NCBI GenBank assembly: GCA_951406725.2
Contig: OX597826.1
Location: 12,028,001-12,092,000, forward strand
Length of the DNA stretch: 64,000 bases
From: Octopus vulgaris
Taxonomy: Eukaryota
Direction: 5' to 3'
Of the stretch, positions 1 to 64,000 are shown piece by piece; within the stretch, counting starts at the first letter, position 1; each line of letters begins with the position of its first letter. The notes beneath the pieces are model-generated. The model had not been told where the DNA came from. It did no database searches and worked only from the letters and a program-made list of their open reading frames with translations. The position numbers and the translations under genes are program-made.

Positions 1-460
1 TCAAGTCTTTTACGCATACGTAGAATCTCTGCATCTGAATTTTGTGTTAATCCTATTGGATGTTTTCCGTAATGTTGATTAAAAGGAAAAAGGAAATGTT
101 TATGTCTTAAGGCTACGAAGTTTTTAGAAATATTAGATTTAACATTTAAAGAAAGACATGAACGAAATAATGTTACGTCGAATTTTCTTCATTTTGAATG
201 GCGAAGATTTGCTAGCGATCGGTATGGGCCTTTGTGTGTTAGATTTATTCATGTGAACATGGCCATTAGAATATTTCTTATACATTTACAACATTACGAT
301 GATTTCAATTATCTTTCTTTTCGATCTTATATGCATGCACTCAAGACCGACTTACACATATGCATACATACAAACTCACACAAGTATATTTAAGTCTGTA
401 TATCCAGAAGCATATACATAAATACATACATACATACTAACCAATTTATATACATACATT

Positions 461-462
<2 letters not shown>

Positions 463-513
<51 letters not shown>

Positions 514-607
514 AGAGAAAGAGACATGAGAGAGAAATGAGGGAGAGAGAAAGAAAGAGAGAGTGAGAGAAAGAAGAGTGTGAGAAAGTGAGAGTTAGAG
601 AGAGAGA
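463..607. repeat. (AG)n microsatellite
   Basis: Direct reading. Confidence 0.95.
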
Positions 608-1517
608 AAAATGTACACTCATATGAATAAGTTATTTAATAGCGAAGTTAACGCGTAATGGTTTCCTTTATATTTCGGCTTTGCTTTTCAATCCCTGCCA
701 ACAGCAAAGCCTTGCTGTTTGCTTCAGAGCAGCTGTTTGAATGCAGCTGTAAGTCTTATCTCAACAGACTTATTCTGTTGGGTAGCTTAACGGAATGACT
801 GCCGACTTCAGCTCTCGTATTCATGTAGATAAAGTGTGCTTGCAATCTTTCATGCTGAAAGAATGTATTAAAGACGAAAGAACAGAAAGTTATTGATTAA
901 ATTGCAAGAAAGGCGGTATTGCTTTCTCAGATACCAACAGAAAAGCACAACAAAGTACAACGAAAGCTACCCTCAATCAATTATTTGCATCGAGACCTTT
1001 TGCATAACAATCTCTGGCGTCTCGTAAATCTAATTACATTTGAAGCCTAAATACAAAGATGCGAATAGATACAGGAAAAAACTCCGGATAGCTACAACGA
1101 TAGGTAGATATAAACAATGATTAGCTAAATAGATATAATGATAAGTAAAAAGATAAATAGATTTTAGAGAATACATTGATATAAAGATGTATGTTTATGA
1201 CAGTTTCCTTTTGTAGGTAACAGACAGGATTAGAAAATAAAATAGAAAGGTTAAATGCAGGGGATGAAATGGAAAGAAAGAAAAATCACTTGCAGATTTT
1301 ATTTTAATTATAATGTTTCTATGAGACATAAACAAAATAATATTTTCTTTTATATATATACGAGAGTAACATGGTAGGAATGAGAAAGATTTATTTGATT
1401 CAGCAGATCACAGCATTTGATTACAGCACTTGATTACTATTTTATCGAGAGCAAAGTGTGATAATAATGAAGCCATGTCAGAGATGAAGGCTCGTTTCAA
1501 TTCATTTTACACTTCAT

Positions 1518-1728
1518 ATCCGAGGGGGTGCTGGCTTTAAGGGTATTCCAAGAGGTCTGGTTTCAGGCTCCACCCTTCAGAGTTCTTTTACAGGGCTTAG
1601 AAGAACTGAAGGATCGCTGTATTAAGTGTGTGCATCTGAGAGAAGAGTATGTTGAATAAAACCATAATTAACTGATGCTCCTGTATTTCCTTTCACCCAA
1701 AGCCAGGAACGTTTCAATATTTCCTCCT
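1518..1728 (+). mobile_element. Internally deleted mariner element
   Basis: CGAGGGGGTGCTG start; LEELKDRCIKCVHLREEYVE* C-terminus. Its 3' end matches the reverse complement of the TIR-like sequence at ~30565-30612. Confidence 0.6.
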
Positions 1729-1733
1729 ACATC

Positions 1734-1924
1734 TGTTTCTTTATTAACCACAAGGGGATAAACATAGAGGGGACAAACAAGGACATACAAACGGATTAAG
1801 TCGATTATATCGACCCCAGTGCGTAACTGGTACTTAATCTATTGACCCCGAATGGATGAAAGGCAAAGTCGACCTCGGCGGAATTTGAACTCAGAACGTT
1901 ACGGCAGACGAAATACGGCTACGC
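1734..1924 (-). mobile_element. SINE family B, 5'-truncated, with 15-bp TSD
   Basis: Matches other family B copies; ATTTCCTCCTACATC at 1719-1733 and 1925-1939. Confidence 0.9.
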
Positions 1925-2221
1925 ATTTCCTCCTACATCATCTTCCTGTGAATTGAGGCTATAGTTGATTGCCCGAAGGCAAAGTTAGCAATGGAGGTAA
2001 CCTGTGCTGGACACGCTAACCAAAATCGAATTTTCCATTACTACGCCTGAAAATTCTTATTTGGTGCTACGTGGCATTCCTCTTTTGAAATTATTAACTC
2101 TGGATGTTTGACATCTAAAATAGGCATCAGGTCCAGTTGCAGCAAGGAAATTGAAGTATGGGACATATACACTGCCGTTTAATTTTGCCCCTAACTTATG
2201 TATGACAGCTATAGTTAACTT

Positions 2222-2400
2222 TTATCTTTTACTTTTTACTTCTTTCACTTATTAGGTTGCGGCCATTCTGGAGCAGTACATAATTTTTTTGAAGCCTATC
2301 GGGTCTTTTTGCCTGACTGATAAGTTACGGGGATGTAAACACACTAGCACAAATAAAAGTTGAGGAGGTGGGACAAACACAGCTTCAAAGACACACACAC
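2222..2400 (-). mobile_element. SINE family A 3' fragment (diverged)
   Basis: Resembles the reverse complement of the family A tail. Confidence 0.6.
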
Positions 2401-2427
2401 ACAGACACAGACAGACAGACAGACACA

Positions 2428-2472
<45 letters not shown>

Positions 2473-2474
<2 letters not shown>

Positions 2475-2660
2475 GGTCCTCGGATCGCTTACCGAAAACG
2501 ACTTCCAGGCCGGATTCCAAAACTGGCAGGAACGCTGGGAGCGGTGTATTGCTGTGCAAAGTGACTATTTCGAAGGAAGGGATGTTAAAACTTAGGTAAA
2601 AAAAGTTGTTTTTTTTATTAAACATAACTAGTCTAGGAACTTGTTGATACCACCTCGTAG
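2473..2660 (+). mobile_element. mariner transposase 3' fragment with TIR
   Basis: DFQAGFQNWQERWERCIAVQSDYFEG C-terminal motif; ends ...CACCTCG-TA. Confidence 0.75.
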
Positions 2661-2703
2661 ATACTCTTATACAAACATACATACATACATATATATACAT
2701 ATA

Positions 2704-3320
2704 TAATTGGTGCATTATCATCCTGAAAGATTGTGCTTACCTCCGGAAACCGTTCCGCAACGATAGGATGAATTTGATCAGATAAAATGCTTAAATAGTC
2801 TTGACTCTTAATTCTGACATAAAAGGAAACCATCGGGGTAGCAGATTTCCAAGATATAGCCTTCGCCCCAGATCATCACAGATCTTCCTCCATGTTTAAA
2901 AGTTGGAAGAAGTTAGTCTGGGTCAAATGCTTCTTTTGGCTGTCTCCACACGTATACTCAGCCAGTGGTAGGAAATAAGGTAAAAAATTTTACAAAGGCT
3001 GTCATTACTTCCGAGACAGTACTTCTTGATACACCAAACATTTCAACCATTTTCGTTACGCAAGCGCCTGCCATACGAGCACCAACAATTTGACCTCTTT
3101 GAAAGTTGGATAGATCTGTCATTTTAATGAATTTTAATTACCTTTTTCTGATGATATCTGAAAAAAATAACAGCAATTTTAGCAAAACATATAAAGCAAC
3201 ACTAATAAAAAATAAAAATAAGCATAAAAATAAACAAGCTTTTGACGGTTTTACAGATATTTCAAAATTGTGATGCTATGATGCCAGTTGTTTCCATTGT
3301 TTTGTCCAACCCTGTATATA
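2704..3320 (-). mobile_element. Tc1-family transposon remnant
   Basis: MTDLSNFQRGQIVGARMAGA...GVSRSTVS HTH; IFQDDNAPI DDE motif; TIR-like end TA-CAGGGTTGGACAAAA. Confidence 0.85.
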
Positions 3321-3634
3321 CTGTGTAGGTCTATGCACCAATGCGCACATACATATGCATATATATGCATTGGCATACATATACATAGAACCATTTGCAG
3401 CTTTCAAAAACCCTACATTACTACACTGTATTTCTTTCCAATGCAACACACATGCACGAAACACATATGCTATGGTAAATGTATTTTCTGGGATTGGTGA
3501 AAGCATACACATTGTGAAACTAGAATTAATGATGTAAATTTATGCTTGATCGTTTTCTTTCATTGAAATACAAAATTGAGAACCACCGCTTTATTCATAT
3601 AATTCTATGTGTATCTTACGTAAATTTGTCTTAG

Positions 3635-3774
3635 ATTGCAGCTTGAAATAAAAGAATACTGTAATGACGATTACTACGGTTCAACATGCGATGTCCATTG
3701 TATAGAACGAGATGATGACGATGGCGGCCATTATACATGTGATAAACATTCAGGAAAGAAAATCTGTAATCCAG
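3635..3774 (+). CDS. Exon A of Delta/DSL-EGF Notch-ligand-like gene (most of the DSL domain); upstream exons not identified in window
   Basis: ttag|A...CCAG|gtaagc. Translates LQLEIKEYCNDDYYGSTCDVHCIERDDDDGGHYTCDKHSGKKICNP(G), matching the DSL pattern C..YYG..C...C..RDD..GHYTC...G.K.C..GW.G..C. Phase-1 donor. Confidence 0.92.
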
Positions 3775-3800
3775 GTAAGCGAGAGAGAAAAAGAAGGGTA

Positions 3801-3831
<31 letters not shown>

Positions 3832-4226
3832 AAGAAAGAAAGAAAGAATGAAAGAGAGAAGATGTGAGCTAGTAGTAGAATTCAATAACTATTCAAATTT
3901 CATTATCTATTCTGTATTCAATTTAGTTTTCATTCAGTAACAAAGAATCCTTATTGAACATTTTTATACATGTTGTTTAATTTATATATCATAATCTATG
4001 TGTTTCTGATAAAAATTGATGACTCCCGTTGAGTGATAGAGATATTCCTTCGTGATATCATTCAATAATAAATCCAGTTTCGGTTTACGGGAGAAACAGT
4101 TACATTTTAACCAGGTCGTTAATGATCAATTTGAAGACAAATTTATCACACTATCCATAAATCTTGATATCTAACAGTTATATGATAAAACGATATGTGC
4201 ATTGTGAACCTGGGTAATGAATATGA

Positions 4227-4375
4227 TCCGCCGAGGTCGACTTTGCCTTTCATCCTTTCGGGGTCGATAAATTAAGTACCAGTTACGCACTGGGGTCGAG
4301 GTAATCGACTTAATCCGTTTGTCTGTCCTTGTTTGTCCTCTTTATGTTTAGCCCCTTGTGGGTAGTAAAGAAACA
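4227..4375 (+). mobile_element. SINE family B fragment
   Basis: CCGCCGAGGTCGACTTTGCCTTTCATCCTTTCGGGGTCGATAAATTAAGTACC core. Confidence 0.9.
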
Positions 4376-5394
4376 GAATATGATGACATGCATATTTTTT
4401 CTTAATACTTTTCGGTAGATTAGAACGTGAATAACCTAATCGGTTTTCAGAAATCAGAAGACAATACAAATCATTTGTTTACTAAATCCTATGAACAAAG
4501 CCAAAGACTCTTGTTAAATTCATCAACCCGCTTTCGATTTGGTCTAGGAGTCACACAACAAGGTCGAAACACTAGTGTATCCTTAACCTAACGAAGAGAG
4601 TGAGTCATGAATACATAGTCGTCAAAAAAAGAGTTAAAAAGTTGTTAGATAATGACGAAATACAACAGCGATGAGCATACCCGGGTTCGAATCTATCTAA
4701 CGTATAAGGAATGAAATTCTGCCATCGGAGCATCTATCCGATATATCTTAAAGTTATAAGATACGCCCTATATCATGAATATAGAAATTCGACTTCAAAA
4801 TCCGTGTTGTTTAAATACACTACCCTTAAAACATATGCTATTCATTTTATATAGCAATTTTATGCTAGTGTCTACGTTACCATCATCAAATGAATTGTAT
4901 ATCCTACTTTAGCCGCTATGATAGAATTATATCATTTTGTGTAATGTTTTGACAGCTGTACTACAATAGCTGTCATACAATTTAGATTTATCTTTCTAGA
5001 CAATCGTAATGACAGGATATGTAGCGATATTTTCGTATGAGGAATTGGTTATTTAGTATGACTAGAAATGTGTGAACTTCATATAATTCATAGTAAGTGT
5101 GAACTTGGCAATGTAAACAAAATGACTCCGTTTAAGATAAAATAACGCATATTTCTCGACGATGAACAACCGCACGTTTTATTAGTACATATGGCAAAAC
5201 GGTAAACCTACACTGCGATATGGAAATGGTAGCTAATGGCCTCGAGAAATGGTTGGAGCTAGCAGTATCGTTTAACGTTGGCTGAAATATAGGAATTTAC
5301 TATGGATTATTGTATGCATATGTATCTCGTCCCATACTTTCAGGATTATCGACTGAATAGCATAACTCATGTTAAAAGTTAGCATACATAGCAT

Positions 5395-5760
5395 AGGCGT
5401 AGGAGTGGCTGTGTGGTAAGTAGGTTGTTTACCAACCACACGGTTCTGGGTTCAGTCCCACTGCGTAGCACCTTGGGCAAGTGTCTTCTACTATAGCCTC
5501 GGGCCGACCAAAGCCTTGTGAGTGGATTTGGTAGGCGGAAACTGAAAGAAGCCCGTCGTATATATGTATATATATGTATATGTATGTGTGTGCATATGTT
5601 TGTCTGCGTTTGTCCCCCCAACATCGCTTGACAACCGACGCAAGAGACCGATAGAATAAGTACTAGGCTTACAAAGAATGAGTCCTGGGGTTGATTTGCT
5701 CGACTAAAGGCGGTGCTCCAGCATGACCACAGTCAAATGACTGAAACAAGTAAAAGTTAA
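5395..5760 (+). mobile_element. tRNA-derived SINE family A with internal microsatellite
   Basis: A-box TGGCTGTGTGGTAAG, B-box GGTTCAGTCCC, tail GACTGAAACAAGTAAAAG. Confidence 0.92.
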
Positions 5761-6483
5761 AAAAAAGTACATGTTAGCAAAATTTTCTTCTAAAACTAAA
5801 CAGAAATACATTTTCTGATGTATGAATATGTATTCGACTATACAGAGCAATCCAACGTTATAGTACTATCTGATAAACGAATATCTTGAATTATATAGAG
5901 GCTTCAGGAACGAAGATCACATATTTGGATATTTTGCATAAAGGTAACTGAATGATAAATGTTTACTGTTAGATATCTCAAAAACTAGATATCTCAAAAG
6001 AACTGTTTGTTACATGAAAGTTTGAATCATAAACATTTTCCTCCTGAATATTGTATGCATTGTGTGTTGAGATATTGCAGAAAAATATATTTCCCGATAG
6101 ACTTTCTGTATATACAGATATGTACATACAAAACTTTTTACATACACACATAGACACATATAGGCACACAGCGACACATTCATATGAGCACTTTTTGTTT
6201 AATTTGTGTTAGAAAAACATAAAAGTGCTCTATGTACATTTTTCTTAGAAGTGCGTAAAGTCTGCTCAATATTTATTCATATCTAAATCAAACAAGCTTA
6301 CAATGTAATCCTGTTTACTGCTTCTGTATCAGTTGTAGATTTGGCAAATAAAGAACGGGAAAAAATATGTTACCCACAAAAGAGCATATGAATTGATTGT
6401 TCATCATGGCTTGGAATATTTTGTAAAAAAATTTACGTATGCTACACACTTTATATTCATATATGCATAACTAATTCTACAAT

Positions 6484-6797
6484 AGGCACAGAAGTGGCTG
6501 TGTGGTAAGTAGCTTGCTTACCAACCACATGGTTCCGGGTTCAGTCCCACTGCGTGGCACCTTGGGCAAGTGCCTTCTACTATAGCCTCGGGCATATATA
6601 TGTATATATATATATATACATACTTTACTTTTTATCCGGGGTTTTGACGAAAGTTTAAGTTAGGCTTCCCAAACACATGGTTCCAGGTTCAGTCCCATTG
6701 CGTAGCAGCTTGGTCAAGTATCTTTTACTATAGCCTCGGGCCGACCAAGGTCTTGTGAGTGGATCTGGTAGATGGAAACTGAAAGAAGCCTGTCGTA

Positions 6798-6852
<55 letters not shown>

Positions 6853-7030
6853 GCCCTCCATCACCTCTTGACAACCTGTGTTGGAGTGTCTATATCTCCG
6901 TAACTTTGCGGTTCAGCAAAAGAGACTGATAGCATAAGTGCTAGACTTCAAAAAATGCCCTGTGGTCGATTGGATTGTTCAAGGTGGTACCCCTGCATGG
7001 CCACAGTAAATAACTGAAACAAAATTTAAA
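6484..7030 (+). mobile_element. Two SINE family A copies (5' fragment + diverged copy)
   Basis: Head at 6484-6593; second copy ~6660-7030. Confidence 0.85.
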
Positions 7031-7634
7031 AAAGAAATGATGGATTGGAACTGTTCTGTCCTCTCACCGAGTGCCATATCACAAACTAAGATCTGTGTTT
7101 TAACCACACGGTCTACCTCATGTCAGGCTTCTCAGTGAAAACCACAGACTGTACTTTATGAGGGGTCAAAGCATACTCCATTACCTGCTGCTAGCTACTT
7201 GTAACCCATTTATACATGTTCATTATCGGTGGAGTGTGGTCGTTGACCAACCCGGTTCGCCATAGAAGTTTTGCAGATTGAGATTGCTCCAATTGGTTGA
7301 TGGGGACCTGCTACTGATAACCAGTCAATCCGTTTATAGCCGACGATTAAACCAATCTCTTACTCAGCTTGTCCTGTGTGAAGAGTGTGTGGACACATAG
7401 CAGGATTTTAAGACTCACATAAAATCTATCAAATGCGGATGGGTTCTTTGAGAGTCAAACACTACAGATCTGGAGAGAATTAAAAGGCAAGCTAACAAAA
7501 TATGTTAATACATGATCAGTAAAAAATATACAAAATCGAGAAAAATAATTAAATAGCGAAATTCAATGGAAAATCCCTTAACATAGCTATTTTCACATTG
7601 CAGTTAAAAATAAATTTACTAAACTCTTGTATAA

Positions 7635-7889
7635 ATGTATGGATGTATGTATGTACGTATGTAAGTATGTACGTATGTAAGTATGTATGTATATATGTAT
7701 GTACGTACGTATGTATGTATGTATGTATGTATGTATGTATGTATGTATGTATGTATGTATGTATGTATGTATGTGAGTATGTATGTATGTAAATATGCAT
7801 TTATGTATGTATGTATGCATGTATGTATGTATGTATGTATGTAAGTATGTATGTATGCATGTATGTATGTAAGTATGTAAGTATGTATG

Positions 7890-7923
<34 letters not shown>

Positions 7924-7965
7924 TGTATATGTATGTATGTATGTATATGTAAGTATGTATGTATG

Positions 7966-8000
<35 letters not shown>

Positions 8001-8200
8001 GTATGTATGTATGCATGTATGTATGTAAGTAAGTATGTATGTATGTATGTATGTATGTAAGTCTGTATGTATATATGTATTTAAGTATGTATGTATGTAT
8101 GTATGTTTGCATATATGTATGTATATTAGTATGTATGTTACTATATGTATTAGTATGTATCTATATCTATTAGTATGTATGTATCTTATGTACATGTATG
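7635..8200. repeat. (TATG)n microsatellite tract
   Basis: Direct reading. Confidence 0.95.
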
Positions 8201-8789
8201 ATTACATGCATAAACCCCAAATAGTTATTTTAAGCATTATTGTAGAGGCTTCCATAGATTGCAGTTTATTTTACACTGAGCTTATAAATTATAAAGGAGG
8301 AAAACCGTTGTGGCATTTGTGATTTATCTATAAATATTTATACATATATATTCATGATTACTGCCAGTCACCACTGCTAAAACTGTTAAGAGCGTCGAAC
8401 AAAATAACACTTGTGTTTTTTTTTGTTTACTACTCTTAGAGTTCTATCTTTAAATTTTGCTTATGTCTACCTTATCGTTTCTCTACTAAAATCTTTAAGC
8501 ACCTGTCAATTTAATCAGTATATCTTACCAGAGCCTCGAAGGTGTTGCTTCCTATTGACTACAGTCCAATGACTGAAGTAAATAACAGTTTGTAATAGCA
8601 GTCAAATTTCTCTCAGACTACACCTTACAGTATAGAAAATGTAAGGACAAATTGAATGAGGTAGTTATGTGTACACGATTTCTGAAACGGAAGTCAAGAT
8701 TTTCATGTGTTGAATAGCTCAATACAAGTCGACTCTGGGTTAAATAATGGTTTCTTTCTTAGGCACAAAACCATCACGTTTCAAGGGGA

Positions 8790-9170
8790 AGGTATTAGTC
8801 GAAGACATGGACTTTAGTAACTAACTGGTATTTTATTTTATCTACCTGAAAACGATGAAAGGCAAAACTGATCTCCAGAGGGTTTGAACTCAGAACGTAA
8901 AGAGGCGAAAGAAATACCACGAGGCATCTTGACTTGAGTTTAAGTAATTCTTTCAAAATTTTGCATAAAGCCAGCAGTTTCGAAGTGATGGAGAAATCAA
9001 TAACATTGATCACCACATTCGACTGGTATTTTATATTATCGGCCCCAAAATGATAAAAGGTAAAGCTCACCTCGGCGGGATTTGAACTCAGAACATGAAG
9101 AGCCGGTAGAAATGCCACTAGGCATTTTGACCGAAGTGCTAACCACTCTGCCAACTCGCCCTCTTCTTGG
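8790..9170 (-). mobile_element. Diverged SINE family B dimer
   Basis: Two degenerate copies of the family B core. Confidence 0.7.
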
Positions 9171-10845
9171 AACTAAATAACGATTTCCTAAACACCTTAC
9201 ATGCAAGTCATGAGACAGCCAGGGAGACTCTAGACAGTCAGAGGATCTGCTAGAAATAGCAGTCAATTTGTTAGCGAATCAATACGTACGAACAGAAAAG
9301 CCGAAAAGACACAACCTGTACTTCTAGGTTAATAAGATGAGATATTTATACCTGGAACGTTTCAGGTCGTAACGCTACTCAAAGGTGGACTTTGGTTAAC
9401 AACAACAACAACAACCACATTGGTCATATCTTATTGATCATAGAGCAATACAATATGTAACTAATATCACATGACCGATATTTGGTGCAGCAAGGTTGTT
9501 GTCTCGCAATAACATTTCAACTTCAATACAAGAAATAGTTCTTCACATTTAGTCATATATTACAAAATGAAAAAAAAAATCCAAATTGCAGATTCGATTA
9601 TAGTTCAGAGTGAGGTGAAGAAACTTCATGTCACGGACTTTTTTCTGATTCCTTGACTTCCCTCAAACAAAAATATTTCATGACGCCATGCTATTTGGAT
9701 AACAAATTTATGTATGCTTATTGCTAAATTTCATAGTCAAGGGACTTAAGAGCTCGGCGTACTCTCAAGAAATATCGAGCTCAAATCTACTGAGTGACAT
9801 ATAGCGCATGCCTTTACATATATGAACTCAAGAAGTCTCAAGCAACGAGTTCATGTTAGGAGGCCTTTGAGGTGGGATGTGACGTTATCTGACAAGATCC
9901 GAATAGTGGTACGCTGATTTTATATAAAATTACATTAAAGTTTCTAGCTGTGGAAAGTTCAAGAGTCTTCATACCTTTCCATCTCACCCCTCTTTCTCTC
10001 ATTCTCTTTATCTCACGTCCATTCTTTCTCTCTCTCTCTCTCTCTCTCTCGCTCTTTATTTATATGTGTGTGTGTGTATAAGTGCCTGAAATCTATATCT
10101 ATTTTAATTCTCGGCCTGAAGAACCGCTAATAAGAGATGCCTTACGTGTCATTTTATGCATGTGTACCCATATAAATCGTATTAGTAACGAAACATTTGT
10201 AATGAGGAATGAATAACAACAAAAGTTTTCCAGTTCTCTATTTTGATATGTATATATAATATAATAAATTATATAACATATATATATGCATGTGTGTGCG
10301 CGTATGCGTATGCGTATGCGTGTGTGTGTCTGTGTTAATGTATAGACTTACACATACACATACCTATATGCATGTATAAATATATACACATAAAAGATAT
10401 GTACATGTTGCCTGCTGTTTTATTTTTACTACTCTGATATTAAATTTTATGTGGCTTTCCTACAGTTACTTGACGCCTTCCAGAGCTCCATTACGGTGGG
10501 GGTATCGTCTCCATATATGGGGTTTGTGGTATGTTAATGATTTAGGACCACTTTGATCCCTGTTGTCACCATAAAGAACAAAGCATGAGCCCTAAGTTGA
10601 AAACAATAGGTACTTTATATTTTTGATTATACATTTTTGCATTTTAGACAGCGAAAGAAAGCTTCTCTTGTATACTGCGACATGACAGCTAATGTATTAA
10701 AGAATTTACAACATTTATGTATTTTATTCTGAAACCAGAAATAATACTGCGTTACACATGGGCTTACAATTATGTGTGGCGATAGGAAATCTGGTGTAGA
10801 AAAAACAACAAACAAAGTAGTAACCAAATGTATGTATACATACAT

Positions 10846-10847
10846 AC

Positions 10848-10934
<87 letters not shown>

Positions 10935-10974
10935 ATCTATCTAATCTATCTAATCTATCTAATCTATCTATCTG

Positions 10975-11030
<56 letters not shown>

Positions 11031-11031
11031 C

Positions 11032-11088
<57 letters not shown>

Positions 11089-11101
11089 CCTATCTACATA
11101 C

Positions 11102-11184
<83 letters not shown>

Positions 11185-11703
11185 CCTATCTATCTATCTA
11201 TCTACCTATCTATCTATCTATCTATCTATCTCTCTATTTATTTTTCTATCTATCTATCCATCCCATTCTCTCCCTCTCTCTTTCTGCCCCGTCTCTCTCT
11301 CCCTTCATCCCTCTCTCTCTCTCTATATATATATCTATATATATATAAGTTCTTGCATTGATTGCATTTCCCTAACTACTGTATTCTATGCGACGTTGTT
11401 ATAAAGCCAGGTAGACGAGAAATAACAAAGCAATCGATATGCTGCAGATTTATATGTGCATATGTATTATTGAATGCAGAGACATGGAATTATGGGATGA
11501 ACAATACAATGACTATGATGCAACCTATTGCAGATAAGACGGGGGTAATAAATCACGATAGCATAGCGGCAGAGCATTTTGATGAGAGATATCATGTGTG
11601 CAGAGATTTGCACACACACACACGAACACATACACACTAATAGACATACATACATGCACACCACACACACACATACAGAGACAAACACACATACCCGTAC
11701 AAG

Positions 11704-11738
<35 letters not shown>

Positions 11739-11861
11739 ATATATACATATGTATATAAATATATATGCATATACATATTTGCATTATATATATACTTCTA
11801 TGTATGTATATTTGTGTGAATATAACCATATATATAAACATAAATATAAACATAAATATCT

Positions 11862-11930
<69 letters not shown>

Positions 11931-11940
11931 TGTATGTCCA

Positions 11941-12020
<80 letters not shown>

Positions 12021-12036
12021 TATACATATCCATATA

Positions 12037-12087
<51 letters not shown>

Positions 12088-12789
12088 TCATATATATATG
12101 TGTAGATATATATATATATATGTATGTTCATATATATATGTGTAGATATATATATATATATATTTACTTATTTATTTCACACGCACATTTATCATAGATA
12201 GCAGTATTTACTGTGATATCTCACACTTTCACCATAAACGTGCATTAAGTGATCCAAAGGATTCTTTGCAAGTAAGGACATCAATATTATATGCAGCCAT
12301 GCGCGCGTCCGCACACCAGTGCTCTCACACACTTGCACATTCGCGCACGCACACACGCATACATGTACATACTCACACGCACACACGCGGGGATTCATTA
12401 GTGGCCTTACCACGCTTATGATATGTTTATGATATCAGTGTATTTCAAAGGGATGTTCAGTGCCGATATGCTTCTATGTATGTATGTACGTATGTATGCA
12501 TGCATGCATGTATGCATGTATGTATGTTTTTATGCATGTATGTATGCATGCATCCATGTATGTAAACGGTGTATGTATGCATGCGTTTATGCATCTATGT
12601 GTGTCTGTGTTTATAGTTATGCATGTAAAACGCATTGATTCATTGCATATCCTTTCATATATATGTATATATATATATATATATATATGTTACTTTTAAA
12701 CACAGTTGTCTTATTTACATATATGCACACGTGTATACACACATGCACCAACACATATGCACCAATACGTATGCACACGGGCACACACA

Positions 12790-12854
<65 letters not shown>

Positions 12855-12872
12855 GTCTGTCTGTCTGTCTAA

Positions 12873-12903
<31 letters not shown>

Positions 12904-12932
12904 CCTACCTACCTACCTACCTACCTACCTAC

Positions 12933-12998
<66 letters not shown>

Positions 12999-13015
12999 GT
13001 TTGTCTGTCTGTCTC
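10846..13015. repeat. Compound microsatellite region: (TATC)n, (TA)n, (TATG)n, (TGTC)n
   Basis: Direct reading; source of many spurious ORFs. Confidence 0.9.
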
Positions 13016-13489
13016 TTTCTATATGAATTCATGGAATGCCAAGGGAATAAGAATTACACAGGCATTTCTATTAGAGATTTTTATCACCTGGATTATCTGC
13101 ATTCTTCATGGCTTATAGTCTAGCTTACCCCGTTGGTTATCTTGGATACCAAACCAGAAAGTCCTTCTGCGTAAATACGCACATGCCCATTAGTTGTCAA
13201 CTCGTCCTCAAGTGTGATATCTTAGTATTTCTTCTTAAGCCTTTTTTTCGTGCATGACTTCAAAATAATTAATCATGTTCACTTCCGACTTCATCACTTT
13301 GCCACAAATTGTACTGAGGTTACTGTATTTACTTCATACCATGATGCACTCTCGTGTGACTCTTCAACCCAGCCAGAGAAAGACAGATTCTTCACACACT
13401 ATGGACAAATAAACGACTTGTGTTTCTAATGTAACCCTACTTGATAGTGTACCAACATAAACATTTACTTAAACTAAGGTCTATAATAA

Positions 13490-13905
13490 AGCTGCGAGCT
13501 GGCAGAAGCGTTAGCACGACGGGCGAAATGCTGAGCGGTACTTCGTCTGCCGCTACGTTCTGAGTTTAAATTCCGCCGAGGTCGACTTTACCTTTCATCC
13601 TTTCGGGGTCGATTAAATAAGTACCAGTTACGTACTGGGGTCGATATAATCGACTTAATCCGTTTGTCTGTCCTTGTTTGTCCTCTCTGTGTTTAGCCCC
13701 TTGTGGGTAGTAAAGAAATAAGTATTTCGTCCGCCGTTACGTTCTGAGTTCAAATTCCGCCGAGCTCGACTTTGCCTTTCATCCTTTCGGGGTCGATAAA
13801 TTAAGGACCAGTTACGCACTGGGGTCGATATAATCGACTTAATCCGTTTGTCTGTCCTTGTTTGTCCTCTCCGTGTTTGGACCCTTGTGGGCAGTAAAGA
13901 AATAG
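13490..13905 (+). mobile_element. SINE family B, tandem dimer
   Basis: Head GCGAGCTGGCAGAAGCGTTAGCA, B-box-like GAGTTCAAATTCC, ~186-bp unit repeated twice. Confidence 0.92.
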
Positions 13906-13979
13906 GTAATGGCTTTTAATGAAACCGTGTTCAATATGTTTCTCCAATATGATGCGTCAACTTAATGATAACATGCTGG

Positions 13980-14800
13980 CTAGAGTTAAAAGGATTGGAA
14001 AGATATTTGAGCCATACCCTGTCGCTAATTGGGAGACTAGAATTGTTTCTTTGACACCTACCACTTTTCACTATCGTGTTTTCTGTCATGTTGCAAACGC
14101 CTTTAGAAACACCACCTACTGGAACTGATACGAATTATAGACATGATGGAAACTTTCCCAATCTACACAGAATTCAACAAATCCTTATTTCTATCAACAA
14201 CTGTTTGTAGCCGCTTGTGCACCCACAACTGCAAGTACTTGTTGATCAAATTTCAAAGCCTACAACAATTCTGGTTTTGATATTAGCACTGCAAAAACAT
14301 GAGTACATCATCAATCTGCCCTACAGCACGAAAAATCTATAACTACTGGAACAAAATTAAATGCAATTTTGAATATTTTATAACTATGCTATGTGCAAAT
14401 CGATGCTGTTGTGTCATCAAGTATTGACAAGGAGAGCGCCTGATTTGGGGCCTTGAGAGTGAAACAATCAAAGTATTTACGTTGATAAAAAATTAAGGCT
14501 TATAATACTGCCTTCTTCCGTCTTTCCATTTCCACTCTACGGTGCTAGAACTTGCAAAGTGTACTTATCACATTCATGAAATCTAAGTATTTCCATAAAT
14601 CATATCTATGGAATAATCAAAGCTCAATTTGGAAAGATATATAATAGACAGGTAGGTGTGACAGAGTATCCGATTTGTTTCCTAAGGTCCAGGAGATCCA
14701 GCTCTGCTGGGATGGGCATATTGTGAGAGTGAATGATTCAACATTACCAAGATTTATTCGAAGCTTCCAGACGGAGGTGTAGTGTTGGTGCACACTTTAT
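13980..14800 (+). mobile_element. Highly degenerate RTE-clade LINE RT fragment
   Basis: FSKAYNNSGFDISTAKT and QLCWDGHIVRVND..LPR resemble RTE RT motifs; many stops. Confidence 0.55.
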
Positions 14801-14869
14801 TGAGAAATGATTCCTATATGGACTGAAATATAACCGAAAATATTTGTGCGATCACCCAATATTTATGAG

Positions 14870-15240
14870 AGGCGAGTTGGAAGAAACGTTAGCACAGCGG
14901 GCGAAAAGCTTAGCGGTATTTCGTCTGTCTTTACGTTCTCAGTTCAAATTCCGCCGAGGTCGACTTTGCTTTTCATCCTTTCGGGGTCGATTAAATAAGT
15001 ACCAGTTACGCACTGGGGTCGATGTAATCGACTTAATCCGTTTGTCTGTCCTTGTTTGTCCTCTCTGTGTTTAGCCCCTTGTGGGTAGTAAAGAAATAGG
15101 TATTTGGTCAGTCGTTATGTTGAGTTCAAATTCCGCCGAGCTCGACTTCGCCTTTCATCCAGTTGCGTAATGGGAACGATCCAGTCGACTGGCCCCTTCT
15201 CCAAAAATTTCGGGCCTTGTGCTTAGAGCAGAAAAGAATA
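14870..15240 (+). mobile_element. SINE family B
   Basis: Same head and core, partial second unit. Confidence 0.9.
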
Positions 15241-15444
15241 TTTATGAGAGGTTCATGTTCAAAACAAGATGCATGTAAGGAGCTATTACATGGAAAATTA
15301 AGAATATAGATTCTTTACAAATATGTATGGCAAAGAGAGACACACAATTCATGCAGTAACAATCCTACCTTCTGTCCTTTTATATATATAGAAATATGAA
15401 ATTAATAAGGTATATATATATAATATGTTAATATGTGAATATGT

Positions 15445-15610
15445 AGAGGGGTGGCTGTGTATTAAGTAGCTTGCTTACCAACCACATGGTTTCGGGTTCC
15501 GCTTCACTGCGTGGCACCATAGGCAAGGCTCTTCTTCTATAGCCTTGGACCGACCAAAGCTTTGTGAGTGGAGTTGGTAGACGGAAACTGAAGGATGCCC
15601 ATCTTATATG

Positions 15611-15652
<42 letters not shown>

Positions 15653-15900
15653 TGTGTGTGCGTATGTGTGTGTGTGAGTGTACATGTTTGTGTGCCTGTG
15701 TTTGTCCCGCCAACATCGCTTGACAACCGATGCTCGCTTGTTTACGTCCCAATAACCTAGCGGTTCGGCCTAAGAGACCGATAGAATAAGTACTAGGCTT
15801 CCAAATTATAAGTCCTGGGGTCGATTTACTCGACTAAAGGTGGTGCTCCAGCATGGCAGCAGTCAAATGACTGAAACAAGTAAAAGAAAAGAAAAAGAAT
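15445..15900 (+). mobile_element. SINE family A, full length
   Basis: Head, internal microsatellite and tail present. Confidence 0.92.
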
Positions 15901-17190
15901 ATAACTAATATAATAAATGCGAAAACTAATTTCTGTGTATCAGTGTGTCACACTTTGACCCCTTCTCTCACTATTCCATGTCACTTCTAGTAATGCGCAT
16001 GTTGCGGGGAAATTAATGATAGGCATAGAGACGGTGGGGCGGTGGCGGAGAGACAGAGGGTAAAAGAGAGGGAGACAAAGAGAGACAAGATGGCAGTAAA
16101 CTAACACACTAAACGAACATTTAGCCTTTTCATGATGATAATGGGGTGATAGTAATGGTTTGAGCTGTATTTGTGATAGAGGCGGAGGCGGCGGTGATAA
16201 TGCTGATGGTGGTATCCGAGGCGGTCAGGGATGAAGGTGAGAATAAGTGATGTGAAAGACAGTGGTGATGGTGGTAGAGAGGAAGGCGGCAAAGTCAAAG
16301 GTATTGATGATGGTGGTGTCAGAAGTCTGAAATGTGGGTGAATGGCAGATGTGGTGGCGTTGGCGCTGGTACTATTGTTTGTCAAGCAGCTTTGCAATAA
16401 ATTCCTAGTCGACGAATCATATATGCAAATATCAGTGTGTCAGTGTGTCACACTTTTTAAACCTTATTCTCTCAGGCCGTTGCCCAACATATCATACCAT
16501 TTTGGAATCAGGCCGACTCGATGAGTAAATTAAAAACATTCCGGGCCGAATCCGGACACGCAATCCTGAAATTTTGGATTCCCGAATTTTCATTACGGGG
16601 GTACAAAAAGTAAAGAAAAATTAAGGGGAGATAAAGAAGCAAAGGGAGGTAAATCCCCTTACTTTACTTACTTTACCAAAATGCGTTTACACCACACCAG
16701 AACTAGTTTAGTTTGGAATTGAAAATCAATCGAGATAGTTGCACCCTACTTCTATTTACGTTTTATTTATTTTCTTAAAATCTAACAAATAGGGCGAGTA
16801 TGTTCTTGATATTTTTGCACCCAGGGCCGGACACCTCTGGAAGAGTTATTTAGTTGTTTTAAAGCTAATAAGTGAATATGCTTCAAGAGGAAACGGCTGC
16901 AATTTTACCGTACCTAGCTGCATTATATACATACGTACTAGACACATACACACACACACACAAACAAAAACACATACGCATACACACACACACAAACTAG
17001 CACACACAAACACACACATAGACAGACACACTCATATTCATGAGGAGATGACACATCGACAATATATTTCTCCATATCTCAAAAACGAAATAGTGTTGAA
17101 ACTATAGAAATCATTAGAAACCATCTCTTAATGCCTTTTTCTTGCTAGTAATATTAATGAATATAAAACGAATATGATATTTAATTTTTT

Positions 17191-17311
17191 TTATTTAAAA
17201 TATGTCTATAAATTTTTAATTATTTAAAATATGTCTATAAATTTTTAATTATTTAAAATATGTCTATAAATTTTTAATTATTTAAAATATGTCTATAAAT
17301 TTTTAATTATT
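17191..17311. repeat. 29-bp minisatellite x4
   Basis: TTATTTAAAATATGTCTATAAATTTTTAA at 17191, 17220, 17249 and 17278. Confidence 0.95.
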
Positions 17312-17349
17312 CGGTTATCACTTCATGATAGCGGCATCCCCCCTTTTTT

Positions 17350-17562
17350 TTTATTTACGAAATTTCTTTTAACTTTAGCAAAAGGGGCAAGGGTGATCTT
17401 GATATTTGACACCCTGGGCCGGATAACTCTGTGTTCTGTTTAGCTGCTTATATAAGCTGCAGGATATTCAGGTTCGTTAGAACATCGGTGAAATCTTTTG
17501 TGCTGCATAGTTATGTCAGCTTCTCTATTCAAATCTCACAGCGGTCAAAGAGACTGGCATAT
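17350..17562 (-). other. Nested orphan gene, non-coding 3' exon with poly(A) signal
   Basis: Acceptor ctttgtttacag ending at 17563; AATAAA at 17355-17350. Acceptor and AATAAA are kept at equivalent positions in the paralog (exon start 31776; signal 31584-31579). Confidence 0.6.
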
Positions 17563-17700
17563 CTGTAAACAAAGAAGGTAAAAGTTATGTAAAACCTGGG
17601 GGTATACGTAACATATCGATAAACATTTTATCAGATGAAATAGTTTATTGTGTGGTTTTAAAATTAGAAAAGAAAACCATGGAATCATGACCTACCTGAT

Positions 17701-17852
17701 CTAGCCAAGTTTTACGGACATGGTCACATGACCATTTACAGAATAAACGATGATCTGTACTACTTGATGCAAACCGGAACTGGCTTGCATGAAGATGTCG
17801 GATACAATAAGTGGAATACAAGGTGGGATCTCTTCGGTCTGGCTACCATCAT
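17701..17852 (-). CDS. Nested orphan gene, coding exon 4 (to stop)
   Basis: tacatag|AT...; DDGSQTEEIPPCIPLIVSDIFMQASSGLHQVVQIIVYSVNGHVTMSVKLG*, TAG at 17703-17701. Donor cag|gtaggt 5 nt after the stop (exon ends 17696). Confidence 0.7.
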
Positions 17853-18267
17853 CTATGTAGTAACAAATAAATAAAATGAATAAATAAATAAAGTAACAAA
17901 TAAATAAAAATTCATGTTATACCCTAAAAGAAACATGGAAAAGGGATTTTGAGAAAAGTATGTATGCATGAACATATGTATCGCAACGACAGTAAGTTAT
18001 CAATGCATAGATATATCCCGATCATTCACTACAAGCTGTAAGTTTGTTCTCAAATAGTACTTGGCGGTATTACATTCATGATTGAGTCGGCCATGCTATG
18101 GTAGTCGTGTTTTCGCTCAATAAACACACACAACGCCCGGTCTGGGAATCGAAACCGCGATCCTCTATGTCTAAGTACCATATTTAAATATTCAGAAAAT
18201 GCAAAACAATCGAGTAGGTAGTTTATAATATATAGTAAAAAAATGAGAAAATGCATTAATAACTTAC

Positions 18268-18327
18268 CAAACTCTGATGGTTCGTGAAATTCTTCATCAA
18301 AGGAATCGGTGTCGGTCGAGGGTAAGT
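18268..18327 (-). CDS. Nested orphan gene, coding exon 3 (60 nt)
   Basis: ttttcttttccag|AC...TTTG|gtaagt, phase 1-1. DLPSTDTDSFDEEFHEPSEF. Confidence 0.78.
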
Positions 18328-18494
18328 CTGGAAAAGAAAACAGACAATGGATAAAACTATTACTACAAACAAAAACAAAAAATACGAAAAGTAAAGATAA
18401 CTCAGACTCTCTTACCAACAAACGAAAATATATATTAATGCATAACAGAGTATATTAATTTGTTAACTGAAGTTTAAGAAGGTCGAATATTTAC

Positions 18495-18542
18495 CTGGAC
18501 AAGATGTTCGCTCAAACTGGTCGTAGTCAATGGGGGTAAAAT
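18495..18542 (-). CDS. Nested orphan gene, coding exon 2 (48 nt)
   Basis: tttcag|AT...CCAG|gtaaat, phase 1-1. DFTPIDYDQFERTSCP. The paralogous exon at 33729-33776 differs by several synonymous changes in this frame. Confidence 0.8.
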
Positions 18543-18944
18543 CTGAAACCAACACAAATATAATTATAGAAATCGTACATGTATGTGTGAGTGAAGTTGA
18601 TGAAGTTTGAGGGCGATTTTGGTTGCTATATCTAGCAAGTGTAGCCCCGCTCAAATTTTTTATGTAGGTATATATGCATGTATGAACCGGCGATATGTTG
18701 GAAAATCTTGTTAAATAACTTGTTTAAGTTTGACTACATAGAAATCTGAATAACTCGTTTAAGTTTGACTACATAGAAATAGCAGCTAAATCTCATAAAG
18801 AGAAATAGAGAAACTGAGAGATGTGTGAGATTGATAAATACATAATCAGATAGATAGAAAAATAGGTAGATGTAGAGAGACGTTAAACAATGCAAAGCTC
18901 ATTTGTTTTATGCATATATTTTAAACAATTTTAGCAAAACTCAC

Positions 18945-19173
18945 CCCCAATACGAGGAATTATAGCAGATTGATTGAGATTTCTCGGGAAATCTTCTTCT
19001 GTAGTTGTCATCAAGGAGATGTCTGATGATAACGGTGAAGAAAAATCTGTGTCATCTTCCAAAGGGTCTTCAAGTTTCGGTCGTCGTACGCAGGGTATTA
19101 ATCTTGAGAAAAAGTTTCGAGCTCCTTTACGAAGTCGTTTACGGAAGCCCGGGCGGTGTAGAACGTCGGACAT
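18945..19173 (-). CDS. Nested antisense orphan gene, coding exon 1
   Basis: Acceptor ttttaatag ending at 19184, ATG at 19173, donor GGGG|gtgagt (phase 1). MSDVLHRPGFRKRLRKGARNFFSRLIPCVRRPKLED...IPRIG. Confidence 0.75.
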
Positions 19174-19250
19174 TTGGTTATATCTATTAAAACAAACAAG
19201 CTATTAGCAAATATATTAACGCAAGTCAATGGATTGTAATAGTAACCTAC

Positions 19251-19320
19251 AAGAAGTTAACTGTTAGCAATGGCCAAAGTATCGCAAATGAATGAGGGAA
19301 AATATCGCGTTTTTCTGACT
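19251..19320 (-). other. Putative 5' UTR exon of the nested gene (start approximate)
   Basis: Donor gtaggt at 19250, 67-nt intron with TGCTAAT branch-like motif, acceptor ending at 19184. Confidence 0.45.
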
Positions 19321-19325
19321 TCAGT

Positions 19326-19341
19326 ATTATGACGTCATAAT
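19326..19341. promoter_or_regulatory. Perfect 16-bp palindrome ATTATGACGTCATAAT containing a full CRE (TGACGTCA)
   Basis: Read directly; lies just upstream of the putative first exon of the nested gene. Confidence 0.55.
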
Positions 19342-19541
19342 TGTGATTTAACCGTTCAAAATTACGTTTTATATTTCAATTAATTTATTACTTAACAATA
19401 AGCAGATACAGAAAGCTAAAACACATTCAAACACAGTTACACACACAAACATACAGACGGATAGAATACAATCGTTGATGCATATATATATATACATTCG
19501 ACGTTGCGCACATAAAATTTCATACATACAAAATTTTCAGC

Positions 19542-19625
<84 letters not shown>

Positions 19626-19795
19626 CCTATCTATCTATCTATCTATCTATCTGCTTGTGTGTGTGTAAGTCTGCGTGTGTGTGAATTTTGGGGGGTTGCT
19701 TCAGTATTATATTAACATAAACAAATTAGAATTGGAGTCAGGTGTATTTGGTTATGACATATAGTTCTTCATGAATTGTATACTCGTATCTACAT

Positions 19796-19830
<35 letters not shown>

Positions 19831-20052
19831 ACTTTAGGAAGAAATGGTTTTTGTATAAAAAAGATGAATTTGATAAGAAGATGGTATATTTCTATTTCCT
19901 TTTGGTTCAGCTACTGTCCGGATATGTCGTTGGTTTATATATATTAAGATAATGTGCGATTTGAGAGATATACATTTGTTATTTCCCATCAGGTACAGCT
20001 ACTATTAAGTGGAGCATATGTTTCTGCATACCTACCTACTTACCTACATATA

Positions 20053-20083
<31 letters not shown>

Positions 20084-20379
20084 GTACATATATACATACA
20101 TACACAAATACATACATACATACATATATATACATGCATACATACATACATACATACATACTCACACACATACATATATACATACATATACACACATACA
20201 TACACACATCCATCCATCCATCCATCCATCCATCCATCCATACATACATACATACATACATACATACATACATACATGGTGGCTGCCCCTCGTTATCGAG
20301 TATGGCCATTGCACGAAGCTCAATCAGTGTTGTTATCGTGCAATGCCTGTGCAAGAAGATTTTTTTTTAAAGTGAGGAA

Positions 20380-20805
20380 AGGCTTTGCACTGAGTCAATC
20401 CCACTTACTAAGCAACAACAGCTATAATCCGAAAAGAAGAACAAGTCAACATCATCGGTAACCACTGAGCCGCAGGTTTTATGTCGGAGTTATCCCAGTT
20501 ACCTGAGTTACCTTCTCCTAGAAGGATGCCCTAACAAAGGCTAGGAGTCCATCACCCCCAATGATTTAACCGCGCGATCGGGTATTCAGTCCGATTATTT
20601 TTATGTTCCCGCGCATGATACAGCCTTAAGACGTTTATTGGATGGCCGTTGACTCTCAAGAGTACCTCCGCCCTTTGACGGGTTTTCTTTTTCGTCCCAC
20701 AGGGAGTCCAATAAACACCCTCCTCACCAAGCAAGCTTGGTGGGGTTGCCGGTTTAGTCACCGACGACCCGACCATGCAACAGGTTGTACTGGGTTACAT
20801 GTTAC
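20380..20805 (-). mobile_element. Probable RTE LINE 5' region fragment
   Basis: GC-richer insert in (ATAC)n containing CTCCTAGCCTT...CTAGGAGAAGGTAACT, recalled from RTE 5' ends (not verified). Confidence 0.4.
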
Positions 20806-21650
20806 TAGTAGCATACATACATATATACATACATACATATATACATACATACATATATACATACATACATATATATATATACATACATACATACATATAT
20901 ACATACATACATACATACGCAAAAGAACAGGTTGTAGTTTCTGGGAGATTTGTCTGCAATTTCATTCGGATCTAGCGGCAATGTTACTATCTCTTCGGCA
21001 TATATGTCTGTGTGTGTGTGTGTGTGTGTATGTGTGTGTGTATGCGTGTGTATGTGGGTTTGTCTGTTTGCACTTACATACACACACACACATACGTGCG
21101 CACACATACAAGTGTGTGTGTCTGCCTTATGTGTGTGTGTGTGTGTGTGCCTGATGTGTGTGTGTGTGTGTGTTTGCAAATGCTTTTGCGACCTGCTAAT
21201 CTCGAATATCTTGCACAATTTGACGGTCGTTTGGAGCTGAAATTCTTCGTTTAAGAGTGTTCTTCCTAGTTTTGTTAATCTAAATACTTCATAAATTAAA
21301 GGCAGAAATCTAAATGTATCGTCTAGATGGAGTAACAGCACATTTCTCATTAGTTCATCAGAGATAATTTAATCTTACTAATTTTTGAAATAGTTGTGAC
21401 ATACGTTGGGAAAAAGGCTTCAAGCAACACGTACGATTACCTTTCCCGTCCTCAGATCATCAGATCTGTTTTACTTTACTTGTATTTTATTGAAGTATTT
21501 ATAGGAACATTCAACATCATGGATGGCCATTCACTCCTCATCACTATACCTTTTATATAGACTTCCTCAGGATTATCCTTTCTATTTATTACGTGGGGTC
21601 ATTTTCTATTCCCGACGTTATCCTTCATATGTAGGTAATATCTTGATAGC

Positions 21651-21915
21651 GGAGGCGCGTGGCTTAGTGGTTAGGATGTCAGCATCATGATCGTAAGATT
21701 ATGGCTTCGATTCCTGGACCGGGCGACGCGTTGTGTTCTTGAACAAAACACTTCATTTCACGTTGCTCCAGTCCACTCAGCTGGCAAAAGTGAGTAACGC
21801 TGCGATGGACTGGCGTGCCGTCCAGCTGGGGAGCACATACGCCAGAGAAACCGGGAAACCGGGCCCATGAATCTGGCTAGGCTTTAAAACGGCGTATTTA
21901 TTTATTTATTTATTT
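21651..21915 (+). mobile_element. tRNA-derived SINE family C (V/Meta-domain-like)
   Basis: A-box TGGCTTAGTGG, B-box TTCGATTCC, core CTGCGATGGACTGGCG..CGTCCAG, (ATTT)n tail. Confidence 0.82.
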
Positions 21916-22429
21916 ATACCTTGATTACATTTTCGAGCAAACATTTCGGATAAGGCTGACATCCTGAATGATAATTCCACAGACTCGGTAAAGGCTCTTG
22001 TATCAAAGTGGTTTATCCGCATTTCTTTCACATTTGTGTGTTAGGTATTTTGTTGTCATTTCCTGCCTTTGTATTGTAAACGCATATCTTTGTCCGTCGT
22101 AAACAGACTTCTCAAGCTATGAATATTGCTGTCACTTTGAAGCCGTTCGGAAATAGAGGCGAACATGAACTTTTGCTAATACAACTATTTCAATGATTAT
22201 TGATCGAATTTTAGACCTAAAATAATTTTGCTGATACATACTTTGTTCATTGAGAGGAAATTGACGCAAGTAAAATTAGAACTGCAAGAAGGGGGGAAAA
22301 ATAGGGTAACCCTTTGTAAGATTGTGAATGGGATTAAATGAAATAGAAGCAGCAATTGCTCAGTAACTGAAATAACATTCAAGGCCATTACACATACTTA
22401 GAATAGATAATGTTATTATTTGTAACGGT

Positions 22430-23030
22430 GATAGTGTGGATCTTACAGCGTTGTGGCAAATGTGTATTAAGATTGTACACGATGATCACCATTGTGGTGG
22501 AATGGAAACTCCCATTTGTTTACGATTGGAAGCCTGGTGGGCGGAAAATTGTCATGGTGTTGATTATGTTAGAAGTTGTCCCAAGTGTTGTCAGCTTAAA
22601 CCTGTAGAGTTGGCCAGCTGGAGTTGAAGGCTTGATTACATGTATATATGAATCATATTTCTGTACAAAATGTTAGTTGGTGCTATTTTTCTAGGTGGTC
22701 AGAAGTGGTGAGAATAACTTATAAACCTGCTGAAACTGACACATGTTTGGAGGATACTGTTCACAAGGAATGAATTTCCACATATATTTGATTCTGACAA
22801 TACAGCTGAATTCTGGGACGAGAAATTGTTACAACGGCTAGAAAAGTTAGGTTGTAAAACTCTTAAAAGATCGCCATATTCTCAGTCTCCTAATGGTCTT
22901 GATGAATGAATAGTACAGAGAGTAAACATTTTCTAAAATGTTCGGATCATTTGATGCTTCTTTGTCACGGTTTCGCCTTAGTTACAAATGCAAACTCCAT
23001 CCTGCTAGAAAGGAAACTTCTTCAGCGTTG
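22430..23030 (+). mobile_element. Degenerate LTR-retrotransposon (Gypsy-like) integrase fragment
   Basis: HDDHHCG...WW...YVRSCPKC (H2C2 zinc finger) and SPYSQSPNGLDE (HPQSNGLAER-like). Confidence 0.7.
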
Positions 23031-23109
23031 ATCTGATGCCTGATACGGACACCATTGACCATGCCATATGCTGTCGGGTCACAGTGCTAGTTTATGCATA
23101 TACAGCTGT

Positions 23110-23417
23110 GTGCGTGCGCACATACACGCGAGTACTGTCCAAATCTCTGACCAATCACATACAGCTAGCTAACATTCAATTGGCGTATCAAGTTTCGAGC
23201 ATTTTGATTGGGTTTTGGATAGAAAATTCACAAAAATGTCACTTCTATTCATTTTTTAATGGCTTTGTTGGGCGACTGCGGAAATGTAAAGATGTGCACG
23301 ACCACCCTTGGACGGTTTTGATTAACCATAGAAAGTGCGAGCCCTCTAACTGAAAAATTGTGGATTTGTATAAAGGGCACACACAGACAGACATTTTGCT
23401 GTTTATATATATATAGA
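23110..23417 (-). mobile_element. Non-autonomous Helitron-like 5' end
   Basis: Minus strand begins TCTATATATATAAACAGCAAAATGTCTGTCTGTGTGTG. Confidence 0.4.
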
Positions 23418-23889
23418 AATGGCAGAAATACATAACTGATTGTGAAGTATGACTTCTATTACACAATGACCAAATAAGGAAATGTACTGAGTAACATGAA
23501 CAAAGTAGCGGACAAAAATCTGCATTGATGTTGGAAGATGTTCCGAAACTTCACAAAGTGCGAAGTAGAGTACAATAATCTATAACAGTGTTAGAAGTTT
23601 GTAGACCAAGCAATTAAATATCTGATGCCAGTGGAAGACCAGTAAATGATTTAAGAAGTCAAGCAGTAAACAAGCGGCTTCTTCCTAAACGATACGGAAA
23701 TGATAAAAGATAGAAGTACTTGGCCAATGAAAACAACCAGGGACGGTCGCTTATGATTATAATCATTAGATGGAGTGCTTTCAGCTTTGAATAGAACGAC
23801 ACGTATGAGACCGTTATTAAATGCCGCCATGACACAATGAGCTTTCTACAAATAGGAATAAATGGCATATTCAATTTTACCAATTCTTC

Positions 23890-24055
23890 AGGCGTACGAG
23901 TGGCTGTGTGGTAAGTAGCTTGCTTACTAACCACATGGTTCCGGGTTCAGTCCCACTGCGTGGCACCTGGGGCAAGTGTCTTCTACTATAGCCTCGGGCC
24001 GACCAAAGCCTTGTGAGTGGATTTGGTAGACGTAAACTGAAAGAAGCCCGTCGTA

Positions 24056-24110
<55 letters not shown>

Positions 24111-24330
24111 TTGTGTGTGTATACGTTTGTGTGACTGTGTTTGTCCCCCCAACACCGCTTGACAACCGATGCTGGTGTGTTTACGTCCCCGTAACTTAGC
24201 GGTTGGGCAAAAGAGACCGATAGAATAAGAGCCTGACTTCCAAAGAATAAGTCCTGGGGTCGATTTGCTCGAATAATGGCGGTGCTCCAGCATGGCCACT
24301 GTCGAATGACTGAAACAAGTAAAAGAGTTA
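23890..24330 (+). mobile_element. SINE family A, full length
   Basis: Head, internal microsatellite and tail present. Confidence 0.93.
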
Positions 24331-25871
24331 GCTGTCAGCTAAACACTCAACATCTTCATTAAGAGTATAAATAGATTGTTTACGCGGTTTCCCTACCAGC
24401 TAGATGGAGCAGCGAAATCTCATCCGAATCACGGCCAAATATCTTCCAAGAAATAGAAGCACTCATTGGATACCGTAATCCTTCTTATACAATGTGTAAA
24501 CAGAGGATGCAATGGTCTTGATAGAAATTCATTTTATCTACGTTTCGTCTTGAGGTAAGTTGATCCTGATCAAAATAAAATACTTAGTTCAGGCAGTAAT
24601 GTTTGCTCGTTCGGATTAAATCCGTCTATTCAAGTTCTTTAGCAACTAGAACATAACTTCATTAAGCGAGCTGCTTTCTACTTCTATCGGAATACTTACA
24701 ATTCTTTTGAATAACGTTCGGTATTTCCTGGGACTTTTAAAGCTTAAATTAACACATCACATCTAAAACATCTGTTTACTGAGAGACTACTAAAGTGTGT
24801 GCTGTTAGGGTATTATCCGTCAGAAAATTGTAAATCATTTATCATTTATTTACATATCTGAGATTTTGATCTTAGTCTCTGTGAGTTAATGATATCCCTA
24901 CCGAAGCAGATTTGGCATCCACATCGCAGTCAATATCAAGAAATATAGTGTAAAAGAATGAGAAAAGTAAATAAGGCATTAACGCAGATTCTGGGTGTTT
25001 AATAGGCGATGCTTCAACTGTTAAGCAACATTTTCAATAGACTTTATCAAACATAATACTTTGTTGCGATTTATGGGCAAGCAGCTCAGAGTATATCCAA
25101 ACATATTCATGAAATTACAGCATAACTACTGTCATCGATCTAGATAAATCGTTCTTTTATTGGGAAATTGACTAAAAAAAGGGGATCTTATGTTGAACAA
25201 ATGCTCAACTTCTAAATGATGCGATTAAGTTACAACTTTGTTGTCTTCTATTTCGAAACTGTTTGTATGTGGTTTAAACCAGGTTCAGCTCATTGATGTA
25301 GATATATCTCATTACTCTGTGTTCTGTGTTACCTGTATTATGGTTATATGATTAAGCAGTTCGCTTGAAAATCACGGGTGCTCGAGTTTTATCCCTCTAT
25401 ATGGCATACTTGGTAATGTATCATTTAGTTAAGCCACGTGATTGAATCTGAGAAGAGGGAAACGCGTGGCTGTTCAACTTCAGGTTTAGATATGGGTATA
25501 CAATATATGAAGGACTTAGAAGTGGCTTTACACAGTTCAGACGTGAAAGTAATTTTATCATGATATGGACAACTTAATCTATACACACATACATACATAC
25601 ACATATACAAACCAAGGGTTGGTAATTTAATCACTAATCCTGTGTAGAGATAGAGGTTTCAATCTCTGTCTGCAGCTATTTTTAATGGCCACAGCTCGTG
25701 AGCTGAAACTAGATGAAATGAAATACACATTCACGCACAACATATGAACTCAAGTATATTTGAGTGCACCTTTATCTCTCTCCTATTTTTCTCTCTCTTT
25801 CTCATTGAATATTAAGACAAACAGATAGAAACTCCCTTGCCTTGAGAAATAAGCATTTCCCGGATAGCTAT

Positions 25872-26102
25872 ATTCTTTTATTCTTTTATTTGTTTCAGTC
25901 ATTTGACTGCGGCCATGCTGGAGCACCTTTAGCCGAGCAAATCGACCGCAGAGCTTATTCTTTGTAAGCCTAGTACTTATTCTATCGGTCTCTTGCCGAA
26001 CCGCTAGGTTATGGGGACGGAAACACATCAGCATCGGTTGTCAAGCGATGTTGAGGGGACAAACACAGACAAGTAAACATATACATACGCATACATACAC
26101 AT

Positions 26103-26159
<57 letters not shown>

Positions 26160-26377
26160 AATAAATATATATATACATAAATATATATATATACACACAC
26201 AAATATATATATACGACAGGCTTCTTCCAGATTCCGTCTACCAAATCCACTCACAAGGCATTAGTTGATCCGATGCTATAATAGAAGACATGTGCCCAAG
26301 TTGCCACGCAGTGGGACTGAACCCAGGATCATGTGGTTGGTAAGCAAGCTACTTACCACACAGCCACTCCTGCGCCT
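25872..26377 (-). mobile_element. SINE family A, full length
   Basis: Reverse complement of 23890-24330. Confidence 0.93.
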
Positions 26378-27194
26378 GGCGTTCCTGAAGAACAGCCACA
26401 TAGAAAGCTATAATGATCCACAAGATTTGCTAAAACTTTAAGCGGATATCGCTGCGCAATGAGAGTCACATACGGCGAAGTCAGGAAATCCATGCGTGTA
26501 AAAAAAATGTAAATTTTCTGCCAGGTTTTTAGGTTGTCCTCTTATTATTTTTGTGTAGTCTTTACCATCAGCTACTCTCGATGACTCGAGAGAGAATGTA
26601 TTGTCTATGCTGCGGGAAACTCACTGCAAAATCTGATGAAGTCAATCGTAAAATATATGTTTGCTTGTCAATGTCCCGAGACCGTACTGTAAACAACATG
26701 CAAAAGAAGATTCTATAACTGTGCCTCAAGGACGACTCGGGAGACTGTTGCCAGGCGGGTTGACCCTCAGAGATGTAGCCAGCCACGACTCCCAGTCAAG
26801 CTTCCTTCGACGGCATACGATCGACTGATAATTGCTTGATAATTGCTATGATTCACCATCACTTATTTCCAAAGTAAATAGAAGTTTGACCTGACGTTAC
26901 CGAGCAGTCGATGTTCTGGTAACTGGATCGCTGCAGAGTACGGACTCTAGTACGGATCACTTATTGGTGTACTGCACGACAAAACTCTAACCTAAAGACA
27001 TGCGATCTATGACCTTATTTTCAAGCGAAGAACTGCTATTATTATGAGAAGACGACTAGAGAAATCAGACAAACTCACGTTGTGAAGGGAACCATCCCTG
27101 CCAACTACGCCGAAAGTTTCACGTGTGAAAGTGAATTCTCACAGGGACAAAATCCATAGTACACCGGAAGCACATGTTAAAAGCAGTGCCAGGC

Positions 27195-27283
<89 letters not shown>

Positions 27284-28014
27284 ATATACCACTTGTGATG
27301 GTATTTTAATAATACCATCCCTATATTTATATATATATATATATATATACATATGATTTGTGCGAGTTGTCCGTTTTCCTCAGGGCAAAGCGTACGGTAG
27401 GATTCGAAAATGAATTCTCCCTCAATCCATTCAGCCATGCAAGCGTTAAGGACAGCCAGGCCATACTCAATGAAATGACTTTCACTGTTCCTTAACGCTT
27501 CTTGGCCCACTCCTGTCTTTTAGGACCGCAAGTATTTCACACACACACACACATACACACTAACATACACACACACACACACACACACACCCACGCACAC
27601 ACACACAAACACACACACACACACACATGCTCGAACGCTTCGTATGAATCACATCAAGCATGATATAATGTATTGCGATGCTGAAGGTTACAAACCTGGT
27701 TCTAAGTATATTGTTTCCCCTGATTTCCCTTGACACACAATAGATATTGAACACTTCCCAAATTCAATTTTGTGGTAAGAAAGTTCCTGTGACTTTGTGA
27801 CACTGGAATAGTTGGAAGTAGAATTACGCTCCAAAGAGAACGATTCCCCAAAATTTCAGTAAGTATTCTGCCACTGATGGCAGCACGTGCATAAACGCAT
27901 GCATATATGCTTCCATGCATAAGCGCACGCACTTACTCAGGCAAAGATATATATATATAAATATAGGGATGGTATTATTAAAATACCATCACAAGTGTAT
28001 TTTTTTTTTTTTTT

Positions 28015-28068
<54 letters not shown>

Positions 28069-28217
28069 ATATATATATACAATATAATATATATATATAT
28101 ATTATATATATGTATGTATATATATATATATAAATATATATATAATATATAATGTATATATATTATATATGTATATATATATATATGTGTGTGTGTATGT
28201 ATGTATATTTTAAAAAT

Positions 28218-28380
28218 CTTTTTCTTGTTTCAGTTATTAGACAGCGGCCATACTGGGGCACAGCCTTGAAGAAATCTTATTCTATCGATTTCTCTTGCCG
28301 AACAGATAGGTTATGGGGCGTAAAAACACCAACACCAGTAGTAAATCAGTGGTAGGGGACACTCACAGACACAAAAAACA
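28218..28380 (-). mobile_element. SINE family A 3' fragment
   Basis: Diverged tail. Confidence 0.7.
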
Positions 28381-28477
28381 GGCAGACACGCACACACACA
28401 CACCATAATACACACATTCACACACACAAACACACATGTATATTTATCTATTTGTTTATATCTCTCTCTATATATAC

Positions 28478-28512
<35 letters not shown>

Positions 28513-28543
28513 AGTATATACATATATACATAAATACACATTG

Positions 28544-28574
<31 letters not shown>

Positions 28575-28655
28575 TGTATATCTATCTATTTGTTTATATA
28601 TCTTTCTATATATACATATACATACACATATATACATACATGCTGGGTCGACTAC

Positions 28656-28698
28656 GCTACATTGACAAAGGGAAAATACCCTGAAACGCGTCTGTAGC
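28656..28698 (+). ncRNA. Minimal type I hammerhead ribozyme, U3-A8 core variant
   Basis: GCTACA-TTGACAA-AGGG(AAAATA)CCCT-GAAA-CGCG-TC-TGTAGC: 6-bp stem I, 4-bp stem II, palindromic ACGCGT stem III, predicted cleavage after C28692. Confidence 0.72.
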
Positions 28699-28924
28699 TG
28701 TCTGACTGGCAGTGTGAAGCGGCTGACCTCCCTTGTTCGAAGGTTATAATGGACACAGTTTGTGTGTCAAATAGCTATCTTAACGCGATGGCCTCATGGA
28801 GCTAATCAGCGACAGCTTTTAGTCTTATATCTATAAGACTGCCATATTAATATGGCGATAACAATTAATTTCCAGTAACGCTGCTGTAATCTCTTTTAGA
28901 GAGACTTAGTAATTTTAATATTTC

Positions 28925-28959
<35 letters not shown>

Positions 28960-30012
28960 TATATACATATATATACATAAATACACATAGACACGCACAC
29001 ACGCAGACTTATAATCTTAAAAAAAAAGCGATGTGGAACATCTTTAGTTGATGCTGTAATTGCTCAGTATTGATTTCGGGCTGAACAACAGCAACACAAG
29101 CATTATCATGGCCGACGAAGGAGTATTTATGCAGTTGCGCCCTCAAGGCACAGCTTTCCGTCTACAGAAACAGAAAATGTGAATACATTGCTTGAAATAA
29201 TTCTATATTTGGAAAAAACGAAAATGGAATAGTTATTCATACAGCGCTTTCGGAAATAGCTTTGCTTCACCTGGCTTAAGCCGCAGGTCCTTGGATGGGT
29301 TTTTATGGGAGTGTGAGAAAAACTGAATACTTATGTTTTAGCCAGACTAACCAGATCAACTTGCTGAGCGGTACCCCTCTGAAAATCTCCTTCGTTTCAC
29401 TTTTCTCGTTGAATAATATCACATGCAGCCACAAGTTGTACCAATTTGCATAATAAAATCATAAAGTTTACTTGATAAAGAAAGACTTATTTGGAAATCT
29501 ACACTGCCTGACAGAACGGGAAGGGAATTCTTCAGAATCAGTGTAGAATCAGTTCTTTATTGTTTTTAAAACAAGGATAAAAAGCAAGGATCATGAGATC
29601 TGTTCATCTATGTTGTTCCCAATAAATCATGGAAAAACATACGACAGAAAAGCTTTATGGAAATATTCCCTATATATCATCAATCATTTCTGAGCAGGGT
29701 TCAAGATATACTGTTGCATATGTTGAAGCTAATATGAATTGTTTTAGCTGGCTTTGTTTACGGATCCCTAGCAATGAGAAATCTGATGCCGGATGATCCG
29801 GAATGACGTACATCCATCAACAATCACATGATGTCGAGAAAAACCTCAAAAAAAAATTAATGTTTTAGGTTTGGGCACCCGCTCGAAATGCTAGAGTGCG
29901 TGCCTGCGCGAATATACGCGGCAACACACACACGCACGTACGCACACACGCACTTACGCGCACACACACATTGATACGCACGTATACACATGCATATATA
30001 TGTGTGTATATA

Positions 30013-30056
<44 letters not shown>

Positions 30057-30414
30057 TATAGGGTGAAAGATAATTAACTTAATAAAATCAACAAATTTCA
30101 CCGAGTAGTATTTCGGTATAGAAAAGGACCATATTCGGTAAAAACTTATATAATTATAACAATAAGGTTTTGCAACATGTTGCTTGACCACATACCGAAA
30201 AAATTTAGAAATAGCAGTCAAAGGACTACTATTTCCTTTTTCTACAAAAATATGTCTCCACAGACAACAATATTTGTAACTCACACATATATTTTTTATA
30301 TTTATATTTATATTTATATTTTATCTAGTTTCAGCTCACGATCTGTGGTCATGCATATACACAGGAGGAGACTATACAAACACATACATACATACATACA
30401 TACACACATACATA

Positions 30415-30539
<125 letters not shown>

Positions 30540-30850
30540 ATATATATACATACATATATATATACCAGGAGGCTGACAAGTTCCTGGCTTTGGGTAAACG
30601 AAAATACAGGAGGATTAGGATTAGGTATTTATGGTTTTAGTCAGCATGTTTCTCTTTCAGATACACAAACTTATTTGCAGCGGTCCTTCAGTTTTTCTAA
30701 GCCCTGTAAAAGAACTCGGAAGAATGGGCCTCCTGCCAGGCCTTTCGCGATAGCCACCAACTTTCAAGCACCCTGTCCCCGTGACCGCGTGTGTACCGTT
30801 GGCGATTTTTTTCCTCCGTCTTCCCTTCTTTGGATCTTTCCTTTTCCTAT

Positions 30851-30885
30851 GTTTCTGACGAAGAGCTCCGCTCGAAACGTTTAAT
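30851..30885 (+). ncRNA. Minimal hammerhead-like motif (extra A after A9, weak stem I) in a Penelope-like tail (~30770-30990)
   Basis: GTTT-CTGACGA-A-GAGC(TCC)GCTC-GAA-ACGT-T-TAAT; palindromic ACGT; stem I is partly mismatched. Confidence 0.55.
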
Positions 30886-31000
30886 CCTCCTTCTTTCTTT
30901 CCTTTCCTCAGGGTCCAATAATATTATACTTATTACACGTCCTCGTGTTGTTGTGTTTTCTCTTTGTGTTTTCATGTTTGGATTAACTATATACATACGT

Positions 31001-31042
<42 letters not shown>

Positions 31043-31359
31043 ACACACACACATATATATATATGTGTGTGTGTGTATATGTATGTATGTATGTATGTGT
31101 GTGTGTGTGTCAGTGTACAAGTTATCGGAAAGATCAAGTGGAATAATTAATGATAGGGCCCAGAAAGTGTGTCAATAGCCAGCTGGAGGAGGTGTCCTCC
31201 TGGGGCTACAAGCTACAGTAGCATCCACCCTTAGGAGTTAGCCACATTTAAGTGGCAAGTATACTTCACATTGTCGTGTTGCTACTGTTTATACCTCGTT
31301 CAGAGATTTATTAAATAAATAATTTGTATGTACAATTTCAGATTTAAATTAGAATTTGA

Positions 31360-32260
31360 ATTAGGAGACGACACATCAAATCTTTATTTTCCTATATTTC
31401 AAAAGATAGATTAGTGTTAAAATTATAGAAACAAAAAGGAAAACAACTCTAATGTCATTTTTCTGCAGGTAATATTGATAATGAATATAAAAGAGTAAGA
31501 GTTTTAATATTTTATTAAAAATATATTCATGAATTTTCAGTCATTCGGTAACCTCTCCATGATAGTTGCATCCGTCTTTTTATTTATGAATGTTTTCTAC
31601 TTTAGCAAAAAGGGCAAGGGTGTTCTTTATACTTGACACTCAGTGCCGGATAACTCTGATGGTGTTCTCTTCTATGTCGCTGGATTTTCAGGTTCGTTAG
31701 AACGTTAGACAAACGTTTTGCTCTATAGTTATGTCAGCGTCTATACTCAAATCTCACAGCAAAGTTCTTGGTATATCTGTAAAAAAACATATCGAGAAAT
31801 AGATCATGTCAGACCAAATACTTTAATGTGTTGTTTTAAAATAACAAAAGGATGAAATCATGGTTTACCTGATCTAGTCTAGTCTTACATGGTCACATGA
31901 CCTTTACAGAAAAACGATGACCTGTGCAACGTGATGCCTCATGAAACTGCCTTGCATCTAAATATAGGATACAGCAACTGGAATACAAGCTGGGTCCTCG
32001 TCGTTTTGGTTTCCAACATCTTCGGAGTAACAAATAAATAAAATAAAGTAACAATTAAATAAAAATTCATGTTATACATTAAAAGATATATGGAAAAAAT
32101 ATTTTGAGAAAAGTGTATACGCATGAATATAATGTATCGCAAAGACATTAAGTTATCAATATATAAAGCCGTGAATACGGTTTTAAAAACACCAGCACCG
32201 ATTTTCATACGGTAATGGGGTGAGGAACAAACAGAAAAAAGATACAGACAGGCAGATAGA

Positions 32261-32319
<59 letters not shown>

Positions 32320-32917
32320 CCCCCCCCTTCCTGTCGTTCACCCGCGACGATACTTCCGCTCTGACTATCATTCTGGCCTGGCCTTTCAAGGTAACGGACG
32401 ACATTCTTCCTTCTCCTCTCGTCGTTCACAAAAAATTCTGCGTTCGCAATACTTGTTTTCATTCGGCGTCAACAGCCCTTCTTATCTTGTTTTTCCTGTC
32501 CTGTTTTTTACTGTTTATATTTTGTACTGTCGTTATTGTCCTGTTTTTTTACCATTTTTTTTACCATTTTTTACCCCTCTGCGAAAAGATCTCAGAATTT
32601 TAATTGATTTGCTTTTCGCAGGAAGGAAAGTTTCTTGTCGAAGATACGTCTCGCTTTTATCCTTCGAAACGTAGAGTAGATGAAACCGTAGCGACTGAAG
32701 AAGGGTTTTTTTCTTTGTGTTAATTGTCCTGTACTCCATTTTTTTGTTGTTTTTAAAAAAATTTCCAGTTCCTTTGGTTTGTGTCTATGTTTTCGTTTCT
32801 CTTTGTGTTCGACGTCCCTTTGGTGTCCTGTACTCGTATATGCGTGTATATGTACATGTAGAGGTAGGTACGTACATATATGTTTATATATATGCATATG
32901 TTTTATTTCATTTATTA

Positions 32918-32964
<47 letters not shown>

Positions 32965-33145
32965 GTGTATGTATGTATAGATACAGAACGGGTTTCTTTC
33001 AGTTTCGGCTTACCGAATTCACTCATAATATTTGGTCGGGCCGAGGCTACGGTAGAAGACAGTTGTCCAAGTTGCCAGACAGTGAGATTGAACCCAGAAC
33101 CTTTTAACTGGGAAGCAAACTTCTTACCACACCACTATACATGTA

Positions 33146-33233
<88 letters not shown>

Positions 33234-33245
33234 TATAGACATAAT

Positions 33246-33289
<44 letters not shown>

Positions 33290-33333
33290 CACGTGCATTC
33301 ATACAAGCATACATGCATACATACACACGCACG

Positions 33334-33371
<38 letters not shown>

Positions 33372-33905
33372 TATATATATATGTGAATGTTCATATGTGT
33401 GCGTCTATGAATGTGTGATATTTGAATGTGAATGATTTTTAAAAGATAGAACATTACTCTAGATTACAATGTTTAGTAAAATGAATTAGAAGGTGCATTA
33501 ATTATAACTTATTAAAATATAATGGGGCGTCAAGTAAACTCTTCACAAGTATCCGTGTGGATCGAGGATAAGTTTGCAAACAAAGAACGGACAAAATATA
33601 ACAACATTACTACAAAAATGACACAAAATCTCGCAGAGACGAAGACACTCGAATATTATGATAGACATAATTCAATATGATAACATGTCAGCTAAAATTT
33701 TAGAAGGTCATTTATGATTATAGTTGACCTTCAGTGGAAGTTCGTTCAGACTGGTCAAAGTCACGAGGTGTAACATCTGAAAATAACAAAAATAATTACA
33801 TAAATCATACATGTGTGTTGGTGTCTGTGTGTGTGTGTGTATTGGTGTCTGATGACGTTTAGGAATGATTTGAATTTTTATATCTGTCGGCTTAGCACCG
33901 CCAAA
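31360..33905 (-). pseudogene. Decayed or truncated genomic duplicate of the nested orphan gene
   Basis: Aligns with 17040-18660 including introns. Exon 33776-33729 (DVTPRDFDQSERTSTE) is intact. The 60-nt exon homolog has acceptor AG->AA (33575-33574) and an in-frame TGA. Exon 32019-31869 has an early TAG (31960-31958). 3' exon from 31776. Interrupted by TE and microsatellite inserts. Confidence 0.75.
32985..33140 (-). mobile_element. SINE family A 5' fragment
   Basis: Diverged head. Confidence 0.75.
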
Positions 33906-33974
33906 GGTTATCTCAAAATATTTACATAGAGTGTGTTACTAGAGTGAGATCTGTTGTATATTTATCAAACATGG

Positions 33975-34295
33975 CTAAAGGGTAAAGATCCCCTTCGGTC
34001 ATGAATGGCCATGGGTTTGCAGTTAAAATGTTACCATCTTAGAGACAAATCCGGGCAAAGTTGTTTATGGAAGCCCATTCATACCAGCCTCTCCTCTCCG
34101 TGCCACCGATGTTATTGAAGGGAAGGCCAAAGGTTGATACAGCTTGGCTCCAGTGACGTCGTAACTCGTTTCCACAGATGAATAAACTGGACAAATGTGA
34201 AAAAAAGTGTCTTCCTCAAGAACACAACACACAGCCCAGTCGGGGAATCTAACTCACTATCTCATGAGCGTGATGTCGACGCTCTAACAAATTAC
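33975..34295 (-). mobile_element. Diverged tRNA-derived SINE (family D)
   Basis: Minus-strand tRNA-like head and GTGTTCTTGAGGAAGACAC core. Confidence 0.6.
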
Positions 34296-34709
34296 AATAT
34301 CACTTACAGGTTTACACACACACACAGACACACGCACAAGACATGCAAAGTCACACATATATGCAAAGAGACACATATATACACGTGTGTTCGCGTGTGA
34401 GTGTGTGTGTGAATGTGTGTGTGTATTCATGGAGAGATGCTTACATAATTACAAACATGCTTATTAATACAAAATTCAATAGGTTGTGATCAGAGAGTGC
34501 TATATGTACTGCTATATGTACGATGTCTAACTTCAACAACTCGTCCTACAAAGACAACTTACAATATTGATCCCATTGTCTTATTATTATCTCCACACTG
34601 ATGAGTTCTTTTTTTACTCGAATCTACAGATTGCAGTATTGTATTACCGGCGTTAAGGTACCTACTTGTCTTCTGTATATACACATACACATACATACAC
34701 CACACACAA

Positions 34710-34785
<76 letters not shown>

Positions 34786-34920
34786 GCACTTATGCTTGTA
34801 TATTTACATACATATATACATACAGGGAGTGAGAGAGAGAGAGAGAAAGACAGAGACAGACAGATGAATAAGATAAACATATGGACAGATAAATAGACAA
34901 GTGTGTATATATATATATAT

Positions 34921-35077
34921 ATCACCGTAATATATATCCAGTAATTTTTTTACTAGTTTTATCTTGTCTCTTTGTCTTTTCTCCATGTTGCTATATGAAA
35001 ACTTAAGGTGGTCTTAGATTCGGTTCATGGCTGCTATTTTCAGCATGGTGGTATCTCGTAGATACCCTAATTTATAA

Positions 35078-35121
<44 letters not shown>

Positions 35122-35280
35122 CGTAATAAATATCCAGTAATTTTTTACTAGTTTCATCTTGTCTCTTTGTCTTTTCTCCATGTTGCCATATGAAAACTTA
35201 AGGTGGTCTTAGAGTCGGTTCATGGCTGCTATTTTCAGCATGGTGGTATCTCGTAGATACCCTAATTTATAATTTTAATA
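34921..35280. repeat. ~165-bp direct duplication separated by (TA)n
   Basis: 34921-35085 and 35117-35280 are near-identical. Confidence 0.92.
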
Positions 35281-35474
35281 TACATATATATTGTGAGCAA
35301 AACATATTTAGAATAAAATGTGGAAAAGCATAAACTAATTTAAATTAATTTTCATTAATTTTGCATCATAATTACGTATTGAATTAATTATGCATATCTT
35401 TAAATAAACAGTAATGGGAATTAATTAGATGGTTATATATCTGTGAAATATTTGCTTTTCTGCATCGTTCCCTC

Positions 35475-35556
<82 letters not shown>

Positions 35557-35595
35557 CGCTCGGTCGCATAATTTTCTACACTTGAATCACCTGAT

Positions 35596-35635
<40 letters not shown>

Positions 35636-35636
<1 letters not shown>

Positions 35637-35889
35637 TGGTTTGGTGCATAATTATTGAGGCTTTTTTCAACAAATTTTATTCAACAAAAGCTGTAACAAC
35701 ATGTAACAAAACCATCTTTAAATGTTTAAATGATTATTCCGGAGCATATTCACCATCTCCTTCAATTACTACTTCTCATTTGCTTGGCAGGCGGTCAGAC
35801 CATCATTTAGAAATGTTTTTGTTAAATATTGTTATTGTTTTTGTTGAATAAAATTTGTTGAAAAAATGCCGCAATAAATATGCACCAAC

Positions 35890-35893
<4 letters not shown>
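35636..35893. mobile_element. mariner-type MITE in (TA)n
   Basis: ~55-bp imperfect TIRs TTGGTTTGGTGCATAATTATTG... / ...CAATAAATATGCACCAACCCAA. Confidence 0.8.
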
Positions 35894-35942
<49 letters not shown>

Positions 35943-35947
<5 letters not shown>

Positions 35948-36490
35948 GACATCCCATAAATAATGACGTTTATTTATACTTCTATCATTTTTCAAAATCA
36001 AGATAAACAAAGTTATTTTTACTTTAAAATATGCCCTCCTTCATTTTCCACAATGCTCTTCCATCCATCTAGTAAACTTGCAAGGCCCCTCTTCCAAAAC
36101 TAACTTGTCCGTGACGAAGAATAGTCCACTCGTACAGATCTGATCACGTCTACAAAATTCATATTTTCTCTGTGCAAGTGATATTGAAGATAGCGGTATA
36201 AATGTTAATCAGATGGAGCAATGTCCGGTAAATATGCTGGTTGGGGCATCGTTTCCTATTCAAAGTGCTCCAGCTTTCGGGATGTCATCCTCGGTTTATG
36301 TAGCTGAGCATTATCCTGACGGAAGAAAACCTTTCGTCTTGAAAGCAAAGACAGTCATTTTATTTCTAGCGCTGACTTTAAACGCTCAAGCCGCTTGCAG
36401 TAGATTTCCTTTGTTATCGTTTGGTTTGGGTTTAAAAGTTCAAAGTAGATTAAACCTTTCGTATCCCAACAAACAGATAACTACACCTTA
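35943..36490 (-). mobile_element. mariner transposase remnant
   Basis: Minus strand PDIAPSD*HLYR (YSPDLAPSDYHLF motif) and FWKRGLASL..WKSIVENEGGHI; TIR adjacent to TA. Confidence 0.75.
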
Positions 36491-36689
36491 AGTGGGTGAA
36501 AACCTTTAGCCTGAGGTACCGATGTTTATTATTTCCCTACCCACTGCCTTCGGAGCACTACCGTAAGTAGATCGTGTGCCGTCCGCGTTGGCCCTTCTCT
36601 TTACAGTCCTCAGACCCCACAAAAAAGACATATTGTCCAAAAGTGCAACTCCTTGCTGGAATGTGAATTCCGAGCCTTCAGTCATTTAT

Positions 36690-37415
36690 GGGCATGTACC
36701 ACAATTAAGACGTCTGCATTTTTTAACTGTTGGTATCGTACTGAATATAGTTTTGCATTTGTTAGGAGTCTCTTGAGTGATTTGTGTTGTCTTTTGCATT
36801 TGAGGAGTTTATGTGTAATTAGGATGTTGTTCGTTTTCGGGTCTTGAGTGAGCAGAGGGGTATTTTGTATAATTGTGTTGTATGCTTCATTGTTTCTGGG
36901 GTTGTGGGTTGATATGTATGGGAGTGATTTAAAGGGAGGTGTGGCGTTTTGTTTTGTTGTCCTTAGTGTGCTTGTGTCCAATTTCTTGGCACGTTCCATT
37001 CCATGGTCTAAAAGTGCGTGGGGGTGGTGTACTGACGTTCATTGTGTGTTATTTTGAGATCTTGTAGGCGAAGTTCCCGAGTAGTTGCGTCAGATACAAT
37101 TGTACTGATCCTTTGAGCTAGATTGAATGGGGTATTTATTTTGGTGTGTTTAGGATGGCATGAACTGAAAAGGAGATACTGTTTTGAGTCTGTTGGTTTG
37201 TAGTAGATGTCAGTGACAATTTGGTTGTTGGATTTTTAATAATCAAAATGTCCCAAAATGGGAGCTGTTCCTTGCTATATTCCATTGTAAATTGAATATT
37301 GTTTAGTATAGATTTGAAATCCAGGAGTTTATCATAGGTTTCGTTCCAGATGATAAAACAATCGTCTAGGTACCTTTTTCAGTTTTCTCTTGTATACTGG
37401 TGGAATGAGGGACCA
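36690..37415 (-). mobile_element. Penelope-like element RT/thumb fragment
   Basis: Minus strand KRYLDDCFIIW, then IVTDIYYKPTDSKQYLLFSSCHPKHTKINTPFNLAQRI, typical of PLE RT and the following region. Confidence 0.85.
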
Positions 37416-37441
37416 AATACATGTATTTATATGTGTATATG

Positions 37442-37502
<61 letters not shown>

Positions 37503-37783
37503 GTATAGGGACTTATATGTATACATTCGTGTGTGTGAGTGTATGTGTGTAAACACGCATGAATATGTTACTGTAAGTCGATATATTTCTTTGTAAAAAT
37601 ATAAATCAGTTTTTCCTCAACGTATTTGTACAAAACGCGTATGGATGAGTTTCCTTTTATACACAAGCACATACATTTTATGTATATATTTGCACTATAC
37701 ATCCGTATATAATTACATGCATATGCATATATATATATATGGTAGAATGTATGCAAACATACATACATATATTTATACATGTG

Positions 37784-37850
<67 letters not shown>

Positions 37851-37883
37851 CATATGTGTGCGTGTGTGTGTGCATATATAAAA

Positions 37884-37918
<35 letters not shown>

Positions 37919-38377
37919 CACATATACACATGCACAAACACGCACACAAGTGTATCTAGCGATGTGACCCTAGATTAATGTTCCAGATTTTCTGTCCATA
38001 TTTGTAACAATCGCCTGTTACTGAATGCGTTAGATCTGTTGGCAAAATTTCCCTGATAACAGCAAAGCATGTACAGCACTTATCGATTTGATATCGGCTT
38101 CGTATACCTCCTGGGTTTTCTAAGTCTGTGATATTTAACTATGTACTTTTTTAATATATTAGTTCTAGAAATAAAAATGGATCAAAACTAGAATTGAATC
38201 CGCCCTTTTCATTCTGCATTCTTAAGTATTTCACACAATCAGCGTTGTAGCTGTTTTAATGATGTTGGAATCATTCTCAGAAGACAACTGGGGTGATTTT
38301 TACAGCAGAGAGTGATTATGATTTAGCCAAATCGGTTGGCCAACGGGAAAAAATGCTTTGTTTTATTAAATTATATA

Positions 38378-38795
38378 GCTATTTCTTTACTACCCACAAG
38401 GGGCTAAACACAGAAGGAACAAAGAAGGACAGACAAATGGATTAAGTCGATTATATCGACCCCAGTGCGTAACTGGTACTTAATTTATCGACCCCGAAAG
38501 AATGAAAGGTAAAGTCGACCTCGGCGGAATTTGAACTCAGAACGTAGCGCAGACGAAATACCTATTTCTTTACTATCCCCAAGGGGCTAAACATAGAAAG
38601 GACAAATAAGGACAGACAAACGGATTTAGTCGATTATATCGACCCCAGTGCGTAACTGGTACTTAATTTATCGACCCACAAAGGATGAAAGGCAAAGTCG
38701 ACCGCGGTGGAATTTGAACTCAGAACGTAACGGCAGACGAAATACGGCTATGCATTTCGCCCGGCGTGCTAACGTTTCTTCCAGGTCGCCGCCTT
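38378..38795 (-). mobile_element. SINE family B, tandem dimer
   Basis: Reverse complement of 13490-13905. Confidence 0.92.
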
Positions 38796-39722
38796 TTGTT
38801 TTATTAAATTATATACCTTTACATTCTGGATTCAATTTTATTCAAGGGCAATAAAATGATGTACCAATAAACAATTGGATCGATTTAATTAAATATTTCC
38901 TCGTCCGCGTCGAATATTGCCCTTGACAAACGTGTAACACATCTAAGCAACAGAGATATACGGGAATAATTAATAATGAGAAATATTAGTAATGACATTT
39001 GAAGCTGTTCCTCCTTTTCTGAAAGCTTTTGTGACATAAACGCAAAGTTCAATGTACATGACTAAGAATCACAATGGGAAGCTATTCCTGGATATTATCC
39101 CTTCTAGATATTTGATTTCCAACATATAACACTGATATATTTTTCTTTTGTTGTCGCTATGTCTCATAGATCCACTATTTATATTCAGCTTACGTAGTTC
39201 TAAACAACTAAGAGATTAACGCACCACTGCTTAAGATGTTGGCCAGTCGTAGGTGACATCTTTAAGTTGAAATCTTACGCAAGAATGAACATCCACGCAT
39301 AAAAAGGTCAGTCGTAAAGTGTTGCTTCTTATATTGGTGAATTCCACTTTCCCGGGGGATACTTGAATTTATCATTTGTTCTATTCTGCTGTTTGGGTCT
39401 TAATCACATATAGATTGCTATATCAGTGGTTTATTTAAATTCTCTGTCTCTCGACTCTTTGCTATTCATATCGAGTCCCTTACTGCAGTTTCTTCAAATG
39501 CACTCGCACCAAAACACACGCACTCGGATTTACAAATATAAAGAAAAATGTAGTAGCCGATTTGATGTGGCAGTTAAAACCATCAGCAGTAGAAAGCAAA
39601 AAATTGATTTGATATAATCTGTGTGTGTGTGCGTGTGTGCATGTATAAACGTCTGTTTCGTATCAAAAGCTTTAGGACTCTCCCTACTTGACATCTTGCC
39701 GAAGTGACACTTAATATACTAC

Positions 39723-39805
<83 letters not shown>

Positions 39806-40304
39806 CGTGTGTGTGTTTCTTTTTTTACCATTGCATTGTAGAAGGAATTCGGAGGGCGGAAATTGATGAATGCATGTTATATGTTTTGTGGATTTGGATT
39901 TAATCAGTGAGCGGGTTTAACCTCACAACTTTATCCTATGTCACCATGTCACCTCTAGCATGGGGCGCTCTGTTTAAATTGTTGGAGACAGATCTTATGT
40001 TTCAATATATCATCTTACCTTTCTCCCATTACTTCAAAAGTTTCTGTGGCCCTGCAAAAGGCCATGGCTGGTGATGTAGTGAAATACAAAATCATTAAAT
40101 AGAAACTCAATGAAAACGCTTCGGTTTCTTAATAAATATTTTATTTCCTCAAATTCCTCTCTAATATTTTTGTTTTATACTAAATATCCTTCTTTACATA
40201 ACTTCATTTCATCTCTGTCCGAAGATGTTTTTATAGTGTGTTGTATATTGTAATCATATTTTAAGATTTGAGCAAGATACAGGTTGGAGAGATAATATAT
40301 TCAC

Positions 40305-40352
40305 TTTACTTGTTTTAATCATTTGACTGCAGCCATGCTGGAGCACCGCCTT

Positions 40353-40418
<66 letters not shown>

Positions 40419-40580
40419 CGACGGGCTTCTTTCAGTTTCTGTCTACCAAATCCACTCACAAGGCTTTGGTCGGCCCGAGGCTATAGTAGAAGACACTTGC
40501 CCAAGGTACCACGCGGTGGGACTGAACCTGGAACCATGTGGTTGGTAAGCAAGCTACTTACCACACAGCCACTCCTGCAC
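40305..40580 (-). mobile_element. SINE family A with internal deletion
   Basis: Head and tail joined through (TA)n. Confidence 0.9.
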
Positions 40581-42414
40581 CTATATATGTAACCTTTTAC
40601 TATGGAGTGAATATCATGTCTTTAAGCAGAGTATTGTATATTTCGATACGCACATTACCGACCAGTAAAATGTTTCTAAGAGGTGTAGAATACAGAGTAT
40701 TAAACCAGGTCTCATAACATATGTTTGTAAAACATCTTTCGTGTATATTATAGATTTCACACATGAAATAATTTAGATTTAGTATTGCTTATGAAACATT
40801 CGTTAAAGATCAGTGAACGGCTTAGAAAAAATTCTGCTTTGCAGAAAAGCCGAATTGTACGTAAATTTTATATTTACCAGAGGGTAGATTCTGCTTTTCA
40901 GATTTGTGGCAGAAACAGAATATAACCAACTGATGAAATATTCACTACTGAATCTTCAACCACTTCATCAGCATCCTATTAGTATCTATCGTCCGTGTAA
41001 AATACATTACTATATTATTAGCAATCTTGTTTCACTAAATACTGGTTTTGGATTCATTGTATCATATTCCTTTCAATAATGTGTTATTTCTCCTTGCATT
41101 CATTAAACAGAAGTTAGTTATGTTGGCATTAAGAATACTTTTTGATGGAAAAATATGAAGATAATGCTAATACAAGTTTTTAACTATTTTGACTGAGTAG
41201 TAGCTAAATCTAAGATTACTATCGACTTCAGATAGTCTGGAACAAACAGTAATCCTATTAGCATATGTGAAGAAGATATCGAATAAGCAAGAGTCTTAAA
41301 AATTAATACGGATAAAAATATGTTGAAACCGTTTCCTTGACTGAAAATAGTGTCAATGTAATAAAAAATTTAAAAAATAATCTGACGGTGATTTGTTAGA
41401 GCAGGAGTGGCCCCAAAGAGGTTATGCAAATACTTATATGTATTCGTATGATATTGCAGTATTAACACCCTGAAAATAGTTTACCGTATTTTCATGGTTT
41501 CTGCATCTTTGAAGCTTAATTTATTCTGCCATCAGAACTCTGTACACTTTATAACATGGTTGCTGTACAGTGTCTGTAACAGGACGGATACATTTGTCCT
41601 AACTGGAGTATGCAAAGGTATGCTGATAATAGATAGAAAGATGATTGGAATAAACATATAAATACATTCTTATGTAATATTTGTGACATGTTAGGTATGA
41701 TAGATAAAATTCATAAGCAAAGACTCAGTTACTGGAAGCTAAACGTATCGCTCCAGGCGCACCAAACTTACAAAGACAAGATTATCGAATTACTTTAAGG
41801 TGGTGTTGAAGAGGGTGATCGTCAAGAAACAAATGGTAATTCGACAGAAAAAAGGTTTAGCAAGGTCAGGGCGATAGAGATAAATAGAATAAAGGGTGTC
41901 TTATCTAGAAATGTAGAAGAGGGGCTGAAGAAAGTCATAGCAACCGTCGTGCTCGCGATGATATTGCTCCTTCACCAATTCTTCATAGCGAAACGGGAAG
42001 GCCGCATTTTGAGAGCTAAAACATGTGATTTAAGGCACGAAAGGACGAAAACCACTCGATAGTACCGAGTAGTGAAGGTGCAAAGTGGTAACAAAAACAA
42101 CAATTTAGACATTGGTGAATGTTATTCGACTTCATATAGATATATGTAGCTTTTCAACTGTTCAGGGCGAGTGGCGGGCTGGAACGCTGGATGGATTTTA
42201 GTAATCTTCATCGACAACCGGCCACCCGGCCACAACTCTCTGTGAGTGAGTCGCGGTGATGTAGCGCTGCTAAGAAAGGACTCAATCAAATAGAGGCATA
42301 GCAAAAGATTGACGCAATAGTAATAAAACCAAAAACAAACACTAATAAAATGATAAAGGATTAAAAATATCCAACATTGTTTTAACTCATTCAGTATACT
42401 TGAATATATTTCAG

Positions 42415-42537
42415 GATGGTCAGGTGAATCATGTCAAAACAATATTGACGACTGCGTGGGAAACGGTTGCAAGTTCGGTTCAACATGTGAAGATAAACTC
42501 GGATTTTATACCTGTACCTGCCCAGCAGGTATAACAG
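42415..42537 (+). CDS. Exon B of DSL-EGF gene (end of DSL + EGF1)
   Basis: tttcag|GA...ACAG|gtatg, 123 nt, phase 1-1. (G)WSGESCQNNIDDCVGNGCKFGSTCEDKLGFYTCTCPAGIT(G). Supplies the GWxGxxC that completes exon A's DSL domain across a 38.6-kb intron. Confidence 0.92.
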
Positions 42538-42571
42538 GTATGTTGATTTTATTAAAAGAAATAATATTTTT

Positions 42572-42995
42572 ATTACTCTTTACTCTTTTTACTCTTTTTA
42601 CTTGTTTCAGTCATTTGACTGCGGCCATGCTGGAGCACCGCCTTTAGTCGAGCAACTCGACCCCGGGACTTATTCTTTGTAAGCCCAGTACTTATTCTAT
42701 CGGTCTCTTTTGCCGAACCACTAAGTTACGGGGACGTAAACACACCAGCATCGGTTGTTAAGCAATGCTAGGGGGACAAACACAGACACACAAACATATA
42801 TACACACATACATATATATATATACATATATACGACAGTCTTCGTTCAGTTTCCGTCTACCAAATCCACTCACAAGGCTTTGGTCGGCCCGAGGCTATAG
42901 TAGAAGACACTTGCCCAAGATGCCACGCAGTGGGACTGAACCCAGAACCATGTGGTTGGTTAGCAAGCTACTTACCACACAGCTACCCCTGCTCA
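42572..42995 (-). mobile_element. SINE family A, full length, 35 bp downstream of exon B
   Basis: Full match including the (ACTCTTTT)n tail. Confidence 0.93.
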
Positions 42996-43176
42996 GTTTT
43001 ATTAATATGTTTCTAAAATTAAATCATATAAATATAATCTGAACTGTTACAGCCTTTAGAATGCTGTTCTGAACTGGAAAAAGGTTCATATACTTTGACT
43101 ACAATTTATGAAAGCGAGATGTCAATATTATGAAATGTTTTCGAATAAAACTTACAGACTTCATGCCCATCGAAAG

Positions 43177-43247
<71 letters not shown>

Positions 43248-43770
43248 ACACACACACACACACACTTATACGAAGCACATTCTATGCGAAGAAATCGGAT
43301 GATTTTGGCAGTCCTCCAATATCGGAAATTTGGCAACGTCCCGCTTCACGCAACATAAAGTTCCGGCAAAAATCGTCATAAATTCACATCTTTCGCATTC
43401 TGAGATTCCTCCCAACCCTAGAGCCGTGTTTTTTTTATGAACGAAACCTCATTCCTAATGATCAAACTAATTAGGGAAGGTTTCTCCTTGTGCAAACTCG
43501 ACCTCGAATGGAGAGTAAGTTATTTGTAAGTTTGGTACAAGAATAGACGAGGAATTGACAAAAGAACGAAGCCGTTACTTTATACACGAACATGAAATAA
43601 TAAATATTCTTAGATAGTTACGGAAACAAAAACACATACATAGAGCTCTACTTGAAAAATCTAATAAGGTGGGAATGAAATCGTAAATACATGCCAAGAG
43701 CTGTATAGTAGATTACAACATAAATTGATTAATTTGTTTGATTACAAAAATTTTACAACTATATAAATTC

Positions 43771-43810
<40 letters not shown>

Positions 43811-43825
43811 GTGTGTGTATATGCG

Positions 43826-43861
<36 letters not shown>

Positions 43862-46800
43862 AGTGTGTGTGTGTGTGTGTGTGCAAGTGTGTGTGTTTGA
43901 GGTTTCTGTGCGTATGTATTTGTGTGCGTGTGCATATGTTCCTCAGTGCATGTATATCATTTGTATGCTACACAGAGTAGTACCAGAGTGAAGTTTGAGC
44001 CGACACGAAAGCATGAATATCAATATGGTTAATTATCTCACCACCAGATTCTTTGTAATGTTCTTGTATACAATCCAATTAATCATCCTATCAAGTAAAA
44101 GGATATCTCTTGGGTGCTGCTTAACAAGCTGAGCAACGAACAGCTTCTGTTCTCAGTAACACATAACTGCATACACAGCTAATATTCTTAATGTTCCAAT
44201 GGTCTTAGCCTTTAACGGCTTCATTGAAAGTAGACTGGAATACTACACTTGTGAGGCTATTAAGTAAAATCAACAAATGTAACAGCGGTTTTCATTGGAG
44301 AGTTGAAAAACTTGTCTGAGGCTCTGAAAATTGTCTTGTCACAGTTTCATCTTTGGCTAAAGCATTGAAACATATTGAGAATATGTGACCTACCACAGCC
44401 AAAATTTAATGACTAAATGATGTGGAAGTCAGGTGGGGAAGGCTTTCATTAACGTTCTTATGAGCATAAACTATGTATTGTTGATGTTAGTTTATTCTTT
44501 CCGATTGTGCAGAACCACAGAAGATTGTTCTCTTACGAATTCAAAAGTCAGTGTATTTGGCAAGGATACCCATAGCCGTTTAAAAATGCAAGGTGTAACT
44601 TTAGCCAATCACTGTAGTTATACACTACAGTGGTAACAAGTTGGTGCTGTTATTTTATGTGCTACACGAACTATGACAGAATATGTCTGCAATCAAATGC
44701 ATTCTAGTGAATTATACCTAATTTTTTATCTAGATATATTCTACCTTGGATTTCTATTATCCAGTAGTGTATTCTTTATCAAGACCTTAGTTTGTTGCTT
44801 TAGATTTTGTTGCCATCTCTAGCAGGGGATAAGATCACGATGATATTCGCCTGTGAGCTTAGTTGTTAATTGACGATTTGTATGATGCATGCATGCCTTA
44901 AGACTAGGCCATAAAACTTATGTGTTCCTTATAAGGGAACACGTCGGCAATGATGACGAGATATCAAGGAAATGTGAAGCAATGATTTGTCGGTTGCTAG
45001 GTCGTCACTACATCCTCTCGATGCACCATAACACCGATTGAAACTTTCTGGCACCCGTAGATATTTTCATTCAGACATTTCCTCATTTCATTATATTCTC
45101 CTATGGCTTTCAAGCTCATATAATTTCCAAGTTATATCGAATTTAGCAATGCCTATTGTTATTGTTCTTTTTTTAAGACAAGATTAGGAAGCAAAAATAT
45201 TTCTACGGAAACAACAGAGTTATTTACTTAGACAATAATTGTTTTAATATATTAGTTATAATACTTTACAAGGTATTATAGACTGCTACAGATTGAGCAA
45301 GCTAGCAATACAACGGTTATATAAGAAATCAATAACCTTTTGTATGAACACTAACTTATAATTACTTCATCAGTTTTAAGATGGTAACAGCTGTAGCAAA
45401 TCTGAACTGCCACAGAAATATTTGCTGCCGAAATGGACGACAAACTGTGTGCGATAGCAATTTCTATGTTAGTAATGGACAATTTCAATTGATATATACA
45501 GGCGATAATGATGATAATCTTCATTCTAAATTTCACTATTTCCGTTTAACCCATTCAATATCAAAGTATACATCGTTGTCTGGAGCGAAACATACAGGAA
45601 GATATATTTGTTCTGTATATAGTTCCTTTTAGAAGTGTATAATTTGGCTGCGTGCACGTCAGCATCTGTTATTGAATATTAATCTATGCTCAAATGGTTA
45701 TAGAAACGTTTAATAATAAGATATTCACGTTGAAGAAAATAGAGAATGAACGAAAAGCAGGATCGAAAAAAGATAGCGAAAAGATCTAGACGATTTTCGA
45801 CATAAACAGAGGGCCTCAAATATAGGCGGGTGGAGTTAGTTGTTTAGATCATCCCAGTATTTGACTGGTACTCTGCTGCATATGTTCATGTATGTTTTCG
45901 TAAGTTTTCCTGAATGCTACTCAGCAAAATCCAAAAGACTATCCAGCTAGTATATCAGCCTAAAAATAAATAAGATCTATCAAGTGAACAAATGAACCAA
46001 GCACCAGACTAGTCAAAGACTACGAAGCAGGGGTGCACAGGAAAGAGTAGACCTAGTCATTTCTAAAAGTCATCTTTACAAACTTGCACAGCCAATATTT
46101 ACCGCAAATGTGACTACCAATCTGATTCCGTCGTAGGATATCTTACACTGGTAGATAAAACTAACTAGAAAAGGAAAAACACTTGAAAAAAACACACACA
46201 TATGCTTGCAGTTACGTAGGCGTATTCTCTCTCCTATTATTGTAGTAGAATGCAATTTGCTGTCATTTCCAACTTACACGTCTCTTATCTGCATTTTCGA
46301 CTTCAGCTCTTTTCAGATATTTATCGCACGCTATATCTGTCTGCTATTTCGCAACTTGTTCTATTTTATTTTCCTTGTTCAGGAATTAGTTACAACGGTT
46401 TAAATTATATATTTTCATCCACTATATCTCATTTAGAAGCAATCAATAACTAAAATACCTTTCTTTTGGTTGGTGACGTTACTAGGGAAAGCGATTCTGG
46501 TGTAAGGGGCCGAAACTGCAGCAATCCTCAATCGATTGCTGATGAGAGGCAGTATTCTGCTTAAATTCACATACATAAATATATACATACATGCACGCAT
46601 ATACATTTGGTTTGCAAGATTCTTGAGGTGAATTCGTGTGTTGAAAGAGATACAATTGAAACTTGGGTGGTGGGAATTATGCATCTAATAATAAACACAC
46701 GCACTGGTTTGGTCCTTTATTGTTATTGCTAGTTAATGGGTTAGTTACTCCACTCACAAAACTATCGATCAGCTGTCTTTTTACTAGTATTTCTAACTCC

Positions 46801-47282
46801 TATCTTAAACACTTTGGTCAAACAGTTAATCGATAGTTCTAATGTTCAGTATTGTTCAGTTTGTCATTTCTTTTTTTGTCAAATAATTATTTCATCGCAT
46901 TGCTTCAATCTCTTCAGTGACACATCTCAACTTCCATTTCTTTTGAACTTATGTTCCAGCGTTGGGATTTGTCCGAGATCTGTTCGATATGAGTGAGTGC
47001 GTGTATTTCTGTATGTGTGCGTGTGTTTATACATAAGTGCGTATGTGTGTGTTTTTTAAATACTGACTTCATTCATTTTTCATATACACATGATAATGGT
47101 TTGGTTTTCTCTTTGTTTTCTTCGCAAACGCACACGTTCATCCATATAACGTTTCTCTCCAAGACAGTTAAACCGTCTTCTTTGATAAATGTTGAATAAA
47201 TTGATATCTATCTGTGCGTGAGTATGAGTATGCATATGCGTGCGCGTGTGTCCGTCTGTGTATGAGAGAGCACGTGTGTAGG

Positions 47283-47391
<109 letters not shown>

Positions 47392-47419
47392 TTTTTTTCG
47401 TTTATTATTTTATTCTTTT

Positions 47420-47610
47420 ACTTCTTCCAGTCATGTTGCAGTCATGCTGGAGCACCGCCTTTAGTCGAATAAATCGACCTCAGGTTTTATTATTTGTAAG
47501 CCTAGTACTTATTCTATCGGTCTCTTTTGCCGAACTGCTAAGTTACAGAGATATAAACACACCAGCATCGGCTGTCAAGCAATGGTAGGGGGACAAACAC
47601 AGACACACAA

Positions 47611-47620
<10 letters not shown>
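47420..47620 (-). mobile_element. SINE family A 3' half
   Basis: Tail match. Confidence 0.85.
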
Positions 47621-47677
<57 letters not shown>

Positions 47678-47838
47678 GATGGGACACCATACGTATTATA
47701 AAACACTGTTTGGCATGTTCTCAGCACATACCAAACTAATATTAGTGAATAAAAACATATATTGTGTTTATTAAATAATATTTATCTCTCAACAAATGGA
47801 GTACTCTTTTTTGTTGATCACACCATCACGGAACAGTA

Positions 47839-47900
<62 letters not shown>

Positions 47901-48544
47901 TCATGAATGAGAGAGAGAAGTAGTTTGATGAACTTTTATTTAACAATAAAAAAATTCTAATATCATGACAAATTGTTTCGTAACTTAAAACATATAAATA
48001 ATTCATATTGTTATATTTTATGATAAATAAATTATTTACATGCCTGCATTAATGCAGAATGCAAAAGAATCCTTCGAAATACTAAAAATTTTAAGCTACG
48101 TTCTCAGGTGGAATAAAGTCTTTGTTAAATACTAAATTCTCGACGTAACTATATATAACGTAAAACCAAAATTGAAAAAGGTTATGGACGACAATAATAA
48201 TGCAATTTATATAAATTGATAAGCAGATTTTCTAGTAAATGGAAGGAAATTTTAGTAATATGATTAAATAGTAACTGGTAGATATCATTATTATAATAAA
48301 AGAAAGGAGATATATTTATTACTAAAAATCTAGAAAATAAAAAAATAAAAGATCGTAATTTATAACTTTATATAGCCTCGGATACGGAAATGTTCCCGAG
48401 TCTCTATGTACCCCCACTAAGGAAGCTACGTACGTTTTTCCAAAAGGGTTGCACATAATGTATTCCCTGCCGCCAAAAAACTAAAATGATTAGTCTAAGT
48501 GTGATAACTGAATAAAAATTCGAGGAAAATTAAAAACATATGAT

Positions 48545-48960
48545 TTATTGAAATTACCTTCGATTGAAAATAGGCGCGCCCATCATCCTTCTGCACAACT
48601 TCTCTCAACGAAAGCAATGCAATGGCACAAGACTTTCAGTGAAGAAATTCACGAGAAATGTTACAGAGGCCACAGTAATTTGTGTCTGTGGAAAAGGCGA
48701 AGCTGTTTTTATTCCTAGCTTACCTTTAATACCTTCCAATATGCCCTTCGAACTCAAACGACTTTAATTTCCATTTCGTCTGTCTTTTACGATATGCCAA
48801 CATCAGAATTTGAAAGTTATTGGTTTGCAATTGGAGGAGGAATATTTTTCACACAGTCAGTTGTATGATGATGGAGTTCCAGAGTGGGGAGCAAGGACAA
48901 TCGTTTCTCTTTCGCACCTACTGGTAAAACCCTAAACGTTGTCTTCAAGGAAGTTTTTAG
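48545..48960 (+). mobile_element. Helitron PIF1-like helicase C-terminal fragment
   Basis: LKIGAPIILL..N...CNGTRL...FIPSLPLIPS..PFELKRL*FP.RLSF, FSHSQLY, SRVG, TLNVVFKEVF. Confidence 0.88.
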
Positions 48961-49469
48961 CAGAGATCAAGAAGCCAAATTTTGTAGAATGAATAGTAAC
49001 TTTGAATTGATATTGCCAACGTTACAATTAAATATACTTATGTTAGTCTTAGGTTCATTTTTCTCTTACGTTTCACCAGATATCTAACGATTTGTATATA
49101 CAGTGTGGCTTATGTATCATAAAATGTATTTCAGTATAATCCAGTGATGAACAAGTCAAATTTATGTCATTAGTACTCCTATGAGCTTTCATCTGATGGC
49201 CATCATCCGACAAGGTGAAATAATCTTCATGCATGTGTATGTGTAGATATCCATATACATGAATCTTTCTATATGACATAATATTTAATATACTTGTGAC
49301 TTTTGTCTCATATTTAACAAATGGTTGGCTATAAGAAACCAAAATCCTAAAATAATTTTTCGGAACTCTTTAGTTAAGCGACAGAAGGGGAAGAAAGAAC
49401 ATAAGCTTTTATAGAGATAACAGACACGTACACACACTTATCTCTCTCGATTCCATTCTTTCTCTCTCT

Positions 49470-49509
<40 letters not shown>

Positions 49510-49511
<2 letters not shown>

Positions 49512-49725
49512 CTCTTACTCTTTTACTTGTTTCAGTCATTTGACTGCGGCCATGCTGACACCGCCTTTAATCAAGCAACTCGATCCGGGACTTATTCTTT
49601 TGTAAGCCCAGTACTTATTCTATCGGTCGCTTTTGCCGAACCGCTAAGTAACGGGGACATAAACACACCAGCATCGGTTGTCAAGCAATGCTAGGGGGAC
49701 AAACACAGACACACAAACACACACA

Positions 49726-49784
<59 letters not shown>

Positions 49785-49810
49785 AAGCTACTTACCACGC
49801 AGCCACTCCT
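49510..49810 (-). mobile_element. SINE family A with deletion
   Basis: 3' half plus head remnant at 49783-49810. Confidence 0.88.
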
Positions 49811-49946
49811 ACATATATTCATTCTTACACAAAAATATATATATGTATACACACACGCACGCACACAAACATATATAAGAATTTTTTGCGTAATGAGATA
49901 AAAAGAACCAAGGCTGTGTAGACATTAGAACATTTAAAGATAGAAG

Positions 49947-49998
49947 GTCTTGCAGCTGTTTCCAGGATATTTATTAATTATATCCCTTCATCGGAGAC
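49947..49998 (-). ncRNA. Degenerate hammerhead ribozyme (two core mutations)
   Basis: Minus strand GTCT-CCGATGA-AGGGATAT(loop)ATATCCTG-GAAA-CAGCTG-CA-AGAC. U4->C and U16.1->C predict inactivity. Confidence 0.6.
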
Positions 49999-50401
49999 GG
50001 TGTGAGAGGATGGTTAAGTAATACTTAATTTAGATATGATACAAAATAGAGAGTGAGGTGGAGGAAAGAAAATAGATGTGAGATATGTAGGGATATTGAA
50101 GTTGTAGATCCATTTTTTTAGGCAGAATGGTATATACGTAAGGTTCCAATACCTTATGAGTAAAATCCAACAGAATTTAAAATGGGTCATTCCAAATATA
50201 GAGTTTATACACAATGTAAGATTCCAATACCTATAAACTTATCTCATTACGCAAAAAAATTCTTATATACACACGCTGACATATGACCAACGTTGAACCC
50301 CTTATTCACAAAATTACCGAACCTGGAACTTAACTATGGTCTGTCTATAGCACTTATTCAGCATTACCTGACAACTTTGGGTCTCAATGACACCATTAAC
50401 T

Positions 50402-50484
<83 letters not shown>

Positions 50485-50584
50485 ATAATAATGAGGGAGA
50501 TAAATTAATATTAATTTTAATATCAATTTAAAACCAGTAGTCCAGCATACAAAAATCTGAGGAGTCAGAGAAAATTCTAATATA

Positions 50585-50985
50585 TGTGTATATTGGCAGG
50601 GCTTACTGCTAGGGAGTCGGCCATATGCTAGAAATAGACCATCAACGGTCAAACTACAAGGAAATTCTCTAGAGGAAAAATACAGCGAACACCAGAACCA
50701 ATTTTGGCGGGCATGACAGATGAAAATTTATATAAAAAACAGAATTAAATGCATACCTCGGTTTCAGCCTTAACAAGAGAATTACTTATGCAATCCAAAT
50801 GTCCGTGCTTCTTCAGTGCATCCGTTCATAGTAATGTAAACGGAAAAGCTAACCCCAGCTTTCGTGCCGGTACAGACACGTGGTGTTCGCTGTATTTTTC
50901 CTCTAGAGAATTTCCTTGTAGTTTGACCGTTGATGGTCTATTTCTAGCATATGGCCGACTCCCTAGCAGTAAGCCCTGCCAATAT

Positions 50986-50990
<5 letters not shown>
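50585..50990. repeat. 110-bp perfect inverted repeat (186-nt spacer containing a hammerhead), inside (TA)n
   Basis: 50585-50694 is the reverse complement of 50881-50990; the same peptide appears in ORFs on both strands. Confidence 0.92.
50749..50821 (-). ncRNA. Type I hammerhead ribozyme with canonical core
   Basis: Minus strand ATGCA-CTGAAGA-AGC(38 nt)GCT-GAAA-CCGAGG-TA-TGCAT: stems I, II and minimal III all pair. Confidence 0.75.
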
Positions 50991-51022
<32 letters not shown>

Positions 51023-51401
51023 GGCATAGTTACTGCTTACTAAATCACTAATTCACTACGTTTAGGTGAGCAGGGAATGAGGCTGGAGTGGAAAACAGTA
51101 GTCCATGATGCCGTACAATGGAAATGAATCCGAATCGATGTGTTACCGGAAGAAGCGTTTAAGCCCCACAGCATCACCAACAGATTCTGTTATGCCTTAG
51201 CATTCGCTTTCTTTTTATTGATACGACCTGCATATTGAGCATTCAATCTTTCTGAGCATTTGGCAATAGTGGACCATCATCGTTATTTCGGGTTCCTTAC
51301 GATACGATTTCTGCCACGTTTTCACACCTTCATATAAATTCTTCAATGTAACGTATTGATAATGTGCTATAATAACTTCACCCTAACACATGTCTTTTCA
51401 G

Positions 51402-51571
51402 GTCGCTACTGTGAAGCAGAAATTAACGAATGTGCATGGTTCCCTTGTCTCAACGGAGGTAGATGTCAGGATGGTCGCGCGTCCTTTTTATGTATCTGTC
51501 CTGCAAAATATACAGGGTCTCGGTGTGAACGAGAAATCAATGCTTGTGACAGTTCTCCTTGTTTAAATCAG
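51402..51571 (+). CDS. Exon C of DSL-EGF gene (EGF2, start of EGF3)
   Basis: ttttcag|GT...CAG|gttggt, phase 1-0. RYCEAEINECAWFPCLNGGRCQDGRASFLCICPAKYTGSRCEREINACDSSPCLNQ. Confidence 0.93.
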
Positions 51572-51984
51572 GTTGGTGATACATATCAATTTCATATTCC
51601 TGAATGCAGCGCAACGCATACAGTTAAATTGGATCTTAGTAGCATATACGAAGGGAATTCACTACATCTGGGCAAAGGATTAGTGATCCTTAATTCAGGC
51701 TTCGTAGGTATGTTGTAATGCATATGAGAGATTTCTATACACACAAATAACTAACTGGATTAACACCATCCTTCTAATGGTATTGCGCAATATTTTATCA
51801 ACAAGTAATGGCTGTGAGGATTAACAAATTTGGGTGAATAAATTGTCATGCTTTATATTCCTATGATCTTTCGAACTTTTTGATCAGGCGCTATACCATA
51901 CCATGGCGAGAAAAGAAAAGATATATAGATACAATAAGATATATCGATATTAATTCAATAAGAGTAAGGAAGATGGAGCAGATA

Positions 51985-52314
<330 letters not shown>

Positions 52315-53069
52315 TAATACATTGTTATTAATATCAGGAAATCAATATTAGAGAATTCTTCAGAAAGATATATACTTATGTAAAATAATTGTTGTATTAA
52401 ATATATAAATATATATAAATATATGTAAAAATGTATAAGTATAAATATATAATATATATGACAGTACAATATGATGGATTTTATGCATAATTATTATGGA
52501 TATATGTATGTATGTATATATATGCATGTATATATATATATATATATGTATATATCTATGTAAATATATCGCGATCGCGAGTGGACTCAGTCCGCTGCTT
52601 TTCGCCTAGGCACCGTCGTCGTCGGCCGCTCGTTCCGCGGGCGGTCGTCTGCCGCCTCGTCGGCGTTCGATTTCCTGGTCGCCGGCATCGGACGCACTTC
52701 CCCTCCGTTCCGTCGTCGCGACCTGTTTCCCGTCGAGCCGGTAGGCGCGCGGCGTCAGCAAGTCGCAGACGAGCGCCCCGCCACTGCCGCCGGCTTCGCG
52801 GCCGGTCGGCGGTACGGGATCCACGCGCTCTTCTCGACCGGGCCCGTCGCCCCACGAAAAGCGCAGGCATGGCTAACCGACGGAGACGGGCAAACGCACC
52901 TCGCCCTCAGCAAGAAAAAGACTTGTTTTAGTTCTATTCCTGAGCGCCATACTAATACATTATTTGTTTGTACTCCACCTGCCTTCGTCTTTTGTTTATT
53001 TTCGTAAACCTTCCGTTATATATATGTATATACGTATAGGTATATATATGTATATATACATACATATAT

Positions 53070-53112
<43 letters not shown>

Positions 53113-53140
53113 TGCATATATATACATGTATATATACATA

Positions 53141-56100
53141 TAATATTTTAAGTATAGGAAAGAATGGAGCTGAGCGAAGATTTAACAAAATTCCTTTATT
53201 TTATTTTCGACATAAACTTAGATAAACTTAGATATGTTTCGACCAAAGATTGGTCCAGGCCATGTCTAACTTAATAGCACCACCTGATAGGATTATTCGA
53301 ATCCTGTTTAAGTCAAGTTTTGTTCAAGTAGTGAGTTCTTGTTGGGTGAGTTGTAAGTTTTGTTCAAGTAGTGAGTTCTTGTTGGGTGAGTTGTATCCAA
53401 TTATGGGTGGCTTATCTGGTATTCTTTGAAGGAATCTATCCAGACTCTGTTTAAAGTTGATGGGATCCTTTTCCTCTTTGATCTCCCTCGGGACAATGTT
53501 AAATAGGGCAGGGCCTGTTGAGGAAAAGAAATTATGTTGCAGTGTACATGTATGTTGTGATTCTTGAATTGGGCAGGGGACGTATGGCCCGTGGTCCAAG
53601 TCTTGGATGAACCTTGAAGCTAATGTTTAGGTCGTTTGGGCAAAGTTGGCGGTATATTTTCCACATCGTACAAATGATGTACCGCTCACGGCGACGCTGG
53701 AGGGAGTAAAGTTTCAAGGCTTTAAGGCGATCCCAATAATCGAGAGCAGCCATGCCTTCAATTCGTTTAGTGAGTGCCCTCTGGGGTGACTCAATTCTGG
53801 AGATGTTTTGTCTTGTGTGGGAGACCACAGTGGGCAGCAGTATTCAAGGTGTGGCCGTACAAAGGAGGAAAAAAGTGGTATGATGACACCTTGTTCTCTG
53901 GACCGGAAAGTTCTTAAGATCCAGGAACTCATCCTACGAGCTATATCGACCTTCTTGTTGATGTGTGCACTCCAACTGAGATCGTCATCAACAATTACAC
54001 CCAGGTCTCTGATATTGTTAGAGGCTGTGAGCGGTTCCCCTGAAGGAAGAGAGTATGGTTGTTTTAGTGAGGAATTTCTTCCAAAATGCATCAGCTCAAA
54101 TTTTCCCTCATTCAGTTGCATTTTGTTTCTGTCTGCCCATTGACTCACAGCATATAGATCAGACTGGAGTTGAGTTCGGTCTGCTTCTTCATTGACGATT
54201 TGCTGGAGCTTAGTGTCATCAGCAAATATTTTCACTTTGCAGTAATGTACGACACTGGAAAGGTCGTTTATGTAAATTATGAAGAGTAGCGGACCCAAAA
54301 CAGTCCCCTGGGGAACACCGCTGGTGACTTTTGCTGGGTTTGAGTGGACTCCATCAACTACAACATGTTGTGTTCTATTCGCCAGGAAATACTTAATCCA
54401 GTGTAGAACTTTTCCACGGATTCCAACATTTGCCAATTTTGAGAGTAGGATATTATGGTCTACCCTGTCGAACGCTTTACTGAAGTCAAGATATATGACG
54501 TCAGAGTTCGAACCTGTTCCCAAGGCTTTGAGTACATCTTCAATGTGGTGTAAGAGCTGTGTTAGACAGTCCTGCCACAGCGAAAGCCATGCTGATTTGC
54601 ATTTAGGAGTTTGTGGGTCTCCAGGAAGTCAGCTATCCTTGATCTTAACACTCTTTCAAACACTTTAATGATGTGGGAGGTGAGTGAGATTGGGCGATAG
54701 TTGACTGCGAGGGATCTGTTTCCCTGTTTGAAAACCGGGATGACCGACTGGGATAGAAACTGTTTCGGTATATAACCTGCGTCTAACGAATTTCTCCAGA
54801 GGTTGGTCAGAGGGACTGCAAGTTGGTGTCTACATTCCTTCAGGAGACTAGCGGGAAATCTATCAGGGCCTACAGCAGAGTAATGTTTGACCTCATTTAT
54901 TGCTGCTACGATGTCAGTGGCAGTGAAGGTTATGTCTGAGATTTTGTGTTGGGAGTCAACTCCGTTCGTTTCTCTTACGTCAATAAAGTGGGAACACTAA
55001 AGACAGAGCAGTATTGTTTCTGCAGTATTTCTGCCATTTCTTTAGCATCGTGTTGGGGAATGCCGTTATCATCAATCAATGGCCCAATGGGTGAGACAGT
55101 GGTTCTATGCTTATTTGCATAAGAATAGAACACTTTTGGGTTCTGTTTGATGTTTTTGATTACCCATTGTTCCTCCACAGCTCTTTGATTTTCAATGGAG
55201 GTTTTCATGTTGGTCTGCAGATGAAGTTTTTCCAGCTCTAGTCTTTTCATTGTTGTTGAATGTGGATGTTGTGTGTGGGAATATTTTAATTGGTTGATTT
55301 TTTTGTTGAGTCTTTTGATGCGCCTGATGAGTGTTTTTTTCTTTTTAGGGAGCCGGTTTCTGTTTGTGTTAGTAGATTTCGTGGGAGTGTGTTTAGAGCA
55401 TGTATAGGTGACAATGTTTTCAAAGTGCTGCCACGCGGTCTCAATATGAGAGGAATTGAGAGTAAAAGACCAGTCGATGGAAGACAGATCCTTTCTGATT
55501 GTTCCCCAGTCCGCTTTGTGGAAGTTTATGTTGTCAAATGGGTGCCATGGAGTGGGATTGGCTGGTTTGGTTTTTATATGTCGGGAATTAAGATTGCAGA
55601 GTACCATGTCGTGGTCTGAGAGGAGAGTTTTTTCGACTGAAATACTGTGAACGTAGCTAGAGTGATTGGTCAATACCAGATCCAAGATCGTTTTATTCTG
55701 TCTCGTTGGTTCGAGCACTAGCTGAGTCAGGAAATACTCATCCATTAGATTAAAGAGCAGTTCTGCTGCTGCTCTATCTGATGTAGAGCACTTGCCTAAC
55801 TTCAGAGTATTTGTGGGCCAGTTCACATGAGGGAGGTTAAAATCATCACCCATCACTAGTATGTTTCCGGAGTGGTACTTCCGAAGGAAGGACTTGACTT
55901 TGCTAAGGCACTCTTCAAAGTACTTTAGAGGTGCCTGGGGAGGCCTGTAAAGACCAACAATGGTTATGTCCTTGGCTTTGTTGTATAGTGATACCGATTC
56001 ACAGTAGCCATTGGAAAATATGTCCTTGGCATCAAGTGAAAAGGAGTCATGGATAAAGATGGCTGTCCCTCCCTTATTTCGGTCTGTGCGATCCGCACGA

Positions 56101-56913
56101 ACAATGGTGAAATCTTTTATTTTCACCTCTGCGTCCATATGGGTGTTGTTCAGGTGAGTCTCGGTAAGGATAAAGAAAGGGAAGCAATGTGCCATTTCGG
56201 CAAGCCAACTCTCTATATATGGGATCTTCCATTTTTGGGCAATAATTGATGGGTTGATGCCACGTACATTTAACAGGAATGTCGAGGTAAGGGAAGTTGG
56301 TAATGGGTGAGTGGTCCTTGTGATTTGCATAGATGGTTGGTGATAGCTCGCTGGATCTCCTGGCTTAGGTCGGCCTTCATATTTTCTAGGTATGTCAGTA
56401 AAAAAGAGTTACTTGTTTGGTTTGCCACTTGGTCAGAGGATACATATTTCATGTTGGCGTTATTTGGTGTTTTTTCATACGTTGTTTGATTGTAGGAGGG
56501 GAAACGTGGTTGTATTTTGTTCTTGTTGTTGTCCTAGATTTCCTCTGTTCTTGTTTATATTTATTCTGTGATCGTTTTGTGCCCTTCAGATGGTGGTGAT
56601 TGCATTCTGGGTTCAGGCACATCCTTTGTGAGACAGAAGTTTGGCACAGTTTAGGATGGAATAAGGTGCATCCATTGCCTTTTATGCATCCGTATTTCGG
56701 ATCAGAACCATGGATTCTGTGTATGTTTCGAAGTCTGCAAAATTCCTAATTCCGAATGAATAAGGAGTCCATATGCAGCTTTCTCTTCATATGGACTCCT
56801 TATTCATTCGGAATTAGGAATTTTGCAGACTTCGAAACATATGTCGAAAATAAAATAAAGGAATTTTGTTAAATCTTCGCTCAGCTCCATTCTTTCCTAT
56901 ACTTAAAATATTA
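53141..56913. repeat. 126-bp perfect inverted repeat with 12-nt loop; left arm split by the LINE
   Basis: 53141-53214 joined to 56724-56775 is the exact reverse complement of 56788-56913. Confidence 0.9.
53215..56721 (-). mobile_element. 5'-truncated, frameshifted LINE (CR1/Jockey-like group): ORF1 Cys/His fragment, APE endonuclease, RT
   Basis: APE motifs NVRG, LTETHL, YRPP, GDDFN, LDLVLTN, SDHD (56330-54975). RT motifs YLDFSKAFDRVDH, SGVPQGTVLGPLLF, FADDTK, VRPHLEYC (54523-53714). 3' tail (TCTAAGTTTA)2; 2-bp TA duplication at the junctions. Confidence 0.93.
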
Positions 56914-57169
56914 AATTAAACTTCAAATTTCCGGACTAAGGCACGGAGTATATGCCCTATGGTCGTAACTTCAACCGTGTTCTTTCTGTTGTGAGTTTGG
57001 TACCCAGTTATCGGTTATCTTTCGAATTATCCGTAATAAGATAATTCATTTATCTACTTAAATATATATACATATATATACATACACATATATATATGTA
57101 TGTATATATATATATAGATAGATATATGTACGTATATATGTATATATATGTATAAGTAAATATATATAT

Positions 57170-57255
<86 letters not shown>

Positions 57256-59089
57256 GGTGTTGCCGTGAACATTACCGTAAGTAATGTACACTCAGTAAAG
57301 GGACTGGTGTTCGGAAGGGAACAGAGCTTTTCACAGTCCTGTGGGTTGTCAGCCCTTGTCAAACTGTCTCGCATGGAAAACAAACGTTATATGATGTTGA
57401 CGCTGGTGGTGCTCTACCTGCTCCTGTTACCGATTATGGTATATTAAATAGACCCGCAATGACCCTAGGCACTACATGTTTTTTCCTTTTCTTTATGACA
57501 GTGAGCTATTTCATCACTGAGTACGCAACATACACATCTCGTCAGCCGCAGTTCCACTTAAGAATATTACTCGCTTTGTCACCACGAACAGTTGACAACG
57601 CTTGTAACTGTGGTATAAATCAATCGTTAACTAACAAACGAACAGAGCCACCATTTTCTATATCAACAAAAAATAACTGTCATATAATATTAGGACAAAA
57701 TATATCTAGAGACTTCTCCTGCGAGAATATTAGCAGGCCTGCTTAAATAACAGCTGGTAAATGTTCAATTGATAAATACGCATACATTTTGTGTAAGAGA
57801 GACATTTCATGTAAGCAAGACATTTACTAATTGAAAGACACATTGACACAAATAATTGTCGGGACTATAATTTCATGTCTGTTTGAGTTATAGAATCTAG
57901 GAACATAGTCACATCAAATATCAAGATTTTAGGTAAATATGAAATTTAATTTTTACTAAATGTTACCTCGCGTGACATGAAGATGCTTTTGTAAGTAATT
58001 ACTCCGTCAGCCGTTTTTGCTCAATATGTAACACCAGTTGTGTCTTGAAGTATATACATACATACATAAATACATATGTGTGTGTGTGTGTGTGTGTGTG
58101 TAACTCATCGGGGGTAAAGGCGTTTGTTGGGATCTAGGTGATAGATGCTTCAGTTGCTTTGCTTTCACGTTCGTTAGTTGGTGTGTGAACCTATCTATTG
58201 ATATATCTTTCCAGTGAACAGATCGCGAACGAATGAATCTATTCAAGATAAATTCTGGGAAATGCTGATTAACAATGGAAGGGAAATGCTGAGTGGTTGT
58301 TTTGAGAGTGAGAGTGAGAAAGAGAGAGAGAGAGAGAGGGGGAGAGAGAGAGAAAGGGAGAGAGAGAAACTTATACTTCATCTTATAATGTGACTATAGT
58401 TGTTATATATGTTAAATGTTCTCCAGAAACATATTGAATTCCGTTTCTGTTTATTGATTAAATTACTAGAGCAGAAAACTATATCCGATAAAAATAGCAC
58501 ATAAATTAAAGCGAAATATGATATTAAACAAAAAACTAGGATAAAATATATGATGTAAAACAGAAAGGGAAAGTAATATATTTTATAAGGATAAGAGACT
58601 TCTGTGCACAGAATGCTTTGTCAAACTATCACTACTGCAAACTTACCACACGATCTGCATGAAAACAAATTGCTAAGAGGACTTGATGTGTTCTGAAGCT
58701 TTTCTATAATTTTTGTTGCTTCCTTCCCCGATCAATCCATCCTGATCCAGGTGATGCATTGATCAAAAACTTTCTAGTCGCGACCATACCGTAATTTTAC
58801 AAGCAGCAATGACACCTAAGCATTTATTATTCAATGTGTTTTTCTCTCCACCTCAGATGATACCGTGTGATTTAAATGCAGATTGGCTGCTATATCCAGC
58901 CGAAAGAGCAACCACAGGAATTCCTCTGTTAGCTTGTACTACAACATGTGATCATTCGCTATAATTTGCATGTGCTCTCAAATTCTTCACTGTCGTATCG
59001 ATTCTATTCTCAGTTCTTGTATAATACACTGATTATGTATTGTTTATATTTTGTACTGCTTTCAACTGAAATTTCTTTCTGCTAACCAG

Positions 59090-59267
59090 GCTACATGCAG
59101 TGTAGGAAATGACTCTTCTTTGTTTATCTGCGAATGTATAGAAGGCTACACTGGTAGATTTTGTGAAACTTCTATAGACAACTGCCAACAAAACAACTGC
59201 CTTAACGGTGCAACCTGCATTGACCTACAAAGCGGTTATGACTGTCAATGTGCTCCTGGTTTTACTG
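59090..59267 (+). CDS. Exon D of DSL-EGF gene (rest of EGF3, EGF4)
   Basis: ctaaccag|GCT...ACTG|gtaagt, phase 0-1. ATCSVGNDSSLFICECIEGYTGRFCETSIDNCQQNNCLNGATCIDLQSGYDCQCAPGFT(G). Confidence 0.93.
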
Positions 59268-59939
59268 GTAAGTAAAACTCTTCCATGAATGGCTTAATTA
59301 ATTAATTAGTTTATTATTAATATTATTACCAGAAGTCAGACTATTGTTATCAGAATGTAATAATAATATATATAGAAGTTAGCTTTACATAAAACGCATT
59401 CATATATTCTCATGTAATCCACAATTGTACATTCTTAAACTGAATCATATAATCTGAAACGCATCTCTTCAAAAGATTCTATGGTAATGATATATATATA
59501 TATATATATTGTTTTACCTTCTAGTAAACTATATAGTTAATATCGGATCTTATACATATGGAACCTAATAAACTCGAAGTTTAGTATACTTTCAAAAGAC
59601 GAGCAAAGATTTACATAACCCAGATATTTCAAATTTGTATGCTTAGTACAGTCTTGAAGATAGTCAAAACAAAAAAAAAAACATATCAAAAGCAAAACAA
59701 TAAGAAATACTAGCTCTGATGCATAGAGTTTAAATATGGATGTCATATCAGTTAAAGATCAATTGCTAAATACATGATTTCTTTGAAATTGCATTCTCTT
59801 CATTCTCTTCAAAGCTTATGTTTTAGAATAAGTTATGGTGACTACAGACGTTATAGCAAACTAATTTAATAAAGTAAAATGCAATAGATTCAAAATTTGT
59901 GTCATAGTTTCGAATTTTGACCTCAGACCAGAAACCTCG

Positions 59940-60120
59940 GAGGAGGAGTCAGTCGATTACATCGACCCCAGTACTCAACAGGTGCATATCTTATCGATCC
60001 TGAAAGTATGAAAGACAAAGTCGACTTTGGCGGAATTTAGAATCAGGATATAAAGACAGATGAAATACTGCTAAGCAATTTGTCCGGCGTTCTAACGGTT
60101 CTGCCAGCTCGCCGACTTCT
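59940..60120 (-). mobile_element. SINE family B, diverged
   Basis: Reverse-complement core and head. Confidence 0.8.
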
Positions 60121-60223
60121 GGTAGAGTAATATGTTGAAGATAATGTATATATAATAACCTTTTTTGATTGTATAAACTTAAATAAAATATATTCTCAGC
60201 TATGTAGTATTAATTAATTCTAG

Positions 60224-62268
60224 GTTCGAGATGTGAAGTCGATGTTAATGAATGTAGCAGCGACCCGTGTTTACATGGTGGCATTTGTTACGACAGAGTG
60301 AATAGCTTTAGATGTGATTGCCCGAAGGAAACCAGTGGAGAAATGTGTGAAGATAATTATCTCTTATCATCAACTAGCGTTACTACTGAACGTGTCAGTA
60401 GTCATCAATATACAGTCAAATCTAATTCCTCTGACGTAATATCTACAGAAAAGCAATCTGTAGATATATTTATCCCAACAAGTACAAATACCAGCATTTT
60501 AAAAATATACACTACAGAAAGCACCCAGTTAAACGTAACGCAAGAATTAAATCAAAGTGGGACAATTGAATATGGATTAACCACCAATTCTTCTGATTTT
60601 TTTCTTGATAAAAGTAACGCCACCTTAACTACAGTATCGTCAGAATCTCATACGGTTAAATATAACTCGAAGGATATCACTTCAGCGACAGAAGACTTGC
60701 TTTTGGCAACTATCAATGCTTCAAATCCACAAACTGTTGAACCGTTTTATGTGCCTGTCACCGTAGTCACAGAGAAACCCATAGTGGTTACTGATTGTTT
60801 GGTTATCAAAACATTCCGATCCAATAAACTAAACCAGATACTCTCACAAAATCAAAAATACACTGTTTGTTGGTGGGTATATGATTCCATCTTGCCACCC
60901 ATGTCTAACCCTGGTACAAGATATACTGAAAACCAGAACGAAGCGTATGTTTGGTTTGAAGACACTATGAACGATTTATTGCCTTTTACTTCAAAATCGA
61001 CTGCAGTAAATATAAACAGAAACGAAATATTGTCATATTTAAAGAATAGTTTACAAATAATTGATAACAGCTCTGAAGATAAACTTCCACACAATTTAGT
61101 TGATACACCATGTATTCAAATTTGGATGAAAGCAAAACGGAGAGGTTACGGGTATTTGAACACAAAACGGGGAGATCCAAATGTTGAATATAAAAGCAAA
61201 TTGAATGTTAAACGAAGATTCCTATCATCTAAGATGCTTTACTGCAAACAAAACTATAACTTGGCTGTTACAACAGATACAAAAGGCTTGCAGAATGAAA
61301 CGAAACAAGCATCAATATTGTCACAGTCAACGTCTATGGAGAACGAAACTACGAACGTATCGACATTACCACAGTCAACATTATTGACGAACAAAACCAG
61401 ATACATAACAACATTACCTCAATCGACGTTATTGACGAATCGCTCCACACGCTTGCCAGCATTATTAGAACCAACTTCATTGAAAACGAAAACCATGCGT
61501 ATATTAACAATATCGCAACCGGCGTTACAGATAAACGAAACAATTATTATGCCAACAATATCAGAAAGAATTTCGCTGAATAACAAGAGCTCACAAGTAT
61601 CGAAACTGCTACAAACAACGTCAGGGATTAACAAAACAATACACATGACAAGACATGCTGTTTCCACCTCACCAAAAGAAACGACCACTGTCGGAGTAAG
61701 ACGGTTTCACTTACTTCTGAGGAAACTTAACAGAACTCATTACCAGGAGCGCTTTTCATCAATCATAAACAGAGATGGCAACAAACCAAAAATGGTGTTG
61801 ACCGTTCTTCGGACAGCCAAGAGAATCTACCAGGTTGGATCTGACTCAGCTCGTAAAGTTTACAGAAAAACAAAACTTCTTCTGCATATGACATTAAAGC
61901 AACTCTCTACAATTTGGATTTCCGTAAAAACTTTTGCAGTTCAACCGATCTCTAAAACTCAGGAAACTATTAGACAGACATGGTTAAAGGTTAATAAAGC
62001 ATTCACTAAAACTCGCCAATTATTACAAGATGCTTATATGTTGGCACGGAATAACTTCAAAAATATTTATCAACGAATGAAGGAAAACACTTCAAATCTG
62101 TCAAGAGACAGCTATCAGAAATATTACAATTATTACAACAGCTATAGCAGAAAAATTAACAAAGTATCGGGATATTTTTCGAATATGTATAAAAATTATA
62201 CAAATAATTTGCAGAAATATTGGGAGAAATTTAATAAATATGGCAACGTTAATAACAAACGCCGTTGA
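60224..62268 (+). CDS. Terminal exon E of DSL-EGF gene: EGF5 + long Ser/Thr-rich, repeat-containing, basic C-terminal region
   Basis: ttctag|GT TCG AGA TGT..., phase 1. [42 protein letters not shown], continuing as the 656-aa ORF to TGA at 62266-62268. Confidence 0.88.
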
Positions 62269-62338
62269 TGACAATGTTTCTCTCTCACCATCACTTCAAC
62301 ATTCTTTCTTGGTTTCTGTCTGTCTTTCTGTGTCTATA

Positions 62339-62422
<84 letters not shown>

Positions 62423-63367
62423 TGTGTGTGTGTATGTATAAAACAAGAAGACAAAAACATAAATGCTCTAAGAATCCTATTCTGAATAAAAAGAGAATGT
62501 GTACACCTTCATGATAATATGCTATCGGTTTCAATTGTCAAAGAAAATCTAGTCATGAAATAAGAAAAAGGAAAAATAATTTGAAGTAAATTAAATTAAT
62601 CTGTGATGAATGCAATTTTCAAAGTCCATTTGTTTATCATAGAAAAAGCACATGGCTATAGTTGTTTGTTTCCCACCGGTGGTTGCTTCCTCAACATATT
62701 AATAGTAACAGTTTAGCAGTCACATATTATTACTCTTTGTAGCAGAACTGGTCACTGTTCCTTATTGACAATGCTGATATTAAAGAGCGGTTCGTAATGC
62801 TATGGTGGTAATTTCAGAAGTAGCAGCAACAACGGAACAGGTGGTGGTAGTTGTGGCAGTAAGTGCTTCAATAATATAAATATTTTTAACAGCATACACA
62901 CGCACACACACACACACACATACACACACACGCGCACACACATACACACACACACACACACGTATATGGAGATAAGAAGTTTATTCTAAATCAGGAACGT
63001 ATACAGGGGAAATTGTTTTGGGGTTTGAAAATGCTCCTGTATCTCAAAACCTATAGTATTGTCCAAATTTTATAATAGATTTATATGAATTTTCAGCGAG
63101 CATATGACCATATATTACTGTCTATCTCCGTGAAACTCATAGGAATTTCTATGAATATTTGATCGTTGAAACATTTTTTCCGAATTTTCCCTTGAAACGT
63201 TAAACTCTCCTAAACCCTTTTCTCATTTAATTTTTTTTTTATATTTACCATTGATAAACAAAAGAATTGTCGAAACCGGTTTGATATTTGAATAAATTCT
63301 ATTACAAAATTAAAAAACGACTACACGTTTTGATATTCAGGTGCATTTTCAAACGCCAGAAGGAAAT

Positions 63368-63402
<35 letters not shown>

Positions 63403-63517
63403 CAATAATAAAAGGGTAAAATTAATTAATTAATAATTAATTTTACAAGGTAGTGTTCAGTATGTAAAAATACCATTTACGGTATATTTAAAACATTACG
63501 TTATATAATTATATAAC

Positions 63518-63569
<52 letters not shown>

Positions 63570-64000
63570 GATAATCATTATTAGGTAATACATCGACTCA
63601 TCAGAGAGAAAGAGGGGGAATTTCCGTGTAGTCAATCGAATGCTATTTATAAATATGTGAAAAAGATGTTGTTTAAAAGTTACTGGCGTAGATATGCGTC
63701 GGTACAATCTTGTGCCAAAAATTTTGAAGAAAGATATACGTCTGTGGTAAAATTCTCAGCGGTAATCCATTATGGCTGTGCGTAATATAAATCCCATAAT
63801 TCAGTTCTCTTCAATGTCTAATTCATAAATGCAGAAAATAAAGGAATTTAAATTTTAGCCTTTTATATTTGTATATATAAAACTGGAAGATGTCGTTATA
63901 TTTTATACAAACGTAAAAATAGCCGTTTACTACCCCAATATAGAGCAAATTAATACATCCACTCTATGCAGGTCTCTGAGGATTTTTGGGAGGATATTAA

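Follow-up and report, generated by a model that had tools for sequence, protein, structure and literature searches.

A spliced antisense gene nested in an octopus Delta-like intron belongs to an octopus-restricted multigene family and may encode a small membrane spacer

Within a very long intron of a Delta-like gene of Octopus vulgaris, the opposite strand carries a real, expressed and spliced protein-coding gene, and this gene belongs to a multigene family, dispersed in the genome, that was found only in octopuses by the searches made. The family appears to be undescribed and combines a new small domain, a common promoter motif and a modular linker. Tentatively, we propose that its product is a small peripheral-membrane spacer or scaffold that serves a single tissue, of which the male germ line is the most likely. 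All positions are those of the window, the 64,000-nt stretch of O. vulgaris DNA that was analysed.

The nested gene is transcribed and spliced from the minus strand

The gene spans 17350-19395 on the minus strand, with a provisional 5′ end. Coding exon 1 (18945-19173, 229 nt) encodes a predicted basic amphipathic helix at residues 10-29, Cys28 and the start of an acidic linker, which continues through exon 2 (18495-18542, 48 nt) and exon 3 (18268-18327, 60 nt), both symmetric and in phase 1. Exon 2 also occurs in paralogs, and exon 3 is skipped in one O. bimaculoides isoform. Exon 4 (17696-17852, coding from 17852 to 17701) encodes a predicted three-strand beta-meander and ends in a TAG stop, with a splice donor 5 nt past it. 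The coding introns measure 402, 167 and 415 nt, and the four coding segments (229, 48, 60 and 152 nt) join across GT-AG, phase-1 junctions into a frame of 162 aa, as the initial annotation had described; of this gene the list of open reading frames indeed holds only fragments. A 133-nt GT-AG intron in the 3′ UTR (17563-17695, minus) precedes a terminal non-coding exon (17350-17562, minus), into which contigs reach as far as 17406 and which has an AATAAA signal at 17355-17350.

Splicing was read from contigs of four public runs (X1, X2, X3 and X5), none of them recorded as RNA, and every one of the four contains at least one of the joints. In X5, contigs of depth 405 skip 18328-18494 and 17563-17695, where CT..AC on the plus strand reads as GT-AG on the minus, and intron 1 is skipped at the same depth with one changed letter; exon 2 thus has X5 joints on both sides. 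Unspliced intron pieces in that run reach a depth of 40-57. The intron-1 joint recurs in X3 and X1 and the 3′-UTR joint in X2, at depths of 2.6-4.4. For intron 3 the joint itself is unlisted, and we infer its removal because the 138 letters that precede exon 4 in a 452-nt X5 contig make up 60+48+30, the summed lengths of exons 3 and 2 plus 30 nt from exon 1; depth bins agree with cover of exactly 18268-18327, the span of exon 3. The X5 contig matches exon 4 of the nested locus without a difference and its 3′ exon with 5, against 4 and 35 for the nearest paralog, and so derives from the nested locus or its orthologue. Depth at the locus is uneven (405-611 in X5 vs 2-4 in X1-X3), and 15 of the 24 public runs listed contain next to none of the gene's sequence words, which does not imply silence.

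Genome searches returned no intronless copy of the kind a retrocopy would leave, and paired exon-1 and exon-4 matches are separated by introns. The identical exon chain, in frame, is found in the O. bimaculoides proteins P0002 and P0004. We conclude that the nested gene is a real, expressed and spliced minus-strand protein-coding gene.

Introns had been described in both untranslated regions, and here the two ends part ways. The 3′ intron is confirmed by its joints in X5 and X2. The candidate 5′-UTR intron (19184-19246, 63 nt, minus) has a branch-like motif and an acceptor AG, with a weak donor (GTTACT); the contigs of the four runs contain no joint for it, one unspliced contig crosses 19246-19184, and the acceptor AG is absent from the paralog at 13.376 Mb. 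We regard it as unconfirmed.

Several repeats lie in or near the transcribed region. A 29-bp AT-rich tandem repeat of about 4-5 copies (17178-17322) sits just beyond the poly(A) signal, intron 3 holds a fragment of a very abundant short repeat (18107-18166, depth in the thousands), and an 84-nt minus-strand segment at 16761-16839 matches the end of the 3′ exon at 74%, perhaps the remnant of a further partial duplication.

The host intron divides a DSL domain and holds a second, broken copy

In O. bimaculoides the orthologue of the host is LOC106880385, a protein with DSL and EGF domains. Most of the host's DSL domain is encoded by an exon at 3635-3774 on the plus strand (Pfam DSL, E 6e-9; tblastn), and the end of the domain, together with the first EGF repeat, by an exon at 42415-42537 (plus). 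Host residues 171-217 map to 3636-3776 and residues 217-258 to 42414-42539, with the Pfam DSL match at residues 179-225. Because these residues fall on exons that end at 3774 and start at 42415, the intervening GT-AG, phase-1 intron of 38,640 nt (3775-42414, plus) cuts the DSL domain, and the nested gene lies wholly within it in antisense, in agreement with the initial annotation.

The same intron contains a second copy on the minus strand (31575-33790), made up of exons 2-4 and the 3′ exon, with damaged splice sites, stops and frameshifts; neither exon 1 nor a promoter belonging to it was found within the 64-kb window.

The host itself has an unusual architecture (3635-62268, plus; L078 1558-1713), with a signal-like N-terminus, DSL domain and EGF repeats, and a last exon of 2 kb that codes for a region rich in Ser and Thr and for a basic tail rich in Tyr and Asn. 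In the O. bimaculoides orthologue the top three 19-mers by hydrophobicity all lie at the N-terminus, so the host may be a secreted ligand that has no membrane anchor. One O. bimaculoides host isoform omits the exon that completes the DSL domain (P0005 vs P0011). A later host intron carries a LINE retrotransposon with endonuclease and reverse-transcriptase frames recognised by Pfam (53324-56745, minus), and an open frame with a Cys-rich stretch and no Pfam match lies in a host intron at 45348-45632 (plus).

A dispersed family with intact, decayed and converted copies

Iterated genome searches placed at least 18 related loci on nine O. vulgaris contigs (C3, C8, C11, C13, C18, C20, C21, C26 and C27). 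Promoter and exon 1 are present at 14 inspected loci, and four further loci have exon 4 with no exon 1 found; these counts are lower bounds, and two more promoter-like matches lie outside them. The gene had been called an orphan, and as a description of a lone gene this does not hold, given these loci and relatives in two other species. The nested gene is a member of a multigene family whose copies are scattered.

Five loci have intact full frames: the nested copy itself, a tandem pair of copies at a distance of 1.3 Mb, the C8 copy and the C27 copy at 2.05 Mb (P0014). The C26 copy has an open frame in which exon 3 is missing and whose end is altered relative to its O. bimaculoides counterpart P0013. 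For the exon-4 copies on C27 at 2.04, 2.44 and 6.57 Mb, neither exon 1 nor promoter was found in the flanking sequence examined. In a tree built from promoter and exon 1, the three C13 near-copies fall together, and six copies that are either broken or have no last exon found form a well-supported clade. Members of this clade lie on C3, C11, C13 (7.29 and 29.9 Mb), C18 and C20, mostly with stops, frameshifts or no start; for the 7.29-Mb copy on C13 a 126-aa protein with no beta domain is predicted (P0018).

Across introns and exon 4, the copy at 13.376 Mb matches the nested copy at 92-100% of positions in 50-nt steps, whereas its 3′ exon is about 82% identical to that of the nested copy and 89% to that of its tandem neighbour. 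Because identity to the nested copy is high through exon 4 and drops in the 3′ exon, we interpret it as a recent conversion or a chimeric duplication. It is one of a tandem pair of paralogs on C13 (13.374-13.393 Mb), whose exons are joined in the database model CAI9731604 (P0010). Duplication at the DNA level, gene conversion and decay probably account for the turnover of the family.

Such scattering raises the question of a selfish or mobile element, whether a piece of a transposon or a family that spreads by duplication through germ-line drive. The dispersal over nine contigs, the clade of six 5′-only or broken copies and the recent sequence exchange between copies 1.3 Mb apart all fit this reading. 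However, copy number is low (8-9 matches per DNA search, as lower bounds), introns are kept, subfamilies are shared with O. bimaculoides, 16000-21500 contains no terminal inverted repeats except microsatellites, and Pfam gave no transposon domain for the family. We therefore regard a selfish element as very improbable. Since most family copies are far from the host, nesting is probably incidental, and the gene's place in the DSL intron likely reflects where a copy landed and not a link to Notch signalling.

Relatives are found in three Octopus species

In protein searches, all relatives with a species name came from O. vulgaris, O. sinensis or O. bimaculoides. A profile search of 1.84 billion representatives gave 10 matches, eight of them named Octopus proteins and two unnamed Logan proteins, both close to O. 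vulgaris paralogs; no named match outside Octopus was returned from these representatives. By the searches made, which covered proteins and the O. vulgaris genome, the family is restricted to octopuses, which bears out the earlier suggestion of a lineage-specific protein. The subfamilies are common to O. vulgaris and O. bimaculoides.

Members include LOC106880393, LOC106880408, LOC106880409, LOC106879479 and LOC106883218 in O. bimaculoides, LOC118765758, LOC118765860 and LOC118761726/28 in O. sinensis, and CAI9731591, CAI9741596 and others in O. vulgaris; all family entries in the databases are unnamed predictions. P0002 of O. bimaculoides is identical to the nested protein at 118 of 161 positions (29/32 in the N-terminus, 58/88 in the linker and 31/41 in the C-terminus). 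In the protein tree, where several forks are weak, the O. bimaculoides copies of C13 type do not pair one-to-one with those of O. vulgaris.

The O. vulgaris database model of the nested locus lacks exon 2 and departs early from exon 4 into unrelated sequence (10591 and 9542), and the structure given above corrects it. The models P0001, P0007 and P0008, from O. vulgaris and O. sinensis, are wrong or extend into introns. Twelve of the family ids and accessions, and those of the host and the partial copies, are absent from the full-text literature searched. Family ids are likewise absent from the readable supplements searched, among which a gonad paper uses other gene ids and includes no full gene table. 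The literature search found no paper on an octopus gene nested in a Delta-like intron.

A conserved upstream block carries a full CRE

An alignment of 12 copies and an nhmmer profile delimit a conserved upstream block of about 220 nt (19176-19395, minus), likely the promoter and 5′ UTR. Within it, a 14-bp palindrome at 19327-19340 includes the full CRE TGACGTCA at 19330-19337, 164 nt ahead of the ATG; across the family the distance from the full CRE to the ATG is about 150-165 nt. The CRE tends to be kept where the copy is complete, with an exact TGACGTCA in all six copies whose first and last coding exons occur in order, compared with one of six others. The motif occurs twice in the 64-kb window and 11 times in the 294 kb of loci examined, six of those at family promoters. 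The motif is conserved, and the family genes are candidate CREB/CREM targets. A precedent is offered by CREM-tau and CREs in mouse spermatids, and only 13% of CREM sites contain a full CRE (PMC3091680).

Both ends of the protein are under purifying selection

The dN/dS of the nested copy is about 0.56 against the 13.389-Mb copy and about 0.37 against the C26 copy. Among paralogs, pN is below pS in 28/28 pairs over the first 32 codons and in 27/28 over the beta domain, 55 of 56 comparisons that are non-independent. These comparisons show protein-coding constraint with purifying selection on both ends.

Constraint of this kind weighs against a further alternative, in which the transcript is an antisense regulator of the DSL-EGF host and its reading frame is secondary. 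Two copies do lie antisense in the intron that splits the DSL domain, and the O. bimaculoides isoform that drops the exon after this intron would suit such a role; yet 16 of the 18 loci are outside the host, and Rfam had no match in 15000-36000. A primarily antisense function thus appears extremely improbable.

Three parts can be recognised in the protein, in line with the basic amphipathic N-terminus with a Cys, the acidic middle and the hydrophobic, beta-like C-terminus first noted for it. The nested protein (pI 4.5) carries a charge of +10 in residues 1-33 and -23 in residues 34-121. At least the first 29 residues align without gaps in 12/12 family proteins, and Cys28 is present in 11 of them, the twelfth having Cys24. 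Hydrophobicity in the family has a period that peaks at 100 degrees (column-shuffle p 0.015), and the HeliQuest-type D of 1.38-2.75 in all 12 proteins lies above the threshold of 1.34; of ten helices taken one by one, only two do better than shuffles at p<0.05, and that of the nested copy is not among them (p 0.18). No 19-mer of the nested protein exceeds a KD value of 1.15, and it has no transmembrane segment. Membrane targeting and palmitoylation, which the initial annotation had raised, are supported as predictions only, since the helix period and Cys28 are conserved in the family.

The N-terminus might instead be a cleavable mitochondrial presequence and the mature product an acidic mitochondrial protein. 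The nested copy has features that would suit such a targeting signal, namely an Arg-rich amphipathic helix, a single acidic residue among residues 1-30 and no transmembrane segment. Presequences usually drift in sequence, whereas this N-terminus is the best-conserved part of the protein, with a fixed length and a fixed Cys, and 6/12 members have two acidic residues in the first 30. We judge mitochondrial import unlikely.

The 88-residue linker contains 26 Asp/Glu and 20 Ser/Thr. Its exons, symmetric phase-1 units of 48-108 nt, are duplicated in the C8 copy, missing from the C26 copy and skipped in P0003 and P0008. FFAT- and LIR-like motifs are present in the nested copy; the FFAT-like ones recur in 0/6 relatives checked, and the motifs were therefore rejected.

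AlphaFold models of the nested protein, built on 9-14 related sequences, give a helix at residues 10-29, a low-confidence middle and strands at 127-136, 141-152 and 155-162; whole-chain pTM is 0.33, and the exon-4 domain modelled alone has a pLDDT of 89. In the model, strands 1 and 2 of the beta-meander have hydrophobic residues on both faces, which suggests that the meander is buried against itself or a partner.

An acidic linker beside a small beta core also calls to mind a chaperone for histones or sperm basic proteins that works in the manner of nucleoplasmin, with an oligomerising beta domain, a binding linker and a nuclear N-terminus. Along with these two features, the nested copy has a basic cluster that could serve nuclear entry. 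It is this cluster that is lost in distant paralogs, whereas the hydrophobic face and Cys28 are kept, and a chaperone role seems distinctly unlikely.

A proposed membrane spacer and its tissue

The proposed spacer would work as follows. Residues 10-29 would lie as a basic amphipathic helix on an anionic, cytosolic membrane face, where S-acylation of Cys28 would fix them. The acidic, Ser/Thr-rich linker would form a disordered, phosphorylatable spacer of adjustable length, varied by gain, loss or skipping of the short phase-1 exons, and the last 37 residues, a predicted three-strand sheet with two hydrophobic faces, would have to pack on themselves or a partner. The conserved CRE may drive a common tissue-specific programme. 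We have somewhat better than even confidence in a membrane anchor formed by the helix and Cys28, on the basis of their conservation.

As to the tissue, we give the male germ line about an even chance. Several features lean this way, although CREs are used in many tissues: depth is uneven between runs, database models are poor in two species, a CRE is conserved, copies turn over fast and the gene is nested. Mammalian nested genes are often testis-expressed and young (PMC11694760), and a second source is cited for the bearing of nesting and copy turnover on the germ line (PMC13343718).

The same membrane-anchored protein could act elsewhere, for example as a GAP-43/MARCKS-like product that is CREB-inducible in neurons, gland or blood cells. 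A full CRE at about 150-165 nt ahead of the ATG would fit that role, as would an acidic, predicted disordered protein with a basic N-terminal anchor and a Cys. Against it, indirectly, the faulty models P0001, P0007 and P0008 hint that the gene is absent from commonly sampled material; the O. vulgaris annotation drew on developmental Iso-Seq and adult bulk RNA-seq (PMC10700109). We consider expression in such tissues a minor possibility.

If the germ-line reading of the proposed spacer holds, the family is a candidate for octopus-specific sperm biology and a clean example of gene birth, conversion and death in a cephalopod genome. A more elaborate version, which is frankly speculative and improbable as a whole, would make the family a palmitoylated membrane coat of an octopus-specific sperm structure, driven by the CRE, in which beta-meanders polymerise and acidic cassette micro-exons set the spacer length in the way of a molecular ruler, with a germ-line arms race behind the scattering, homogenisation and decay of its copies. 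Nested genes and lineage-restricted families are common kinds and the function is one that we infer, so we consider the value of the case to be moderate.

Comparison with known families and systems

The protein had been assigned to no family, and our searches agree. Against Pfam, the exons and 14 aligned members gave only two sub-threshold single-member matches, and four further paralogs gave none. A sequence profile against the PDB had one match at E 0.45, the ESM Atlas returned no usable match for the whole protein or for residues 118-163, and Foldseek returned nothing at E<=0.001 for the whole-protein or the exon-4 model. Searches for a transposon or known family that would absorb the gene produced none, and named relatives were confined to Octopus. 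VIA-align gave no chain at Z>=5, and nucleoplasmin is absent among the matches listed. The top row for the beta-meander, tied with unrelated rows, was the COMM domain of COMMD9 (6bp6_B; Z 4.3-4.5, rmsd 3.5, 45 residues aligned); identity is 0-2%, and the model lacks a helix after the strands.

The predicted anchor has known parallels. The N-terminus of RGS4 is an anchor made of an amphipathic helix and an S-acylated Cys. In RPE65, an amphipathic helix with a palmitoylated Cys anchors the protein to the membrane (PMC9585964). The likeness of the nested protein to residues 107-125 of RPE65 (PMC9585964) and to plant CBL2 (10.1101/2023.01.17.524453) consists of a basic amphipathic helix and an adjacent Cys. 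RPE65, CBL2 and RGS4 are unrelated to it in sequence and carry enzyme, EF-hand or GAP domains, whereas the nested protein has an acidic linker and a 37-residue sheet. The family does have the features expected of such an anchor, as predicted, with conserved helical amphipathicity and a Cys beside hydrophobic and basic residues.

GAP-43, MARCKS and CAP-23 are small, acidic, mostly disordered proteins with an acylated N-terminal region and a basic lipid-binding stretch. The nested family resembles them in being small, acidic and largely disordered, with a stretch that looks basic and lipid-binding and an acylation that is here predicted. It differs in having no N-terminal Gly or double Cys and in its folded C-terminal beta domain, and P0002 had no Pfam match at E up to 1 that would point to homology with them.

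Among cephalopod-restricted families, reflectins, suckerins and histidine-rich beak proteins are likewise lineage-restricted, multigene and devoid of outside similarity (PMC9068888). Those families form tight clusters and encode repeat-rich structural proteins (PMC9068888), whereas the nested family is dispersed, multi-exon and unrelated in sequence. Cephalopod-restricted families and nested genes are thus kinds already known, and what is new here is the octopus family itself and its three-part design.

Follow-up and report, generated by a model that had tools for sequence, protein, structure and literature searches.

Notch signalling is normally confined to touching cells, because the ligands span the membrane and must pull on the receptor. 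The canonical Delta ligands, as represented by DLL1 (PDB 4xbm), share the order signal peptide, MNNL/C2 domain, DSL domain and EGF array, and canonical ligands are reported to bind phospholipid via the C2 domain (PMC8490980). According to PMC12953149, soluble dimers and tetramers of DLL4 failed to activate Notch, whereas plated or cell-tethered forms did so, and the tethered agonists required endocytosis of the ligand. DSL proteins without a membrane anchor have also been described: C. elegans has a secreted DSL ligand, DSL-1, which has a single EGF (PMC3415683), and the mollusc Delta-like gene Delta2, which is also present in octopus, is described as losing its TM domain by early termination and as being shorter than Delta1 (PMC8166818). 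A separate group of proteins, the apolipoproteins, synucleins and perilipins, is described as containing 3-11 helices; in the same source, basic-faced helices bind anionic liposomes, and perilipin 4 is without bulky residues (PMC6164224).

Here we describe a gene of Octopus vulgaris that encodes a Delta-like head and, at the position where canonical ligands have a TM segment, a long, basic and amphipathic C-terminal domain. This domain is conserved from octopus to snails.

Gene structure and splicing

The window analysed here is a stretch of 64,000 nt of O. vulgaris contig OX597826.1 (positions 12,028,001 to 12,092,000), and the coordinates below refer to the window and to its plus strand unless stated otherwise. 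The region of interest is the 3' end of a 680-codon exon (60224–62268). The signal peptide and most of the MNNL domain are encoded upstream of the window. The end of the MNNL/C2 domain and the DSL domain are encoded by an exon at 3636–3774 (5' edge approximate), which is followed by a GT donor at 3775, is identical by tblastn to O. sinensis P0006 in 47 of 47 residues (171–217) and matches the DSL domains of DLL1 and Jagged. Further exons located by tblastn encode EGF1 (42415–42537, 100% identical to P0006 217–258), EGF2 and the first half of EGF3 (51402–51571), both with AG/GT flanks, and the remainder of EGF3 together with the EGF4/5 region (59090–59267). The last coding exon (60224–62268) is an open frame of 680 codons plus a stop (TGA at 62266–62268) and encodes the last EGF repeat, two mucin-like stalks separated by a central domain, and the tail.

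The sequencing runs used to examine splicing are not recorded as RNA, which is only a guess; the evidence is the splicing observed in their contigs and not the label. In contigs of three of the four runs (X1, X3 and X8), the last exon is joined in frame to the EGF exons (joint 59267/60224), the intervening GT..AG intron of 956 nt being absent, and because the intron has been removed, these contigs represent spliced RNA. One X8 contig crosses the joint and runs through the stop codon to 62300, and an X3 contig reaches 62170; in run X6, where the coverage has gaps, the joint was not seen. As the last exon is both spliced and conserved, read-through or a chance open reading frame can be ruled out. 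No joint leading from the last exon to a further exon is listed in the run contigs, but since contigs drop rare forms, a minor isoform with a TM segment may exist.

Over its last 222 residues, the protein is 100% identical to CAI9731592.1 (P0002), a public O. vulgaris model that is named 'notch homolog 2' and contains no signal peptide, MNNL or DSL domain. The DSL exon, located 38.6 kb upstream of EGF1, is present in the window and missing from this model, which is therefore truncated and misnamed. In O. bimaculoides, the EGF1 exon is skipped in isoform X2 (P0003 versus P0007).

Several other elements lie in the introns. The intron after the EGF2-3 exon contains a broken LINE-type retroelement on the minus strand (approximately 53324–56745), in which endonuclease and reverse transcriptase frames were recognized by Pfam. 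A short high-copy repeat, probably a SINE, is located in the last intron (approximately 59920–60115) and is covered at very high depth by the contigs of each of the four runs. A GC-rich island of approximately 400 nt (approximately 52560–53000) is embedded in AT-rich intron DNA and has no Rfam match at the gathering score; the Rfam search of the window as a whole also gave no matches.

Domain architecture and absence of a membrane anchor

In the full-length relatives from O. sinensis (P0006), O. bimaculoides (P0007) and Argonauta (P0005), the order is signal peptide, MNNL/C2, DSL, six EGF repeats, mucin, 4-Cys domain, mucin and tail. PF01414 detects the DSL domain of P0006, to which the window exon is identical, at 42.6 bits (cut-off 24.2), and PF07657 detects the MNNL/C2 domain of Argonauta P0005 at 62.5 bits; it is unreported for P0003 and P0006, but the latter aligns to DLL1 from residue 26. 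PF00008 scored five stretches of the EGF array in P0006, in which six repeats are seen by inspection. The best PDB match of the C2-DSL-EGF head is DLL1 (4xbm; E 4.7e-69).

After the last EGF repeat (60226–60351, supported by Pfam and alignment) follows mucin-like stalk 1 (60352–60771), with 34% S+T, seven N-glycosylation sequons and 21% identity to Argonauta. The conserved central domain (60772–61254) contains four cysteines, is predicted from a model to be alpha/beta, is 61% identical to Argonauta and belongs to no known family, with no Pfam family above cut-off. It can be aligned in both cephalopod paralogue groups, where it accompanies the tail, and is not evident in the snail proteins. Mucin-like stalk 2 (61255–61680; 32% S+T, eight sequons, 23% identity to Argonauta) contains 2.5 copies of a 48-nt repeat (61322–61439) and is much shorter in other family members.

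The earlier note had proposed that the C-terminal tail takes the place of a TM anchor, and the missing anchor was borne out: beyond residue 40, no 19-residue stretch of any of the 11 family proteins examined has a mean Kyte-Doolittle value above 1.50, and the highest value inside the tail is 0.79, compared with 2.16 for the signal peptide. The C-terminal end is hydrophilic, making a GPI signal unlikely, and a hidden TM segment or GPI signal was thus discarded. The protein is probably secreted, and an N-x-T sequon ahead of helix A, invariant in nine of nine rows, would fit an extracellular location.

Compared with canonical Delta/DLL ligands, the octopus protein has neither a TM segment nor a cytoplasmic tail, but carries about 640 additional residues (mucin, 4-Cys domain and tail). 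It resembles C. elegans DSL-1 in being unanchored and differs from it in its multiple EGF repeats. To our knowledge, no comparable stalk-and-tail module exists in the secreted DSL proteins of C. elegans. The likeness to molluscan Delta2 is also limited to the absence of a TM domain, as the octopus protein is extended and not shortened. Identity with Delta2 is ruled out by its long conserved extension, its length (1054 aa) and its different accessions: XP_014785782.1 and XP_029644226.1 are not among the octopus ligands in the table of PMC8166818, as far as its columns can be assigned from the layout. The set of 138 DSL genes in that paper may nevertheless include the octopus gene. In the available part of a review of invertebrate Notch (PMC10970066), the protein is not shown. 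Six identifiers of the gene and its paralogue gave no mention in a full-text literature search, which covered main texts and few subscription journals, and the gene identifiers were not among the entries listed in an ink proteome supplement.

The Notch-binding face

The Notch face of Jagged1 is described as consisting of F199, R201, R203, D205 and F207 (PMC3415683). The DSL domain of the window keeps two of these five residues, R203 and D205, and among the seven family rows, F199 and R201 are each conserved in none (the former being Tyr in three), R203 in four and D205 in five. No DOS-type EGF pair was detected, the models for EGF1-2 scoring 15.1 bits (PF21795) and 10.1 bits (PF21700) against cut-offs of 27, although the DOS motif is reportedly absent from DLL4 too. 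On its domain content, the octopus protein is a member of the DSL family that fails two defining features of Delta ligands, namely the TM segment and the Notch face.

The step from tethering to Notch activation suggested in the earlier note is thus weak. We regard activation of Notch by this protein as doubtful, because only two of the five face residues are kept and fewer in relatives. The head is more likely to be a weak modulator, a decoy or a binder of another partner, given that most of the Notch face of its DSL domain is altered.

Layout and periodicity of the tail

The last 155 codons or so, from 61800 onwards, had been described as a tail of 11-mer amphipathic basic helices. An amphipathic basic tail is indeed present there, but the conserved domain begins approximately 40 residues earlier, at 61681. 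Its head (61681–61800) consists of predicted beta strands and includes the invariant N-x-T sequon (alignment A6). Helix A (61801–61941; 47 aa, 10 K/R and 1 D/E) has L, L, W and V residues that are invariant from octopus to snails. An invariant proline hinge (61945–61947; 7/7 and 9/9 rows of two alignments) separates it from helix B (61951–62226), which comprises 92 aa with no proline, 17 F/W/Y, 17 K/R and 5 D/E, presents a hendecad a-d-e-h face and is Tyr/Asn-rich in its distal half, with 10 of its distal 40 residues being Tyr. In the window, helix B also carries three N-glycosylation sequons. The 155-aa tail contains 32 K/R and 6 D/E (net charge +26).

Helix formation by the tail is suggested by modelling. 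Long helices with a break near the invariant proline were obtained in two AlphaFold models, the second being of a compact family member and not of the window's own protein, but only at low confidence (mean pLDDT 49.6 and 50.3), and the prediction of helix B is likewise of low confidence.

The hydrophobicity spectrum of the 155-aa tail peaks at 3.64 residues. When the periodicity was compared with shuffled controls, as the earlier note had proposed, none of 2000 shuffles reached the power of the tail at 3.667 and one of 2000 did so at 3.6, compared with 919 of 2000 at the heptad period of 3.5 and 1187 of 2000 at a period of 11. A heptad coiled coil is ruled out by the lack of enrichment at 3.5. 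Three orthologues show the hydrophobic peak at 3.64–3.66, and the helix B peak lies at 3.635–3.665 in nine of nine rows, all of which have more power at 3.667 than at 3.6. For helix B alone, however, the half-height width of the peak still includes 3.6 in eight of the nine rows, a width at which an ordinary 3.6 helix stays possible. Helix A peaks at 3.59–3.645, and the tail domains of two snails peak at 3.665 and 3.670, both with more power at 3.667 than at 3.6.

The 11-residue register was only partly sustained. The seven 11-mers quoted in the earlier note are in frame in the open reading frame (starts at 61801, 61834, 61975, 62008, 62041, 62074 and 62107), and the hydrophobic period fits such a register, but the two blocks given in that note are separated by 58 residues and do not share one register. 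Six of the seven units do have Y or F at position 10, as had been remarked; since the units were chosen by the reader, this count is no test. The quoted units are real, but the stretch that was passed over lies in helix A, the best-conserved part of the tail. As sequence repeats, the 11-mers did not hold up: identity at lag 11 is 13/144 (9%), and a search of the tail for a 33-nt DNA repeat found none, which rules out a true 11-mer tandem repeat. In the BLOSUM autocorrelation, lag 11 (z 3.1) does not exceed lags 7, 18, 22 and 29 (z 3.5–4.3), lag 33 is not enriched in the window tail, and recurring proline punctuation is absent.

What is regular is the distribution of residue types. In a mod-11 composition table of eight rows, from which the window row was left out, positions a, d, e and h are hydrophobic, each being 29–50% F/W/Y with no D/E, and the positions flanking them contain 19–40% K/R and 1–7% D/E. 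Acidic residues are found mainly on the far side (14–17% at four positions). The a-d-e-h spacing is kept without a gap through nine 11-residue blocks in eight of nine rows. Indels in the octopod tail measure three and four residues, or about one turn, so that the face is kept and the unit is not. At the start of helix B, near 61978, four residues that are present in all other cephalopod-type rows are missing from the window and from O. sinensis, and no insertion was found at this site in any sequencing run examined.

Conservation and family

The tail is spliced and conserved as coding sequence in other octopods, a point raised in the earlier note, and its conservation extends far beyond them. 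Identity between Octopus and Argonauta is 67% (104/155) in the tail and 83% (39/47) in helix A, compared with 68% in MNNL, 64% in DSL, 59% in EGF, 61% in the central domain and 21–23% in the mucins; by these alignments, the tail is about as conserved as the DSL and MNNL domains. The X8 sequence differs from the window at 33 sites in the last exon, only one of which lies within the final 195 codons (binomial P about 2e-4). Because synonymous changes are also absent from these codons and six of the 33 differences are common to X1, this scarcity hints at constraint but does not amount to a dN/dS test.

A profile of the central domain and tail matched nine proteins among 1.84 billion: the octopod orthologues, the DSL/EGF proteins P0009 and P0010, a Sepia pharaonis protein, a second paralogue and a mucin-2-like protein of Littorina saxatilis (E 1.3e-4). 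The second paralogue, found in O. bimaculoides and Argonauta under the name mucin-5AC-like, consists of DSL, one EGF, long mucin, central domain and tail. In P0012, P0013 and P0011, which represent this paralogue, the mucin exceeds 1000 residues and the DSL domain keeps no Notch-face residue exactly. The two Argonauta genes are probably in tandem, as their accessions are consecutive and their contigs are of equal length. A second profile round, scoring only the best 8000 candidates of 476–2000 residues, added Batillaria and four further records.

Because the Littorina row was included in the second-round profile, the profile was rebuilt without snail rows as a control. Batillaria and Littorina then scored 72.7 and 65.4 bits, whereas reversed sequences did not exceed 5 bits, ordinary shuffles 13 bits and shuffles preserving the mod-11 phase 24 bits (1000 of each kind of shuffle). 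The snail scores being far above the phase-keeping shuffles, the homology exceeds shared amphipathy. A tree of the tail, which came with a long-branch warning, grouped the orthologues of the octopods (95/99), Sepia together with the second paralogue (93/100), and the snail pair (100/100). The snail EGF-mucin proteins (P0014, P0030 and P0031–P0034) show very strong conservation of the tail domain, and in the Littorina protein (P0014) and P0031 this domain is followed by a long G/N/Y/R-rich low-complexity sequence. No DSL domain was found in the snail models, which seem to lack their N-termini.

Searches with the tail against known families gave no assignment. No Pfam family scored above cut-off, the sub-threshold rows being Phasin (E 0.004), Apo-CII (E 0.029) and ApoO (E 0.49) amid many unrelated helical matches. 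The best matches of the tail profile among PDB sequences were designed bundles (E 0.017), with no apolipoprotein, perilipin or synuclein chain at E up to 10. Foldseek with both low-confidence models returned no match at E 0.001 or better, and MHC-I platform rows for the larger model were set aside as weak (E 0.5 or more). The best VIA-align score (Z 10.5) was to generic hairpins and falls short of what is stated to be meaningful for models made of helices; the comparison barely touched the central domain. The ESM Atlas gave no usable match for the tail and, for the central domain, a best value of 0.83, which is at chance level. By these searches, the tail, of about 185 aa, forms a domain that matches no entry above cut-off in Pfam or the PDB and is shared by snails and two groups of cephalopod paralogues.

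Possible functions of the tail

The reading that we tentatively favour, at somewhat less than even chance, is that the tail is a cationic, surface-seeking helical domain with putative lipid-binding activity that replaces the membrane anchor. The two long cationic helices would lie flat on negatively charged lipid surfaces, with the F/W/Y face inserted into the anionic lipid and the flanking K/R reaching the head groups; the protein would then be anchored externally, the helices taking over from a membrane span, and the C2-DSL-EGF head displayed on glycosylated stalks. This reading is favoured by the period near 3.65 and the non-enriched heptad period, by the position of the tail at the end of the mucin stalk, by its conservation relative to the mucins and by the one-turn indels that preserve the face. 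The charge layout also matches that of the basic-faced helices that bind anionic liposomes (PMC6164224).

The resemblance to exchangeable apolipoproteins, perilipins and synucleins suggested in the earlier note extends to composition, which fits binding to a lipid surface, and to an extended amphipathic helix with a period near 3.67 whose apolar face is bordered by basic residues. The sequence repeats of 11, 22 or 33 residues and the recurring prolines of these families are missing, the tail is strongly net basic with an aromatic face, and no homology to them was found above cut-off in Pfam or at E up to 10 among PDB sequences; it is therefore at best a candidate for working like them, not a member. 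The absence of these features weakens the case for an external lipid anchor, as do the fairly narrow face, with only 4 of 11 positions strongly hydrophobic, and the three sequons of helix B, which might impede its close apposition to a surface of any kind. A further reservation is that the cores of hendecad coiled coils, of which tetrabrachion is an example, show the same a-d-e-h pattern. Invariant L, W, P and Y columns suggest a defined packing, and two-helix hairpins match helix A and part of helix B in the second, low-confidence model.

These last points bear on the next explanation, that the tail forms an 11/3 (hendecad) coiled coil or a bundle of helices by which several chains are joined into a bouquet of C2-DSL-EGF heads on mucin stalks, like the C-terminal oligomerization domains of other secreted proteins. 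The gapless a-d-e-h spacing, the proline-free helix B of about 100 residues and the core columns invariant across paralogues all agree with it. Homomeric coiled coils usually have inter-helix salt bridges, and here the near absence of acids beside the core leaves almost no salt-bridge partners, which is the main point against such an assembly: with a core that is 29–50% aromatic and basic flanks, like chains would be expected to repel each other. One-turn indels are also tolerated. A tetramer prediction for tail residues 40–185 scored 0.00, but as the alignment was unused and the fold of the chain itself is uncertain, this is evidence neither way. Overall, we consider oligomerization unlikely, although it deserves serious attention.

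A lipid surface is also not the only conceivable ligand, since heparan sulphate and other polyanions are equally plausible partners of a basic tail, which further weakens the case for a membrane-anchor substitute. The protein might accordingly be a component of matrix, mucus or cuticle, with a basic, Tyr-rich tail that binds polyanions or chitin or cross-links via tyrosine, and with a Delta-like head co-opted to a role outside Notch signalling. Its net charge, the tyrosines of distal helix B, the predominance of mucin in the paralogues and the degenerate Notch face are in line with this, as is the sequence that follows the snail domain, because G/N/Y/R-rich low-complexity sequence recalls adhesive and shell-matrix proteins. 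Polyanion binding, however, would need less than a strict helical periodicity maintained through about 145 residues, and MNNL, DSL and EGF remain well conserved (59–68% to Argonauta), so that we judge such a matrix or polyanion-binding role to be distinctly improbable.

As a special case of the external lipid anchor, the tail might attach a functional Notch ligand to membranes, vesicles or lipoprotein particles, the tether giving the force for activation; the complete signal-C2-DSL-EGF head with its DLL1 match, the activity of plated or tethered but not soluble multimeric DLL4 (PMC12953149) and the precedent of a secreted DSL ligand in C. elegans (PMC3415683) speak for it, but the mostly altered Notch face, the sub-threshold DOS-type models and the absence of a cytoplasmic tail for the endocytosis that tethered agonists needed (PMC12953149) make it very unlikely.

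Significance

The tail domain common to octopus, cuttlefish and snails is, to judge from the searches above, a new and previously undescribed domain of molluscs. Whatever the link to Notch, it and the 4-Cys domain match nothing above cut-off in Pfam or PDB, and the tail is directly testable as a small recombinant fragment. The boldest possibility, which we hold to be quite improbable, is that cephalopods own a natural self-anchoring Notch ligand, in which an apolipoprotein-like tail would put a Delta head on vesicles, lipoprotein particles or neighbouring cell surfaces and so switch Notch on or off at a distance. Protein engineers are currently trying to build alternative means of tethering and delivering Notch ligands. 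If the favoured reading of the tail is true, a ligand-like protein with a surface-seeking helix in place of a TM segment would represent another route by which such a ligand may be tethered or delivered.
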